From contig CM030333.1 in NCBI GenBank assembly GCA_017654855.1, positions 4,216,001 to 4,280,000 on the forward strand: a DNA stretch of 64,000 bases. Reading direction: 5' to 3'. The translations under genes were made by a program, and so were the position numbers. Within the stretch, counting starts at the first letter, position 1. The number at the start of each line of letters is the position of its first letter. Origin of the DNA: Podospora anserina (Eukaryota). The notes beneath the pieces were generated by a model. It ran no database searches and was not told the origin of the DNA. It saw only the letters and a list, made by a program, of their open reading frames with translations. Positions 1-64,000 of the stretch are shown piece by piece.

Positions 1-1361
1 GGAAGAGCTGGAATATCTGCTTGACAATTGCCCCACGGTCTTGCGAGTATTTGCAGTTTGCCTCGTGGTCCAATCCACGTCAGCCATCCCAAGGGTTTTC
101 TGTTTTTATCCAGGCATTGTGCCAGGCACATGAGGCTCTCTTGGTTGTACTCCGGTATGATCAGGAGGATGTCGTCTCGAAACTGCCGGGGCGCGATGCC
201 ATGACACCCCGACTTTTCTGATGATCAACTTTTGCATTCCTTCCGCAGATGTTGCTGCCGTACGTTTGGCGTATGGCACAACACCGTCTTGCAAAAGCTA
301 CGCCAGGAACAGAGTCCCATACACTAACAGCTTCAGAGAAGCCCAGAATTAGCCCATCACGATGGCGGAGGTCAAGGGGGGAAAACCGACTTGTGTGGGA
401 GCACGGTGGAAATCGTAAAGCAAATCTATCTTGCCGTATATAGTTTACGTGGTGTTGCAGCTTGATGAACAAGTGTTAGCAACAGCCTCAGCATTTAGAT
501 GCTGCCTGGGGCTGTTTTTCAAGCTGGGGCCAGGGTCGGTGGGCAGGGATGACAGGTTCTGAGTGGGCTCAAGAAGAGCCTCGATGCCTTCTTTGTAAAT
601 GCCCATTCTGGTGGTGCTGAACACAACGCTTGACAGGAAGAGCTCGCCTGGTCTGGCGATGATCCTCTTCGAAGGCAAGAGGAGTCGCAGGGAGTATTTG
701 GGGTCCAACTCCTGGTGTCTGGGAGGACGGGCCCGATGACACGGACAGCGATCTGATCTCTCAGTTTTGGAGAACTTCCACGATGGTGTAGGAGGTCCAT
801 GGCGAGAGCTGCCCCTCACCTCAACCTCGAACGCAACCGCACAAGTCCTTGGGCATTTCAATTCAACACCGAACAGGAGCTCGAGGTTGTTGCAATTTCT
901 AACGCATCGCCATTCAGCCACCACCCAGGTCGATCCTAGCCAAAACTAACAGCAATTTGCAAAAAAAGGCACCCTGCATCTTATCAGCTGCAGGCTCTCG
1001 GCAGATGCGGGCTTGCTTCCAGGTTATCAGCATCTGAGGTTGTTCTGCCAGAGTCGCCGAGTTTGGGCAAGGCGAGGCTGTGGTTTCTTTGATGGGATTG
1101 GCTGGGAGCGCACACAGCCAGGCAGAGGACGGACGGGACAGACGTTTTTCAGATTCCCACGCTGGATTTGCAATTGCTCTCTCTGCTCTCCCAGGTCGCT
1201 GTCGGTGCTGCGTCTACAGCGGACCTGTAGGCGCTGGCTGGGCTGACAGCTCCGGCCCACAGCGACAACCCCTGTCTCTCGGCTATGGAAAGGCCGCCTT
1301 GACCAACTGAAGTCACCCCAACTAACCCAAAGTCAAATATTGAATCCCGTCTCGTGCTGCG

Positions 1362-4300
1362 ATGGACCACCAGCACCAGCACCAGCACAAGCACCAGCAG
1401 TCCTCAGCACAGCGTCGGCGTCGAAACTTTGGTCCACCGCCCAATGGCAGCCACCGTCCTCTCGAACGCCAACAAATCCACCCTCGGGTTGAGCATGATC
1501 TCGGCATGACTACTTCACGCAGACCGTCCGAACCCGCCGCCGCCGCTGCCGTGAATCGGTCCTCTGCACCTGCTCGCGAACGAGATAGAGAAAGAGAGCG
1601 AGACAGGAAACAGCAACACCAGCAACACCAGCACCAGCACCGCCATCCTCCCTCACCATTGCCGAATCCGAACCTTCCACCACCACCACCGCCGCCGCCA
1701 CCTCCCCCTCCCCGAGGCCGTTCCCCGCAGTCATCAAAGTCTGAATATCCCCATCGCCGTCGCGACCGGAGCCGCAGCACCGATTACCGCCCCAGTCGTT
1801 CCTCTCGCCCATCTCAGCGTTCGCCCCATAGCCGTCGAGACCGTTCCCGCGAGCGTGACCGTGATCGTGGCCGTGACCGCGAACCAGCCCGCTCCCGCGA
1901 TCGCCATCCACCGGCGGACCGCCACCGTTCACGGGAAAGGTCTTCCAGGTCTAGGAAAGACGCTCGCGATCGTCAGGGTTCTCGCTCTCGCCGGCGTGCA
2001 TCGCGTTCCCCAGCATCCGTGAAGCGTCCGCGCAGCCCCAGTCCATCATCCATTGGAGGGTCGCAGCCGAAGAAGTCCCGGCGGGACCGTAGCCCAGGAA
2101 GGGCAGAGAAGGACGCGCCGAAATCTCTGCCACCAAAGCCCGCACGTCGTGATCCGTCACCAGCATCCCGTGCCCGTCGTTCAAGGTCTCCGGAAGGCCG
2201 TGACCATCGGCGGCCAAAGACTAGCAAACGGACAGGACGGTCAAGGTCACCGAGTGCGTCTCGCCGGCGGAGATCCCGGTCTCGTGGAGCGGAAACTGCT
2301 GCGTCCCAATCAACACGTCGACGTAGCAGGTCCCGTCAGCGATCTCCCCGCGCAGAGCACCGACGTCGGTCGGGATCCAGATCGCGCCCTCGTAGTCCAG
2401 CTGCGCGGGGTGCTAGGAGGCCCCCTTCTGTTGATACTGGGTCGCACCGCAAGCCCAGCTTCGATCTGAACTCTACTCGGACGCCACACGGAGCCTTACC
2501 CCCCGGTTCTCCGCGTGATTCGAGAGCAGCTAACCCTACTAAAAGCGAAGCCCCCACCGACGAGTCTAACAAGACCTCTGGCAAGTTTGATCCATCGTCT
2601 GGTTCCAACAGCATCGAGGTCAGCATGGGAACAAGGGGCAATTACCGCGGCGGTTTCAATCCCCAACAACAGAACTATCCTCCCCGCGGTGGCTACGGCC
2701 AGTCTTCGGGGCAAGGGACACCTGCATCATCCTTTCACGGCTCTCCGCCAGCACAGTCACCGTATGCTGGAAGCGGACGAGGATGGAATGGTGCACAGCA
2801 GTTTTCACCGCCAGGGTCAGTCCGGCGCCCCAAGAATGCAGTGCTCGCTAACTCACACGGCAACAGCCAATATTCCCAGCCATATCCACACAACAATTAT
2901 GGGCCGCCTACCGGTCCTCAGAATCATTATCATTCCAATCAGACACAGACTCCGCCATACGCACCCACAGGCCCAGCATCTCAGTATCCTGCGGGCTCAT
3001 ATCGTGGTGGGCACAGAGGCGGACCTGGGGGGTTCCGGGGTGGTGCATTCGGTGGTGGCCGTGGGGCACCGCGCGGTGGCTTCAAGAGTGCATGGAACTC
3101 ATCCCACCCCGATGGACGGACCTCGGATCCATCCCACACCAGCAATCATCAGTCTCCAGAGGCTCATGACAAGTCAGAGGCGAAAGATGTGTTGATGCAG
3201 GATGCTGATAACCCCTTCAGGCCATCTAAAGAATTGCAGGTTGAAGACGCAAGCAAGGAGGACAAGTCGAAAGATGACAAGATGGCTCCTCCGGCAAGCC
3301 GTGCTCCGCCGACTGGGCCCCAGTCCCAGACACCCAACAAGTTCAGCTTCAGCATGAAGACTGCGTCAAAGCCGGTCGTGGCAGTTCCACGGCCCGAGAT
3401 ATCGATCAAGTTTAACGCTCCTGCTGCCCCACGAGAGCCAACTGCTGCTTCCAATCCTCTTCAGAGAGCACCCCCTACGAAGCCCGAGCGAGACAGAGAG
3501 CGAGAACGGGATAGAGATAGGGACAGGGACAGGGAGAGGGATCGAGATCGAGATAGGGACAGGGACCGAGATAGGGACAGGGACCGAGATAGGGATCGGG
3601 ATAGAGATAGGGACAGATCCGGATATCCCAGAAATGCTCCCACTGAGCCTGCCTCGGCCCGCTCTCGCCCGAACGACCACCGCAGACCTCACGACCTGCC
3701 TAGCAGGCAACCAGATCCCACGCCCAAGACACGCAAAGTGAAGAAGATGATGAAGCGTCTCAAGGAGAAGCCAAAGCTCCCAGAAGATCTGGCGCGGTCC
3801 AAGTCGGTGTTCTTCCGCAGACCAGGTAACGAGTCGGTGGTCGGGTCGGGCACATACGGCAAGGTGTTTAAGGGGGTAAACGTCTACACCAAGAAGCTCG
3901 TGGCGCTCAAGCGGATCCGTATGGAGGGTGAACGCGACGGTTTTCCCGTCACGGCAGTGCGAGAAATCAAACTTCTCCGCTCGCTCAAGCACACCAATGT
4001 GGTTGAGCTGCAAGAAGTCATGGTCGAGTCGAACGAGTGCTTCATGGTGTTTGAGTACCTCTCGCACGACCTGACGGGTCTGCTGAACCACCCCAACTAC
4101 ACCCTGGAGCCGGCTCACAAGAAGCACCTGGCCAGACAGCTGTTTGAGGGGTTGGATTACCTGCACACGAGGGGGGTCCTGCACAGGGACATCAAAGCGG
4201 CGAACATCTTGGTTTCTAACGAGGGCGTCTTGAAGCTGGCCGACTTTGGACTGGCGCGGTTCTATGCCAAGCACCACCAGCTCGACTACACCAACCGTGT

Positions 4301-5035
4301 CATCACCATTTGGTACCGGTCCCCGGAGCTGTTGCTGGGGGAGACGCAGTATGGTCCCGCGGTGGATATCTGGTCTGCGGCGTGCGTGCTGGTGGAGATT
4401 TTTACCAAGAGGGCGATTTTTCCTGGGGATGGGAGTGAGATTAATCAGCTGGACAAGATACACTCTGTGCTGGGGACGCCGACGAGGTCGGAGTGGCCGG
4501 ATATTGTGGAGATGCCGTGGTTTGAGCTGCTGAGGCCGACGGTGAGGATGGCGAGCCAGTTTGAGGAGAGGTACAAGGGGGTTGTGACGCCGATGGCGTA
4601 TGAGCTGTTGAGGAGCATGTTTAGGTATGATCCGAAGAAGAGGCCGAGCGCGGGGGAGGTGTTGAGGCATGGGTATTTTACTGAGGAGGAGCCAGAGGCT
4701 AGGCAGGCGGTTGAGTATGTCCCCCCCATTTGCAGCGTTTTTTTTTTGTGATGGGAGGTTGGTTGCTAATTATTTGAAACAGGCTGAGAGATGTCCAGGG
4801 TGATTGGCATGAATTCGAGAGCAAGGCGTTGAGGAGGGAGAAGGAGAAGAAGGAACGGGAGGAGAAGGATAGGAAGGAGAGGGAGAAGAAGGGGGTTGCC
4901 ACGGCCAAGGGGGAAAAGGAAAAGGGGGAGAGGAAGAGGCCGATTGAGGGAGGTGGGGATGCTGCGCAGAGGGAGGCGAAGAGGCCGCATGTGGAGGGGG
5001 GTTCGGGGTCGGGGTCGGGGTCAAAAGCGAGATGA
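1362..5035 (+). CDS. CTK1: RNA polymerase II CTD kinase (CTDK-I catalytic subunit, CDK12/13-like) with a long RS/RD-rich N-terminus
   Basis: Kinase motifs VGSGTYGKVFK, ALKRIRMEGERDGFPVTAVREIKLL, HRDIKAANIL, DFGLAR, YTNRVITIWYRSPELLLG. Intron 4715-4782 (GTATGT..GCTAAT..AG) joins to ELRDVQGDWHEFESKALRREK; TGA at 5035. Probable in-frame 51-nt intron at 2816-2866. Confidence 0.92.
3485..3618 (+). repeat. Coding hexamer repeat encoding an (RD/RE)n tract in CTK1
   Basis: gatagggacagggaccga-type units translate as ERDRERERDRDRDRDR... Confidence 0.9.
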
Positions 5036-5767
5036 GCAAGCGGTTAATGCGTAGAGGATGTCATGGTGTACGACTACTACATAAAAGTCAAAATTGGGTG
5101 AAATAAAGGGATGTACAATCACGGCTGGGAAGGGATGGGGGATAGCGGTTGGGTTTTGTATGTGAGTAGCATTATTGTTATGGGTTTATGTGGTTAAGAC
5201 CAAGCGGAAAGGATGGGGTATGGGGAGATGAGAAAAAGAGAAATGAGATCTTTGTTGATAGAAATCATAATGGATTCAAGCAATGATTGATGATGGATGG
5301 TGTTTGGATCAATTTGTAGGAGAGGTAAGATGTGCCAAGAATTTACCCCTATTTTTTTGGGTCAGGGTCCCCCCCCCCTTTTTTTTTTTTTTTTTTTGTG
5401 GTTGAGGAGCCAAGCGGCGCAGTAGGATTGACTGATGCATGGTGAATAACCCAACACCAAATAAGAATGTATAAGAGTTTCTGAGTTACAAAGGCCGCTT
5501 GGTCACATTTTCCAAAACGAGTTGGCAAAAGGCCATTGCAGATGTCAGTCTATTCCAAAGAAAACCCCTCGGCTTGATATATATCCCATCATCAAATCGT
5601 GTGTTTCCCATCCAATCGGTAGTCTACCTAGACCTGGCGCTCTCGAGTATAGATTTCACAAAACATCCCAAGTAAACATGCTGTGTTTCTGTTCCTTTTG
5701 TCCTGTAAACTATTGGATCCCTCATGTGCATGTGCTGTTGTCGTCGTTGTTGCTGTCGCCAGTCATG

Positions 5768-6317
5768 TCACCTCCTCCCCTCCGACGGCGCCTTGAGCAA
5801 CTCCCTCAGCCTCCCCTCTGCATTCCTCCTTCCCTGTGGTGTTGATGATGAAGCCGGTGTCTGCCACGGCACCCAGCTCCCAAACAAATTCCCGCTTGAC
5901 GATCTCAGGTTTTGGTTGTAATAAGTGTAGTGGCTCTGGTGCCCCTCATGTGGTAGCTCCTCATAATACCGTGGCTGCTGCTGCTGCCACACACCCTCAG
6001 TAGCGGTAGTACTAGAGCAAGTCCTGACCCCAATATCACTCCCACTCACCCTCGGCGCCACCACCTCCCCCTTAACCAGCCCCCCCTCCCCCTCCATAAT
6101 CGCATTCGCGAAACTCGCCGACCGTTTCCTCTCCAACCTCTTACTTGACTCCCCACCCCCCTTGCCCTTCCGCCCCCTCACCCTCTCAACAACCTCCCCC
6201 GCCCCCTTCTGTTGTTGTCTCATCCCATCTCCCCCCTCAGAGGAACAACTCCGACTACAGCTCATAATAGTCTCCAACCTCCCCTCAGCCACACTCTTTT
6301 TCCCCCTCCTACTCCTC

Positions 6318-6348
<31 letters not shown>

Positions 6349-7050
6349 CCGTCACAAACCCCGCCCCCGACCCATGAGGCGCAACATGAACCTCGTACTG
6401 ATTCGACAACGAGTACCGACTCCTAGCACAAATTTCCGCTATCCTATCCAAATCAGCACTGATATCACCCTGTTGCTGCTGGCCCGCATCCTGAACAAAA
6501 GACCTAAACGAAAACGCCTCCAGAGGCGGGAGTTTAGGTTCTTCTTGTCGTCGCTGTTCCCTCCCCCCCCATGTCCAACCCCCCAGCAAGAACCCCGATC
6601 GCGGTTTCGACGACGCCGACCCTGACTGGTGTTGTTTCGGCGGCATGGTTGCTGCTGTTGTTTCTTCGGATGACAGTGTTGCTTGCGTAGTGGTGGTGGT
6701 GACGTCAAGATTCGAACTACCAGTCGTCGCCACCCCAGAACTCAACACACGACCGCGCCGGCTCCGACGTCGCTGATCCCCCCCACCACCGCTATACGTC
6801 CGAACCACCACCGGCCCCGTCGTCGTCGTCGTCGTCAAACTCCCCTGCTCACTACCCCCGCTCTCCACAGCCGAAGGGAACCTGTTGCTCAACCTCCTCA
6901 GCGCAGTCGCCGTGGTGCTGTTCTTCCCACTACTACCAACCGGTCTCCCCTCCGCCCTGGCCCCGTCAACAAAAGACGACGGGTCACTGCTAGAAGAGAA
7001 CAAAACCCCAGTCACAAACCCCAACGGGAACGACCTCCTTCTTTTGGATT

Positions 7051-7096
<46 letters not shown>

Positions 7097-7231
7097 TGTA
7101 GTAGTTGTTGTTATGGCCGAGTTAAGATCGACTGCCACCTCAGGGTTGGAGGAAGATGAGGACTGCGGTGATAATTCAGAGGAATCAGATCCCCCCGGGG
7201 GGCCATCCGCCCTATTATTGTACACATCCAT
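5768..7231 (-). CDS. Hypothetical low-complexity fungal protein with poly-T and poly-Q tracts and a short ordered core
   Basis: Single long ORF with first ATG at 7231; the segment LPPLEAFSF...DISADLDRIAEICARSRYSLSNQYEVHVAPHG looks like a conserved core; microsatellites at about 6318-6347 and 7050-7095 are in frame. Confidence 0.75.
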
Positions 7232-8120
7232 CCTATATGCACCCAAGCCCAGCAGCAACTTCTCTCTGCTGCTTAAACGAAACGGGTAGCTTTACTTCTC
7301 TGCAGCTGCACCATGCAGGTGCCGTGGTATCAGGGAGCGCGCGCGCGCGCAGGCGCCGAACGAAACAAAAGGAAAAGGGAAAAAAACAAGGAGCAATAGA
7401 GGAGACGTGGTCGTGAATGTAGGGAGGCCCGAAGGTGTCGTGGACGCGGAACAGATTGACGGGGATGGGGGGGGCACGGCACAGGGAGAGAAAATGGGGA
7501 GGGGCAAGTAGGAAAAGCCCTATCCCGTCCACTTGATTCGATCGATCAGAAACCGCAAAAGAAGCTCACTGGCTGCCGTCATTGGATGACAGCAGGCGGC
7601 CTTGTATGCAAGCAGTCGTGGCTGTCGTTCAAAGGTCTGTGGTCGAGGTCGACTGCAGTGGGAGCATGCACCATCATCTAAGCGGGGTTGAACAAGAGGG
7701 TTGTGGCCCAAGCTTTCGGGAAACAGGGGTCCACTCAGCCCAACCTCACCCTCCTTGGAGAACATCACACAAGCACAGGAACAGATAGCAAACACAAGGG
7801 TGAGATAGCGCTAAGAGCGCCTATCTCGTGCTCGAGTAATTCTGAGCACTCTCAATTGTTGAGCTTTTCCTGTGTTTTCTGTGGTGCGAGGCGGCCACCA
7901 GCCAACTCAAAAAAAAAAAAAAAAAAAAAAACACTTCAGCCCGGTTCAGTCATCAAACCAGATAGCAAAAAACGTGTTTGATTAGCCATGTCCTGTTGTA
8001 ACCAGAGATACCCAGAAGAATACTTAGGTTGCCCAACACTAACTCCACCATGCCTCCTTTTGACTCTTTCCAAGCAGTCTCTCGTCACTGATCACCCCTT
8101 TATCCCTTCAATGGAAATGT

Positions 8121-8730
8121 CTAGGCCTTCGCCTGTGGAGAAGCGCCGTCATTCTTGTCAAGAAGTGGAAGCGGCGACATTGCCGGGGTTGGCTCCGAAG
8201 CTGCGGCTTGGGTGGTTGTTTTCTGTGCGGGTTTTGTCGAAGGACCAGATGTCGAGACTGGGGTTGATATAGCAGACGGTGTTGAGGTCTGTTCGGCAGC
8301 AGGCTTCTGCTCTTGGGCTGGCTTCTCCTGCACGGCCGGATTGCTCCGATGGGGTTGTACCTCTTTGGTGGAAGTCCTGGGGGTTGGAAGGCTTGCGGTG
8401 CTCCGGTTTCGAGTGCTGATTCGCTGAAGCTTATCGGAAAATACAAACGGACGTCCGCCGTCGATTGGCTTCAGAAGCTTCTTGTTGTCCAGATACACGT
8501 ATACGAGGTACCAGAGGTGCAAGTAGGCGGGGATCACGCTATGTGGGTGGACCATCAGTTGATTGACCGGGTTTTGGTCCATAAATGGAGCGTATCTCGT
8601 ACCCAAAAATGAGGAGACAGAGGTTGATACACACATCAGTTCCACACCCTGTTAAGAGCGCCACACCGAGAGGAGGGAAGAAAAATCCGAGGAAAAGGGC
8701 GAAGAATGCGGTACCGTCGAAACCTGCCAT
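8121..8730 (-). CDS. PMP3/UPF0057 plasma-membrane proteolipid family protein with a long hydrophilic C-terminal tail
   Basis: FFFPPLGVALLTGCGTDVCINLCLLIFG, then intron 8602-8539 (GTACGA..TAG), then VIPAYLHLWYLV: the two-helix PMP3 pattern. Stop at 8121. Confidence 0.8.
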
Positions 8731-10859
8731 GGTGAGATTGTCTTGGCGGAGCTGCAGTGGTAGGACAAGGCTGACGATGGTGATGTTGAGCTTGAAGATG
8801 GTGGGGAGAATTCCAATGGTACATCTGTAAGTTCCAGATCCCTTTTGGTCAGATAAGATCCCCTTCCGCCTCCCAAGCGGGAAGCGCCTTCCATGCCGTG
8901 CGGCATTGAGGTGGATACCTATTCCAAGTTAGCCAGCGAATTGAAGTGGCAGAAGTAACTTCCACCTTGAACTTGAAATGGCCTGTTGTTGGTGTTGGCG
9001 GAAGGAGCACACCACCCGGGTGAACAAGTGAACTCCCGGCTCGGCAGGAGCTATCCGTACAGTACAATCCCCGATCCCGAACCCGAACATGTGGAGAAAG
9101 CCGGTGCCGGGGTGTGGGCTCGGAACGAAATGACGGCTCGCCTAACTCCCCGTCGGCAGGTTGAAAGGGGGCCGCAGCCGGGGAGCCTTCCACAGCTTCC
9201 TCCCCCCCTCCACCCCTGGAGAACCGATGCTGCAGGACCCACGGGCAAATCACCGTCAACGTCGTCATCTGATGCTCCTGCTGTAATCTCGTAGGCAGTA
9301 GGGGGCAAAAGAAAAAAAAAGAAAAAACAGCTGTAAGTGCCTGGCTGAAGCCACGAACACCTCAAAACTCTGAAAATCCCCTCTGAAATCATTGATGGCG
9401 TTTGGCTGCACATTGGCTTCGACTGAGACTCCGCAGTTTTACTTACCCATCACGCAGTTATCGCTCAGGCTCAGGCCGCGTGACTCCAACACAGTGCCTG
9501 CCGATGACGCATATCGCGGACTCGGGCATCAATCGCAACTCCATCGCTGATACGAGAGAGCTTTTTAAGACGTGATGCAAAAATCGCCAACAAAGTGACA
9601 AAGCGCAAGGAGAACTCTAAATAATGGACACCAACATATTGTTAGCACACCAGAGAAATGACGCATTGGACTTTCTGAGTGGGAGGAGACGCGGTCCTGA
9701 CGAAGCTTCATCAGCCTCGCATGATAAGCGTGATGCTTCCTCCACCAGCAAGCACAAAACGAGGTCCTGTGGAGAGCATCAATTGATGTTGGGAATTTAG
9801 GCGTTGCTTTAACTTGGCCCATTACCATAGTGTCCACCCTCTCTTGCCAAAGCCCAGGCTTTCTTATAGAGAGGTGTCAACCCATCCCTCTGCCCCTCTT
9901 CGACAGAGTCTGTTACAGCCTGGTGTTTTCGCGAAACGAACCGTAAGCTAAACTGAGCTCCGACTCGGCGCGATCACATCAGCACCTTGGGGACGAGGCA
10001 ACTGTCCGATATCTAGCTAGGTGGCAGTTACTGAGGTTCTCAAGGTGCTGCCCCGATCTGTCCCTTGTTCGCGCTCACGCTCACGCTCACGCAAACTTAC
10101 AAATCGGAACAAACCTTCAAGACAATCACCACTACACGACAACTTGGAAGCGGTCAGTATCCACAACATTCATTGCCCTGTTGTTGAGACGGTTGAGACT
10201 CTATAACAAGTGGATTTGGGTGATGATTTGACCGGGATGCATCCGTCACTTTTTACCAAAAGGGTATCCTATTACAGGAAGCCTGCACTTTTTCGGTCCC
10301 TTTATTCTCCCTATCGTTTCCGCTCATACTGAACCTGAATCCTCCCTGAATCTTATGGCCCTCTCCCCGCTGCCGTCATCCTTCCCCCACAGACCCTACT
10401 CTGCTTTTTTTCAGCTGAATTTGTACGATGGCAGGTACAAGATGTGCAAAAATTATACAAGAAAGGTCAGTTGGCGAGATGTGCTGGGTGATGGGTGGTG
10501 CACACGCAGTTTGTCAGTTGGCACTGCCAGCAGCCAGCCAGCGTCCCAGCGCTGCCCCCCTGCGGAGTCCACCGTGGGTGCGGGCATGGAGTGGGTCGTT
10601 GGACTCGGCAACTCCCTTCTGCTGGTCCGCGACCTTGGTCATTGAAAAAGCCACCGCCGTTCGTTTGCTGCTCCCCTTTGAAGCTTGCCATCCACGACAC
10701 CTCATCAGCAGAAGCAGGAGGAAGCCACTGTCGTCACAACCCAATCATCAGCTTAATTAACACCCTTATCAGCAATTAGGTTTCGCTGCCGCCGCCACTT
10801 TAAATTGTCCCCATCGCGCTGTTCGAGTTACGAGCTCGACCACGCCTGTCCTCGGAGAC

Positions 10860-13028
10860 ATGGCTACTCCCCAACAAACCCCCCCTTTCAGAACCGACCG
10901 ATATGTCGTGATCCACGTCGCCACCACTTGCGACGAGCACGGTGTCTATGTCACCAAGGACTCGGCTGAGGTCATCGAGCTCGGCTGGATCCTGCTCGAC
11001 GCCAACAGCATCGACCTTCACGAGGTGGGCCAAACTCCCCAAACCCAACAGCCCCTGAGGAAAAAAAAAAATACCATGTTTTCTAACCCGTTGCTCCTGC
11101 CCGTCAGCTTCACCGCGAAAGCGTCCTTGTCAAGCCTGTCAACACCCCCATCACCCCCCTTTGCAGTGAGTTTCCGCCATTCTCGTCCCGCCGATGCTCA
11201 ATTGCTATCTCGGCCGCCTTGATCAACTTTGCTTTGCTGACCGTCTGTCTGCTAGCGAGCCTGACCACTCTCACATGGGAACACGTCCGGAATGCGGGCA
11301 CTTTCCGGGATGCCATCAACCGTTTCGACGCCTTTGCCTCCGAACACCTGCTCTCGAATGACCTTGACTTCGTTTTCGTCACGCTCGAAGCTTGGGACCT
11401 GCGCGTTCAGCTTCCCCGTGAGGCCCGTGACAAGTCCGTTGTGCTGCCCCCCTATCTTCAACACTCGCGCACCTTTGAGCTCCGGACCGAATATCAGAGA
11501 TGGCAGCAGCACCATCCCGAGTCTCTTCCATTCGGCCCCTCGTCTCTGGCCAACATTTGTGCTGCCCTGGAAGTCGAGCCTGTCCAGAATAGTGCCCCGA
11601 TCAAGCACAACCTCCCCTTCCACCTCCAGGCACTGGCCCCTGCCTCCCCTCGCCGCGCCATGGACGAGGCTGTGACTCTCACTCGTGTGCTGAGGGGTCT
11701 GATCAAAAAGTCCCAGCCAGCCCACGAGCACCCTGGTGTTCTCAGCCAGCCCATGGATGCTCGTACCGACGTCCGGGCTTTCCTTTCGGAACGGAGTAAG
11801 ATCCTCCACATGTCAGGCCTGCCCCACGACACCACACAGAGCGAGCTGGAAAGTTGGTTTACTCAATTTGGCGGTCGTCCCATCGCTTTCTGGACTCTGC
11901 GTACCCCTGAGCAGTCCAAGCCCACTGGTAGCGGCTTCGCCGTGTTTTCTTCCCACGAGGAGGTAAGTCACCGCTTGTTTCTATGGAGCTCCCAACATCA
12001 CCCACACCGCCCAGTGGCCCATTCCCCCCCTGTGACCCACTATGATGCGCTATGTCTTTGTTGATTCGCTCTAACTGGGGAAAAAAAAAAAAAAACAGGC
12101 TGCCGAAAGTCTGTGCATGAACGGCCGTGCATTGAATGAAAAGGCCATCGAAGTCTCTCCCAGCTCTAGTCGCGTTCTGGACAAGGCGGCCAACATCCTC
12201 ATGCCATTCCCACCCAGCAAGAACAGGCCTCGGCCCGGCGACTGGACCTGCCCGTCATGCGGCTTCTCCAACTTCCAAAGACGCACGGCGTGCTTCCGTT
12301 GCTCGTTCCCTGCCGTTAGCACTGGTCCCACCGGCGAGATGGGCTATGGGTATGGATATGGCCCCCCGGCCATGATGGGCCCTCCCCCTCACCACATTGG
12401 CCATCACGGACACGGTGGCGGACACGGCGGTGGCCGCATGGGCGGCTCTGGTGTCGTTCCTTTCCGGGCCGGCGACTGGAAGTGCGGCAACGAGGTTTGC
12501 GGTTACCACAACTTTGCCAAGAACCAAAACTGCCTTCGGTGTGGTGCTGGCCGCGCCACGGCTGCTGTGGTAGCTGACTCTGGATATCCTTCCCCGATGG
12601 ATGCCGGGTCTTCGTACAACATGGGACACGGCTCGATCGGCTCTGCCCCCGGCCCTGGTTCGTTTGCTGGCCCTGGTGGTTTTGGCTCCGGCGCAGGCTA
12701 CGGTCAGCACTTTGCTGGCCCCCAGAGCACGTACGCTCTTCCCTCTGGCATTGGTGGCGGCGCTGCCCCGTATCCTCCTTTGAACACTCACTTTGGACCC
12801 GCCCCTGGGTCTCACTCGGCTGGTCCCTTTGACAGCCGTGCCGTGGAGACGGCCTTCCAATCCGCTGGCAACGGGCCCGCTTCTGCCGGTCCTGGCAACA
12901 ACTTCTACGGACAAAACGAAAATGACCCCTTCGCTTTCCTTTCCTCAGGCATGAACAACCTTTCGGTCAGCAACCAGGATGCCCGTCAGAATGGCGGCTC
13001 GGCGCCTCCCAACAAGTCCCCAGCCTAA
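10860..13028 (+). CDS. NRP1: NRP1-like RNA-binding protein: degenerate DEDDh-exonuclease-like domain, RRM and two RanBP2-type zinc fingers
   Basis: Introns 11025-11107, 11166-11255 and 11963-12098 give one continuous frame. RRM: ILHMSGLPHDTTQSELESWF..GSGFAVF. Fingers: RPGDWTCPSCGFSNFQRRTACFRC and RAGDWKCGNEVCGYHNFAKNQNCLRC. Confidence 0.85.
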
Positions 13029-13168
13029 GGATAAGGGGGACTGAGATTGGCGCCGGAGTCCGGGAAACATTTCAACACTTGTTTTTTAGGGGTCTGTGCT
13101 GGGCTTTTTTTAGAAGGCTGTACTTTGGAGGTTTGGAGGGCGGTTACTACTACTGGGTTTGTGCGGGA

Positions 13169-13169
<1 letters not shown>

Positions 13170-13209
<40 letters not shown>
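13170..13209 (+). repeat. (GGC)~13 microsatellite in the presumed NRP1 3' UTR
   Basis: Read directly from the sequence. Confidence 0.9.
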
Positions 13210-13210
<1 letters not shown>

Positions 13211-15052
13211 TGGTAAAAAGTTGCAATGGGATGGAAAGACAAAAGAACAATGCCATGCTCACAGGGCGTCACCGGGACGGAGTTTTTTCAGGACCGACAA
13301 ACACACAGCAGCTGGGACCTCCATGTTCCTCGTTGACACATGGGAATCAATACGCCCCTGACAAGAATTTCATTCAAAGCTCGATAATACACCATGGTTC
13401 AAGGTTCGGGACATGCGGGATGGGCTATACAGGACAGGTGGGCGTGCATAGCGAGGCGTGGACAGGGTATATGGTCACATTTCTCCAAGGTCAGTGGTAC
13501 CGGACCTGAGACTTGCTCCTTTTCTGTGTGTTTCCAAGCTCGCTTTTCCCTTCAACGCTTTCTGCGTTTTTTGTTTGATTCGCAGTTGCTTTCTTGCTTT
13601 CTTTGTTTCTTTCTTTCTTTCTCTGCTTTATCTGCTGCGTATTTCAAGTCACTCATTTCTGCGGTGGAATCAAAATACATTTTTATGGCTGGCTGGCTGG
13701 ACGGGGAAGGGGACGGGTACGGGGGGAGGCGAAGGGTGTTGGCTTTGGGACTGGGGTCTGGGTTGGTCGGTAGGAAGGGATGGGAAGCGTAACCGGACAG
13801 CGAAAGGGGTACGGTTGGGGTGTTTTCTTTCTTCTTGTTTGTGCCCATGTTGTGTGTTTAAATTTACTACTTGAGAATTGTTGTTGTCTCTGTTCTGTTT
13901 CGTTCTTGTTGTTCTACCCACCTTATGCATCTCACAATTTCCACATACCTTCTCCTCGAGGATCTCGACCTACCTCAAGTCAACTCAACCAACTACACCT
14001 CACATATATCGGGTCACTCACCTTTTGCTGTTCAGTTGTTATACTTACCTTGTACCCTACTACTTGCTTCCGTTTTGATGCCAGTGTTTGTTTGCTTGTG
14101 TCAACCCTCAGATTTGTGGGTTTTTTTTGGACGATTTTTTGGACGATAGATTGCTTTGCTGACTGAACGAGGCATGAAGTGGGGGGCATGATGAAAAAAA
14201 CGTTCTGATGCGATTTATGATGACTGTCCTATGAAAAAAAACCCTATAAAAATAATAAAAAAAATAAAATAAAAAGGAAAAGAAAAGAAAAAGGGCCGGA
14301 GCCCAATGCAAGAAAAGCGAACAGTGGCCTTGCCCACTGTCAAGACGACAAAATGTACGCATGTGACGAGGCCTAGAATAGCGCCCGAACGAGTGGCGTC
14401 GATGCGATTCATAATTGTCTCACTGGAGAATATGGCTATATTAGCACATGCGTAACTTTTGCCGTTTTGACAGTGGGCAAGGCCATTGTTCCCTTTTCTT
14501 GCCTTGGCCTCCGGCCATTTTTTTTTTATAAAAAATATAAAAATTACTTATCATGGCTATATACTAGGCCGGGGCATAGCGTGGCGCCACTTCTTTCTTC
14601 TCGACTGTTTGGCTGCAGACCAAGCTGCGTGTTATAAGACACTTTTGGAGATTTGTGTCAAGGTGACCAAATGGGCGATGGAGGTGGTTCAACAGAGGAG
14701 CGGGCATGGGTTTGTGAGGGTTTTTAAAAAGGTGGCTGGCTGGCTTATTCAACCCGAGATTGTGTCATATTGGTTTTTTTGATAGGGCTGGTGAATCAAC
14801 CTTCTGACCCTGGGATTTGGAGCTGTTGAGCGATGTTTCACTGTGAGTATGATGATGATGTTTGGGATTTGGGTGTTTTTGGCATTGGTTTTGGCATGAC
14901 ATGGCGATAGGATACCCCTTTGACAAATTAACTTATTAACTCACTAACTATTTGGACTGTTTTGGTCCCTTTACACAACGGTCCATTGACACATTTCTCG
15001 TTTACACATGAACGACACACTACTCATTCTCATCACTCACTCACTACCCACA

Positions 15053-15083
<31 letters not shown>

Positions 15084-15881
15084 CTTCTCTCACCTCCCAT
15101 CAACATTCATTCACACATACTCTCTCTCTCTTTCTCTTCATCATCAACCTTCTTCACAGAGCAAAACAATCCCAATAATGCATTTCTAAAGAAAGCTAAC
15201 TTACAACAAACCGCGTTAGTTGATTCTCTCTCTCTCTCTCGCGCTCTCGCTCTCGCCTACCTATTCGACTTTCATACATACATCATAGATTCAGCGTACC
15301 TACATACTATGGGCAATCTCTTTGCGTAATGATGATTATAATTATAATTCCATCACTGTTCAATACCTTGCTTGTTGCTCCCGTGGAGAAACATATATCA
15401 CACACATCATGTCCTGCTTAGTTGTAACTATATCATTGAACGAGATACCCCTTGGTTTGTTTGCTTTGGATTGCACTACACCCTTGACAGCAAATCCCGT
15501 GTTAGGGAGACAAATATCTGCTTTTCAGGGGCGGGAAACTTGAATTCTTTTTTTTTTTCAAATTTTCTTTTTGTCTCTTCTTGTTTCCCCTCTCACTGGG
15601 GATGGTACACCAAGGACTTTTTCGTCCGTGTACCCGGAGGAGGTACGGGTACATACATACATGAACCGATATCACTTGTTTCAATAATCAACACACTTCA
15701 TATACGGAACATAGTTAAGAAAATAAATAAGAAAGAAAAAAAAGAAAGAAAAAAAAGAAAGAAAAAAAAGAAAGAAAAAAAGAAAAGAAAAGGAAGAAAC
15801 AAGAGAATATTCTCACTCACCTACCTGGAGGTTACAACCTTTACTTACTTACCCACTCCCTAACAGAGAGAACAAAGACGC

Positions 15882-16007
15882 TCACTCACTCCCTCACTCA
15901 ATCCTTCACTCACTCACTCCCTCACTCACCTACCTACCTACCTCCATAACACCTACCTACCTACCTCCATAACACCTGCCTACCTACCTCCATAACACCT
16001 ACCTACC
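15882..16007 (+). repeat. Compound (CTCA)n/(CTAC)n microsatellite with about 3 copies of a ~23-nt unit ending in cctccataaca
   Basis: Read directly from the sequence. Confidence 0.85.
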
Positions 16008-16267
16008 TAGCGAGCATCCTCAACCCCAACCCCCTCCCCGCCCCGCCCCGTCCCCGCCCCGTCCCGTCCCGTTTCATCCCCTGTCTCACCCCCCATCATG
16101 CTTCGTAAAGCAATAATCCCTCGTCTCACACCCCCCTTTCGTCTAAACACCCTACTAACCACCTGCTGACACTGGGGGTTGCTGCACGTAAGATCCTCCC
16201 GTCTAACGTCGTGTTCCCTGCCGCAGACGCAGCAGGTCCAGGTCGTGACATAAACGGTGACGGGCAT
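16007..16267 (-). CDS. Small Cys-rich hypothetical protein (86 aa), possible zinc ribbon
   Basis: ATG in aaaATG context; WTCCVC-x12-CSNPQC; TATA-like GTATTTAA at 16365-16358; C-rich start and G-rich end like neighbouring genes. Confidence 0.5.
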   Translation of the reverse strand: MPVTVYVTTWTCCVCGREHDVRREDLTCSNPQCQQVVSRVFRRKGGVRRGIIALRSMMGGETGDETGRDGAGTGRGGEGVGVEDAR

Positions 16268-17574
16268 TTTCGCGAGGTCAATGTTGTGGTCTGCAGGTAT
16301 TAGTTGGTGGTGATGGTGATTGATGGTGATGAGAGAGAAGCGAGGGACAGGGGATTGTTAAATACAACATCCAGGGGGAGAGTGACATGGAGAGAGTGAT
16401 GATAACTATAGCGTTGTCTCTTGAGATGGAAACAACGCCATTGTCCCCTTGGATTTCTGTACAATTTCCTACCTACTCTACTCGCTTCGCAAGGGCAATA
16501 ACATGCCGTTAGAGCGGTTGAAAGGAAGCCACAGACGACATACTCACCCAGAATAACTAGTTCAACACAGACAAGTCCTCGCTAGTCAAACCAGCACACC
16601 GGACACTTCACACTTCACAACACAAATCCATCCATCCATCTGGAATGGAACCCTCCGTTTCTTAACCCCTACTCGCTATATCAAATTCTGTTCTGTCTCG
16701 CTATACCTCCCTCCCCCCCCCCTTTCCCCACAACCCAACCCAAACCATAAAAAAACACAAAAGAAACAAAAAGAAAACCCCATGATGCATGCACAACCCC
16801 CAACCAGTCAATGACAACCTCAAAATATTCAAATTTCGCCACGACCCAGAGAGCCTCAAGAGACAAACCACACAAAGTCCACGCAAGAACAAAAAGAAAC
16901 AACGCTTTAAACAAGCAAATCACCCTCCCCCAGCTCAACCCCCCACCCCCACCATCCACATCCTCGGCCTCTACCCCTTCACCCGTCTACTCACCCTCCC
17001 GAACCTAACCCTCCTCCTCTCAACCCTCTTAGCCAGCTTGTTCCTCTCACTCAACTCCTTTGACAACATCCACGACAAAAACCCCTCTCCCGTCTTCAGA
17101 TTCTCCCTCTGGGCCCCAACAATCCCAATCAGATCCTCCACAACATCAGCCACAGCCTCCACCTCCTCGTTACCCCTGCCGGGACCCTTGATCAAGAACC
17201 AAAAGTGTCCATTCCAGCTTCTCGTAGAATTGCTCGCCATCTTGCCTTTATCTCCGAAAGGATTGAATGGCGCCGGCGATCGTCTGGTGATTAGGACCGA
17301 GAGTAACCTGGATAAGCTGGCAGGCTCTCGGTTGCGAAGGAGGCGGTCACTGCCCCCATCTTCACCCCAGTCGTGATCATCGCTGTTGTCATGATTTACC
17401 GCCACCGCCTCCTTGACCACCTCCATCACCACCCTCACCCCAGAATAAACGCAATATTTTCGCAAAATACGCGTCTTCAGTTGCCCTCTTGTTTTGAATT
17501 AACTCCCGCACTTTGGCTTCCACAGAAGCGATAACAACCCTCGCTGGTAACAGCGCAACCCGACCCGGAGCCCT

Positions 17575-20028
17575 CTAAGCCAACTCATGAGCCCCCACTT
17601 CCTCCTCCTCCTCCCCCTCCTCCCCTTCTTCCTCCTCCCCTTCTTCCTCCTCCCCATCCTCCTCATCATTACCCCCATCTCCTCCAGGCCCCCCACCAGC
17701 ACCACCACTCCCATTCCCACTTAACCCCCAGCCATTCGCCGCACCTGTCCTAGAAGGCCCCCCACCCGACGTCCCATTAGTCGTCGACCTCTGCCCCGGG
17801 ACCGACTGCGCCCTCGCAGCAGCCCATTGTCTCGCCCGCTCAGGACTCGTCCATCTATTACCAGCAGGTAGTCAGCACCCCTTACCTTCGACATGAAAAA
17901 CTAAAAAAAAGAAAAACTCACATTTTCACCCTCCCCTCATCCCCACAAGTAGCATACATCCCCGCATCCCTCGGATTCCAACAAACCGAATTCACCCTCG
18001 GGCTATGCGCCATCTTCTTGTGCACCAACTGCCCCGTCGTCCTGTGCCAGACAAACACGTTCCCGTCCTCGCTCCCGCTGATCACAAGGTTCTCGCCCGC
18101 TCCCCCAAACCCCGCCCGGATAATCACCTCGCCCCCCGTGTGCCCCTTGTACTTTTGAAACACCTCCTTCGTCCCAAAGTCGTACAACAGCGCCTCGTCA
18201 TCGACCGTGTTGACCAACAACCACTTTGAGTCCTGACTCAGGCTGACGCTAGTGAGCCTGCTCTCCAGTATCAGGTCGACCTCGTACTCCCGACGAGGGA
18301 TGTGGTAGATATGCACGCCGCGCCTGTCGTCCATGGCCACCAGCCACTCCCCATTCGCCGACACGACCAGGTCCTCGGTCCTATGCCGCCTGGTCCAGTT
18401 GTAGAGCAAACTTCCAGACAGGTCCCACTCACACAGCGACTTGGCCTTGTCAAGAGACCCAGTAATGAAGGTCCTCCCATCCGGCAGCCACCCAGCACTG
18501 CTGACTGGCTCCCCAAACTTCTCGAGCGCCACGACCAGTTCCCCCGTCTGCGTGTTCCACACCTTGGCCTGCCCATCCATACTACAGCTCAAAAGCATCG
18601 TGCTGTCGGGGCTCCACGCAATGTTGGACACCTCAGCGTCGTGCGTGTTGATCACACGCACGTGGTTAAACGTCTGCGTGTTCCAGATGCAAATACCCTT
18701 GGCACTACCGCAGGTTGCGAGGCGTTCGCCGTTGGGCGAGAACCTTATCTGCCACACCTCTCCCTGCTGCTTATCCAGCTCCACCATGACCTCGGTTGGG
18801 AACTGAGAGTGCTCGCACCGGTGATCCGAGTAGAGCGACGGCGGGTTTGTCGTCGTGTGATAGAGACACTTTTCTATCTGGTTGTTTTTCAGATCGTTGA
18901 GAAGCACAGCAAGTCTCTGTTCGGGGAGCATCACCGAGGGTGATATGGATTCTGTCGTCCCAAGTCAGCAAAACCCATAATCCAACAACTTGGAAACCAT
19001 CAACCTACCAGATAGCTTCCTCAACAACTTCCGTCTGCTATCCCCTCCGGCCCCATCCCACTCGGCCTTGCGCCTCAGATCCTCCTGGTCTTGACACATT
19101 AGATACTTACTCAAGGTGCTGATAATATGCGGCTGATCCTTGCAAAGCGGCGTCAGCTCTCTCCTCAGGACCGCCAACGCCTTGTTCCTCTCGCCCTTCT
19201 CCAGAAGCTCCAGAAACTTTTGCTGCCTAAGTCTGAACCTCATCGAGTTGCGGTCCGCCCCAGGAGCGAGAATCAACCCTCCCAGTCCCCCTCCCCCGGC
19301 CCCCAAAGCAGGCTCTCCGCATTGTCCCATCTCCCCTCCAGCACCGCCGCCCGGAAAGCCGCCACGTTCGGTGACTCGACCTCGTACCCCGACTGCTGCG
19401 AGACTATCTGGGCCGCATCGGCATACCCCAAGTCATCCAGAGCTTGTATAAGAATCCTCGTGACTTCCTCACGGTCGTGACCAAAGTAATCTGGCGGGAC
19501 GCCGCCTCGGAGGTGGAGGGACGAGTACATGTCCTCGTTGTTGTTGTTGTTGTTGTTGTTGGTGTTGTTGGTGTTGTTGGTGTTGTTACCGTTTCCGGTT
19601 TCGGTGTTGCTTTTGTTGCGTCTAAAAGTTGAACCGTTGGAAGCCCAACCGGCTCTGTAGGATGATGATGATGATGAGGGTTGGGAATCGTAGTCGGTTC
19701 TCATGCCTTCTTCTCCAGTTCGTAATCTCTTGTTCGGTCGTGTTTGTTGTTGTTGAGGTACCAAAATGCCGGCGGTGGCGTCTTCGCCTTGAGAAGGCAG
19801 GTCCTCAGACTCGTCGCCCCGCTGCCTCCTTCCTAATATCTGCTGTGTTGTCGTCAGGTTGGGAGGGTTGGAAGCGGCGGCGGTGGTGGCAGAGGTGATT
19901 CCAGCCGAGGGGGCCTGCGGAGCGGGCTGCAACAACGATGCTATCGTCGAGGCTTGGGTAGGACTCGCAGTGGTGGTGGTGGAGGTGGCTGACGTAGTGT
20001 TGAGGGTTGGGGGTTGCTGGTCTGCCAC
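17575..20028 (-). CDS. GID7: GID7/WDR26-like LisH-CTLH-WD40 subunit of the GID/CTLH E3 ligase; one-base frameshift at about 19300; start codon uncertain
   Basis: LisH-like REEVTRILIQALDDLGYADAAQIVSQQSG; CTLH-like FRAAVLEGRWDNAE..MRFRLRQQKFLELLE; SVMLPEQRLAVLL; WD40 repeats ending ISGSEDGNVFVWH..VNSVCWNP. Introns 19008-18952 and 17921-17855; TAG at 17577-17575. Confidence 0.85.
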
Positions 20029-21239
20029 GGCGATGGATGTTGGGGATCCGCGGGACTGGGGTTCTGTCCTCGCGGAATGCCTGTGGAAATGGTTGGGTTA
20101 AGGGGGCTAGGATATGAAGAGGAGAGGAGAGAAGAGGTAAGCAAATGTAATCGGCGGCGGGAATTGTTGAGTTGATGGGCACGGGCAAACGTGCGTGGAA
20201 AGCTTCTTTCTATGGATGTCGTCGTATTGCTTTGATGTGACGGGTCGTCGGAGCTAAGATACGGTAGCGGACTTGCTGGCTGAGTGAGGGGCAACAACCC
20301 CAAGTGGCTTGCTGACGTGCCGTCACTGCTGCTCCGGGGCTTGATAATTGTTAGTGAAGGACGTGGAGGTTGAGGCCGTGCCTTTTTAACCCCGATGGTG
20401 AAGAAAGAGAAAGAAGAATAACGATTGAGCGATATGCCCTCTAGTGATACCAAAACTTATTTTCAAGGAGGATGTTGGATTTGCAAATTCCAGAGCTTGA
20501 GAAGAATGTCTGGGGTCTCTGGAAGGGGGGATGTTGGGATGCTGGGCATGTGCCTGTTCTGACAAGCATCCAATGCCGCCTACATGCGGTAAGAGCATCT
20601 GTGACCTACCTTACCCGGGAAGCTACGACAGCGATGAGATGGAGCTACAAGGAAAGAACGATGTGTATGAGCTCAGTCAATGATTGTTTATATCATAAAT
20701 CCTTTGCTTTGTCGAATGTCATTGTAAAGTATCAAAAGCTCTGGGTGCATATGTGGCTTGTCCCTCGTGATCGAGTGGGGACACCCACTGGCCAGTTGGT
20801 GCCTCACTGTGTTCTTCAGCGTGCGATTGGCCTGGGGAACAGCCTCATACTCTTATCGCGTGTGAGTGCAGCTTTAATGAAAGCCTAGATTATTAGTTCC
20901 CTCTATCTTGGTTTCAAAGAGTTGCACCACCACCTCTCTGTCTAAATCATCTCACACAGGTAAATCCCCCTCCTCAATCACGTCTGCAAAAACACTCCCA
21001 GTGCAAAAAAATAAATAAATATACATATAAATATATACTCAACGCCACTTGCTAAAATGCCATGCCATGCTAATAAATATATGCTACAGCTACAACGCCT
21101 CAATCCTAATCTACTCTCCCCCCTCCCCTTCCCTTCCTCTCCCTTTTGACCACCTCTTATATACACCATCTCCTCATCTCATCCCATCTCATCCCATCCC
21201 TCTCATAATCTCTCTCGCAAAAAAACTCCTCGTCGTCTC

Positions 21240-21257
21240 AAAAAAAAGAAAAAAAAG

Positions 21258-21336
<79 letters not shown>

Positions 21337-21362
21337 AAAAAAAGAAAAAAAAGAAAAAAAAA
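21240..21362 (+). repeat. Long poly(A) tract with an uninterrupted A run of about 77 nt
   Basis: A run at 21258-21334, flanked by A-rich units interrupted by G. Confidence 0.95.
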
Positions 21363-22089
21363 GGGTATAATGGACTCCCAAGAAACCAAAAAATAAATAA
21401 AAACGGAAGTCGTTTAAGATAAAAGCGGGAATCATGTAATACAGAGAATAGGCGTCAAATCAAAACCCCAAAAACGTAATAATGCAAGTTGTGCATTCCT
21501 CCTCTTTATCTTCATCAATCCCCGTCTCTCTCTCCATGTCAAAGACGCCATCGTGGTAAATAAACTATCAAAACGCCCAAAAAGTGCAGCAAAATGTTTG
21601 TTGTGGTTGTTATTCCCTCATGACTTGTCGTCCGTAAGGTCGTCGTATGTGAAGATGATGCCGGGGGCGTGTTTGGTGGTGGTGGTGTAATGCGTAGAGT
21701 TTACAAAAAAAATAATTTAAGAAAACGCCGTTGATATTAAAAAGCATGAAAAAGAGTCCAAGAAATCCAGGATGAAAAAGCCACAGATGATACAAGCGAC
21801 GACAGCAGAATGAGAACAACCATGAGAATCATATCCACAACTCGGGTGGTATCCAGCAACGGCCCCTCTCGTTCGTACAACAGTGGATACCAAAACAGGC
21901 ACCCGGGGGAACCAGGCATCTGGATCCTTTCGCTCCCACAAAAATCACGTCTCTGCCGGGTTCCCCCTCTCAAACATCGTGTCATCGTCTGATGCTGGTC
22001 CTCATCCGAGCATTGCAGCATCGCATCGTTCGATTTTCCTTCGATTTTCCAGAATGCCCCTTAGGTCGGCAGTTATCGGCAGTTGCTCG

Positions 22090-23590
22090 TTAGAGAAACC
22101 CCCCTTCGCCAGCACCGAAGACACCGACGCTGCCGCGCCATCCGCAGCGATCACGCTCGCTCATCGAAGTTGGCGACTGCGGTGGCAGGGGTGCTGGTGG
22201 AGCAGCCCGGGGATGGAGGTGGTGAAGACTCTGAGGTGGTGATTGCGGCATGGGAGGGTCGGCCGCTTCGCCGTTGCTCCCCCGGCTGCTGGTGTTGCTT
22301 GTGTTGGTCTGGACCAGCAACAAGCTGCTCGTACTGCTCAGCCTCTTGGTGAACTCGCTAAAGCTCAGGCGTTTGGCGCTCGAGTTGGATTGCCGCTTTT
22401 CCGTCTGGCTTCGTTGCAGAGGAGGGGGCGAGCCTGGGCCGAGGTTGGACAGTGAATCCTCGCCCAGCGCCGTTGAGGGAGAAGAGGCAATGATGGTCGC
22501 CAGCTGTGGTTGGGAGTGTGTTCTTTGAGACATGCCTGGCCTCGTCCGGTTGCCAGAGTAGCCTGTCTGGGGTCGAACACCGCTACTCGATGACAATGCC
22601 ATTAGAGCCTCATGGTTATAGCTAAGCGGGGTCTTGATCGAGTGAGTTCTTGGTGGCGGGTGAGGTCGGTCTCGTAGGTCTGGTCGTCCAGAAATGTAAT
22701 TCAAGGCCCGCTGAGCCGAACTGTGGTGGGATGAAAACCGGTCACCGTCCAAATCCGCCTCATCAAATGCCCCATCGCTATCGTCATCATCATCGTCGTC
22801 ATATTCCGAGGAATCATCATCCAAGTCCCAAGCGCTTTTCAGCCCAGTTTGTTCGTCCAGGGCTGAAACTGACGCTGAAGCCGCGGCGGCTGTCTCTGCC
22901 TTCCGCCTGGCATCCTCAGCTTCTCGCTGCCTCCTTTTGTCATCCATGTCTCGCATAAGAGCATCAAATCGGGCCAATGAAGTCAGTTTCTCCTCGCCAG
23001 GAACTTCACGTTCTGAGCCGGGAATGCGCCGCATTTGGAAAGCACGATCCAGAATGGTTTCCCGTGGCCCTGGAGGCGATGTACCGGCATCCATAATAGG
23101 CGCAAGTGGTGTTGGGCCCGAACTGACACTCCCCCGTTCCCTCACCGGTGAGCTGAGAGCCGAGGACCGCCCTTGTGCCGAAGTCCACCCCTCGATAAAC
23201 TCGCCCTGGTACTCGCCAACGGTGGTGGCCGGGGACGGGAGGTCGGCCGGGAGCATAGTGGTGTAATTCTGGAAAGCCATATGGTGCGTCTGAATCGAGC
23301 TCGTGGCCGACGAAAGATCACTTCGCTTGGATCGCAGACTTGGTGAATCCGAGAAAGTCACAGGGCGGTCGCGCCCAGAGTGCGTCGTGTGGCCCCTGGT
23401 GAATCCGGGTCGCGGTCCAGCATTCCCGCTGCCTGGCCTCTGGCTGTCGCTTAATTCCCTTGGACGGGTAAAAGGGTTGACAAATGTTGGCGAAGCGGGC
23501 GTGACCGGGCTCAGGGGCGCTCTGCCTGGCGGCATATTGGGCTGAATGAGCTGCTGGATGAAGCGAGACCAGTCCTGGAGATTGTATCTG

Positions 23591-23621
<31 letters not shown>

Positions 23622-24201
23622 GTTGCTCATCCAGGGTACGGAGCAACAGCTGTGCCGGTCCTGTGTCCTTGTTGGACGTGAAGCCAGCCGTACGACTTGA
23701 GCGTCGTTTCCGCAGCTTGTCCGCAATCGGGTCTGGAATAATGTTGATGACCAGAGTCGGGAGGACAGGTCCTTGTTTACGATGGGCCATCATCTGCACC
23801 TGACAGTCGGTGATGCTGTTGATTGAGTACTGCTGTGAAGGTTCTTGGTCGTCCTATCGATGCCACATGTTAGGTCACGCCACCCTTCGAATCGGTTCTC
23901 CTCGTCTTTCCCAAAGCACAACTCACTTTGGACTTGTAGATCGACAGATAGATGCCTTCGGATGGCACTCTGAACAGCTCCCTGGGAGCCGAGCTCCTGT
24001 TGGACGGCGCGCGGATGATACCGGCCGTCCGGTCCCGCTGGGGGCCACCCACAACCAGATATCGAGGCTGGTGACACAAGGTCGTCAGTACAACTTGTCC
24101 ACTTGCCGGTCTTCTCAACAGCATCCTTCTCAACACACCTTCCACAACGCCCTCCCAATGATCGTGCCCCTATCCGGGGGCACGCTCAAGTATCCCTCCA
24201 T
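22090..24201 (-). CDS. Fungal hypothetical protein with a PH-like N-terminal domain and an S/P-rich tail
   Basis: ATG at 24201 (MEGYLSVPPDRGTIIGRALWK); introns 24138-24068 and 23926-23854 keep the frame (PRYLVV..IYLSIYKSK|DDQEPSQQYSINSITDC). MEGYL..WKPRYLV..LSIYK resembles the start of a PH fold. Confidence 0.8.
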
Positions 24202-26500
24202 CTTGCCGCAGTTGTCGAGAAAGGCCACGGTCGGTGCGATTGTCGTATCAGAACCAAAGACGATCGTGACAATCGGGAGAAGGTATTAAGCATTAAAGAT
24301 AGCGCGCATCGTGAAAAGAAAAAAAGGCGAACTGGCGGTCCACGGTTCCGCTTTCTTCGTCTTCTGGCTCCCCGGTACCAGCTCGAACCTGGAAGCGATC
24401 GCTGCAAGGGGTTCTATTCCAAACGAACAGCAACCGACACCACCTCAAACAAACAGCCTGGTAGCCGGCAGCAAACGACAAGGAGAAGCGGTGGGGAACA
24501 GAAGGCAGAAGGGCAAGAGAAGAAGAAGAGGAAGGATTTCTGTCTGTTGTTCAGAAAAGAGACGATATCACCTCCGAGGAGGCCAGTCGGGTCAGGGTTG
24601 GACGAGGTCAAGCAAGGGACGAACCGTGCAAACCAGGAGTGTCTGGAGGCGAGATTAATAAAAGAGCCCACCGTGCCAAGAGGCATTTTCAGTGAGCGAA
24701 CCTGGAGAGGGGGGGGGAGCAGCAGCAGCCAGCAGGTACCCAGGGGTTGGGATGGCTAGCCTGCGACTCTGACCAGGTTCACCAGGTCGACCAGGATGCC
24801 CTCGGTTTGACCCCATTGGACCAATTTCCAATTGCCTGCCAACACTTGGTTAGCATCACTGCAGTATCCGCAGATCCAGCGAGGCACCGACCCGGTGGTT
24901 CTGACCAGGAGATAGGAATGTTCTTGTTTGGCAAAGTGAAACGGGGCAGCATTCCTCTGCAAAGGGCTGAGGGGAGTGAAGTGAGTGTGACAGATCAACA
25001 AATGGCAGTATACATCCATCAGGTGCCTCGTGCCCCTTCTTTTTCCCGTTCGAGCACCCCCTGTGCAGTCGCTAATCGTGGGAGAATGTGGAGCCCCACC
25101 TCTGGATCAATGAGAGCGGGACTTCTAGAGAGAAATGGGTTAGGGTGGTCTATCGCCGGGCTTCGGTGAAAATGGAATCCCCAAGTGGCCCATCAAATTG
25201 ACCAAGATCGACAACCTGTGTGTCACCACATCTTTTTTGATCTCTGACTCTGGAGGGAGGGGCACGGAGGGTGGTAGGGTTGCAGTCTGTGCCTCGAGGA
25301 CATCATCTGCTGTAAGATGGCTGATCTCTGCAGAGAAACAACCGGGTTGCCCCCTTCCAGATACGCCTGAATGTCAAGAGCTGTCGTGGTTTCGGACCCT
25401 GGCGGTCCTTGGGATAAACGGGGACAGATGCTGTACATTGTCTGCAATAGCCGGCGCTCATATAGATACCCTGCAGCAACTTTCTCTTATAAAGTTGCTC
25501 CTGTCGGTCTGTTGTTTATCGCTCTTCCCGTCGGTGAGACGCACATATTACTTACATATGTTGTGCCCTCAACTGCAATACCACTCTAGACTCTCACTCA
25601 CTCAGATCCTGTCGGAGCGGGGAATTTGATCTTGCACTCACTCACTCACTCACTCACTCACTCAGTCCAAGTGTTGGCTCCGTAAAACGGCCCCTCTCGT
25701 CCCTGGTTATAGGCCATGTGGTTCGGCTGCTGCTGGCACGGTCCTGCACCATGTATGTATGCACTATGTATGGATGGACAGTACATGCATTAGCATACGA
25801 GCCAACGCCTATGTGGCTGCGCAAAAAAACAAAAAGGAAGCTTGCAGTGCGACTTGTCATTGAATTCCACATTCGGGGCATTCTTCGTCGTCGTCGATAC
25901 ACATCCGCTAGACCGAGAGCAGTTTGGGAGCCTCTCGTACACTTTTGTCCCCTGCCTCCCCGCTCCGGAGTTGACCCCGAGGAGAAGACAGACGTCGGCG
26001 GCAGAGTGGGAGGGAGAGAAGACTCAGATCTAGGTTGTGCCACACTGTCGGTGGTGGACGGGCTGTCCGGCTGCTGACCGCATGTTCACATCCCGGCCGA
26101 ACAAACGGGGAAAACGGCCGGGAGGTCGCACAAGAGAAAAAAAGAAGAAAAAAATTGCAATATGGAAAGGAGGCACGGAGACAGGTACTCGCCACCACCA
26201 CACCACATGAGAAGCAGGCATAGTGGCGTGCTGCCGGTCCACTGTCGTGATGGTCGAGTGCGGTGAGGAGCCTGGGTGTCGATAGCGGCATGGGGCTGAG
26301 AGCGAGCCGCAACATTGCATCATGCCGCCGGTGGTTCCAGCTCGTCGAATCAGTTTCTCGTTGCCGCTTGTTTTGTATCTGTTGATCCTTTTGATCTCTG
26401 GCTCAGATGCTGCTGCTCAAAAATCGAAGAGGTTGGCGTTGGCGATCTTGAGACGGTTTGTGCATTTGCGGGGTTATGCTCAATTAACCCCCCGATCTGG

Positions 26501-26546
26501 CAGGGGTGAAGACCAGGGGTGAAGACCAGGGGTGAAGACCAGGGGT
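26501..26546 (+). repeat. 13-bp tandem repeat (CAGGGGTGAAGAC) x3.5, giving four AGGGG (STRE-like) cores
   Basis: Read directly from the sequence. Confidence 0.9.
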
Positions 26547-29500
26547 AGGTGCTTTCTGCCATCTCGTCGTTGTTGACCTCTCCAATTTTCATGTCTCGTC
26601 TTCCCAGCACGATTCCGCAGTGATGCGGCAGCGGTCTTGCCGCATATATGCTGTGCAGTATGCGGTGAGCAGGACATGTCTTTGCCCCTTGGCCCCATTC
26701 GAACGTCAACAGAACGGTGAACGGTCCGGCCCTCACCTGCATTCCGCTTCCTCCTGAATTGTCAGTATTGCTTTTTCTCCGGGTTCAAAGAGGCCCACAA
26801 TCTTCCCAGTCGAGAAGTGCCTGCAGCAGACAGTCTGGGCATGAAATGGCACCAAGTCGGACACGGTCAGTCAAGCTGAGCCCAAGCCGTTTGACGGAGC
26901 AAATCTATGGATTTGTCCGTCTCCATGCCGCGTTGCCCGAGGTGGAAGGTGAAGGTCAGGTCACGGTGAGACAACAAGCTTATTTTCAGCGACGGGAATC
27001 GTTCAGCTTGACGAGGTGCCGCAAAAGCGCCTAGGCGGCGACGGCAGCAGCGATCTTTGAGGCCTGCAGAAGCCGAGATCGAGGTCAATCAACAACAACG
27101 TTCTTGTGGGGGGCCCGGAAGCAGCCGTATCGTCATGGTGACTGGCGATCATCCAAGAGCTGCACCTGAAACATCGGTTTCCATGACGGTGACAAAAAAA
27201 AATGGTGTTGACAGGATCGAGTTGATGTGTGGCTGATCAATGCCGGCGGAATCTTTCCGTTTCATTTGGACATCAGACTTGGGAAGGAACACCTGCAGCT
27301 GCATGAGATGCAGGACATGAACCTGCCTTCCTCACACATCCGTACCTTCCATATCAAGTCACCACTACAACAGCCACGGCAAGAGCCACCTGCTATTGCC
27401 ACATTCATCTCAATCTTTTCTTGACCGCCCTTCAGACAACTGGAAAGTCTCTCCTTCTCTCACATTCTTTCGGACCTATCATCGCAGCTCTTTGGAATAT
27501 TCTGCCCGAAATGGCTGATGGCACGCATTTGACAACCCTCTTTGGAACCTAGATACGCCTATCTGCCCCTCTCCTCCCCACCCACGCCCGTCTCGACCAG
27601 AAACCCCCGAGTCCTGGTCGATACAGGTCACTGGACTTATCTCCAGCACGAACATGTACCGGTGCATTCTATCCACTGTATCTACCTGCCTTGCCCGCGT
27701 TATGGGTATGTTGGGGGCACATGCAGCACGCCATCATGCGCCGTCTCCAATACCACCAGGATGCTTGGATGATATCAGAACCACAGAAACGAAGTTCACC
27801 ACCCCTCCTCAGCTTTCGGCACAAATTCAAAACGACAGTGTTCGAGGCCTTCGAGTTCGTTCCGGTTTTTACTAGTACGAACAGGCCGCGGTCGTTGGTG
27901 TCATGGAAGCACGTCGTCAAAGTTCCCACGGACCTCACAATGGTGGAGCAAAATCATTCCAGACAAGCCCATGCCGTTTCCAGGATTTCCTTCCGAAAAG
28001 TGCTCTCGGAATTCCAAGTCGTCGGGCTCCGCTAGTACCATCGCCGACCGAGGTTGTCCATGTTGTAATTTTAAAATACGCACGGCTCTTACCGGTTCAT
28101 CACTTGGTAAATATGAACTGACCCAGAATCTACGATGACATACACGGCACCTCTTATTTGTTGCTGAAAAAGACAGCCTCCTCCTCCTCCTCCTCCTCCT
28201 CCAAGTCATGGCCTTGCAGCAAGTAAATATATATGCCAATTCTCCGACTGGGATTTGTCCCCGAGCGCCGCACCGAAGAAGGGGGATTTCACCACCGAAC
28301 CGGGCTCCACTCCGGGCCGTTGCGCTAGTGTCGTTTTGTTGCGCGGTTCCTGAACAACCCCATCAGTCAGAGGGTGTGGGCACGGACTACGACGTCGACG
28401 TCGAGGTGTCTTTGCCTTTGCAGGGCACGTGTCTGCGTGGCATCGTTTTGATTCGAAGTTTTTCTGTGTAGGGTTGGCGATAAGGAGGTGGGCTGTTGTT
28501 GGGGATCGAGATACGAAGTCTCAGGTGGTTTTGCCTTTAACCGAGCGTTGCGGCAGAGAGATCGGAGCTAACACGGGGTGGTGGTTGAAGAAAGAAAAAG
28601 GGGGCGATCTCCTTCGGTAGTGTAGCCGATGGGGACTTTTTGGTGTGTGCATTGGGATTAGTTCTGGTTATGTAAGTTATCACAAACATCATCACAGGTT
28701 TGGGAAGCAAAGGGGGTTGGATGGGTGGGCGGTAACCATGGCATGGCATTGTTGGTAGCTGTCAGAGATTCTGGGTAAGTCTTTTTTGGTCGTTGGGCAG
28801 AAGAAGCGGTATTCCCTTATTTGATCATAGCAGAGAATCAGATATGTTTCCGGGTGGTATGGCACCTGCAGTAGTCCTGCATGCGAGAGCTGTGACAACG
28901 TTGGATCGATGCTGCTTTTGGCTTAGGTTTTTGCTTGGGTGTTGGGTTGGGGGTTGGAGGGGTGAGGGGAATGGGATATAAGTGAAGGGGGGTATAATAT
29001 GGCGATGATGCCTGGTTGGATGCTTATGTGTGCCTGATGGGATAGGTTTGCAGTTGGGTATAATGGGTGAGAGAAAGGGATCATGGAAGCCCAATGGACA
29101 AAGTAAGCAAGAGGACGGGTATTGGAATAGATGGGAATACGAGGTGGCAAAAAGAGAAAAGATTCCGCGCATTACTGATTGCTGCAGGGTCCATGTCAAG
29201 AAGAGATGGATGAAACTAACTACAGTCAATAGCCTTCCGGGAAGCAGGTTTTGTACATGTAGTAGTTGGGGACGGTATGTCTTGCCGGAAGCCGGTGCCG
29301 ATATGCGGAGCATGATGACCACACGGACTCAGTGTCTAACTGCACATCAGTAGGTGCTCGTTGGCCGAGTGTTTATGGAGAGCCCGGCATCCAAGGACAA
29401 TCTGCAATCTCATCTGCCATCGGGCTGTGAGCTGAATATAAGTGAGATGTACCTCCCGTACGCGGCAACTAGAGACCCCGTGCCAGATAGCTGGTCATGA

Positions 29501-29795
29501 GCACAAGCTTTCTCTCGAGGGATACCTCGTGGTTAAGGTGAGAAGTTAGGGTCATTCACAGATTCATCAAACGGTAACCATTGCAGGAGGAGTTCTCCAA
29601 CCAGGTTATACATGCATCATCACAAGCCCTCGAGCAGATCACACAATACACAGGAACACACTGGAGCTCATCAACACAACGCTTGTCATTACTATCTGCT
29701 AGAACACAACTATCTAACAATACAAGCCATCAGGAATAGCCGTATCTCCTCGAGTATCGTACAGCAACAGACACCAACCAAACTGCCGGTGTCGT

Positions 29796-29796
<1 letters not shown>

Positions 29797-29836
<40 letters not shown>
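29797..29836 (+). repeat. (AAC)n microsatellite
   Basis: Read directly from the sequence. Confidence 0.9.
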
Positions 29837-29837
<1 letters not shown>

Positions 29838-29953
29838 GAAAAGAAACTTATCCGTGGAAAAAGTGTAAAGCCTGTAAACGCCAATCAGCAAAAAAAAGTA
29901 TCGTAGCAAAGAAAACAAGAAGGAATGATAAGTAGTAAGAAAGAGAGAGAGAA

Positions 29954-32900
29954 TCACCACGGTGAATACCAGTCTCTTGCCTTTCTGACCCTGGGACTCT
30001 CCCAAAAGTCGTTGGTTGGGGAGGGCCAGCGTTGGCGGCGGATTGTTTCCATGTTTGGGAGGAGGGTGCCGTGTGGTGGGTGTTGGAGTTGGATCCTGGG
30101 TTGCTGTTGACCTTGGGTGGTGGTCTGCTGCTTGCTGGATTGTTGACTCGGGAATGTGGAAGGCTGACCCTGAGTGGTAGTAGTTGTTGACTGCTGCCTC
30201 TGCAGCTCAACGTCTCCCCCCAACTCCCTCTCCCCATCCCACTCATGACGCCACCCCTCCTCCAACCTCATCAACTTGCCCACCAACCTCTCATGCTCCT
30301 CCGTCGCCCCATCCTCCCCACACAACTCTCTTCTCAACCGCTCCATCCGGCCATGTATCATGGACTTCTCCAGCTCCTCCCACTCCGCCTGCTGCTCGTC
30401 CCGTGGCGGCTGCTCCCTCCCCTGCCTCTCCGCCTCCAACCTCCCCAACTCAGCTCTCAACCGACAATGCTCCCCCAACGCGCCCCCCGTCCAGTCCCGC
30501 CATAGATCCGGTTTGATCTCGTCCAACCTACTTTTTATCCTCTCCCTCTCTCTTGTATACTCCTCTTCTTTCCGCTGCTCCTCGGCCCAGTCAGGATGGA
30601 CAGGCACCCGCTGCAAACACCACGACTGCCCCGGCCCAGAACGGTACATATCAAGGTTATTGACGTAATGCTCCCAGTCGACACCCCCGTCGGGATCGTT
30701 GACGTCGGCTTCGGTCGCCGAGTCGTATTGGATGTCTGCGAGAGCCATCAGATCTTCGTCTTCGACTTGTGCGATGGATTGCTCTGCTTCGGGGACGGAC
30801 ATGGATTCTAGAGGTTGGAGGTAGGGGGGTAGTGGGGGAGGGTGTGAGTCGAGCGTTGTGAGGTCCGAGTCGGAGGGGGAGGGGGGTTGGATAGGGAACG
30901 GGGGTGAGAGGTGGAAGTCGGGGGAGGGGGGAGGGGGGGCGGATGGGTCAAGTGGTGCTATTCCGGGGAAGTGGAGTTGGGGGGGTTGTTCGGGTTGGGG
31001 CTGGGGGGGAGGGGATGGCGAGGGGGGTGGTTCTGAGGAGGATGAGGATGAGGGGGGAGGCGGGGAGGGGGTGCCGAATGAGTCCGAGTCTGAGGGTGGG
31101 GGTGGTGGTGTCATGTATTGGCCTGACATGAAGGTACTAATTTCTTCGGGGGGGATGGGGATGGTCTCGAGTTCGGAGTCGTTGAAGTCGAGGTCGGAGG
31201 AGGAGTTGGCGTCTGGGGGGGAGTGTTGGTGGAGGGTGATGTTGGAGGGATCCCAGAGGTGCTGTTCGGGGGGGAGGTGAGTGGTCGCTTGACTGATGGC
31301 GTGGGCGCCGTGAGAGGGGGATAGGTTTTGTGAGGAAGGGAGCTCAGGGCCGAATAGAATGGGGTACTGCTCTGATAGGGGAAGGGCATTGAATGAGGCT
31401 GGGTTTGGGGGGGCAGAGTTGGGGGGTGAGGACCAGATGGTGTCGAGGTGGTTGTCGTGGTTGATGACGTCGGCTAGGGCTGGGGGAGGGGGGGACTGAA
31501 GAGGAGGAGGAGGAGGAGGAGGAGGAGGAGGTGGTGGTGGTGCTGGACGGAGAACAACAGTGATTTGGGGGCTGTCGATTTCCATTTTGTCATCCTCGAA
31601 CTCCTCCCAGCCTTCGTCGTCAAACTCTTCCGACTCAGCGTCGTAGCCTTCGTCTTCGCCCGTGTTATGGTCTGGGTCAATGATTTCCATCTCCACGTCC
31701 ATATCCTTATCCACGCTCTCGGCCATATCCTGGTCCATGTTAGTGTCCCTATCATCGTCTATGTTCCCAGGCGCAGCCTCAACGACCTGATCGTTCACAA
31801 CCCCAACATCCTCCAGCCTGGGCAGCTTCGTGGCCCTAGGCGGAGACTCCGACTCATCACTAGACACCACCGTAGCCGCCGCCATAGCAGCCTTCATCCT
31901 GAACAGAACCTGCCGGTGAATCTCAGCCGTCTCCTCCTTCCAGTCCACCTTCGGATCCGGCACCTTGATCTTAAACTTCTTCCCCTTAAACCCCATAGCC
32001 GTAATGTTATACACATCCTCCAACTTCCTCCTCGCCAACCTATACATATCCATCCCCTTGTTCACCCTCTCCTTCCTCGCCATCTCCCTCTCTTCTTCCT
32101 TGATCATCTCCTCCCTCTCCTCGTCCGTCAACTCCTTCCACCTCACCTTCCTCGCATGCTTGGGCTGCCACATCCCCCTCTCAAAGGGCACATTCCCGCA
32201 CTCCCCGTTGACAATCTCATTCTCGTGCAACCCCGCCACTCGTTCCAGCCCAGTCTTTTCCTCCTCGTCCTCATCACTCATGTACATCTCCTCCAAACTC
32301 GGCACCAGATTATCCCCAGTCTCGTAGTCGACATGTCCATACGTCATCATCCCAAACAAACACTCCCACCCGCACATCGCCCCCAGCCCCCTCCTCCCCC
32401 CCTCCATAACAACCAGCTCCTCCGGCCTCATGAGAATCTCGGTCCCCCCCCTCTCCCACCCCTCAAACTGCCCGACCCCCATGTCATAAATCTGCACCCC
32501 CATCACCGGCTCCCCACTCCATATCTCCCTATTCTTCGGCGGCACGTCATACCTCAGCTTCAGCTGATGTATCCCCGCCTCGGTGGTGTACCCCTTCCTC
32601 CTCAAAAACTTCCACAGCGGACTCAGCCCCCTCTGCCCCATAAACAACCTCGCCAGAACAGTCGACCCCGGCCCAAAGACGGGATCGTTGAACAAGAGGA
32701 CCAACTTTACAAAAAACAGCTGGAAGCGGTACAGATCATCGTCGGTGAGGAAGCTCTCGTTGCAAAAGAGGGTGAGTCTCATCCTGTTGGTAGGGCACTC
32801 TAACACCAGCCAGATCTTTTGGAGGGTGGCGTCCGTTTCCGGGAGCGTGCGATGACCGTGTCTGGCGAGGACGGCGAGCATGTCACGCACGCGGGCCTCC

Positions 32901-33853
32901 CTCTGCACCACGTGCTGCAGCCAGAGAAGGCCTGGTACAAGACGGGTTTTGCTCCCGTCGCAATTGACGTGCATGTCGTCTTCCCCCAGACAGGCCTGGC
33001 CCGGTCGGGGGAGGGAGATTTCGTGGTCGGAGCGGGTGCACTTTCGGCCGAGGGGGTCGGGGATGAACCAGTGGGCGTAGACGGGGGACGAGTAGATCCT
33101 CGAGGCCACGGGGGCCATGTGCCGGGACCAGGCAAAGACAAACTTGCGCATGTTGTGGTTGAGGGTGTTGTGGAAGCCGCGGTGGAGGGCGTGGAGGTTG
33201 ACGAGGTCTTTGGGGCGGAGGTGCTTGCAGACTTCGATGAGGAGCTCGGGGGTCGTGCAGAGGGTTGACAGCAGGTCGATGGTCGGTTTGGGACGTTTGG
33301 GGGCCCGTTGTGCCTTTTGCCAGGTTTTGATCGATTGCTTCAGGGAGAGGAAACGTTCCCTCGCGATGGCGCGGTATTCCCTCTGCAGCAAGGGGTTGTT
33401 GTTCTCGAGGCCGTGCTCGATCAGCTGTGACTCCCAGGTGGCTTCAAACTCCTCTTCGTTCTTGCCAAGGACGGCTGCCTCATCTTCGGACTCTTCCTCG
33501 TCAGAGGAGGCGAATTCCTTGGGACGGCCGTGGTAGACGAGCCGGACTCTGTCGGAAAGGTTAGAGACGGTAGGGATGATTCTCCCGTTGGCAACAACCG
33601 AGCGAGCCTCCTCCTCCCAGCGGGTCATGTGGAGGACGATGGAAGGGACATCGGGCCGGATACCAAGGGCCTCGATCTCTTCCTCTGTTCTCTCTTCGCG
33701 AGCGACAACGTTGTCGAAATAGATCCGCTGGGCCTCATTTTGCGGGTTGGCGATGAGGTCGTCCAGATCCCAGTCGTCATCGTCATCGTCAAAGAAATCC
33801 AAATCCTGTATGTCATCAACCCAGTCGTTGTCTTCGAGGTCGATGGCACTCAT
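29954..33853 (-). CDS. Large hypothetical protein (~1300 aa) with an F-box-like motif and acidic/proline-rich regions
   Basis: Single long ORF; first ATG at 33853 (MSAIDLED). LLSTLCTTPELLIEVCKHLRPKDLVNLHALHRGFH resembles an F-box. Confidence 0.8.
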   Translation of the reverse strand: MSAIDLEDNDWVDDIQDLDFFDDDDDDWDLDDLIANPQNEAQRIYFDNVVAREERTEEEIEALGIRPDVPSIVLHMTRWEEEARSVVANGRIIPTVSNLSDRVRLVYHGRPKEFASSDEEESEDEAAVLGKNEEEFEATWESQLIEHGLENNNPLLQREYRAIARERFLSLKQSIKTWQKAQRAPKRPKPTIDLLSTLCTTPELLIEVCKHLRPKDLVNLHALHRGFHNTLNHNMRKFVFAWSRHMAPVASRIYSSPVYAHWFIPDPLGRKCTRSDHEISLPRPGQACLGEDDMHVNCDGSKTRLVPGLLWLQHVVQREARVRDMLAVLARHGHRTLPETDATLQKIWLVLECPTNRMRLTLFCNESFLTDDDLYRFQLFFVKLVLLFNDPVFGPGSTVLARLFMGQRGLSPLWKFLRRKGYTTEAGIHQLKLRYDVPPKNREIWSGEPVMGVQIYDMGVGQFEGWERGGTEILMRPEELVVMEGGRRGLGAMCGWECLFGMMTYGHVDYETGDNLVPSLEEMYMSDEDEEEKTGLERVAGLHENEIVNGECGNVPFERGMWQPKHARKVRWKELTDEEREEMIKEEEREMARKERVNKGMDMYRLARRKLEDVYNITAMGFKGKKFKIKVPDPKVDWKEETAEIHRQVLFRMKAAMAAATVVSSDESESPPRATKLPRLEDVGVVNDQVVEAAPGNIDDDRDTNMDQDMAESVDKDMDVEMEIIDPDHNTGEDEGYDAESEEFDDEGWEEFEDDKMEIDSPQITVVLRPAPPPPPPPPPPPPPLQSPPPPALADVINHDNHLDTIWSSPPNSAPPNPASFNALPLSEQYPILFGPELPSSQNLSPSHGAHAISQATTHLPPEQHLWDPSNITLHQHSPPDANSSSDLDFNDSELETIPIPPEEISTFMSGQYMTPPPPPSDSDSFGTPSPPPPSSSSSSEPPPSPSPPPQPQPEQPPQLHFPGIAPLDPSAPPPPSPDFHLSPPFPIQPPSPSDSDLTTLDSHPPPLPPYLQPLESMSVPEAEQSIAQVEDEDLMALADIQYDSATEADVNDPDGGVDWEHYVNNLDMYRSGPGQSWCLQRVPVHPDWAEEQRKEEEYTRERERIKSRLDEIKPDLWRDWTGGALGEHCRLRAELGRLEAERQGREQPPRDEQQAEWEELEKSMIHGRMERLRRELCGEDGATEEHERLVGKLMRLEEGWRHEWDGERELGGDVELQRQQSTTTTTQGQPSTFPSQQSSKQQTTTQGQQQPRIQLQHPPHGTLLPNMETIRRQRWPSPTNDFWESPRVRKARDWYSPW

Positions 33854-34796
33854 GGCGAGGTGGAGGAGGGACAGTCGTCTTGTCTGTGGTCTTTGGTCGT
33901 GGTAGGCGAACTTTTGGAATGCCTTCGGGGTCTTTGTCAAAGCAGTTGTAACAGTGAGAAAATGTGAATGGAGACAAGGTCATTAATTGCAGAAAAGACG
34001 AGATGATTTGTAGTTTTTTAACTGAATATTTCTGTGGGCTGGCGGCGGTGTGGTCGACATGCATGTCTATTCACAGCTATTGTCAATGGTCAACAATAGG
34101 AGCTCTCAAGAACAATAGGAGCAGCTTATGCGTCACGAGCCCACCCACCACCAGGCACCCGGCTCATAGCCAACCAACTTCCAGCTCTTATCTCTCTCTA
34201 CAATAAGAGTTCAGCTCTTGTCTAAAGAGACCTATTCAACCCGATAAAACAGAAGTCACAAGTAATTACACCGCAAAGAAGAAACCTGGAAAAAAACAAT
34301 AGGGCCCAGAAAGTACATTCTAGGAAAACACTACTACTAGCTTGCCGTCTGCGGCGTGAACACATACAAAAGAAACAGGAAACATGCCATAGCCTCCGAC
34401 TCCTTTTCTACAACCAAGAAGAGGAAGAGGAAGAGGAATAGTACGAGGTTGGACGAAAATGCCACCGTGAATAACCATGCTGCTGTCGCTCACACTTCAA
34501 AAAGTTTTACCACCCCGAGTCTGTCGCTTGCCCTCGCCGGATTGCTGCGCGTTCCTGACCAGCTCCAGATACTCATCGTACACAGCCTTGGGCCGGGGAC
34601 GGTCGCTGTCCTCGCTGCTGCCTTGAGACGATGTGTCGTCGCGAATCTCCAAGTCCGCCATGGGCAATTGCTGAGATACACTCTGGTTGTTCCTCTTGTG
34701 CCTGAGGACAGTGCTCTGGTCGCTTTCCTCCTGCTTCACCTTCACGCCGCCGGGCTCGCCGTGTTTTCTCTTGATGCCTTTCTTGAGCCCTCCTTC

Positions 34797-36258
34797 CTAG
34801 GGGATAGATGTTCCGTCGGCGCTCCCCATTTCGTTCATCTCCATCTCCTGGTTCGGCGGCGAGATGATGCTCTTGGTCGGCTGCCAGATCTGCAGCAAGT
34901 TGTCCTCGGCCGCGCTGCAGACGAGCCAGGGGATGTTTTTGTTCCAGCTAAAGTCGGCCAGATGGTTAGTGTGGCCGCCGTGCATGAACAGAAGCTCCGG
35001 CGGTCCATCCTCAGCCTCCTCGGGTGTTTGCTCGTCACCAATAAGGCTGATATCCCAGAGGATAATCCGGCGGTCGTAGCCTCCACTGCCGAGGATGGCG
35101 TGGTCGATTGGGTTCCAGGCCAGAGAGGTAACCGCGTCGTTGTGGCCCTCGAGCGTGTGGATCTTGCCGGCCTTGAGGTTTCGGAGATCCCAGATACCAA
35201 TTGTCTTGTCAGCCGAGGCGGTGGCAACGAGGTAGTTGACCTTGGGGTTCCAGGCGATGGCATTGATGGCATCGCTGTGGCCATCGCGGGCAACGGCAGC
35301 CGCCTTGGTGCTGTCAGCGGTGCGGATGTCAATGACTTGCATCGTCACATCGTCTGATACGGTGCCGATCCAGGACGGGGTGATTGGGTTGTACTGGACA
35401 TCGTTGACGACATGGCTGTGGTGGGTGTACTTGCGCCAAGGCCTCACCTTCTTGTCAGTGCCGCTGTACGAGTTCAAATCCCAAACCATGACGGTATTGT
35501 CTTCGCTACCGGTCGCCAACCAGCCAGGCTTGTCTGGGCTCCAGTCCAGACCGAAACCTTCCTGCGTGTGACCAATGCACTCGAGCTGGGGATTGGGGGT
35601 TCCCGTTGGCTGCAAGCTGTGCTTGGTCCGATCGAAAATGAGCACCCTCCCGTCGACAGCGAGCGTGGCGATGATGTCGGGATTTTGAGGTTGGTATCGC
35701 GCCTTGTTGACTTCGCCCGGGTGATCGATCTTTTGCGTAATCGTCATCTTGATCACATGCGGCTCGCCAGATCCGCCCAAGTTTCCATGTCCGCCAATCT
35801 CGCCGCGGTCCTCATCGTAGTCGCGAGCGCTAGGCTTGACCGGCTTTGGCACCTCGACGTCGGCGATCTGAAGGTAGTTTGGCTTGCCCTCTGCAGTATG
35901 TGTTCCCAGAAGCAGGCGATGGGTCGTGTAATTCTTGTCTGGAACGTCCTTAACGTCGGGGAACCACTGGGTGGTCAGTGTCGGCCACTCCAACGCTGTG
36001 CTGAGGATCATGCTGTAGAGGAATGGACTGTTCTTCTTCCAGACCTTGTACTCTGCCGCAAAAGTTAGCCGCTGCCAAGTCTCGCGAGCTCAACCAGGAG
36101 AACACCTACCCTCGTTGATGAGTTTTTGCTGCATTTTCTCGTCCTCGTCCTCTTCCTCCATATTGACTGCAAAGGTTGTTAGTGTCTCTCGCGGCGGAGT
36201 TGGTGGGCATATATAGCGACATACCGTCCACGTCGTTGACAACCTCGGTGGGAGCCAT
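34797..36258 (-). CDS. HAT2: Histone-binding WD40 protein, HAT-B subunit 2 / RbAp48-MSI1 family
   Basis: [68 protein letters not shown]. Introns 36224-36167 and 36109-36053. Confidence 0.92.
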
Positions 36259-36487
36259 GGTGGTGATTGCGCTCCTGCAGTCCGCAGATCAGAGATTTGG
36301 AGTCTTGAATCGCAGAAAGGCAGGCCGAAGCAGTGAACGAGATGGTTCTTTGAATTGAAAGAAACCAGTCGCGATTGGAACAGAGGTGTTGTTATCTGGA
36401 GTCAGAAAAAGAAGCTTCTGTTTAGTTGCCATGAAACTTTCTGTACAGAATGAATTCGAAGCAAGGCCACCGCCATCGACTTTCTCA

Positions 36488-36509
36488 ACGCGACGCGACC
36501 ACGCGACGT
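36488..36509. promoter_or_regulatory. Cluster of three ACGCGA (MCB-like) elements upstream of HAT2
   Basis: acgcgacgcgaccacgcgacgt, about 230 nt upstream of the HAT2 ATG in the HAT2/XRN1 divergent promoter. Confidence 0.55.
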
Positions 36510-37067
36510 TTAATTGATTTGCGCAAAGCCTTGGGAGTAAAGAGCTTGGGTCTCCAGAAGGTCTGTGCTCGCACAGTTAGAGTACCTAGGTACCTGGGTA
36601 CTTTGCGGTGGGGGCGAGGGGCATTGTGGCTTCGGCCAGTCAGTCACCGGCCATTCGTCGTTTCACAGCCTCACTGTAGCCCGAGGACAACTGCAAGCAG
36701 CACCGTCAGTTTTACACCTCTCCAAACTTAACTCAACCAATCCTCAACGTCTAACCCTTCCAAATACGCATATCAGGCACTCAAGCCCCCCTTGCCTATC
36801 GCACATCTCCAGGAATATCCCAGTATCCTTTGGCTACAAGTTACGACAAAAGCATCTTCTCTGGGACAGACAGCTACTTTCCTCTTGTTTTCTTTCGCCG
36901 CCGCTGCGCATCTTACTCTGTACCACTACAAAGCGTGCGACTCCCGCCAAAAGAAGACCGACCGTTTTTATTTAGTGTCGGCATCACCTTCAACGACGAC
37001 CTCGGCTACCACTTCTACGACTAGCTTTCTGCAACAGATTGCGCCTTGTTGAGCGCTTGCCGGCAGG

Positions 37068-40000
37068 ATGGGGTGAGTATTCCATCCGCATATCTCTCGG
37101 CCTCAGCATGCGACTGACAGACATGATCCAGTGTTCCCAAGTTTTTCAGATGGCTCTCTGAGCGTTACCCGGCGATATCGCAACTCATTGCCGAGAATCG
37201 AATTCCCGAGTTCGACTGCCTCTACGTGCGCCAGCCTTCTCGAGTCGGGAGACTATACCCATGTTGTGCCAGTCGCTAATATGTTGGTGATTTTCAGTTG
37301 GATATGAATGGTATCATTCATAATTGTACCCACAAGGACTCGGATGATGTTCAGCAGGCCCGTATTAGCGAAGAACAAATGTTCATCGCTATATTCAACT
37401 ATATAGAACATCTCTTCGGTAAGATCAAACCGAAGACGCTGTTCTTCATGGCCATCGATGGTGTCGCCCCGCGCGCCAAAATGAACCAACAGCGTGCTCG
37501 TCGCTTCAGAACTGCTTTGGACGCTGAGAGGGCCCGTGATAAGGCCATTCAGGAGGGCAAAGAGTTGCCCAAGGAGCCACCGTTCGACTCCAATTGCATC
37601 ACGCCAGGTATGTTGCTGCCACCAGACGTCTGGTTTTCGGTCTGCTGACCTTGACACAGGAACTGAGTTCATGGCCAAGCTTACCCAGCAGCTCAAGTAC
37701 TTCATCAACAAGAAGGTGTCTGAAGACAAGGACTGGCAGGGTCCCGAGATTGTCCTGTCAGGGCACGAGGTCCCTGGTGAGGGTGAGCACAAGATCATGG
37801 AGTACATCCGCAACGCACGCGCGCAACCGGACTACAACCCCAACGTCCGCCACTGCTTGTACGGCCTCGATGCCGATCTCATCATGTTGGGTCTCCTGAG
37901 CCATGACCCACACTTCTGCCTCCTCCGAGAAGAGGTTCAGTTTGGCCGCGTCAAGGACCAGCACAAGGTTAAGGAGTTGGAGCATCAAAACTTTTACCTG
38001 ATGCATCTCTGCATAGTTCGAGAGTACTTGGAGCTGGAGTTCCAAGAGCTCAAAGTACCGGGCGCAATCCCCATGCCGTTCGATATGGAAAAGGTCATTG
38101 ATGACTTCATCTTGATGGCCTTCTTTGTGGGCAACGATTTCTTGCCCAATCTTCCTCGCTTTCACATCAACGAGGGTGCGTTGGCCACCATGTTCAAGAT
38201 TTACAAGGAGGTACTTCGAAAGTGTGATGGATACATCAATGAAAATGGCAGAGTGAATCTCAAGAGGCTAGCCATTCTCTTGGAGGAGCTTGGGAGAGAA
38301 GAGTACCGGTTCTTTGAGCATGAAAACGAAGATGCCGGCTGGCTGCGGGGCAAGAAGATGCTTGAACATGACGAGGCCGAGATTGCCAGGGCTCGTGTCA
38401 AGGGCAAGCTGATCATCAGCTCAGATCAAAAGACGCTGTGGAAGACAAAGATTCGAAAGTTTCTGACCAACCGGAATTCGCAAACTCTTGATCTCGGCAC
38501 CGGCCTAAATGCGGCCGACCGCAAGTTCGTCCAGGATCTGGCTGATGCTGCGCACATTGAGTGGGCTACCAAGGAGGACGACGATGGACGTCGTCACCTT
38601 ATCCTGACCTTCCCTGTGAGAGACGACGAAGACGAGGAGGACGAGGAAGCGCAGTCGGCATCTCTTCGCATTGTGAAGAAGTACGACAGTGCCCAAGTTC
38701 TCGACCTGACAGGTGCCGATGCCCAGTCCGCCATGGAGGCCAAGTACAAGCAAAAGTTCCAAGAGTGGAAGGACGGCTACTACAAGGACAAGTTCCCCGA
38801 GTGGGCCGAGGGGAAGCACGAAGATGAGTTGCGCAAGCTCGCAGAAAACTACGTTCAAGGTCTTCAGTGGGTGCTCTTCTACTACTATCGTGGAATTGCG
38901 TCGTGGCCGTGGTTCTACCGCTATCACTACTCCCCTCTGGTCTCAGATGTCGTCAAGGGTTTGGGTGCAGACCTCAACTTCACCCTGGGCCAGCCGTTCA
39001 GGCCGAACGAACAGCTCATGGGTGTCTTGCCCGACCGCAGTAAAAGCATCGTGCCTACCGTATACTGGCCCCTCATGACGGACAAGGACTCGCCCATCAT
39101 CGATTTCTATCCCCGGGATTTCGAGCTCGACATGAACGGAAAGAAGATGGACTGGGAGGCCGTCGTCAAGATCCCCTTCATTGACGAAAAGCGCCTCCTC
39201 GACGCCATGGCTCCCAAAAACGATCTTCTTTCCGACGAGGAGAAGGCACGCAACGACTTCGGTGTGGCCCTCAAGTTTACGTATTCTCCAGATGTCGATT
39301 TTGAGTATGCCTCATCCTTGGTGGATGTTTTCCCGCACATCCCTCACTGTCACTGTGTCGAAAACATCTTTGATCTTCCTCCGGTCGAAGGTCTTGAGTA
39401 CCGCGCCGGCCTCACCGATGGCGCTCTGTTGAATGCCGAGGCTTTGGCTGGATTCCCATCTCTCGCCACCCTGCCTTATACGGCTAGCCTTGGCTTCCAT
39501 GGAGTTAATGTGTTCAAGCAAGACAGCCGCAACGAAAGCATGGTGGTGAACCTCATCGGCACCGAGATGAGAACCAAGGTCGAGAGTGCCAAGGTCAAGC
39601 TTGGACAGCGCTGCTTTGTTGGTTATCCTTTCCTCCAGGAGGCCAAGATTGTTGGGGTATCTGATGAACTCTTCGACTATGTCCTCGACGGAAACGGTCA
39701 GGTGGCCACCCTTCACCATGGCCATCGTGAAATCGAAGAGTTTGGCAAGAAGGCCAACAAGATTGAGAACTTTTACAGCAAGCGTATGGGTATCTTGATT
39801 GGCCCTGTCGAGTCCCTGGTCAGGGTCCAAATGTTGAAGGGTCTGATCAAGACCGACGAGGGCGCGACAATCAAGGAGTACGGCGACATCCCGGGCATGG
39901 AGACGGACTATGCTTCTCAGATCATTGTCGACGAGGTTGCCAACGAGGACGAGCGCTTTATCGAAAAGGCCGCCTTGCCGCTTGAGGAAGAGTTCCCCGT

Positions 40001-41297
40001 CAAATCGATAGGTTTCTTCTTGGGCGACTTCAACTATGGTCAGCCATTGGAAGTATCTGGCTACACCAACGGAAAGCTTCAGGTCTGGCTTGCCACCCTT
40101 GAAAGCCGGGAGCCTGACTTTGCGAAGCGCATCATTTACGAGTCGGAGCGGGGCAACTCTTACATGCCATCCTACATGGTCGCCAAGCAGCTCGACTTGC
40201 ACCCCTTGGCGCTCAGCAAGATCACCTCATCTTACTTTGTCAAGACGGTTGGTGATCTTCGCGTGAACTTGGGTCTCAACCTCAAATTTGAGGGTAAGAA
40301 GCAGAAGGTGCTCGGGTACTCTCGCAAGTCTCAGACCGGTTGGGAGTTCAGTAGTGCTGCCGTGCACCTGATTGTTCAGTACATGACCAACTTCCCCGAC
40401 TTTTTCGCCGGTGTCAAGAGGAACCCTTCGGGCGCCGAGTTGAAGGAAACCGATCTCTGGAGTGACCCTAATCTGGCCACAGCCCGGGTCAAGGAAATCG
40501 GTGCCTGGCTCAAGACGCTCAAGACCAACTCGATGGAGCGCGTCCCTCTTGATGCCGAGCAGCTGGACTCTGAGGTCGTCATGAGGATTGCTGCGGAGGC
40601 TGACAGTCTCAAGCTCAGCGCTATTCCTACTGTTCCCAAGAAGATGAATGGCGTGCCCAGGAATGCGCTTTTGAGGCCCGACGATGCCGAACATCGCCTG
40701 GGCAACCAGCACTTCGCCTTGGGAGACCGCGTGGTGTACGTTGCCCGCACCGGCAAGGTCCCCATCGCCTTCCGCGGCACTGTGGTTGGTATCAGCCGCA
40801 CCCCCACGGCCAAGTTGTTGGATGTCGTCTTTGACGTCACGTTCATGAGCGGCACTACTCTCGGTGGCCGCTGTCCGCCGTTCCGCGGGCAGACTGTGCC
40901 GTCTACTACCCTTCTCAACCTTACCGGACGGCAGGTTGTTGCCGGTTCCAAGAACCAGCTCGCTCGCCAGCCCGTCACACCATCAGTTACCACCTTGACT
41001 ACTCATGGCGGGTATCACATGCACCAGGGCAAGCGTCTGCAAGATGCCGGTGCTCCTTCTCAAGCTGCTTGGGGACGGGGTGGACGGGGTGGTCGCGGCG
41101 GTGGCAGAGGTGGGTACGGTGGACCCAGCCAGGACGGCAGCAATGGTTCTGCTTCTGCTCCGCCGATGTATGGGGCTGTTCCGCCCCCTTCCAGCCTTGA
41201 TGCTCCTAGGGGAGGAAGAGCGCGCGGACGTGGTCGCGGCAATGGTGGTCAGAGGGGAGGGCAACAGCACAACAACCTTGCCTTCCGCCCTGCGCCT

Positions 41298-41328
<31 letters not shown>

Positions 41329-41516
41329 TTGATGGTCAGAATGGAGAAAATTCACGTGGAGGCCGTGGCGGGAGAGGTGGCTTTAGAGGAACGCCTTATG
41401 CTGGCCGGGGCAGAGGTGGTCCTCGTGGTGGCGCTAGAGGTGGCCAGGGTCAGGGTCAGGGTCAGCAGCAGCAGCAGCAGCAACAAAGCGTGGCGATTCC
41501 TCCTTCCGCGAGCTAG
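37068..41516 (+). CDS. XRN1: 5'-3' exoribonuclease 1
   Basis: MGVPKFFRWLSERYP, LYLDMNGIIH, AIDGVAPRAKMNQQRARRFR, PGEGEHKIMEYIR, YGLDADLIMLGL, GNDFLP. Introns 37073-37131, 37226-37297 and 37608-37659; long XRN1-type C-terminus with an RGG/polyQ tail. Confidence 0.96.
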
Positions 41517-42324
41517 ATGTTCTCGGGGGGCTATCCCTGAGCTTAACGTTACCACGGATCTAATGGGTTTGGGGCGGGCACCTCATGAATGACGATGACG
41601 ATGACATACATCAAGGCCTGGCTGGGTTTGGTTTGGACTTGGAACAATGGACAGGTTGGGGAAATGGTTTCCGGCTATATGGTTCTGGGTTCAAAAAAAT
41701 GTCTAGAGGGCGGGTATGGATTGTCATCAGGGTCAGCGCGGAATTTCTGTTGTTGAATTGGTATGGTGTATGGGTATATATCAACAAGCGTATAGTAGTT
41801 GATGATTGAGTATTGTCTTGTTGAAGCAGCGCTGTAGGGATTAGAAATTGGAGTAGCCATTGTGCAACGAGGTGTCAAGTTCAAAATGTGGTCCAAATCT
41901 CAATCAGAAGCCCACCCTCTGATGGCACACACCTCTCGACGAAACCGCCAACACAGAGGTTGCATAAGACGGGTGGTTTTACAGTCTTGGACATTTAGCA
42001 TGTCACCATGATATTATGAAAGCCTGTCGTACACTCACTACCTTTCGATTGAAAGAAAAGCTGGTTTGTTTGCACAACTGTGTTAAAGGGCAATTCCTCA
42101 GTATTTTCAATGGTATCGTTATGTCTCGATATACACTGTTTTCTATAATTTTACCACCTCATCCATCAAGTATTTAAACCCCCGTCCCCCCCGACCCTCC
42201 CATTGGACTTCTTTCCCTCATCATCAGCATCATCATCATCATCATCATCATCATCTCCATTCACCACCAGCCAAAACAACCAAGTAAGTCAACCCCACCA
42301 ACTAACCAACCCAACTCCTACAAA

Positions 42325-42619
42325 ATGCCTTCCCCCACCATCGTAACAACCCCTTCCCCTCTGCGACCACTGCCTCCGTTCAGCAGTGGGAACATCCCCC
42401 TTCTGCTACTACAACACCCGGCTCGGGTGCGGCAGCTTGGGGTGTGAGCACGAGTGCTTTAAGTGGAAGAAAATGCCGGTTTTTGAGCCGGAGAGAAAAA
42501 AGAAGAAGGGGGGTGAGGATGAGGATACAAAGAAGAAGAAGAAGAAGAAGGGGGGTGAAGAAAACAACAAGAAGAAGAGGGACGGCAAGATTGAGAGCCT
42601 TGGATGGTGTGGTATATGA
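42325..42619 (+). CDS. Small Cys/His-rich protein with a Lys-rich tail; ATG and Cys motif are out of frame by one base (error, pseudogene or frameshift)
   Basis: caaaATG at 42325 reads MPSPTIVTT; the +1 frame from about 42350 reads LPLCDHCLRSAVGTSPFCYYNTRLGCGSLGCEHECFKWKK. Upstream GTATTTAA at 42170. Cys spacing is identical to the 43699-44031 ORF. Confidence 0.55.
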
Positions 42620-42846
42620 AGTTTGATTAAGATGGATTTGACTACCCTCCCTTGCCATAGGTGAGTTTTTGCAAGATACACAGTTGGAGGGAAGAGGTAA
42701 GTCAGCCAGGACGTGATGATTCTTTCTCTCCCTGGGGGAGAGAGGGGTGTGTAGATGCCCTGGATGATGATTAGCTAATATGATAGGTTTTTTTTTTTTG
42801 GTTTTTTTTTGCAAACCCAAACTAATTAATCTTTTGAATTTGTGTG

Positions 42847-42847
<1 letters not shown>

Positions 42848-42880
<33 letters not shown>

Positions 42881-42905
42881 TAATAATGATAATAATGATA
42901 ATAAT
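42848..42905 (+). repeat. (AAT)n microsatellite
   Basis: Read directly from the sequence. Confidence 0.9.
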
Positions 42906-43698
42906 CGTGATGATGTATGTGACCTTCCATTGTTAACAGAATTACCTTTTCAGTACGCGACGCAAGGATCCAATCGATCGCTTGAAATTGTGCAGAATAA
43001 TTGTGATGATGTGAACTTGTTATCTTGACCTTTTCCTTAGAAAGAGTCGAAATAAAGATGGCATTTGTATTAATATTGTGATGTGACTTTTGGGATTATA
43101 ATAGCATTTGGGAGAAAGAATGGTTGATATATAGCTGTATAGAAACAATCTAGCTAGCTAGGTGGTATTGTATAAATCATGGCATATTTAAACGCTGGTT
43201 GCCTGGGTGTGATGAGGGGCAGGCATCACCACATATACATATACATATACATATATATATATATATATACATACATACCACTGGGGCAAGCAAGCATTGA
43301 CAGCCACTCTTGTAGTTTTTGATGGCGATCACGCTGGTATCGTGCAGCTGTCCGTCCGTCCTGCCCTGCCGGCCGTGCGACGCTTGGGTTGAACGAGAGA
43401 ATATACCAAGTTACGTCCACATACATATATATATATATATACTTTGCAAATTGGAGACTCTTGCTTTTCAGCTTGGGAAAAAGAAATTATTATTGATACA
43501 GTTGTTCGCCAAAATTTAAATAAAAAGTTACTGTTTTACCAACCCGAGAAGAAAAATATAGTACCATGCTCATCTCCACCAGGGAGATAGATTATCGTGT
43601 GTCCTTTCCCTAACAATCGATCATTCTTGTGTTATCCACTCACCTCGCACATCATACATTCCGAGTGCTCACCTGTTCGTTCCTGACAATCTTGTTTG

Positions 43699-44031
43699 TT
43701 ACTCCCAGCGCCAAATTTTCTCCCCCTTCTTGAACCTGTCAGTGTAAACGCCCCTGCTCCTCTCCCGGCGTTGAACCCGCCCTTTGGGAGAGAAGTCGAT
43801 GTCGTCGTGCTCATCGTAGTAGTAGTAGTCAGAGTAGTCGTACCCTTCTTCAAAGTGTTCCTCAAGGTCAGTAGCTGTGTACCTTCTGACCAGAAGTTCT
43901 GATAGGTGGTGTACGCAGGATGGGTCGTAGCACCCGGGGTTGTAGGTGTCATTGCAGCAGACAACTCCTGCTCTGGTTGAGGCCCAGCAAGGCCCGCAGA
44001 AGTGGGGATGGGGACGTGTCATGCCAGCCAT
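43699..44031 (-). CDS. Small Cys/His-rich protein (110 aa) with an acidic Tyr-rich segment and a basic tail
   Basis: MAGMTRPHPHFCGPCWASTRAGVVCCNDTYNPGCYDPSCVHH...; upstream GTATTTAA at 44295-44288; probable paralog of the 42325 gene. Confidence 0.6.
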   Translation of the reverse strand: MAGMTRPHPHFCGPCWASTRAGVVCCNDTYNPGCYDPSCVHHLSELLVRRYTATDLEEHFEEGYDYSDYYYYDEHDDIDFSPKGRVQRRERSRGVYTDRFKKGEKIWRWE

Positions 44032-44911
44032 GATGCCGTTTTGTTGGGGGATGGGGGGTTAAGAAAGGGTTGACCTTACTTGCTTTGCTTTGGGGGGCAA
44101 GTGTGTGTGTGTGTGTGTGTTGGGTTGCAAGTGGTAGTTAGTCTGAAGACAATAGAACGTGTATGCGGTATGTGTGTGTGATGTGACAAGTTGGTCTGTG
44201 ATCAAAAGTGAGCCTTGATTGGAATGATGATTGATGATTGCGATGATGAGAAAAGAATGGTAGTGGAAGGTGAGAGGTAGAAAGGGCTTAAATACACGAG
44301 AGATAGGGCCTTGAGCAAGAGTTTGTTGGCAAGGACAGCAAGATTGAATGAACAACAGTTATCTTGAGAGCAGTACAATAGCTTTGTTCGAGAGTTGTAG
44401 CCTAAGAGGTCAATCTTAGATGGTGTGATAAGTCAAAAATGGTGGGTTGGTGATGGGATTGGGCGATTGTTTTGATAGCCCCTTTTTGGTTCTTTGTTTT
44501 GTTACATGGCGGCCTGACAGTCACTCCGAGTTCTCAACAAAATCGGTGCCTTGAGTAGGTATCCAAGATAGCCTACAATGTTCGAGATTGTCTAAAGGCC
44601 ATGCACAGACATCGTGGAGAGACATGAAATTCGAGGACTGTAAACAAAGCAGTCATGCGTATAATTTCTCTTGTATATATCATCCAAATAAGCCTTCTCG
44701 CACCCAAAAAGTTGTTGCTTAGTCCATTAAGCCTCTGGTATCGTGGAATCGGATGTAAAACCTCGTCCAAAAAAAAGAAGATTGGTATCATAGAATCGAA
44801 ATTTGTGTGTAAAATCTTTCCCACCGAGAAGCAAATCCCCCATCAAAGTTCCCTTCCCTTTCATAACCATTCTTTCAACAGTTCGAGACATCTCTCATCA
44901 ACAAAAGAAAT

Positions 44912-46671
44912 CTAAGACCTCCCCAACGGCGAGGGGGAACTCTCAACTAGTGTGTCCGGGCTGCTAATGCCGCCACTCCCATCACTCAACTCCCTCTTTA
45001 CCGCGGGAATGGTAGGCGGTGACAGCAAACCCTCATCCTTGAGGACATCCTTCCCCTTGCCCTTGTCCTCGGTCTTCTCTTCCTTTATTGTTCGCAGAAT
45101 TGGTGGCTCCGCAACAACAGGTTTGATCGTCTTTTCTGGTTTGGGCTGCTGTGTTGCTGTTGTTGGCTGAGGCGTGGCGGTGGAAGCAGGCTCAACCACA
45201 ACACCAGTCAGGGGGGCTACTGGTATGATCCTCTTGTCTATCTTCAGCACCTCCTTCGCCAAAGCCCGGATCCCATCGTAGATTATGTCCGGCTGCTCAA
45301 ACAGCAGTAGTGATGACGGAGGCTGCGAATCAACCCGGGAAGTGTGCAGCACCGAGTACGAGCCGTGCGCCCAGGCAGGTGGATAGAATGTCGACTGTGC
45401 TCTTCCCTGGTTTCGACCAATACCAGACAAATCAAGCTGCTCCACATCGTCCTTTTCGTTCGTTGCTGCTGGTGCTGCAGTCGCTGTCGAGGAAGAGTAC
45501 GAACTCGCAAAGACCGTAATCGCAACTTTCGGCTTTGTTGGCGTTTTCGCCGGCAGCTGATGAGAAGAGTGATGCAGCGAAGTCCCCGACCAAAACCGCA
45601 ACAGCCCTTCCGGTCCAGGTAACCAGGCCAAGTTCGTAAGTGTGATCAATTCCTCTCTTGTGAATGTCCCTGTTGATCCTACAACCCCACCATTGCCGCT
45701 GGCGATTTGTCGCAGGTGCCTCAACACAAAAGCCAGCATTCCAACTGGGGAGTCACACAGTCCGTATGCCAGGGTATTCGGGTCTCTTATCTCTGTGATT
45801 GGTGGTGAAGAAGAGTGGGAGTAGTACCCCAGGAAGTCCCGCTCTTCATAGCCAGCCACACCACCCCTGAAGAACCAGGCTAGAGACCATTTTGCGAATT
45901 CGATGGGTGAGCTTGTGAGTTTTGGCGCGGAGAGGACAGGGGAGATTAGATGGGTTCCCAGGCAGGAGTCAGAGTAGGTCGTTGAGATGGCGTGGGCGAG
46001 GTGGAAGTCGATTCGGGATGGCGAAGAGGAGCCGGGGGACGTGTTAGTTGTCAGGTAGTGCCTATAGCCCAATCGAGAGGTCATTAATGTATTAAATATC
46101 GAGGCCGTGGCGTCTATGGGTGAGCGGTTCGCGGGAATGGAGTCGGAGAAGCCCAATCCTGGCAAAGAGGGTATGACGACATGAAAAGCTTGATGAGTCG
46201 GGTCGGATGGGGTTGTGAGGGGGTTGATGAGGTGGGAGAGGGAGAGGTTAGTTAGTGGGAATGGTGGCAGCACCAAGAGAGGAAGAGCGTTGGCGGAAGA
46301 GGACCGGGCATGGATGAAGTGAATCCTGAGAGGGGATGCCGATTCCGACAAGGCAATCGAGGTCCGAAACTGGGGGATGTTGGCGTTGAGGTTGGACTCG
46401 ATATCGCGAAAGTTGTACTTTTCAAGCCAGTAGTCAATCAGCGGCTCGATAACAGGCTTTGGCTCCCACCACTCGGTCGACTTTGGCAGAGACCCCTCAT
46501 GAGGCAGTCTAGTGAGCTCAAGCTTCTGTCGTGCGAGGTGGAGATGCCTCGTCGGAACCTGTACAACCTGTCAGTCTCACGAACCACTCTGAAAACAAGA
46601 CGGACACTTACATGTATCTTGTACGGCCTGACCTCATCGGCAGCCGGCGATCCCACCACAGCGTCCGCCAT
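44912..46671 (-). CDS. Microsomal epoxide hydrolase-like alpha/beta-hydrolase (EHN domain) with degenerate catalytic motifs
   Basis: VRPYKIH, intron 46611-46559, then VPTRHL..KLELTRLP..LIDYWLEKYNFRDIESNLNANIPQF; IHFIH; FHVVIPSLPGLGFSD; LCDSPVGMLAFV. Confidence 0.82.
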
Positions 46672-47203
46672 ATTATGTCTCCAGTATTATACACCAACAA
46701 AATTACCACGTTATTATTCGCATAGGTATGTTTCCAAACTCAAGAACAACATATATCTGCTCTCGTTCACACCTCAAGATAGACTGTCAAACGAACGACA
46801 AAACGATCGAACAAAAACAAAACAAAAAATAGTTGGGACGAGAAAAAACGAGGTGTGTTCCAAGAAAGGAAGAAGGGTCATCGGGTATTATAAGCGCATG
46901 TACCACACCACCACCACCACAACATTACATACATGCATCCCACCCCACACGCTATAACACAAATCCATGCCATACCGCATTCTGCATCAATCACCTGCCG
47001 CGAATTTCCTTAGCTGATTCAACTTTCATGTGTACAGTACATACAGTTCCTTATGTAAGTAATAAACCCATCAGGTCAACACCAGTTTCGTCACCCTACC
47101 CCGAACATTCCCCCTCCAACCACCCTACCTCCCTCTAAACACCGAACCCTTCCTCCACCAAGCGGTCAAGGAAACAAAATGAAATGAAAGGAGCACCCCA
47201 ACT

Positions 47204-47262
47204 CCATCCCCATCCCCATCCCCATCCCCATCCCCATCCCCATCCCCATCCCCATCCCCATC
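47204..47262 (-). repeat. (GGGGAT)~10 hexamer array with G-quadruplex potential
   Basis: Reads (CCCCAT)n on the + strand. Confidence 0.9.
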
Positions 47263-48234
47263 ACCCGGCGGCTGGCTGGTGGCTGGCTCCCGCCAACAAC
47301 AAAACAAAACCGTTCAGGCAGGGCTGATCGGGAGTCCGGGGTGGAAGAGAGCACGCCAAAAGAAAGTGACAAGGACAGTCTCGCAGTTTCGTCAGGAACA
47401 AATGCTCCCCATGTCCGCTAATTCCAGGGTCCTGGCCCGCGTGCACCAAGGGTCCAACCTGTGGCTAGTAATCCTCCCCCAACGCCTCTTATTGGATCAC
47501 CACACCTTCAATACGCCACACCGGACCGTTATGATCAAAAAAGTACATGAAACAGTGGCGGTGCTGACGAAACGTCGTAGTGCAGATTTCGGAAATGATC
47601 AACCAAACCCAGCCTGACTGTGGCAGAAAATGTGGCTCGTTAGTACCCTTCCTTTCAGTGAAAAAAAAAAAAACTTGGCTATTGTTCCTCATCTCGTAAC
47701 CCTCCCCCGAGATTCATTGGACCAAGACTTTATGCAAGTGCTCCCAAGGCCCGTTGCCACTCTCCCCGGATTGCCGAGATGCCGTTGTATGTGGTACTCT
47801 GCATCTGTGGTGTATGTAAAATGTGCTTGTTGAGCTACTATACTGTAGTAGTGCTCTCTCTGCTTCTGTACCTAATGCCTATCATGTCCCCCCAATGCAT
47901 ATGATCTGCTCAACACACACGCAAGCAAACTTCATCATGACTCCGATGATCATGATGCTCAACTGTGCACCCGTGTTCCCAAAAATAAAATGGTTCTAGG
48001 CCCCTTTTCGAGTGCGATGTGAGAGTGTGTGTCTTCAAGCCACACCATCCAGACCACACAGAGTGGCGAGTGACGATCACCACAAAGTTCCCCCTTTTTC
48101 GCAGCACAGCCACATGTCATGATAACACACCAGACGCGCGCTCCCCCTATCTGTTCAGCAGAAAAACATGTATAGCATTCGCCATCCAACCATCCTCTCC
48201 ATGCTCTGTCAGAGCGTGAAGTGAGCGTCTAGTT

Positions 48235-51094
48235 CTAGCTGCCTCTCGGAGTCCCTCCAGTAGGCGCTTGACCTCCCGCTCCCGCCCCCCCGGCTCCTCC
48301 TCTCAAATTGATCTGCCCAATCCTCGACACAATATTACTCCCCACCGCGTCCACCGCCCCCCTCGGGCTCGTCAGGCTCGGTCCCTGAGGCGCCGTCTCC
48401 TGCACCCGGAAGAGCTTAATCTGCGTCGCGTTCCATATCCCCATCGTCCCCTTCGACACCTGCACCTCGCTCGCAAAAATAGACCCCCACAGCAGGCTCT
48501 CGTACCACCCCAGTGCCAGCGGCGACCACTCAAACGAGTGCACCCTCGCCGGGGTCTGGTCCACACCCACGAGCTGAATCTCCCTGATCTTGTCCAACGT
48601 CGCAGGCAGTGGCGGATCAGACGCGAAAGCCTGCCGTGGGATCAGAGCTGAAATCTGTTGGATCAACGTCAAGATGGTGTGCAGTGGCAACTCTGGAAGC
48701 CACGTCTCGATCCATTGCGTTGATGGCTCAAAGATGCCGGAGACTGACTGTGACATGCTGCCCAGGCTGGTCGTGCTGTTCTGACGCGAGAAGGTCTGCG
48801 CTCCCGCCGGCATTTTGCCTCTAGCTTTTTCCGACATGCCGCGCAGCTGTTTCGGTACATCATCATCGACCGGAGACGCGACAGAGGACGCCCGTGATGG
48901 ATTCTCACTGGGGCTGGAAGCCGCCGGTGTAGGCCGCTCCTCATCATCACTGTCGTCGTCATCATCGTCGCCGATAGCAAATGTCCCATCTTCCTCTGGA
49001 ACATCGCCCGGTGCGGGTGCTCGTGAGGAAAGTGTCACCGGGCTTCTCAGACTCTCGAGTGAACTTCTAGTTGAGTCGGCTTGTAGCGGGTCATTTGAAG
49101 CCCCAGAATCCTTCCTCCGTCGGTTACGTCTTTCCATTTCTTCATGCCCACTTTCCAGTGTAAATGATCGGAGGGCCTCGAACCTTTTCTTGTTTCTGAG
49201 TATCGCAAACACCAAGTGCGCGTTTTCTACGACACTGTCAGTATGCAATCTTGGACTCTTTTTTTTTGGCAACAATACTTACGGATGTATTGGTGTTCAA
49301 CGATCGAGTTGATCGCCTCCAACAATGACCGCAGTAACGAATGGTTGGTTTCATTGGCTAGGAGAAACGACGGCGAAGACATGGAGTTGAGCAGGTGCAT
49401 AATCTTGGAACAGGTAGGGGCGCTTAACCCATCCAGATAGGGCGCAATGTTGTTGATGATGGCCAGCAATGCCGGATAGATCGCTGTCAGTTTTCCCTGA
49501 CTGGTTGTGATGAGAGCATAAATGGACTGTTGTTGTCAGTACCTCAGTGTCTTGGACTGGATTTAGACCAAGCAAAACAACTCACCTGAATGAGAAAATC
49601 AGCATACGTCCCCCTGAACCCCGCAATCCGAATCGCGGGGGGCAGAGTGTCCTGGGCATCAAACGACTTGTTCAAGTTTGTCCCAAAGTTCTTCTCTACG
49701 CTCAGCGTCTGCAGCAAGAAGGCACACATCCTCACGACACCTTGCTTGGAAGCATCGTTCTTGTACTCCAAGGCGTAGAACAAAATCAAAATGACAAAAT
49801 CATAGGCCCTTCCTGTGTCGATCAGGAAAGACCTGAATCGCTTGTTACACTGGGTCACCTCCCAGAACAATATTATGATCTCAGGGGCAAAGCGGACAGC
49901 AGCGTGAGCGCCTGGAATGTACGACCCCTGAAGGGGTTGGTTCAGCACTCGGGTCATGCCGTCCACGATGAACTGAAAGTCTGAAGGCCTATGTAAGCGG
50001 CCTAGGTAGTGTCGGTAGTGGTTTTTTGGTGTCGGGAGTCCTGGGTTTTCTGGGATGGTGTATAGGAGGGTGGTTAGGAGGAATTGCAGGGTGGAGGTAA
50101 CCAAGAGCTGCTTGGGATGGTTGGGCACCAGGGCGTTGTAGGGTGCTAGCCAGGTAGCTGGGTTATATTTCAGAGTCTACATTCGTTAGTTGTGGTCGTT
50201 ATTCACAGTTCAAGCCTGGACATACCGTATTCAACAGCGAACAGAGCACCGAGAGAACCACCTGCTTGTCGGGACAAGTGCAGATATAGGTGAGAGCCTT
50301 GGTCCCCGTCTGAGGCAGCGTCGCCAAAGACAAGTACATGCTCTTGCTGGCTAGCGTCAAAAGCAACCGAAGTATCTCACACCGATTGCTCTCATGCTCT
50401 TTGGTCGTGGCGATAGGTACTGTACAGCCAACGCCGGTCTGCCAGATGCTATAAGTGACCTTGGGCTTGCCATTTGGCACCTTGGTGACCGTCAAATCGG
50501 AGAAAAAGAGCAGGTCGGTGACGGTATCGATCAGCTCCTCAGCCAGAGGTTTCGCATCCTCGTACTCCACCACCGGTGTCTTGGGTACACCGTCTGCGCC
50601 ATCAAACAGCACTTCACTCGCAATCGATGACTTTCTGGACCGTTTGCGCCGGGGAGCCCAGAGAAAGCTATCCTCCCAGTCCTGCAAGCTCTCCTTCTCG
50701 TAGATATAAGGCAGGACCCTCGTAAGAACGCGAACGCAGTTCAGCACCTCTCGATCTGGGGCAAGCTCGTGGTCGGGAAAGGACGGGTGGTGACGAAGCA
50801 TAAACAGGCGCCCGGTTACAGCTGTTATCAGCGTCTCCAGGTTCTCGAGCGCATTATCGCGGGTTCGTCGGACATCGGCCGGGGCAAAAAGACTGAAGAT
50901 GTCGTCCGAGGACTCGGGGAGCTCCCAGAACTGGTGTGCAGCAGGTGTGTTAGCGTGACGTATTGCCCTATCTAGCAGGCTGCTGGCTGTAAACGCACCT
51001 GAGCCCAGTATGGATCGTCAGCAGGAATATGGCGTTCCTCCGACAGTCTAAAGATGCCTTTCTTGAAGACTAGTTTGGAGTCGCTGGCACCCAT
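48235..51094 (-). CDS. HID1: HID1/Ecm30 (dymeclin-like) Golgi protein
   Basis: Myristoylation-type N-terminus MGASDSKLVFKKGIFRL; LNCVRVLTRVLPYIYE; IWQTGVG; C-terminal GIWNATQIKLF. Introns 50998-50931, 50225-50177, 49585-49527 and 49282-49227. Confidence 0.88.
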
Positions 51095-51540
51095 TTTGGC
51101 GGTTATGTTAGGTGCATAGCATCCCGTCGTTCGGGGGGGGAGTTGGATCGGGGATCGGGATCTGGATCGGGTGGTTTATAGCAGCATGTTCAGTACTTCA
51201 CAGTGACCGCTGTCAAGCGGACAAGCTGGGTTACATCACAGCGGGCCGCCCGCTGATAAGATCTACCATACATAACCCTAACATTATTTCATTTGCAGAG
51301 CTTATCCCCGCTAAGTGCATATCAATCTGGCCTCAAGAGAACCTCCATTGTTAGCAGCCTCCGGCGCAACACCAAGCTTTCCCTTTGCGATATCCCCACG
51401 TTTCAACATCCAGTGCGCAAACACCACCACCCCCCCAACCAGCAAATGAACCCCCCGAGGTGACACCCTTATTCTCACCCAGGGAATCGACTCAATTCCC
51501 TTCCCAACCCACCGCGCAAGAGCGCACCCACCACATCACA

Positions 51541-52281
51541 ATGTACTCCTCCCTCGTCCGCCTCCAAAACACCTTCGGCTTCTTCACCACCGTCGCCTTC
51601 GTCGTCGCCCTCCTAATCTCCGCCTCCGACTTCCTGTCCCCCCGCACCCCCACCGTCAACGTCCTCAAAACAACCCAGCTCCAAACGGTGAAAGGCCGTG
51701 CGGATTACTACTCGTCCAAAAAGGAAGAATACGCCATCATCAAATTCACCCTTGACGCCGACCTCTCCTCCCTCTTCACCTGGAACACAAAGCAAGTCTT
51801 TGCCTACGTCACGGCCGAGTGGCCCTCGGCCCAAAACAACAATGCGACCAACCAGGCCGTGATCTGGGACACGATCATCACGGCGCCGAGCAGTGACCAT
51901 TTGGGGAATTTTAGCCCCTCGAAGCTTAAGAGGTTGAGGAAGAGCGCCAATGGGAAGGGGATTGATCCTAGCCGGTAGGCGCCATCTCTCTTTTTTAAGT
52001 AGCAGCAATGGGATTGCTAACGACTCAACAGCGGCAAACTCCAACTCAAGAACCAGCGCCTCAAGTACCCCCTCACCCACCCGACAGGCAGGCTCGCCAA
52101 CACAGAAGACGTCCAGCTCAAGCTTCACTACAACGTCCAGCCCTGGGTTGGTTTCCTGTCATGGAACCAGGCCCAGGACTGGGGCAAGTGGAAGGCGCTG
52201 AAGAATGGGCTGAGCAAGAAGTTTACGCTCCCAGCTATCAAGGTGAAGGAGCAGGCCAAGAAGAAGACCACAAGGGCTTAG
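51541..52281 (+). CDS. SPC3: Signal peptidase complex subunit SPC3/SPC22
   Basis: MYSSLVRLQNTFGFFTTVAF; FTLDADLSSLFTWNTKQVFAYVTAEW; NQAVIWDTII; intron 51975-52031; KNQRLKY..LHYNVQPWVGFL. Confidence 0.92.
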
Positions 52282-52641
52282 GGGATCTAGCTTTTGTTGG
52301 GACGAAAAATGGAGTTATTGATTTAGCTATTTGGGGGTTTGCTTCAATTCATTGCCGGTTTTGACATCTCATTTCCTCACAGGCGCTCATAGAGTGTGAA
52401 GTTGATCACTATTCAAGCCCACACCATGAAAAATATATACACACTGTATGGGAAAAGTTAACAAAACCCAATCACAAAACGATTCATAAATGCTATGCCA
52501 ATCAAAACACACAATTCCCCTTTGCTCCTATACCACCCCCCTTCCCTCCGTGTTGATCCTATTCCTAAACTCCTCTCCTCCCTACTTTTCATCCCAACTC
52601 CCCGACTCCCCGACCTACATGTCCCTTTCCCGTACAGCCAC

Positions 52642-53534
52642 TCAGAAACCATCCTGCCTCAACCAACTGCTACTACTCCCCCTCCTCCCCCTCTCATACA
52701 ACCACTTGCTATTCAACGCCACACTGCTCCTCTTCCCATTCACCGGCGTCGGCGTATGCAGATAACTATCCCTCACACTATCCCCAAAACTCCCCGTCGA
52801 GCTCGCAAAGCTGTTGTTGCTCGTCGTGCTGCTCGCGAAGCTCATGGTAGAACTATTCAGACTATTGCTGAAGCTTCCCCTCCTCCCGGTATTTTGCGTT
52901 GCCTTTTGCAGGAGAGGGCTGACCAAATTGGCGGCTTTGGTCGGGGAGGGTGAGTAATTCCCCAAGGGGGTGCTGCGGTTGGACAAGGGGGAGGAGGTGT
53001 AAGAACCGGAGGGGGAGCCGGCTATGGAGGGGGTGCGGGAGTATTTCGGGGGGGTTGAGATGTCCGAGGCGGGGGTGGGGGGTGCTCTGATGGGGGGAAG
53101 GCCGAGGAGGTCGCGCTGGGCGGGGGTGAGGGGTATGTCGGAGAGGTCGTCCTTGGGGCGGACTAAGGGGAGGAGGGCGAGGAGGATGTTGAAGAGGGGG
53201 ATTAGGAGGAGGGTTAGGGGGATGTAAGAACCGTAGGGGAGTTTTTCTCTAGGGAGAGGGGGTTAGTAGGTTGAAAAAGGGAGGGTTCGAGGGGGAAAAC
53301 GTACAGTCTTATCGGGAGGTGCGGAAGAAGAAATCTTCTCAGGACTTGAACGCCGGCAATTGCGACGACATTATAGACGATTTGCAGGACGTTCTTTTGG
53401 GAGAAGGTGGTTCTGGCTTGGCGCTCTGTGATCTCGGCCAGGCGAGGGTGTTTCCAGTTGCCGGGGCTTTCTGTAAAGGCGGATGGGGACGAGATTTGCT
53501 TTGTGGGCGTCGATCTGACGGGTGTTAGGGACAT
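52642..53534 (-). CDS. POM34: Nuclear pore membrane protein, POM34-like
   Basis: ESPGNWKHPRLAEI; two hydrophobic segments; PLVRPKDDLSDIPLTPAQRDLLGLPP after intron 53304-53249; C-terminal SVALNSKWLYE. Confidence 0.75.
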
Positions 53535-54167
53535 AATGGGCGCTCAATGGGCGGCGACACTCGGTCGGAGGAACTGTCTCGCGATGGTTGGCGATGCGGT
53601 AAGATGCGCTCAGTGTTTTGAGAGCTGTAAATATCGTCAGAGCTATGTTGATTAGAAGTTCATGTCGCGATTGTCGTGGCGACGGCGGTCTATAGTTGTT
53701 GACCCCTGTTGATAGTGGTGGTTAGTAAGATGCGAACAGCCGCTCCCTCCTTGCGTCTCGACTTCCCGTGTGTCCGCTCACTGTTCTGGGCAAAAAGTGA
53801 CGGTCGCGTCAAAACATTGAATCCAGGTCCCCAGTTCTCCAGGTCGATGCAAACGGGTTGCAGGGGTCCTGGCAGCTGTGAGACTTGGCATTTGCAGCTG
53901 TCTGTTTCCGGCAGGCACAACAGAGCTCCCCCCGCCATCGCGCATTTCCAAGCAACCGCCCCGCCCCCGTGTCCTGTCCGGCCCAAAACCTCCAGCTCGC
54001 ACCAAGGTCCCGGATCTCCACCCGTCCCGGCCCGGCTGCATCTTCCAGACACTAACGAACAGGGCCCCTTACACCACCAGCGCGGGGGGCCACAACTTTT
54101 GTCTTCTTTGCATCACAAACCAACACAGCACAGTACAGCACAGCACAATCAAAGCCCCTCGCCCAAC

Positions 54168-55954
54168 ATGGGGACCTTTGATAACCTGCTGCTACAGCTT
54201 GACGAGGGCGTCACAGGCCTCTTCAAGCAGTGGAATATCTGGACCAGTCTCATCGTCACCCTCTTCGCCGGCCTCATCACCTACCAGGTCTCGACCCGCC
54301 AAGATCCCGATATTCACCCCTTCCTCCTCGCTCGTCAGTCCCAGGCTTCCCCTGTCCGCCAGCCCAAAGAATCCTCCGTCTACCGGCCTCAAGCTGCCCC
54401 CCATGGTCTGTCTCTTCACACCGGCTTAAACGTCAAGGACCCCGGCGCCAACAAGTGGGCGAGGGGCCGTGATGGTGATCTCAGGGATATCTGGCGGCAG
54501 ACCCTCGCCGGCGTCCAAGAAGGTGACGACAAGGGCGCAAAGGGCCGTATCCTCACCGTCGAGGGCACCGAGAACGTCAAAGAGCACCATCTCGACGCTC
54601 TTACTCGGCAAATCAACCTCATCGGCCAGCATCTTGTCGACCAAGGTGGCAACCACGTGGCCGTCTACCTGCCCAACTCTGTCGAGTTGATCGTTACCCT
54701 TTTTGCCTGTGCCTTCTACAACTTGAACGCTATCATCCTCCCCTTCAACCAACCCGACGCCGCCGTCATCGACATGCTCCGCCGTTCCGCCGCCGACACG
54801 GTCATCACCGCCCCTGGATCTTTCCCTTTTGACGTCGTGGTTAAGAACTACCCCTCCCTCCGCCAACTGGTGTGGGTGGTCGACGAAGGAAGCAAACACA
54901 TGGACTGGAACGAAGTACCCCAGGGCACCGGCAGCAAAGTCAATGTTGCCACCTGGCAAGACATCATCAGCGACTCCCCCGTCGAAGCAGGCAAGACCCT
55001 CCCCCCTCTTGAGGACCAGTCCGAACCAAAAGACATCACCCTCTTCTGGCAACAAGGCCCCGGGCAGGAAGAGGAAATGGTCAAGTTCACCACAGGCAAC
55101 ATCGTCTCCGCCATTGCAGCCCAGCTAACCGCCATCCCCACCGCCCGCCGTCTCAGCCCCTCGGATCTTTTCCTCCCTGCGGACTCGCTGGCAAACTCGC
55201 ACACTTTGGTTCTCACCCTCACGGCTCTGTTTTCCAATTCCTCGGTTGCGTTCAACTCTTCCGCGTCCGAAGCGCCCTCTTTGTCTGCGATCCTCAGCTC
55301 TCCGGCCGTTTCTCCTACTGTCATAGCTGTCACACCTTCTGCTCTGTCCCAAACTCACAAGGAGGTCTCGTCTGCTCTCAAGTCATCAACCATAGGCAAG
55401 GACCTCCACTGGCTTTTGTCTCGGTCCTTGGCCGAAAGTGGTGCTTTCCCCGAGAGTGGGTTTCTGACCAACTATTACAACCAAGCTTTCCGTCCCAAGT
55501 TTTCGGGCGGAAAGAAGTTGAGGTTGGTGTACACTGCTGAGAGGATTAACGGGGGTGGGAAGGTGAGGTTGAGCGGGGAGGAGCTGAATGATTTGAGGTT
55601 GTATACCGGTGCGAGGGTGGTGTACGCGTTGACGGCGGCGAGGGTTGCGGGCGCGGTGTGTCAGACGAATGTGTATGATTATCGGGGAGGGGAGCACTTT
55701 GGGCCGCCGGTGGCAAGTGTGGAGGTTGTGTTGAGGGATAAGGGGGGGGTGAGGAATAGTGATGAGGAGTCGCAAGGAGAGGTGAGTTTTGAAAAAAAAA
55801 ATTGAAAAAAAGAAAAAAAAATGAAACCCGAGAGAATATGGTTTGCTGACAAAGATGATAGATTGTGGTCAGGGGCCCGGCTGTTGCTGGAAAAGAAGCT
55901 GGGTTGGGGGTTGTGGCGAGGGTGAGGGAGGATCATACTGTTGCGTTGATTTAG
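54168..55954 (+). CDS. Membrane-anchored long-chain acyl-CoA-synthetase-like (ANL fold) protein lacking the AMP-binding P-loop
   Basis: N-terminal hydrophobic anchor; VAVYLPNSVELIVTLFAC; FTTGNIVSAI; HFGPPVASVEVVLRD..GE, intron 55782-55861, then IVVRGPAV; TAG at 55954. Confidence 0.75.
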
Positions 55955-56185
55955 GGGGGGGTGTGGTAAGTGATGGTTTTTGTTTGAATTCTGGAGAAAG
56001 TGATTTGTACATGCTTGCATAGCACAGGCACAATTTGGAATGAACAACAGTCTTTAGGTAGACAATGACAGCAGCATAGATGGGAAATAAATCAGATATT
56101 TTTTGCTCGTGGTATCCTTCAATGCTAATCCTCGCGCCCTGCGCCCATATTTATGCCCAACATAAATGACCAAAAAACACACACA

Positions 56186-58407
56186 TTAAGCCCCGTTCCT
56201 ATACACCATCGCCCCCTGGTTCCTAAACATAATCGTATCCCTCCTCTGCATCATCATCAACGCCCTATTCAGCGCCGCCTCGCTATACCCCTTATTCTCC
56301 ACCATCTCCCTCCTCAAGCTCGCCAGACTAGTGCTCCACCCAATCGCCAATCTCCTCTTCAGCTCCGACTCCACACGGGCGACCTCCTCGTTGAGCTCCC
56401 GGGATCCTTGGTTAGAACCCTGGTTGACCGCGTCCATGGTCGAGCAGAGGAACAGCCTGATCGCCTCGTCAACGTGCTCTTCTGTCGCGACGGGGGAGAG
56501 GGAGAGCTTGGCGAGGGACTCGGTGATGCGGACGATGGCCTCGAGCTGGCGGACGGTGATGGGGATGGAGGACCGGGCGTTGGCTTCGAGTTCCGAGGCG
56601 TGGACTTGCTTGCGGATGGCGACAAAGTGGGACGAAAGCTTCTCTGCTGCCGCGTCCGAGAGGCGGGGGGCGCAGCGGCTACACGGGGAAGTTAGTATTG
56701 CGAGGGCAAAAAAGGGGGAAAAGGGGGGACATACCTCTTGCAGTAGCTGATATACCTCCTCATCTTCTCAACAGGAATCTCGCTCTCCACCGCCCTCTCA
56801 TCCTGCATCCCCCTCCCGCCCATGTGAATGCCCATTACATGCTTGGCTATTCTTTCGTCCTTGCCCCGTTCGTGCTCATCCTTGACGATGAAAATCATGT
56901 CAAACCTCGACAGAATCGTCGTCTGAAAGTCAATATTCTCACCAGGGGTCTTCATATCATCATACCGCCCAAAAATAGGGTTCGCCGCCGCCAACACCGA
57001 CGTCCTGGCGTTGAGAATGGTGGTGATGCCGGCCTTGGCAATGGAAATAGTCTGTTGCTCCATGGCTTCGTGGATGGCTACTCTGTCTTCGTCTCTCATC
57101 TTGTCGAACTCGTCGATGCACACCACACCGCCGTCGGCCAGGACCATGGCTCCGCCTTCGAGGTAGAATTCCCTCGTTGACTGATCACGCTGGACGGAAG
57201 CGGTTAAACCTGCTGCCGAAGAGCCCTTGCCCGAGGTGTAAATCGCGATGGGGGCGGCTTGCTGGACGAATTTCAGGAGCTGCGACTTGGCTGTACCGGG
57301 GTCGCCGAGCATGAGGACGTTGATGTCACCACGGAGCTTCATGCCATCTGGCAGAATCTTCTTGCTGCCGCCCATCAGGAGGCACAAAATAGCCTTTTTG
57401 ATATCGCGGTTGCCGTAGATGGAGGGAGCGATGCAATCAGTCATGACATTGTACAGATCTGGGCGGCGGGAGAGTTCAAGAAACTCTTGCTCCTCCTCTT
57501 CGGAAAATACGGCCTGGCCCTTGGCGGTTGAGTCGATGTCGGTCTGGATGCCCACTGCGCGGAGGTAAGGGGTGCGGATGGCCACGGCGCCAGAGGTGTT
57601 TTTGGAGCCTTTGGATTGGTAGATGGAGAAGATGCCCATTACTGTGCATCTGGATCCGGGGACGACACGGTTGGTGAGGTAGCGGTCGGCAGAGATCAAG
57701 ACATGGCGGGGGAGTTCACCGACCGGGACTTGGTCGGGTGCCTCCTGGAGTTTGATGATTTGCTGGTCGACGAATTTGGACTTTTCGTGAACGACAAAGT
57801 AGGGGTCCATGGGACACTTCTCGGTTGGGTCATTTGGGACGCGAGCGCGGCCGCATGTTCGGGGGAGAGTGACGCCGCTGAAACCGCCGGATACGTGAAG
57901 ATCTTGTGCGTGCTTGCATGTTCGGCATTCGATGTGGACTTCTGTCGCCTTTGAGGACATGACCGAAGCACCAATGACGATACCTGGTACTCTGACCAGC
58001 CTCGAGATGGTGAGGGAGTCCAGGTTACGGATGGAAATATCTTCGGCATTCGAGTGAAGGAGGAGTTGGTGAGGCGGGATCTTGACATTTGAGTCGTGAG
58101 GGAAAACAATTCGATGGGTACACCGCTGCAGGGCGAGCTCGAAGAGGGGGATGATTTCTGCTGGCTCCGTCACCAGTTTGTGGGCAATCTCTTCGTTGAA
58201 CTTGATCAGGTCGCCGATGTTGACATCGCAAAAGTATGTTTTCAGCAGCGCATGGTCGCGCAGTTGATCTCTGTAAATGTAGACATTATCGAGTCTGAAG
58301 TCGAGAATAAAGGCCTCGAGAAGGGCGCGGATGGCACTGTTGGAGTCTTCATTTTCGGCAAATGGATCATTGTACACCCTGCTGGCAAAAACGGATTGGC
58401 GATCCAT
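56186..58407 (-). CDS. MCM5: DNA replication licensing factor MCM5
   Basis: MDRQSVF start; [17 protein letters not shown]; Walker [24 protein letters not shown]. Intron 56734-56679, then [19 protein letters not shown]. Confidence 0.96.
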
Positions 58408-58534
58408 GTTGATGAAGACTTGTTGGTGGTGGTGGTGGTGGTGAGGTAATGGCGGGCGGTGAAGTTGAGAGTATCTAGAGCTATGGAGGGGCCAAAAGTT
58501 GAGATGTCTACAAAAAGAATCAGGGGTTTGAAAA

Positions 58535-58563
58535 GTCGCGTCGCGTCGCGGCCCAAAGCGCGT
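58535..58563. promoter_or_regulatory. Cluster of CGCG/MCB-like elements upstream of MCM5
   Basis: gtcgcgtcgcgtcgcg..gcgcgt, about 130-155 nt upstream of the MCM5 ATG. Confidence 0.6.
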
Positions 58564-59068
58564 CGTTATTCTAGTAGCGATGGGTTTAATTGCCCCGGTA
58601 AAGGCAGGGTACCCAGCTTGTCGGGTCTGCCAAGGCCAATCGGATAAAGAAATAGACCCCGTTATGCTGTTAGATGATGTGGCCTATGCACGTACCAAGC
58701 TACCTTAAGCGTATGCCTGTGAATTGGTGATGGGAACGCATTTGGCAGGCTACTCCTAGCCATCTCTCAGCATCTTCCTGTGACGACGACGGCTCTACGA
58801 CCTGCCCTGAAGCTCGAAAAGGCATTCGTTACTGACCTCCTCCTGACCATATACTCGGCGACGACATACGACCCCGTTTTTGGAGCATTGCCGCGCTTTC
58901 ATCTGTTGTATCTGTCCTGTCAGCTACAGCATGATACCCCGGTGATCTGTCAGCTTCGCAACTGTTGTTAGTTAGGGGATGCACCTTGGAACCCCTGGAT
59001 GGTCTCCAGCAAGATCATAACTTCGCCTTGCGGCCGGGGAACATCAGTGGGGTTGCGCATCCATCATC

Positions 59069-62000
59069 ATGTTCTCAAACCAGGGTGGGCGCAAGTCGGT
59101 CGATAGCTTGTCGTCGACATTGTCCGCCGGCCATCGAACGGAGTTCCCATTTCACGGGTATGCGCTTACCCCCTGTCTCCCACTGCGCGGCCGCCGGTCC
59201 ACAGCTAACAGCTTGACAGCAAAGGACCGAGCAGCCCACAACGCCAACGTAGAGACTCGACAGCAAGCTCCATCTATTCGGTGGGCGGATCGCTGGACGC
59301 CTCCGCCGGTTGGACCAGCGCCGTCTTCGAATCGGGTCAGAATGCCATCTCCACGCTGTTGCAACCCCCTATAGTCCGGACAGGCCTGCTTCCACATACG
59401 AGCGCCCCTGCTTCGAGCGCGCACAAACCTCCGACCGCCCGAGACATACCTCCCGTGACACTTACGAATGTACCCCACGTCGATGCTTCCGAGTTCAGAC
59501 CATACCTCTCCCAGGTTGGGGCGTTATATGAGCAGTTGCGGCGAATCCAAGCCGAGGAAGACGAGAATGCGAACGCCTCGAACCGACGAAGCACCAAAGC
59601 TGACGAGGCGCCCGAAACCCCGGTGGACGAGGGTCATTTGCGCCCTGCAAGACGGCCTGGCTTGTCGTCGAGGAGAACTTCGACTGCATCCATCTCGTCC
59701 CTCACCTCGATAGACTCGCCCACTCTTCCTCGGCGGCCCAGTTCCGGTCTCAGAACCCGACAAGCGCAGGGACCACCACCTTTGTCGACCGTTCCCGCTG
59801 TATATTTTGAGGAGGACTTTCACCTTGAGAATCCACGGACTTTTGATGTAGTCAGCGAGCGATCCGAGGTGGTAAGGCCCGCGCCGGGGGATGATAAAGG
59901 GGGACCGAATGGACAAGCTGCGGCGCCTCGGAAGGCTCTAGCGACCAATGCGATCTTACAGGAGAAGCTCTCGTGGTATATGGATACGATTGAATGGCAT
60001 CTGATTCAGTCCATCTCGACGGCATCAACGACTTTTTTCAGTGCGCTGGGTTCTCTGCGGGAACTGCACTCGGAAGCGGCCGACTCAGTAGAGAGGATCA
60101 AGGCACTGCGCAAGGAGCTGGAAAACCTAGACGAAGAGATTGCTACAGGGGGGCTCAACATCATACAACAACGGCGGAGGAGGGAAAATCTGAAGCAGTT
60201 ACACGACGCCGTCACACAACTCCGGAAAATAGTAGACGGTGTTGCCGTCTGCGAGTCCCTTGTGGATGCTGGAAACATCGATGAAGCTTTGGACAACATC
60301 GATGGCTTGGAGAAGCTCATCGCTGGCGAATTGCCCGAGGGTGGCAGTCAGTCTGGAGTGAGTCTGGTGGACCTGCGGGGTGCCACAGCTCTCCAGGGCG
60401 TGAGCAACGATTTGTCTACTCTGCGATTCCGGATCGGAAAGGCATATGAAGGAAGGTTTCTCAACACTCTGCTTACGGATCTCCAAAACCACGTCAAACA
60501 GGTGTCTGCGCAGGAGGTGCTCATGCGTTGGAGTAGTGCTTCGATGCGAGCCCGCGGCGCCCACAGTCGTGAACCATCGGCGTTCCCGTCTTATATGGCG
60601 GCGACAGACATTCTGAGGATAGAGCTGTTGCCTAGTCTGACGGGGCTGCATCGGGCCAAGTTCATCACTGTGGCCGCGACTGCATATCGCGAGGCAGCGA
60701 TGAAGGAGATCAAAGCCATCATCCGACGGCCGCTGCCTAGCTCCAGCGATGACGACGACACGGCGTCGATGATGTCGATGCAGTCCAGCTCGACGATGAA
60801 CCGAGGCGCCAGTCCGCGGACTCAGCAGGACCGGTCCATACAGTTGGCTAGAAACCTGCGAGCATTGGACCCTCTGGATGCCGAAACCTTGCTGGTAAAG
60901 ATCTACATTGGTGTTACGGAGGCTCTCAGGAGATTGAGCACGCAGATGAAGGTCTTGTTGGATGTTGCAAGCACGATAGGCGACGCAGGTCCATCCGGGC
61001 TGAAGTCGCCACCGCTCAGGTCGCCCCCTATGAGTCCTCCAGCAAGACCACCATCGAGAGCTGCGGTCGAGGCCCAGGAGGAGATCCATGCGGCTGTGGA
61101 TATTTCCAATTTTCTCGGGCAAGCGATTGACGCAGCTCAGGAAAAGATTGTCAAGGTGCTTCGGGTACGGTCTGAGCAGAGCAAACGGCTGGATCTTGTC
61201 TCCTTCCTGCGGTACTTTACCCTCAACCTTTACTTTGCCAACGAGTGCGAGGCCATATCTGGACGGAGCGGCACGGCACTGAAGACGCTAGTCAATGGTC
61301 ACATCACAGACTTTGTCAAACTCCACGGCGACGCACAAACTCAAAAGCTCGCCCAGGGCATGGAGTCAGACCAGTGGAACGCGGCTGACTTCACCGAGAA
61401 GGACACGGACCTGCTGAGTCGGATTCTCGAGTGCAGCACCAGAGATGCTGCCGCGTGGACGGAGGGCACGCAGGTCTGGCATCCCCATCCGGACGCGCCG
61501 CAGGAAAGGAGCGAGGCCAACGGCGGAGGAGATGAACCAGACGTCGTATCCGCCCAAGCAAACGGCGGCGGCAGCCCTGCTGCCACGAGAAGCAGAACCC
61601 GCAGCGCTGTAATCGAATCCGAGTCTTACCTCCTCCCCAACTCGGCCATCCTCTGCATGACGGGCATGGAGAATTTCTTGCAGCTCATCACCTCGATCCC
61701 GTCCATGACAACGGACATTTCGTCGTCCCTCATCGCCTACCTCCAGCTTTTCAACTCGAGGTGCAAGCAGCTCATCCTGGGCGCGGGAGCGACTCGGTCT
61801 GCTGGGCTGAGAAACATCACGACCAAGCACCTCGCTCTCGCGTCCCAGGCGCTGGCTTTCATGGCGGCTATCATCCCGCATGTTCGGGAGTTTGTCCGGA
61901 GGCACTGCGCCGGGTCGGTGGTTACGTCTACGATGGGGGAGTTTGACAAGGTGAGGAGGGACTTGATGGAGCATCAGAATAGTATTTATGACAAGCTGGT

Positions 62001-62683
62001 GGAGATTATGACTGGGCGGGTGGGATTGGCGGGGCGGAAGGTGAGGGCTTTGGCGTGGGATGATGATGATGGGAAAGGGGAGTCGGTGGTGAGTGAGTAT
62101 ATGGAGGGGTTGGCGAAGGATACGGTGACGCTGCACAAGAACTTGACGAGGCATTTGCCCGAGGGGACGGTGAGGTATATTATGATGCCGGTTTTTAGGA
62201 ATTACAAGGAGACGCTTGGGGGGGCGTATAGGGAGGTGGAGGTTGGGGTTGGGGGGAGGGAGAGGTATGTCTTTTGTCGAGTCCTGATTGCTGGGGAATG
62301 GTTGCTAATGATGGGACAGGATGCTCCGCGACGTGGAATTTTTTCAGTCACGACTGGGAAGGATTGATGGGTTTGGGGACGCGGGGGAGTTTCTTCTTGG
62401 TGTTATTAACTCCAAGACGGTTGTTGGTAATGCTTCGGGGTCGTCGTTGGCGGTGGTGGATAAAATACCGTCAAGGGCGGGGTCGAGGGCGGCGTCGCCT
62501 GCTCCTCCTCCTCCTCCGCCGCAGTTGGGGCACTCGTTGAGTGTGAATATTTCTACCAGTCCGGGGATTGAGGTGGAGGAGGGGAAGAAGTCTAGTGAGA
62601 GTAAGGAGGGGTCGTCGGAGGGGGGGAAGAGTAGTGCTGAGGAAAAGAAATCGCCACCGCTGCCGGCTGAGGAAAAGGAGTAG
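59069..62683 (+). CDS. VPS54: GARP complex subunit Vps54
   Basis: LSTVPAVYFEEDFHLENPRTFDVV; LQEKLSWYMDTIEWHLIQSIS; FNSRCKQLILGAGATRSAGLRNITTKHLALASQAL. Introns 59158-59219 and 62265-62319. Confidence 0.93.
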
Positions 62684-63142
62684 GACTTGGGGACGAGGCA
62701 GGCGAGAAAGATGGGGTATTTGAGTGGGGTTGTTGGGCAGAGGGGGAGGGACGTGAATGTGCTTAGATGAGGGGGTTTGTTTGTGTCTGAACTACTGTTT
62801 TTTATTATATACCTATGGTTGGTTTTCTAGATGTGCTGTATCGGGGGTGGAGGAGGGTGCTTGCATGATGAGCTGGTAGCTATTATGGTTATAGGGGTAG
62901 TTGGTTTATAGGAAAAAGGGGATTTGAGCGATGTTGCATATTGTGAAACTTATGGGGAATTGGGGCACACCTGGTTGGCATGTCATAATCAGATGAGATG
63001 CTAGATACTGGTCGAAAACCTACTGTACCTTTTCTTCGACTCTTTTTGCGGACTTTGGCAGGTTTTCTTGGATAATGAGGTAGCATGTCAATATGACCTG
63101 TTTACACCTTTCCATTGTTCCAAATAAGTTTAAGCGTAAAAA

Positions 63143-63582
63143 AAGAGAAATTCTAGGGGGGCATTACCCCCCATGGGGTTAGGGTTACATATGGTCCCTG
63201 ACCTGCCTTGTATATTATTAACCACATTATCAACCACATCAACGCTCACACCCTTGCAATTAAAGGCTCGACAAAAGCCTGGTAACTGAAGCCCTCGTGG
63301 AAGGCCTGACAATTGAAGGCCTAGTAATTGAAGCCCTGGATGAGGTGGTGTGAAGTTGAAGGCTTGCATTGGTGCGTGGGCATCGAGCATTAACACCACG
63401 GCAGTATATTTACTACAATACTTCCAAATATAAGAATACACTGTGATTTTTAGGGCACAAAATGCACTGCGATGCTGGTGATAATGGAAATGAACGGGTG
63501 TGATGGGAAAGGTATGTTGTGGTATGGGGGGTAATGCCCCCCCTTAGTAAAAGGGTAATAATGCCCCCGTAGAATTTTTCTT
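63143..63582. mobile_element. Non-autonomous TIR-bounded element or DNA-transposon relic (~440 bp)
   Basis: Left end aagagaaattctaggggggcattaccccccat; right end has inverted copies atggggggtaatgccccccc (63524-63543) and taatgcccccgtagaatttttctt (63559-63582). Internal (A/T)TGAAG(G/C)C-type repeats; AT-rich; no credible ORF. Confidence 0.6.
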
Positions 63583-63711
63583 AAAAAAAAAAGAAAAAGA
63601 AAAGGTATGTAAAGTATAATAATCCCCAAACCAGATTCCCAGAACCGAATAATGAACCGATATATCCAAAAATGCCATAACAGTCATAAACTTCACCACC
63701 GCCCTCCCTAC

Positions 63712-64000
63712 CTATAGTATGAGGAACGCACTCCCCCCAATAACCCCAAAAACCATCGCCGCCGTCACAAACCCGGCCGCGACCCTCTCCCCCGTGGTGA
63801 TGGGCTTGTACTCCTTCCCCGTCATCCAACTCCCCGGCCCATCCGCACCCCCATTCACATCCCCCTTGCTCGTCCCGCCCGTGTCCCCCGTAACAGGCAC
63901 ATCAACCCTATCCACCAACGTCGACGCCACCGCGCTCAAGGCATTCATCTGCTCCCCCACCCCGTTCATCCCGTCATACCCCCCCTTTGTCCAGCTGAAC
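63712..64000 (-). CDS. 3' end of a GH76 mannan endo-1,6-alpha-mannosidase/transglycosylase (DFG5/DCW1 family); partial
   Basis: GVGEQMNALSAV..PVTGDTGGTSKGDVNGG..ITTGERVAAGFVT followed by a hydrophobic GPI-signal-like C-terminus; runs off the window edge. Confidence 0.85.
   Translation of the reverse strand, partial: FSWTKGGYDGMNGVGEQMNALSAVASTLVDRVDVPVTGDTGGTSKGDVNGGADGPGSWMTGKEYKPITTGERVAAGFVTAAMVFGVIGGSAFLIL

Follow-up and report, generated by a model that had tools for sequence, protein, structure and literature searches.

A conserved open frame behind the UAG stop of the histone chaperone gene HAT2 as a candidate A-to-I stop-loss isoform in Podospora anserina

The HAT2 locus and its transcript

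The window, a 64,000-nucleotide stretch of the Podospora anserina genome, carries on its minus strand a gene that is, by its CAF1C_H4-bd domain and its propeller, a HAT2/p55/RBBP4-type histone chaperone (Table 1). The spliced coding sequence of 1347 nt translates into 448 aa identical to P. anserina PODANS_2_11390 (P0003), with PF12265 scoring 97 bits in a Pfam search (cut-off 22.7) and with RBBP4, Mis16 and p55 as matches in a PDB search (E 1e-126 against the solved Mis16 and RBBP4 structures). In a structure model the WD40 propeller is already complete upstream of the UAG. The gene, as Pa_2_11390, has been listed as a PRC2-associated subunit (PMC6709928). A search of the species' own genome turned up no further close copy, the next match being 31% identical. 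Two neighbors flank the gene: XRN1, divergently oriented, is syntenic across Pezizomycotina loci, and a downstream 1299-aa ORF is syntenic in many loci.

All ten members of the 90% identity cluster (Podospora species, Triangularia, Cercophora samala, Apiosordaria and two Logan proteins; eight of the ten are named, from several species) terminate at the same residue as Podospora HAT2, and the last 28 residues before the stop are invariant among them. The Podospora/Triangularia HAT2 branch is long in our tree (0.33, compared with a median tip of 0.058), despite these invariant residues. Most of the 120 homologs listed end 20–29 residues past the last WD40 Trp.

RNA evidence came from 4 of the 24 listed runs, picked by size and differing study (17 of the 24 are guessed to be RNA). 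Each run yielded a single spliced contig that skips both introns and spans the region behind the stop unbroken, past position 34500 to an end between 34036 and 34240. All four contigs cross the stop, read TAG with no other letter and show no 3′ joint, which excludes an assembly error at the TAG and places the region behind it within the transcript.

Table 1. Features of the HAT2 locus (positions are those of the window).
Feature	Positions	Strand	Basis or remark
1299-aa ORF downstream of HAT2	29954..33853	-	no Pfam match
Remaining 3′ UTR	34036..34496	-	contig ends 34036–34240; contigs cannot fix true ends
Second in-frame stop, TGA	34497..34499	-	sequence read
Extension, 99 in-frame codons (cryptic C-terminal tail)	34500..34796	-	predicted disordered except for one helix; no Pfam match
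Basic end motif KRQTRGG	34509..34529	-	matches RRVTRGG (L018), RKTRSR (Sordariaceae), RRLRSA (L028)
Tyr-led helix, conserved, tail residues 70–85, KAVYDEYLELVRNAQQ	34542..34589	-	pLDDT about 50, low confidence
Ser/Asp/Glu-rich patch, tail residues 53–65, ahead of conserved block	34602..34640	-	tail alignment
psi-K-x-E (VKQE) in Podospora tail	34728..34739	-	sequence read
Basic cluster KKGIKRKH, tail residues 5–12	34761..34784	-	sequence read
Canonical UAG stop of HAT2	34797..34799	-	candidate edited A at 34798 (T on + strand; CDS position 1346)
HAT2 exon 3, coding part: CAF1C_H4-bd and complete WD40 propeller, end ...GSADGTSIP	34800..36052	-	Pfam, PDB matches, model
Intron 2, 57 nt, GT-AG	36053..36109	-	skipped in 4/4 contigs
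HAT2 coding exon 2	36110..36166	-	spliced contigs
Intron 1, 58 nt, GT-AG	36167..36224	-	skipped in 4/4 contigs
HAT2 coding exon 1 (p55/RBBP4-like, PODANS_2_11390)	36225..36258	-	ATG at 36258
XRN1, divergent from HAT2	37485..41516	+	Pfam

An open reading frame behind the stop codon

A sequence-only reading of the window had reported that the frame stays open for 99 codons behind the HAT2 stop, that codon use there is coding-like, and that no donor could splice the stop out; all three observations hold, including the translation given. The probability of 99 open codons is 0.027 from the local composition, and in a 464-kb control from the same genome, 4 of the 74 long ORFs with no nearby donor, HAT2 included, have at least 99 open codons behind their stop (26 of the 74 end in TAG). 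With such figures, extension length by itself is weak and only suggestive. The log-likelihood ratio for coding-like codon use is 0.25 in the HAT2 frame, compared with −0.05 and −0.08 in the two other frames and a coding mean of 0.11, and it was reached by none of 73 control 3′ stretches, the same controls having trained the non-coding model. The closest GT upstream of the stop lies at 34922, 123 nt away and in a non-consensus context; no GC-type consensus donor was seen upstream, and none of the four spliced contigs has a joint near the stop.

The tail has no Pfam match, and a homolog search with the region returned only P0002, matched through residues before the stop. A HMMER search of the tail over representatives gave two matches, a Logan ORF and the C-to-T artifact P0132 discussed below. 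AlphaFold modeling of HAT2 with its tail gave pLDDT below 50 at residues 400–491 and 497–517, with one helix, and the tail of P0021, a long Sordariaceae model, is similarly disordered with one helix. Neither of two AlphaFold models docked the tail confidently on the propeller, which is no evidence either way because the first model was built without the N-terminal helix and both relied on shallow alignments. Two other ideas were discarded: mimicry of the H4 helix by the basic start, suggested by locus L014, is absent from the remaining tails, and an antisense frame of 338 codons is not conserved, being open only in the window among 10 loci.

Stop identity and tail length in relatives

Among 80 HAT2 loci recovered by a metagenome scan, 69 extend as far as the stop codon; the other 11 were left out as their contigs end before it. 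Loci were classed by best named match, blind to the stop codon, with L012 and L021 being near ties between Sordariales and other Sordariomycetes. Orthology was supported in many loci by the divergent XRN1 neighbor and the common downstream ORF. The HAT2 stop is TAG in all 31 Sordariomycete-like loci, as opposed to 2 of 38 others, and after removal of near-duplicates in 21/21 and 2/23, respectively. Fisher's exact test gave p = 1e-10 for the TAG contrast, a value that overstates it because the loci are related to each other. TAG is the one stop codon that a single A-to-I change turns into a sense codon.

Tails of at least 79 aa were found in 6 of 13 distinct Sordariales-like loci, compared with 0 of 8 other Sordariomycete loci and 1 of 23 outgroup loci. 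The 13 Sordariales-like tails fall into six of 79 to >126 aa, four of 21–57 aa and three of 1–3 aa, and the eight other Sordariomycete loci have tails of 2–27 aa; the tail of the Fusarium-like locus is 12 aa long. Given the three minimal tails within Sordariales and the short Fusarium-like one, a long tail is dispensable or lineage-bound.

Conservation of frame, residues and motif in the tail

In pairs of Chaetomiaceae-like loci, 11 of 12 indels within the tail are multiples of three, in contrast to 4 of 18 behind the second stop; the five pairs are not independent, four of them containing L014. Codon-level conservation gave a mixed outcome: the TAG itself is fixed among the Sordariomycete-like loci, but dN/dS is weak, with omega of the tail in frame at 0.21–0.75 for individual Chaetomiaceae-like pairs and a pooled value of 0.67 (p = 0.08, two independent pairs) that lies close to the 0.72 obtained in the +1 frame. 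Taken as sequence comparisons, these data indicate that the tail's reading frame is clearly maintained, and point to a loose residue-level constraint on the tail in Sordariales.

Conservation is found toward the far end of the tail, a region that the sequence-only reading had not singled out. Podospora and Sordariaceae tails have in common a block that combines a patch of Ser and acidic residues with a Tyr-led helix and, at its end, the basic [RK][RK]x[TL]R; it is carried by Podospora, the long Neurospora and Sordaria gene models and three metagenome loci. An MAFFT alignment of all 18 tails misaligned this motif, and a 6-row alignment was used instead. Shuffle tests of the Podospora tail gave p = 0.0005 against L018, 0.002 against P0021, 0.016 against L009 and 0.04 against L028. 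In a search with a profile of four non-Podospora tails, whose rows were picked by eye, the Podospora tail ranked top of 6957 segments of its own genome (E = 1e-5, the next at 1.1). In a tree from a short alignment, with L031 left out, tails bearing the block occur on both main Sordariales branches. Podospora and Chaetomiaceae tails showed no significant match (shuffle p 0.28–0.89) and negative bits in the profile.

The two motifs that had been proposed near the start of the tail are both present and fare less well. The SUMO-like VKQE is weak, a psi-K-x-E being found in 3 of the 16 tails examined, and the same can be said of the NLS-like KKGIKRKH, as a basic start is frequent in orthologous tails and conserved in composition, not in sequence. 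HAT2/p55 is a nuclear chromatin protein anyway, and the idea that the longer isoform would have an altered localization for this reason has little support.

Several other tails are worth recording. The Chaetomiaceae-like tails (L014, L017, L019, L022, L023 and L025–L027) share a motif of their own, LSYVTTRRAW, which scores show to have no relation to the block of Podospora, and the L025 tail carries a tandem repeat. The 27-aa tail of the Phialemonium-like locus L044 contains VKVKTE and KRLRSG, echoing the Podospora VKVKQE and basic end with a score that is not significant. Among HAT2 gene models, P0164 from Coniochaeta pulveracea (525 aa) is longer, with a resemblance to the Podospora tail that falls short of significance (p = 0.10), and P0050 from Monosporascus (478 aa) is another with a longer tail.

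Evidence on A-to-I editing

The context of the putative edit site is CCCU[A]GGAA, with U at −1, G at +1 and A at +3, and so agrees with the published preference for U at −1 and purines at +1 and +3 (PMC11156358). A34798 is unpaired in all folds: the 61-nt fold alone places it in a hairpin loop (z +1.36, not significant), and it is exterior in the 101-nt fold and in a bulge in the 150-nt fold. No A-to-G change at 34798 was seen in the four contig sets, which are of unlabeled stage and in a form that drops minor alleles. We found no direct report of editing in Podospora in the literature; ADAT-class genes were reported in a preprint to be up-regulated in P. anserina perithecia.

Published tables for related species are informative to different degrees. 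In Fusarium graminearum, a gene annotated HAT2 (FG4G05890) is listed as stop-loss edited at 23%, at CDS position 1319, the middle base of codon 440 (PMC13123824, Dataset S1); its orthology to Podospora HAT2 is by name and CDS position, not by sequence. The mRNA of Neurospora crassa HAT2 (NCU06679) has three missense edits at 25–55% in the supplement of PMC13431901, a table without stop-codon rows and therefore silent on the HAT2 stop. For Sordaria macrospora SMAC_06531, the protoperithecial data in Table S2 of PMC5381528 hold only a C>A UTR site (3/3 rows listed), and the gene is absent from the 10 supplement files searched of PMC6794485, where the older long gene model would hide peptides of the extension. 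The supplement of PMC10776026 had no match for the gene IDs tried. No description of a conserved Sordariales HAT2 tail, nor of a stop-gated tail anywhere in the HAT2/Mis16/p55/RBBP4-7 family, was found in the literature searched; other supplements, notably that of Liu et al. (2017) on N. crassa, may list the site.

The original proposal stands in part. Its core, an A-to-I stop-loss isoform, has good indirect support in the fixed TAG, the conserved tail and frame and the edited F. graminearum namesake; the Podospora contigs show TAG only, and the proposed function is weak.

Elsewhere in the genome we noted another candidate stop-loss site. An ORF of 808+ codons at L131:6006-6788 on the minus strand (G000:C8, about 2006788) ends in TAG and is followed by 259 in-frame codons that are coding-like (LLR 0.22) and Lys/Pro-rich, with the end ...YGLRSRRPRVIQS. 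Neither the ORF nor its extension has a Pfam match.

Alternative explanations

Gene callers may invent an intron to bypass a restoratively edited stop. One alternative is that the tail is real coding sequence joined to HAT2 by alternative splicing around the stop, an arrangement assumed in the 563–573 aa Neurospora and Sordaria models. Seven of the 15 listed Sordariaceae cluster members are such long models, joining the tail after ...KPKQS, and L028 has a GTGAGT 17 nt upstream of its TAG. However, manual reading of L028 found no in-frame acceptor with a branch site, 15 of 16 tails are without a donor-like word within 90 nt, and the window has neither a usable donor nor a 3′ joint in its contigs. 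The codon of the implied donor is, as judged from proteins, missing in P0148 (QSNH), yet the tail ORF P0149 persists. Because the acceptor differs from one long model to another, and because the S. macrospora entry SMAC_06531, of 564 aa, was later listed as SMAC4_06531, of 446 aa, the intron in the Sordariaceae models is, going by the proteins, probably predictor-made, which suggests that these database entries are work-arounds of an edited stop; we consider splicing quite improbable as the route to the tail. Ribosomal readthrough of a leaky UAG, giving a low level of the long form in all tissues with no editing, would predict the same conservation of frame and motif and is compatible with the TAG contigs. 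Leaky stop contexts favor C at +4 and UGA, whereas the +4 base is G in Podospora and A, G or T in 16 of 16 tails, never C. Readthrough also leaves unexplained why TAG is strict only in the class with editing, and why the F. graminearum namesake is edited, and we give it little credence.

That the tail might be a separate small protein, made from its own ATG or an internal transcript, is suggested by predicted ORFs of 80–126 aa (P0131, P0133–P0135, P0149) and by a Met at Podospora tail residue 46, but the tails of L018, L028, L019, L025, L026 and L027 contain no Met, none is conserved, and the tail frame always matches that of HAT2, which makes this reading very improbable. We find it hardly credible that the TAG arose by a sequencing error, or that a longer gene recently underwent a nonsense (RIP-like) change. 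P0132 does have Q at the stop position, but this Logan protein resembles the end of HAT2 after C-to-T conversion, with TAG decoded as Q; every Gln is retained and Pro, Ala and His are replaced, as expected of a wholesale C-to-T copy, a bisulfite-like artifact. Both the shared terminus of the 90% cluster and the contigs contradict an error. A further possibility is that the open frame goes untranslated, being a relic or having arisen by chance in a GC-rich 3′ UTR, and that any editing is noise. The four comparable ORFs in the control, the loss of tails in several Sordariales, the weak dN/dS and the non-adaptive view of stop-loss editing (PMC13684035) fit such an origin; the frame-keeping indels, the in-frame motif across families and the coding-like codon use instead call for ongoing or recent translation of the tail, and we hold a relic or chance frame to be unlikely.

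A possible sexual-stage isoform and its function

We favor, with a probability of about 0.72, a sexual-stage A-to-I stop-loss isoform of HAT2 in Podospora with a disordered, motif-bearing tail. Ordinarily, termination at the UAG gives the 448-aa WD40 protein. In fruiting bodies, the ADAT-based A-to-I system of Sordariomycetes would edit part of the transcripts at A34798 (partial editing being inferred for Podospora and listed for the same-named F. graminearum gene), and the resulting UIG would be decoded as Trp, producing an isoform of 548 aa that ends in the disordered tail of 99 residues. Comparison among Sordariales shows that loose selection keeps the frame, the basic start and the far-end block with its acidic patch, Tyr-led helix and basic motif.

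What the tail does, given editing, can be stated only tentatively. The far-end block may be a short binding module that alters where, or with what, the HAT-B/CAF-1/PRC2 chaperone acts in sexual tissue, a possibility we favor slightly over a destabilizing tail of the Dbf2 type because a generic degron needs no family-spanning motif. Such a degron-like tail lowering HAT2 dose is almost as probable, and both roles may apply at once; that the tail does little or nothing seems rather unlikely. A more specific version, which we regard as speculative and distinctly unlikely, would make the tail a fruiting-body-only chromatin-tethering module on the p55 subunit of HAT-B, CAF-1 and PRC2, with the Tyr-led helix binding a partner and the terminal [RK][RK]x[TL]R engaging the nucleosome acidic patch by way of an arginine anchor. 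The basic tail end resembles arginine-anchor peptides that bind this patch (PMC9040877), a likeness of motif only. If true, several chromatin complexes would be redirected at meiosis without gene duplication, by a gain-of-function isoform and not a degron.

The adaptiveness of fungal stop-loss editing is disputed, with the case made in PMC13123824 opposed by a 2026 letter arguing that it is generally non-adaptive (PMC13684035), and the tested cases are generic degrons. HAT2 would offer a sharper test case, as a core chromatin chaperone whose tail frame and motif are kept across Sordariales families, although Fusarium has only a short tail and some relatives have lost theirs. P. anserina being a non-pathogenic and tractable model, one-base alleles can separate an effect of dose from a gain of function.

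Comparison with known systems

With its CAF1C_H4-bd domain and WD40 propeller, the Podospora protein resembles the other HAT2/Mis16/p55/RBBP4-7 chaperones, and the arrangement at its stop likely places it among the cases of Sordariomycete stop-loss A-to-I editing. In F. graminearum, FgDBF2 and 402 other genes undergo such editing (Du et al., 2026, PMC13123824), and HAT2, which is not discussed in the main text of that paper, is like this set in having a canonical UAG, with TAG fixed in Sordariomycetes and mixed outside, and an extension that in Podospora is long and predicted to be disordered. In contrast to the Dbf2 tail, a short degron with little conservation (PMC13123824), the HAT2 tail reaches 79–128 aa in many Sordariales and keeps a motif across families.

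A likeness also exists to restorative editing of the PUK1 type (PMC11156358), in that UAG to UGG would open downstream coding sequence. However, the WD40 protein of HAT2 is complete when unedited, and editing would add a tail and restore nothing; HAT2 does not belong to the restorative class, because in outgroups, too, the protein terminates at this point, give or take a short tail, and because the modeled propeller is complete before the stop. A further parallel is white collar 1 of S. macrospora, with a 131-aa stop-loss extension proven by peptides (Blank-Landeshammer et al., 2019, PMC6794485): HAT2 would likewise be a Sordariales regulator with a long C-terminal tail gated by UAG-to-UGG editing. 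Long edited tails are already known from white collar 1, and the conserved HAT2 tail of Sordariales would be a further example.

Follow-up and report, generated by a model that had tools for sequence, protein, structure and literature searches.

Organization of the locus

The window, that is, the whole stretch of 64 kb of Podospora anserina DNA that was analysed, contains two small units which face each other in the gap between XRN1 (37485-41516, plus strand) and, on the minus strand at 44912-46570, a gene with an N-terminal domain of the epoxide hydrolase type. The GC content of this gap is 0.28-0.45 and rises to 0.50-0.58 across both open reading frames (ORFs). Further neighbours in the window are housekeeping genes (an RBBP4-like WD40 protein, Hid1, MCM and Vps54). 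A convergent gene pair in an AT-rich gap between XRN1 and the hydrolase gene had been proposed in an earlier note on this DNA, and the orientation, the low GC content and the neighbours were all verified. The limits given there, 42170 and 44295, coincide with the outermost bases of a matching pair of TATA-like 12-mers. The features of the locus are:

42170-42181, plus strand: TATA-like promoter 12-mer GTATTTAAACCC, part of an 83-nt promoter similarity
42219-42257, plus strand: stretch of (CAT)n in the 5' leader, with a mirror-image counterpart in the minus unit (44224-44250)
42266-42782, plus strand: unit under probable RNA contigs, which follow the genome without splicing (0 gaps, 0 other letters)
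42325-42447, plus strand: first-AUG ORF of 40 aa without Cys, overlapping the Cys frame in a different reading frame; context ACAAAATGC
42347-42621, plus strand: open Cys frame, from after a TAA through a TGA stop; scaffold at 42362-42451, then a Lys-rich tail
42718-42741, plus strand: hairpin-like motif in the 3'-UTR, common to the minus unit
42783-43506, no strand: spacer separating the 3' ends of the units, rich in AT and in microsatellites (GC 0.275-0.365 over 42700-43299)
43507-44239, minus strand: unit under probable RNA contigs (depth 26-46 in run X1)
43573-43596, minus strand: hairpin-like motif in the 3'-UTR, common to the plus unit
43699-44031, minus strand: intact ATG-to-stop ORF of 110 aa; scaffold at 43909-43998, then an acidic, Tyr-rich and finally basic tail
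43848-44079, minus strand: alternative intron of 232 nt (GTAAGG ... CTGAC ... AG), reaching from the 5'-UTR into codon 62
44224-44250, minus strand: (CAT)n run, mirroring that of the plus leader
44284-44295, minus strand: TATA-like promoter 12-mer GTATTTAAGCCC, within the 83-nt promoter similarity

The contigs come from four runs (X1, X5, X6 and X10), which were taken as RNA by guess, and are referred to as probable RNA. They are patchy and track the gene units: the plus unit is represented in all four runs and the minus ORF in two, and the spacer at 42783-43506 is covered solely by two contigs of depth 2 in run X1. Both units are probably transcribed. A scan for bacterial-type promoters and terminators was set aside, since the host is a fungus.

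A Cys/His scaffold common to both units

The two peptides quoted in the earlier note are present, CDHC...CEH at 42362-42451 on the plus strand and CGPC...CVH at 43998-43909 on the minus strand, and the gapless fit of both to C-x2-C-x10-C-x6-G-C-x4-C-x-H was read directly in the two frames. When the strict pattern was run as a regular expression over six frames of the 64-kb window, exactly two matches were returned, 42362-42451 (plus) and 43909-43998 (minus). A looser form, C-x2-C-x5-30-C-x4-C-x-H, found the same two sites alone, with 0.115 matches expected per shuffle. The scaffold common to both units is real. BLASTP of the two proteins against each other is not significant (12.7 bits, E 1.1), which could speak for a pattern shared by chance, but this explanation is effectively refuted by shuffling: the strict pattern is observed twice in the window and had no match in 200 shuffled versions of it, its two sites lie 1.5 kb apart in mirrored orientation, and both are preceded by matching promoters and stand in the frames with the best GC3.

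The residues C12, C15, C26, C34, C39 and H41 are invariant in three of three sequences, giving at least four invariant Cys/His residues in two knuckles within a short stretch, the ligand set of a generic zinc mini-domain. Each copy has six Cys in total, the sixth at a position that differs between them. According to the translations the tails are charged as had been claimed, Lys-rich in the plus copy and acidic, Tyr-rich, then basic in the minus copy. Inspection of the N-termini by eye revealed no hydrophobic signal sequence in either copy; that of the minus protein, MAGMTRPHPHF, is without a hydrophobic core. AlphaFold2 gave no confident residues and no usable fold for the two copies (pLDDT 33.7 and 48.2). 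Zinc binding would be a guess from the CxxC and CxxxxCxH chemistry.

Paralogy of the two units

The earlier proposal of diverged paralogs that keep the Cys, His and Gly positions is backed by codon identity, promoter alignment, GC3 and codon score. Seven of the eight conserved residues retain an identical codon between the copies; across the other 22 core codons, 20 of 66 nt are identical, which is about random. The alignment of the two promoters spans 83 nt at 69% (E 1.9e-6), and their TATA-like 12-mers agree in 11 of 12 positions. With at most one mismatch allowed, the 12-mer pattern has two sites in the window, 42170-42181 and the mirror site 44284-44295, and no others. A motif common to both 3'-UTRs lies about 100 nt past each stop (79% over 24 nt, E 0.1), and its hairpin folding compared with shuffles was unexceptional (z -0.77 in the plus and -0.15 in the minus 3'-UTR).

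GC3 is highest in the Cys frame of both copies (0.67 minus, 0.71 plus). For the minus ORF the value of 0.67 compares with 0.54 and 0.45 in the other frames, and for the plus core 0.78 compares with 0.46 and 0.51, the latter being the value of the first-AUG frame. By codon log-odds the Cys frame is likewise the best of the frames (0.025 minus, 0.231 plus), the reference being the real genes of the window with 0.20+-0.13 in frame and -0.32 off frame, and intergenic DNA with -0.39. The score of the minus ORF is intermediate between the values of coding and of non-coding sequence, and that of its Cys core taken alone is -0.26. By sequence, the two units are diverged inverted duplicates.

Reading frame and transcripts of the plus copy

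The claim that the plus unit encodes the Cys peptide was not confirmed. A TAA at 42344-42346 lies in the Cys frame five codons upstream of the first Cys, the first ATG in this frame (42473) is downstream of the motif, and the sole ATG within 42180-42330, at 42325, opens a different frame with the unrelated 40-aa ORF. The plus copy thus has no initiation codon in frame with its conserved domain, as a protein-coding gene should, and under standard rules translation would not reach the Cys domain. Since the contigs of all four runs are colinear here, with 0 gaps and no joints, neither splicing nor sequencing error restores the frame; even GTAAGT at 42284, which resembles the donor of the minus copy, is at no joint in any of the four runs. 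The plus copy is probably a frameshifted copy.

The contigs of the plus unit start at 42266 in X5, X10 and X6 and at 42315 in X1, and end at 42701-42782. X5 covers the unit at a depth of 1100, the other runs at 4.8-13. The true 5' end of the transcript probably lies further upstream, hidden by a skipped repeat at 42211-42265. The contigs carry no strand information, and we infer the strand of this unit from its TATA motif and the orientation of the ORF.

It could be supposed that both copies are translated as a working two-member family, with ribosomes entering the plus Cys domain by unconventional means, for example a +1 frameshift out of the frame of the AUG at 42325. The Cys frame is indeed +1 relative to the frame of this AUG and is open over 91 codons, its GC3 of 0.71-0.78 and its codon score are those favoured above, and one run shows very high levels of the transcript. 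Nevertheless, we consider such recoding distinctly unlikely. By eye, the 15 nt at 42347-42361, within which the ribosome would need to shift, hold neither a known +1 shift site nor a stimulatory slow or stop codon, the Cys frame has no near-cognate start codon, and a recent 1-nt indel in the C/T run is a simpler account of the same facts.

Alternative splicing of the minus copy

Coverage of the minus unit differs by run: 26-46 in X1, 3-4 in X5 and none over the ORF in X6 and X10. One contig of X1 ends at 43847 and its next 30 letters are placed at 44080. The stretch skipped in between is of the form GT..AG on the minus strand, and a GT-AG joint on this strand means that it is this strand which is transcribed. 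The joint was seen in one of the four runs, from the run-on of the contig, and is not among the automatically listed joints. Excision of the intron 44079..43848 deletes the start codon and the entire Cys domain. Unspliced contigs cross the intron in X1 and X5 at a depth similar to that of the spliced form. Splicing from the donor in the 5'-UTR to the acceptor within the ORF would yield an isoform without protein, probably unproductive or regulatory.

The spliced, non-coding-looking form could itself be the mature mRNA of the minus unit, which would count against the minus copy being a live coding gene. Between the window and the strain of the RNA, the minus gene differs by one non-synonymous change (G3R) and one synonymous change; these give no sign of strong constraint.

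Relatives and family searches

The sole annotated ortholog of the minus gene is the uncharacterized protein QC763_0042410 of Podospora pseudopauciseta (XP_062769073.1 / KAK4670403.1), for which we found no function, domain or paper. With 112 aa compared to 110 aa it matches the minus protein at E 4.8e-68 and 100% coverage, and in a separate search it ranks first among 1.84 billion representatives. In these one-way searches the match is full-length and of high identity, as expected within an orthologous group. It differs from the minus protein by six substitutions, at the extreme N-terminus and in the tail, and by an in-frame insertion of YY. Residues 4-48, with all Cys and His included, are identical, and by our own arithmetic the chance that none of six substitutions falls inside them is about 0.04. 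With this annotation, the minus copy is not entirely overlooked by gene predictors, which had been expected to miss such a family easily. The gene is annotated in one species alone, an observation that counts against its being a live gene.

An exhaustive profile search of 1.84 billion proteins gave two matches at E<=0.001, the ortholog and one artefact. The latter is a Logan-derived 86-aa copy of the minus gene in which every C appears as T (P>F/L, H>Y, A>V, T>I, CAA>stop), and we read it as a bisulfite-converted assembly, not as a homolog. Word-based protein searches were equally sparse: the plus Cys peptide gave none of 46 candidates at E<=1, and the minus protein gave the ortholog alone in a nearest-match run and none of 24 candidates in a longer-protein run. 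The ESM Atlas contained no usable match to the whole protein, and for residues 1-50 the best value, 0.78, was lower than values frequently obtained with shuffled proteins. Of 86 pattern matches in a metagenome scan none was confirmed by tblastn, and exact look-up of the 110-aa protein and six other local ORFs in a 15-billion-protein collection found 0 of 7. The small family that had been suggested does not extend past this locus in these searches, with no homolog found outside the P. anserina species complex. Since none was found, the putative selection over long times is judged from a single paralog pair. In line with the suggestion that the family is undescribed, Pfam-A (including zf-AN1, Zn_clus, Ecl1, copper-fist and metallothioneins) gave no family at E<=10 for either copy, and NCBIfam families and PDB sequences likewise gave none at E<=10. 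The pair is best read as a putatively zinc-binding orphan family, so far known solely from the P. anserina species complex.

A different view is that both units are now non-coding relics of an extinct gene family, the minus ORF being open by luck and the spliced form being the real RNA. The plus copy without a usable start, the one contig that splices away the minus Cys domain, the weak codon score of the minus ORF and the fact that the ORFs are unannotated in the collection bar one species all fit this view. So do the 1732 unannotated transcribed regions (nTARs) of P. anserina described in PMC9801653, which resemble the present units in being short transcribed units outside annotated genes, some of them spliced. 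Proteins were predicted there solely for nTARs >1.5 kb, and the main text and Table 3 of the paper contain neither of the two peptides. However, free decay would not preserve five Cys, one His and one Gly in both copies amid saturated codons, both still show the GC3 excess of the Cys frame, a second species has an intact minus ORF whose indel keeps the frame, and unspliced minus contigs are of a depth similar to that of spliced ones. We regard relics as unlikely on balance, albeit not negligible.

Comparison with known Cys-rich modules

The spacing matches no zinc-finger class checked, and a literature search for the motif returned just partial patterns of the RING, AN1 and NBR1 types. The fungal Zn2Cys6 binuclear cluster has the spacing CX2CX6CX5-12CX2CX6-8C. 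The proteins described here are likewise fungal and have six Cys in about 30 residues, a CxxC start and basic residues thereafter, but they show x10 instead of x6 after the first pair, no second CxxC and an invariant His, and the protein is far shorter than those transcription factors, which places it outside the class. Fungal metallothioneins and copper-fist proteins, the latter with the Zn module C-x2-C-x8-C-x-H, share with the present units the small size, the lack of a signal peptide, clustered Cys, a C-x-H end and inducible TATA-type promoters. With 6 Cys in 110 residues, the density is far below that of metallothioneins, CxC and CC runs are absent save for one CC, and neither group gave a profile match to either copy.

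The AN1-type zinc finger is given in PMC9570247 as CX2CX9-12CX1-2CX4CX2HX5HXC. Measured against the pattern in that form, the scaffold also begins with C-x2-C-x10-C and has C-x4-C with a His close after, but its third spacer is 7 instead of 1-2, its Cys-His spacer is 1 instead of 2, and it is without the trailing H-x5-H-x-C, so that it is not an AN1 finger.

The six Cys could also form three disulfides instead of a metal site, in defensin-, toxin- or RiPP-like peptides that evolve fast and are exported or processed. Each copy has the required six Cys, the framework is kept between saturated loops, and conservation is higher in the promoter than in the coding region. Such a pattern is typical of diversifying cysteine-framework peptides. 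Yet the minus protein, judged by eye, has no signal peptide of the kind found in secreted defensin- or effector-like peptides, a His kept invariant behind C-x is a typical mark of metal sites, both tails are long and carry charge, and the pair is adjoined by housekeeping genes, none encoding a processing or tailoring enzyme. This makes disulfide-bonded peptides very unlikely.

Proposed history of the pair

Taken as a whole, the data somewhat favour an old inverted duplication of which the minus copy is a live coding gene and the plus copy a pseudogene or re-used transcript. The ancestor would have been a small TATA-driven gene, so far known from the P. anserina species complex alone, that was duplicated tail-to-tail long ago. 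The minus copy (43699-44031) would now encode a 110-aa protein, presumably translated and located in the cytosol or nucleus. Its N-terminal ~30 residues may form a compact Cys5-His module, with one additional Cys at a variable position and putative zinc binding, and the remainder may be a disordered tail, acidic and Tyr-rich, then basic.

The plus copy, derived from the same ancestor, would have been under the same protein-level constraint until a presumably recent time. Its frame appears to be no longer continuous with the start codon, either in the genome of the window or in the strains sequenced as RNA, and a single-base indel within the C/T-rich run at 42347-42361 would explain this loss. 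The plus copy may now be an abundantly transcribed pseudogene, or a transcript with another use.

It is tempting to speculate further that this convergent pair with conserved TATA promoters represents a new, fast-diversifying metal-binding mini-fold of Podospora or Sordariales origin. Both members would then be functional, the minus copy switched by the domain-removing intron and the plus copy, with its very abundant transcript, either decoded after a +1 shift of frame or regulating its partner as an RNA. We think this improbable.

Significance

The present value of the pair is modest, namely that of a single uncharacterised orphan. P. anserina is genetically tractable, and deletion, tagging and metal assays are therefore easy. 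Should the minus protein prove to be produced and to bind metal, an undescribed Cys5-His spacing would join the repertoire of zinc modules, and the gene would be a clear and compact case of restriction to one lineage. The plus copy would illustrate the dying stage of such a gene, in which high transcription persists and the frame has just been broken. Amid conserved housekeeping genes, the pair appears to have kept its promoter and its ligand residues and to have changed everything else, and it may thus be useful for studying the birth, duplication and death of orphan genes.

A shared Cys/His scaffold in two facing units

The two units lie tail to tail in the gap between XRN1 and a putative hydrolase gene:

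37485-41516, + strand, XRN1 (five Xrn1 Pfam domains)
42170-42782 (approximately), + strand, plus unit
43507-44295 (approximately), - strand, minus unit
44912-46570, - strand, gene with an epoxide hydrolase N-terminal domain (domain match)

The GC content of this gap is 0.28-0.45 and rises to 0.50-0.58 across two short stretches, which are the sites of both Cys/His peptides quoted in the earlier note. These peptides are indeed present: in a six-frame translation of the 64-kb window, the pattern C-x2-C-x10-C-x6-G-C-x4-C-x-H has exactly two matches (42362-42451, + strand, and 43909-43998, - strand), compared to none in 200 shuffles. A very loose version of the pattern found the same two sites only. 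The shared scaffold is thus real and far beyond chance. BLASTP alone does not relate the two proteins significantly (E 1.1), and relatedness is therefore argued from the pattern statistics together with the evidence for a duplicated unit.

In both copies the reading frame with the scaffold (the Cys frame) has the highest GC3 and codon-usage score. Its GC3 is 0.67 in the minus and 0.71 in the plus copy, and in the plus core 0.78 versus 0.46 and 0.51 in the other frames. Codon usage in this frame gave log-odds of 0.025 for the minus and 0.231 for the plus copy, the reference values being 0.20±0.13 in frame and -0.32 off frame for real genes of the window, and -0.39 for intergenic DNA. Because these scores are best in the Cys frame of both copies, we read them as a sign of protein-level selection during most of their history.

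Evidence for a mirror-image duplication

When the plus unit was compared by blastn to the reverse complement of the minus unit, the similarity was colinear. The promoters (42161-42242 and 44304-44224) are 69% identical over 83 nt (E 1.9e-6). Within this match, a TATA-like 12-mer without any other copy in the window is identical at 11 of 12 positions, and it is followed by a CATC-type repeat. Both 5' leaders harbor CAAGTAAG followed by TCAACCC, with one G more in the minus copy. In the 30-codon core, seven of the eight conserved residues have the identical codon, while the other 22 codons share 20 of 66 nt, which is close to random. Thus, promoter and ligand positions were kept while the sequence between the ligands became saturated, in support of the earlier proposal of diverged paralogs with conserved ligands. 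Judged from their sequences, the two units are mirror-image duplicates.

The CAA|GTAAG(T/G) preceding TCAACCC is located at 42284-42289 (+) and 44074-44079 (-), 41-48 nt upstream of the ATG. In the minus unit the GTAAG(T/G) site serves as a splice donor; at the plus-unit site no splicing was seen in four probable RNA runs. Approximately 100 nt past each stop codon, the units weakly share (E 0.1) a 24-nt hairpin-like motif (TCTCCCTGG.GGAGA):

42718-42741, + strand, hairpin-like motif of the plus unit
43573-43596, - strand, hairpin-like motif of the minus unit

The folding energies of these 3' hairpins are no better than those of shuffles. Several plus-unit contigs stop just short of the motif.

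Transcription of the locus and the broken frame of the plus copy

For the four sequencing runs with contigs in the window (X1, X5, X6 and X10), the label is no more than a guessed 'RNA?', and they were judged by the behavior of their contigs. This behavior fits RNA, because the contig totals are lower (18-29 million letters versus 36-37 million in runs containing 96-98% of the sampled words of the stretch), the coverage is patchy and tracks gene units, and the depths span orders of magnitude (in X5, 1100 for the plus versus 3-4 for the minus unit). Coverage of the XRN1 3' end reaches 41841-41864 and is then absent up to 42265, and the spacer between the two covered units is nearly bare. The plus unit was found in all four runs, the minus ORF in two (X1, depth 26-46, and X5, depth 3-4). 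Contigs of three runs end at 41841-41864, which is likely the end of the XRN1 transcript, approximately 330 nt past the stop codon; the X10 contig at 41841 continues into 19 extra letters, which by their look we take to be sequencing adapter.

The open Cys frame of the plus copy spans 42347-42621; directly upstream is a TAA (42344-42346), and the frame contains no ATG until 42473, past the motif. The sole leader ATG (42325, context ACAAAATGC) is shifted by one base from this frame and opens an unrelated 40-aa ORF overlapping the whole Cys motif. In all four runs, contigs extending from 42266/42315 to 42701-42782 are colinear with the window, with no gaps, no other letters and no joints, which shows that the frame break is genuine and that splicing does not repair it. 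Contigs are identical to the window over more than 430 nt of this unit. The earlier claim that the plus gene encodes the Cys peptide is thus not confirmed; by standard rules, only the Cys domain of the minus copy is translatable. The simplest reading of the sequence is that a recent one-base indel in a C/T-rich run broke the frame, and the plus copy would now be a transcribed pseudogene still carrying its coding signature. Alternatively, the plus copy could be decoded unconventionally, but no start-like codon follows the TAA before the first Cys is reached, and inspection by eye for known shift sites revealed no +1 frameshift site within the 15 nt in which the ribosome would have to shift. We consider such decoding quite improbable.

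The minus copy

The minus copy is an intact 110-aa ORF from ATG to stop (43699-44031) with a good start context. Its sole real database relative is the 112-aa 'uncharacterized protein' XP_062769073.1 of Podospora pseudopauciseta (E 4.8e-68); the two differ at six substituted positions and by a YY insertion that keeps the frame, with residues 4-48 unchanged. This match puts the window within the Podospora anserina species complex. The 110-aa sequence of the window itself is absent from a collection of 15 billion proteins. Through P. pseudopauciseta, the minus copy already has a database entry as a hypothetical protein and has thus not entirely escaped gene predictors. The paper on four sister-species genomes describes gene prediction by MAKER, for which training files of SNAP and GeneMark-ES were combined with external protein evidence (PMC10936905), presumably the source of this model. 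Relative to the window, the X1 and X5 contigs show two changes in the minus gene, T>C at 43885 (synonymous, Arg49) and C>G at 44025 (Gly3 to Arg, Arg being present also in P. pseudopauciseta). Both are probably strain polymorphisms; at 43885 RNA editing is also conceivable, since T>C corresponds to A>G on the transcript strand.

One X1 contig ending at 43847 runs on with 30 letters matching the window from 44080. The skipped 232 nt carry splice signals on the minus strand (GTAAGG...CTGAC...AG), and therefore this strand is transcribed; the skip is a loose contig end in one of four runs and is absent from the joint table. The intron extends from the 5'-UTR to within codon 62, and its splicing can take out both the start codon and the complete Cys domain. 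After splicing, the first AUG opens a 60-aa out-of-frame ORF. Unspliced contigs span the same stretch in X1 and X5. We regard it as rather unlikely that both units are now non-coding relics.

Comparison with known families

In agreement with the suggestion of an undescribed family, Pfam-A and NCBIfam returned no family at E<=10 for either protein, PDB sequences gave no match and the ESM Atlas nothing usable. To our knowledge, the spacing fits none of the Zn2Cys6, copper-fist and metallothionein spacings. A disulfide-framework peptide instead of a metal-binding module appears very unlikely to us. The start of the scaffold resembles the AN1 finger, but the third spacer, the Cys-His spacer and the ending differ from the AN1 pattern as given in PMC9570247. 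The AlphaFold2 mean pLDDT is so low (33.7 for the minus protein with a three-row alignment, 48.2 for the plus frame as single sequence) that a comparison of folds was precluded.

Among 1.84 billion representatives, a profile built from the two cores and the P. pseudopauciseta ortholog had two matches at E<=0.001, the ortholog and the Logan-derived entry P0004 (E 1.1e-25). The latter was rejected as a relative: it corresponds to this gene with T in place of every C and was taken as a product of a bisulfite-converted Logan assembly. Its 86 aa end where CAA would turn into TAA, as in an ORF called on such an assembly. ORFs of this kind can pass for distant homologs. No longer or fused forms of the minus protein, no relatives in a metagenome scan and none outside the P. 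anserina species complex were found. A re-annotation of P. anserina lists 1732 unannotated transcribed regions, with proteins predicted only for those above 1.5 kb; neither peptide occurs in its main text or in Table 3, and its supplementary lists may include the two units (PMC9801653).

Genomic neighborhood and implications

The neighbors are housekeeping genes (RBBP4-like WD40 protein, XRN1, Hid1, MCM and Vps54), and nothing in them suggests a biosynthetic or processing cluster. Microsatellites crowd the gap (42219-42257, 42850-42915, 43233-43275, 43418-43445 and 44093-44115), namely (CAT)n, (AAT/GAT)n, two inversely oriented runs of (ATAC/AT)n and, in the 5'-UTR of the minus unit, (GT)n; contigs break at several of them. 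Two long open frames at 29957-33979 (-, 1341 aa) and 22093-23853 (-, 587 aa) matched no Pfam family at E<=0.001 and may correspond to lineage-specific or low-complexity proteins. A 700-aa frame at 53703-55802 (+), whose sole match, to AMP-binding, is weak and partial (E 1.2e-11 over approximately 100 residues), may belong to an intron-split acyl-CoA synthetase or adenylation enzyme.

Altogether, we lean towards a live minus gene accompanied by a recently disabled plus copy. The minus gene would make a small protein composed of a putative zinc module and disordered charged tails. The locus would be a tidy case of an orphan gene in a tractable fungus, and it would be more interesting if the scaffold proved to be conserved across Sordariales, or if the layout of the plus copy did.
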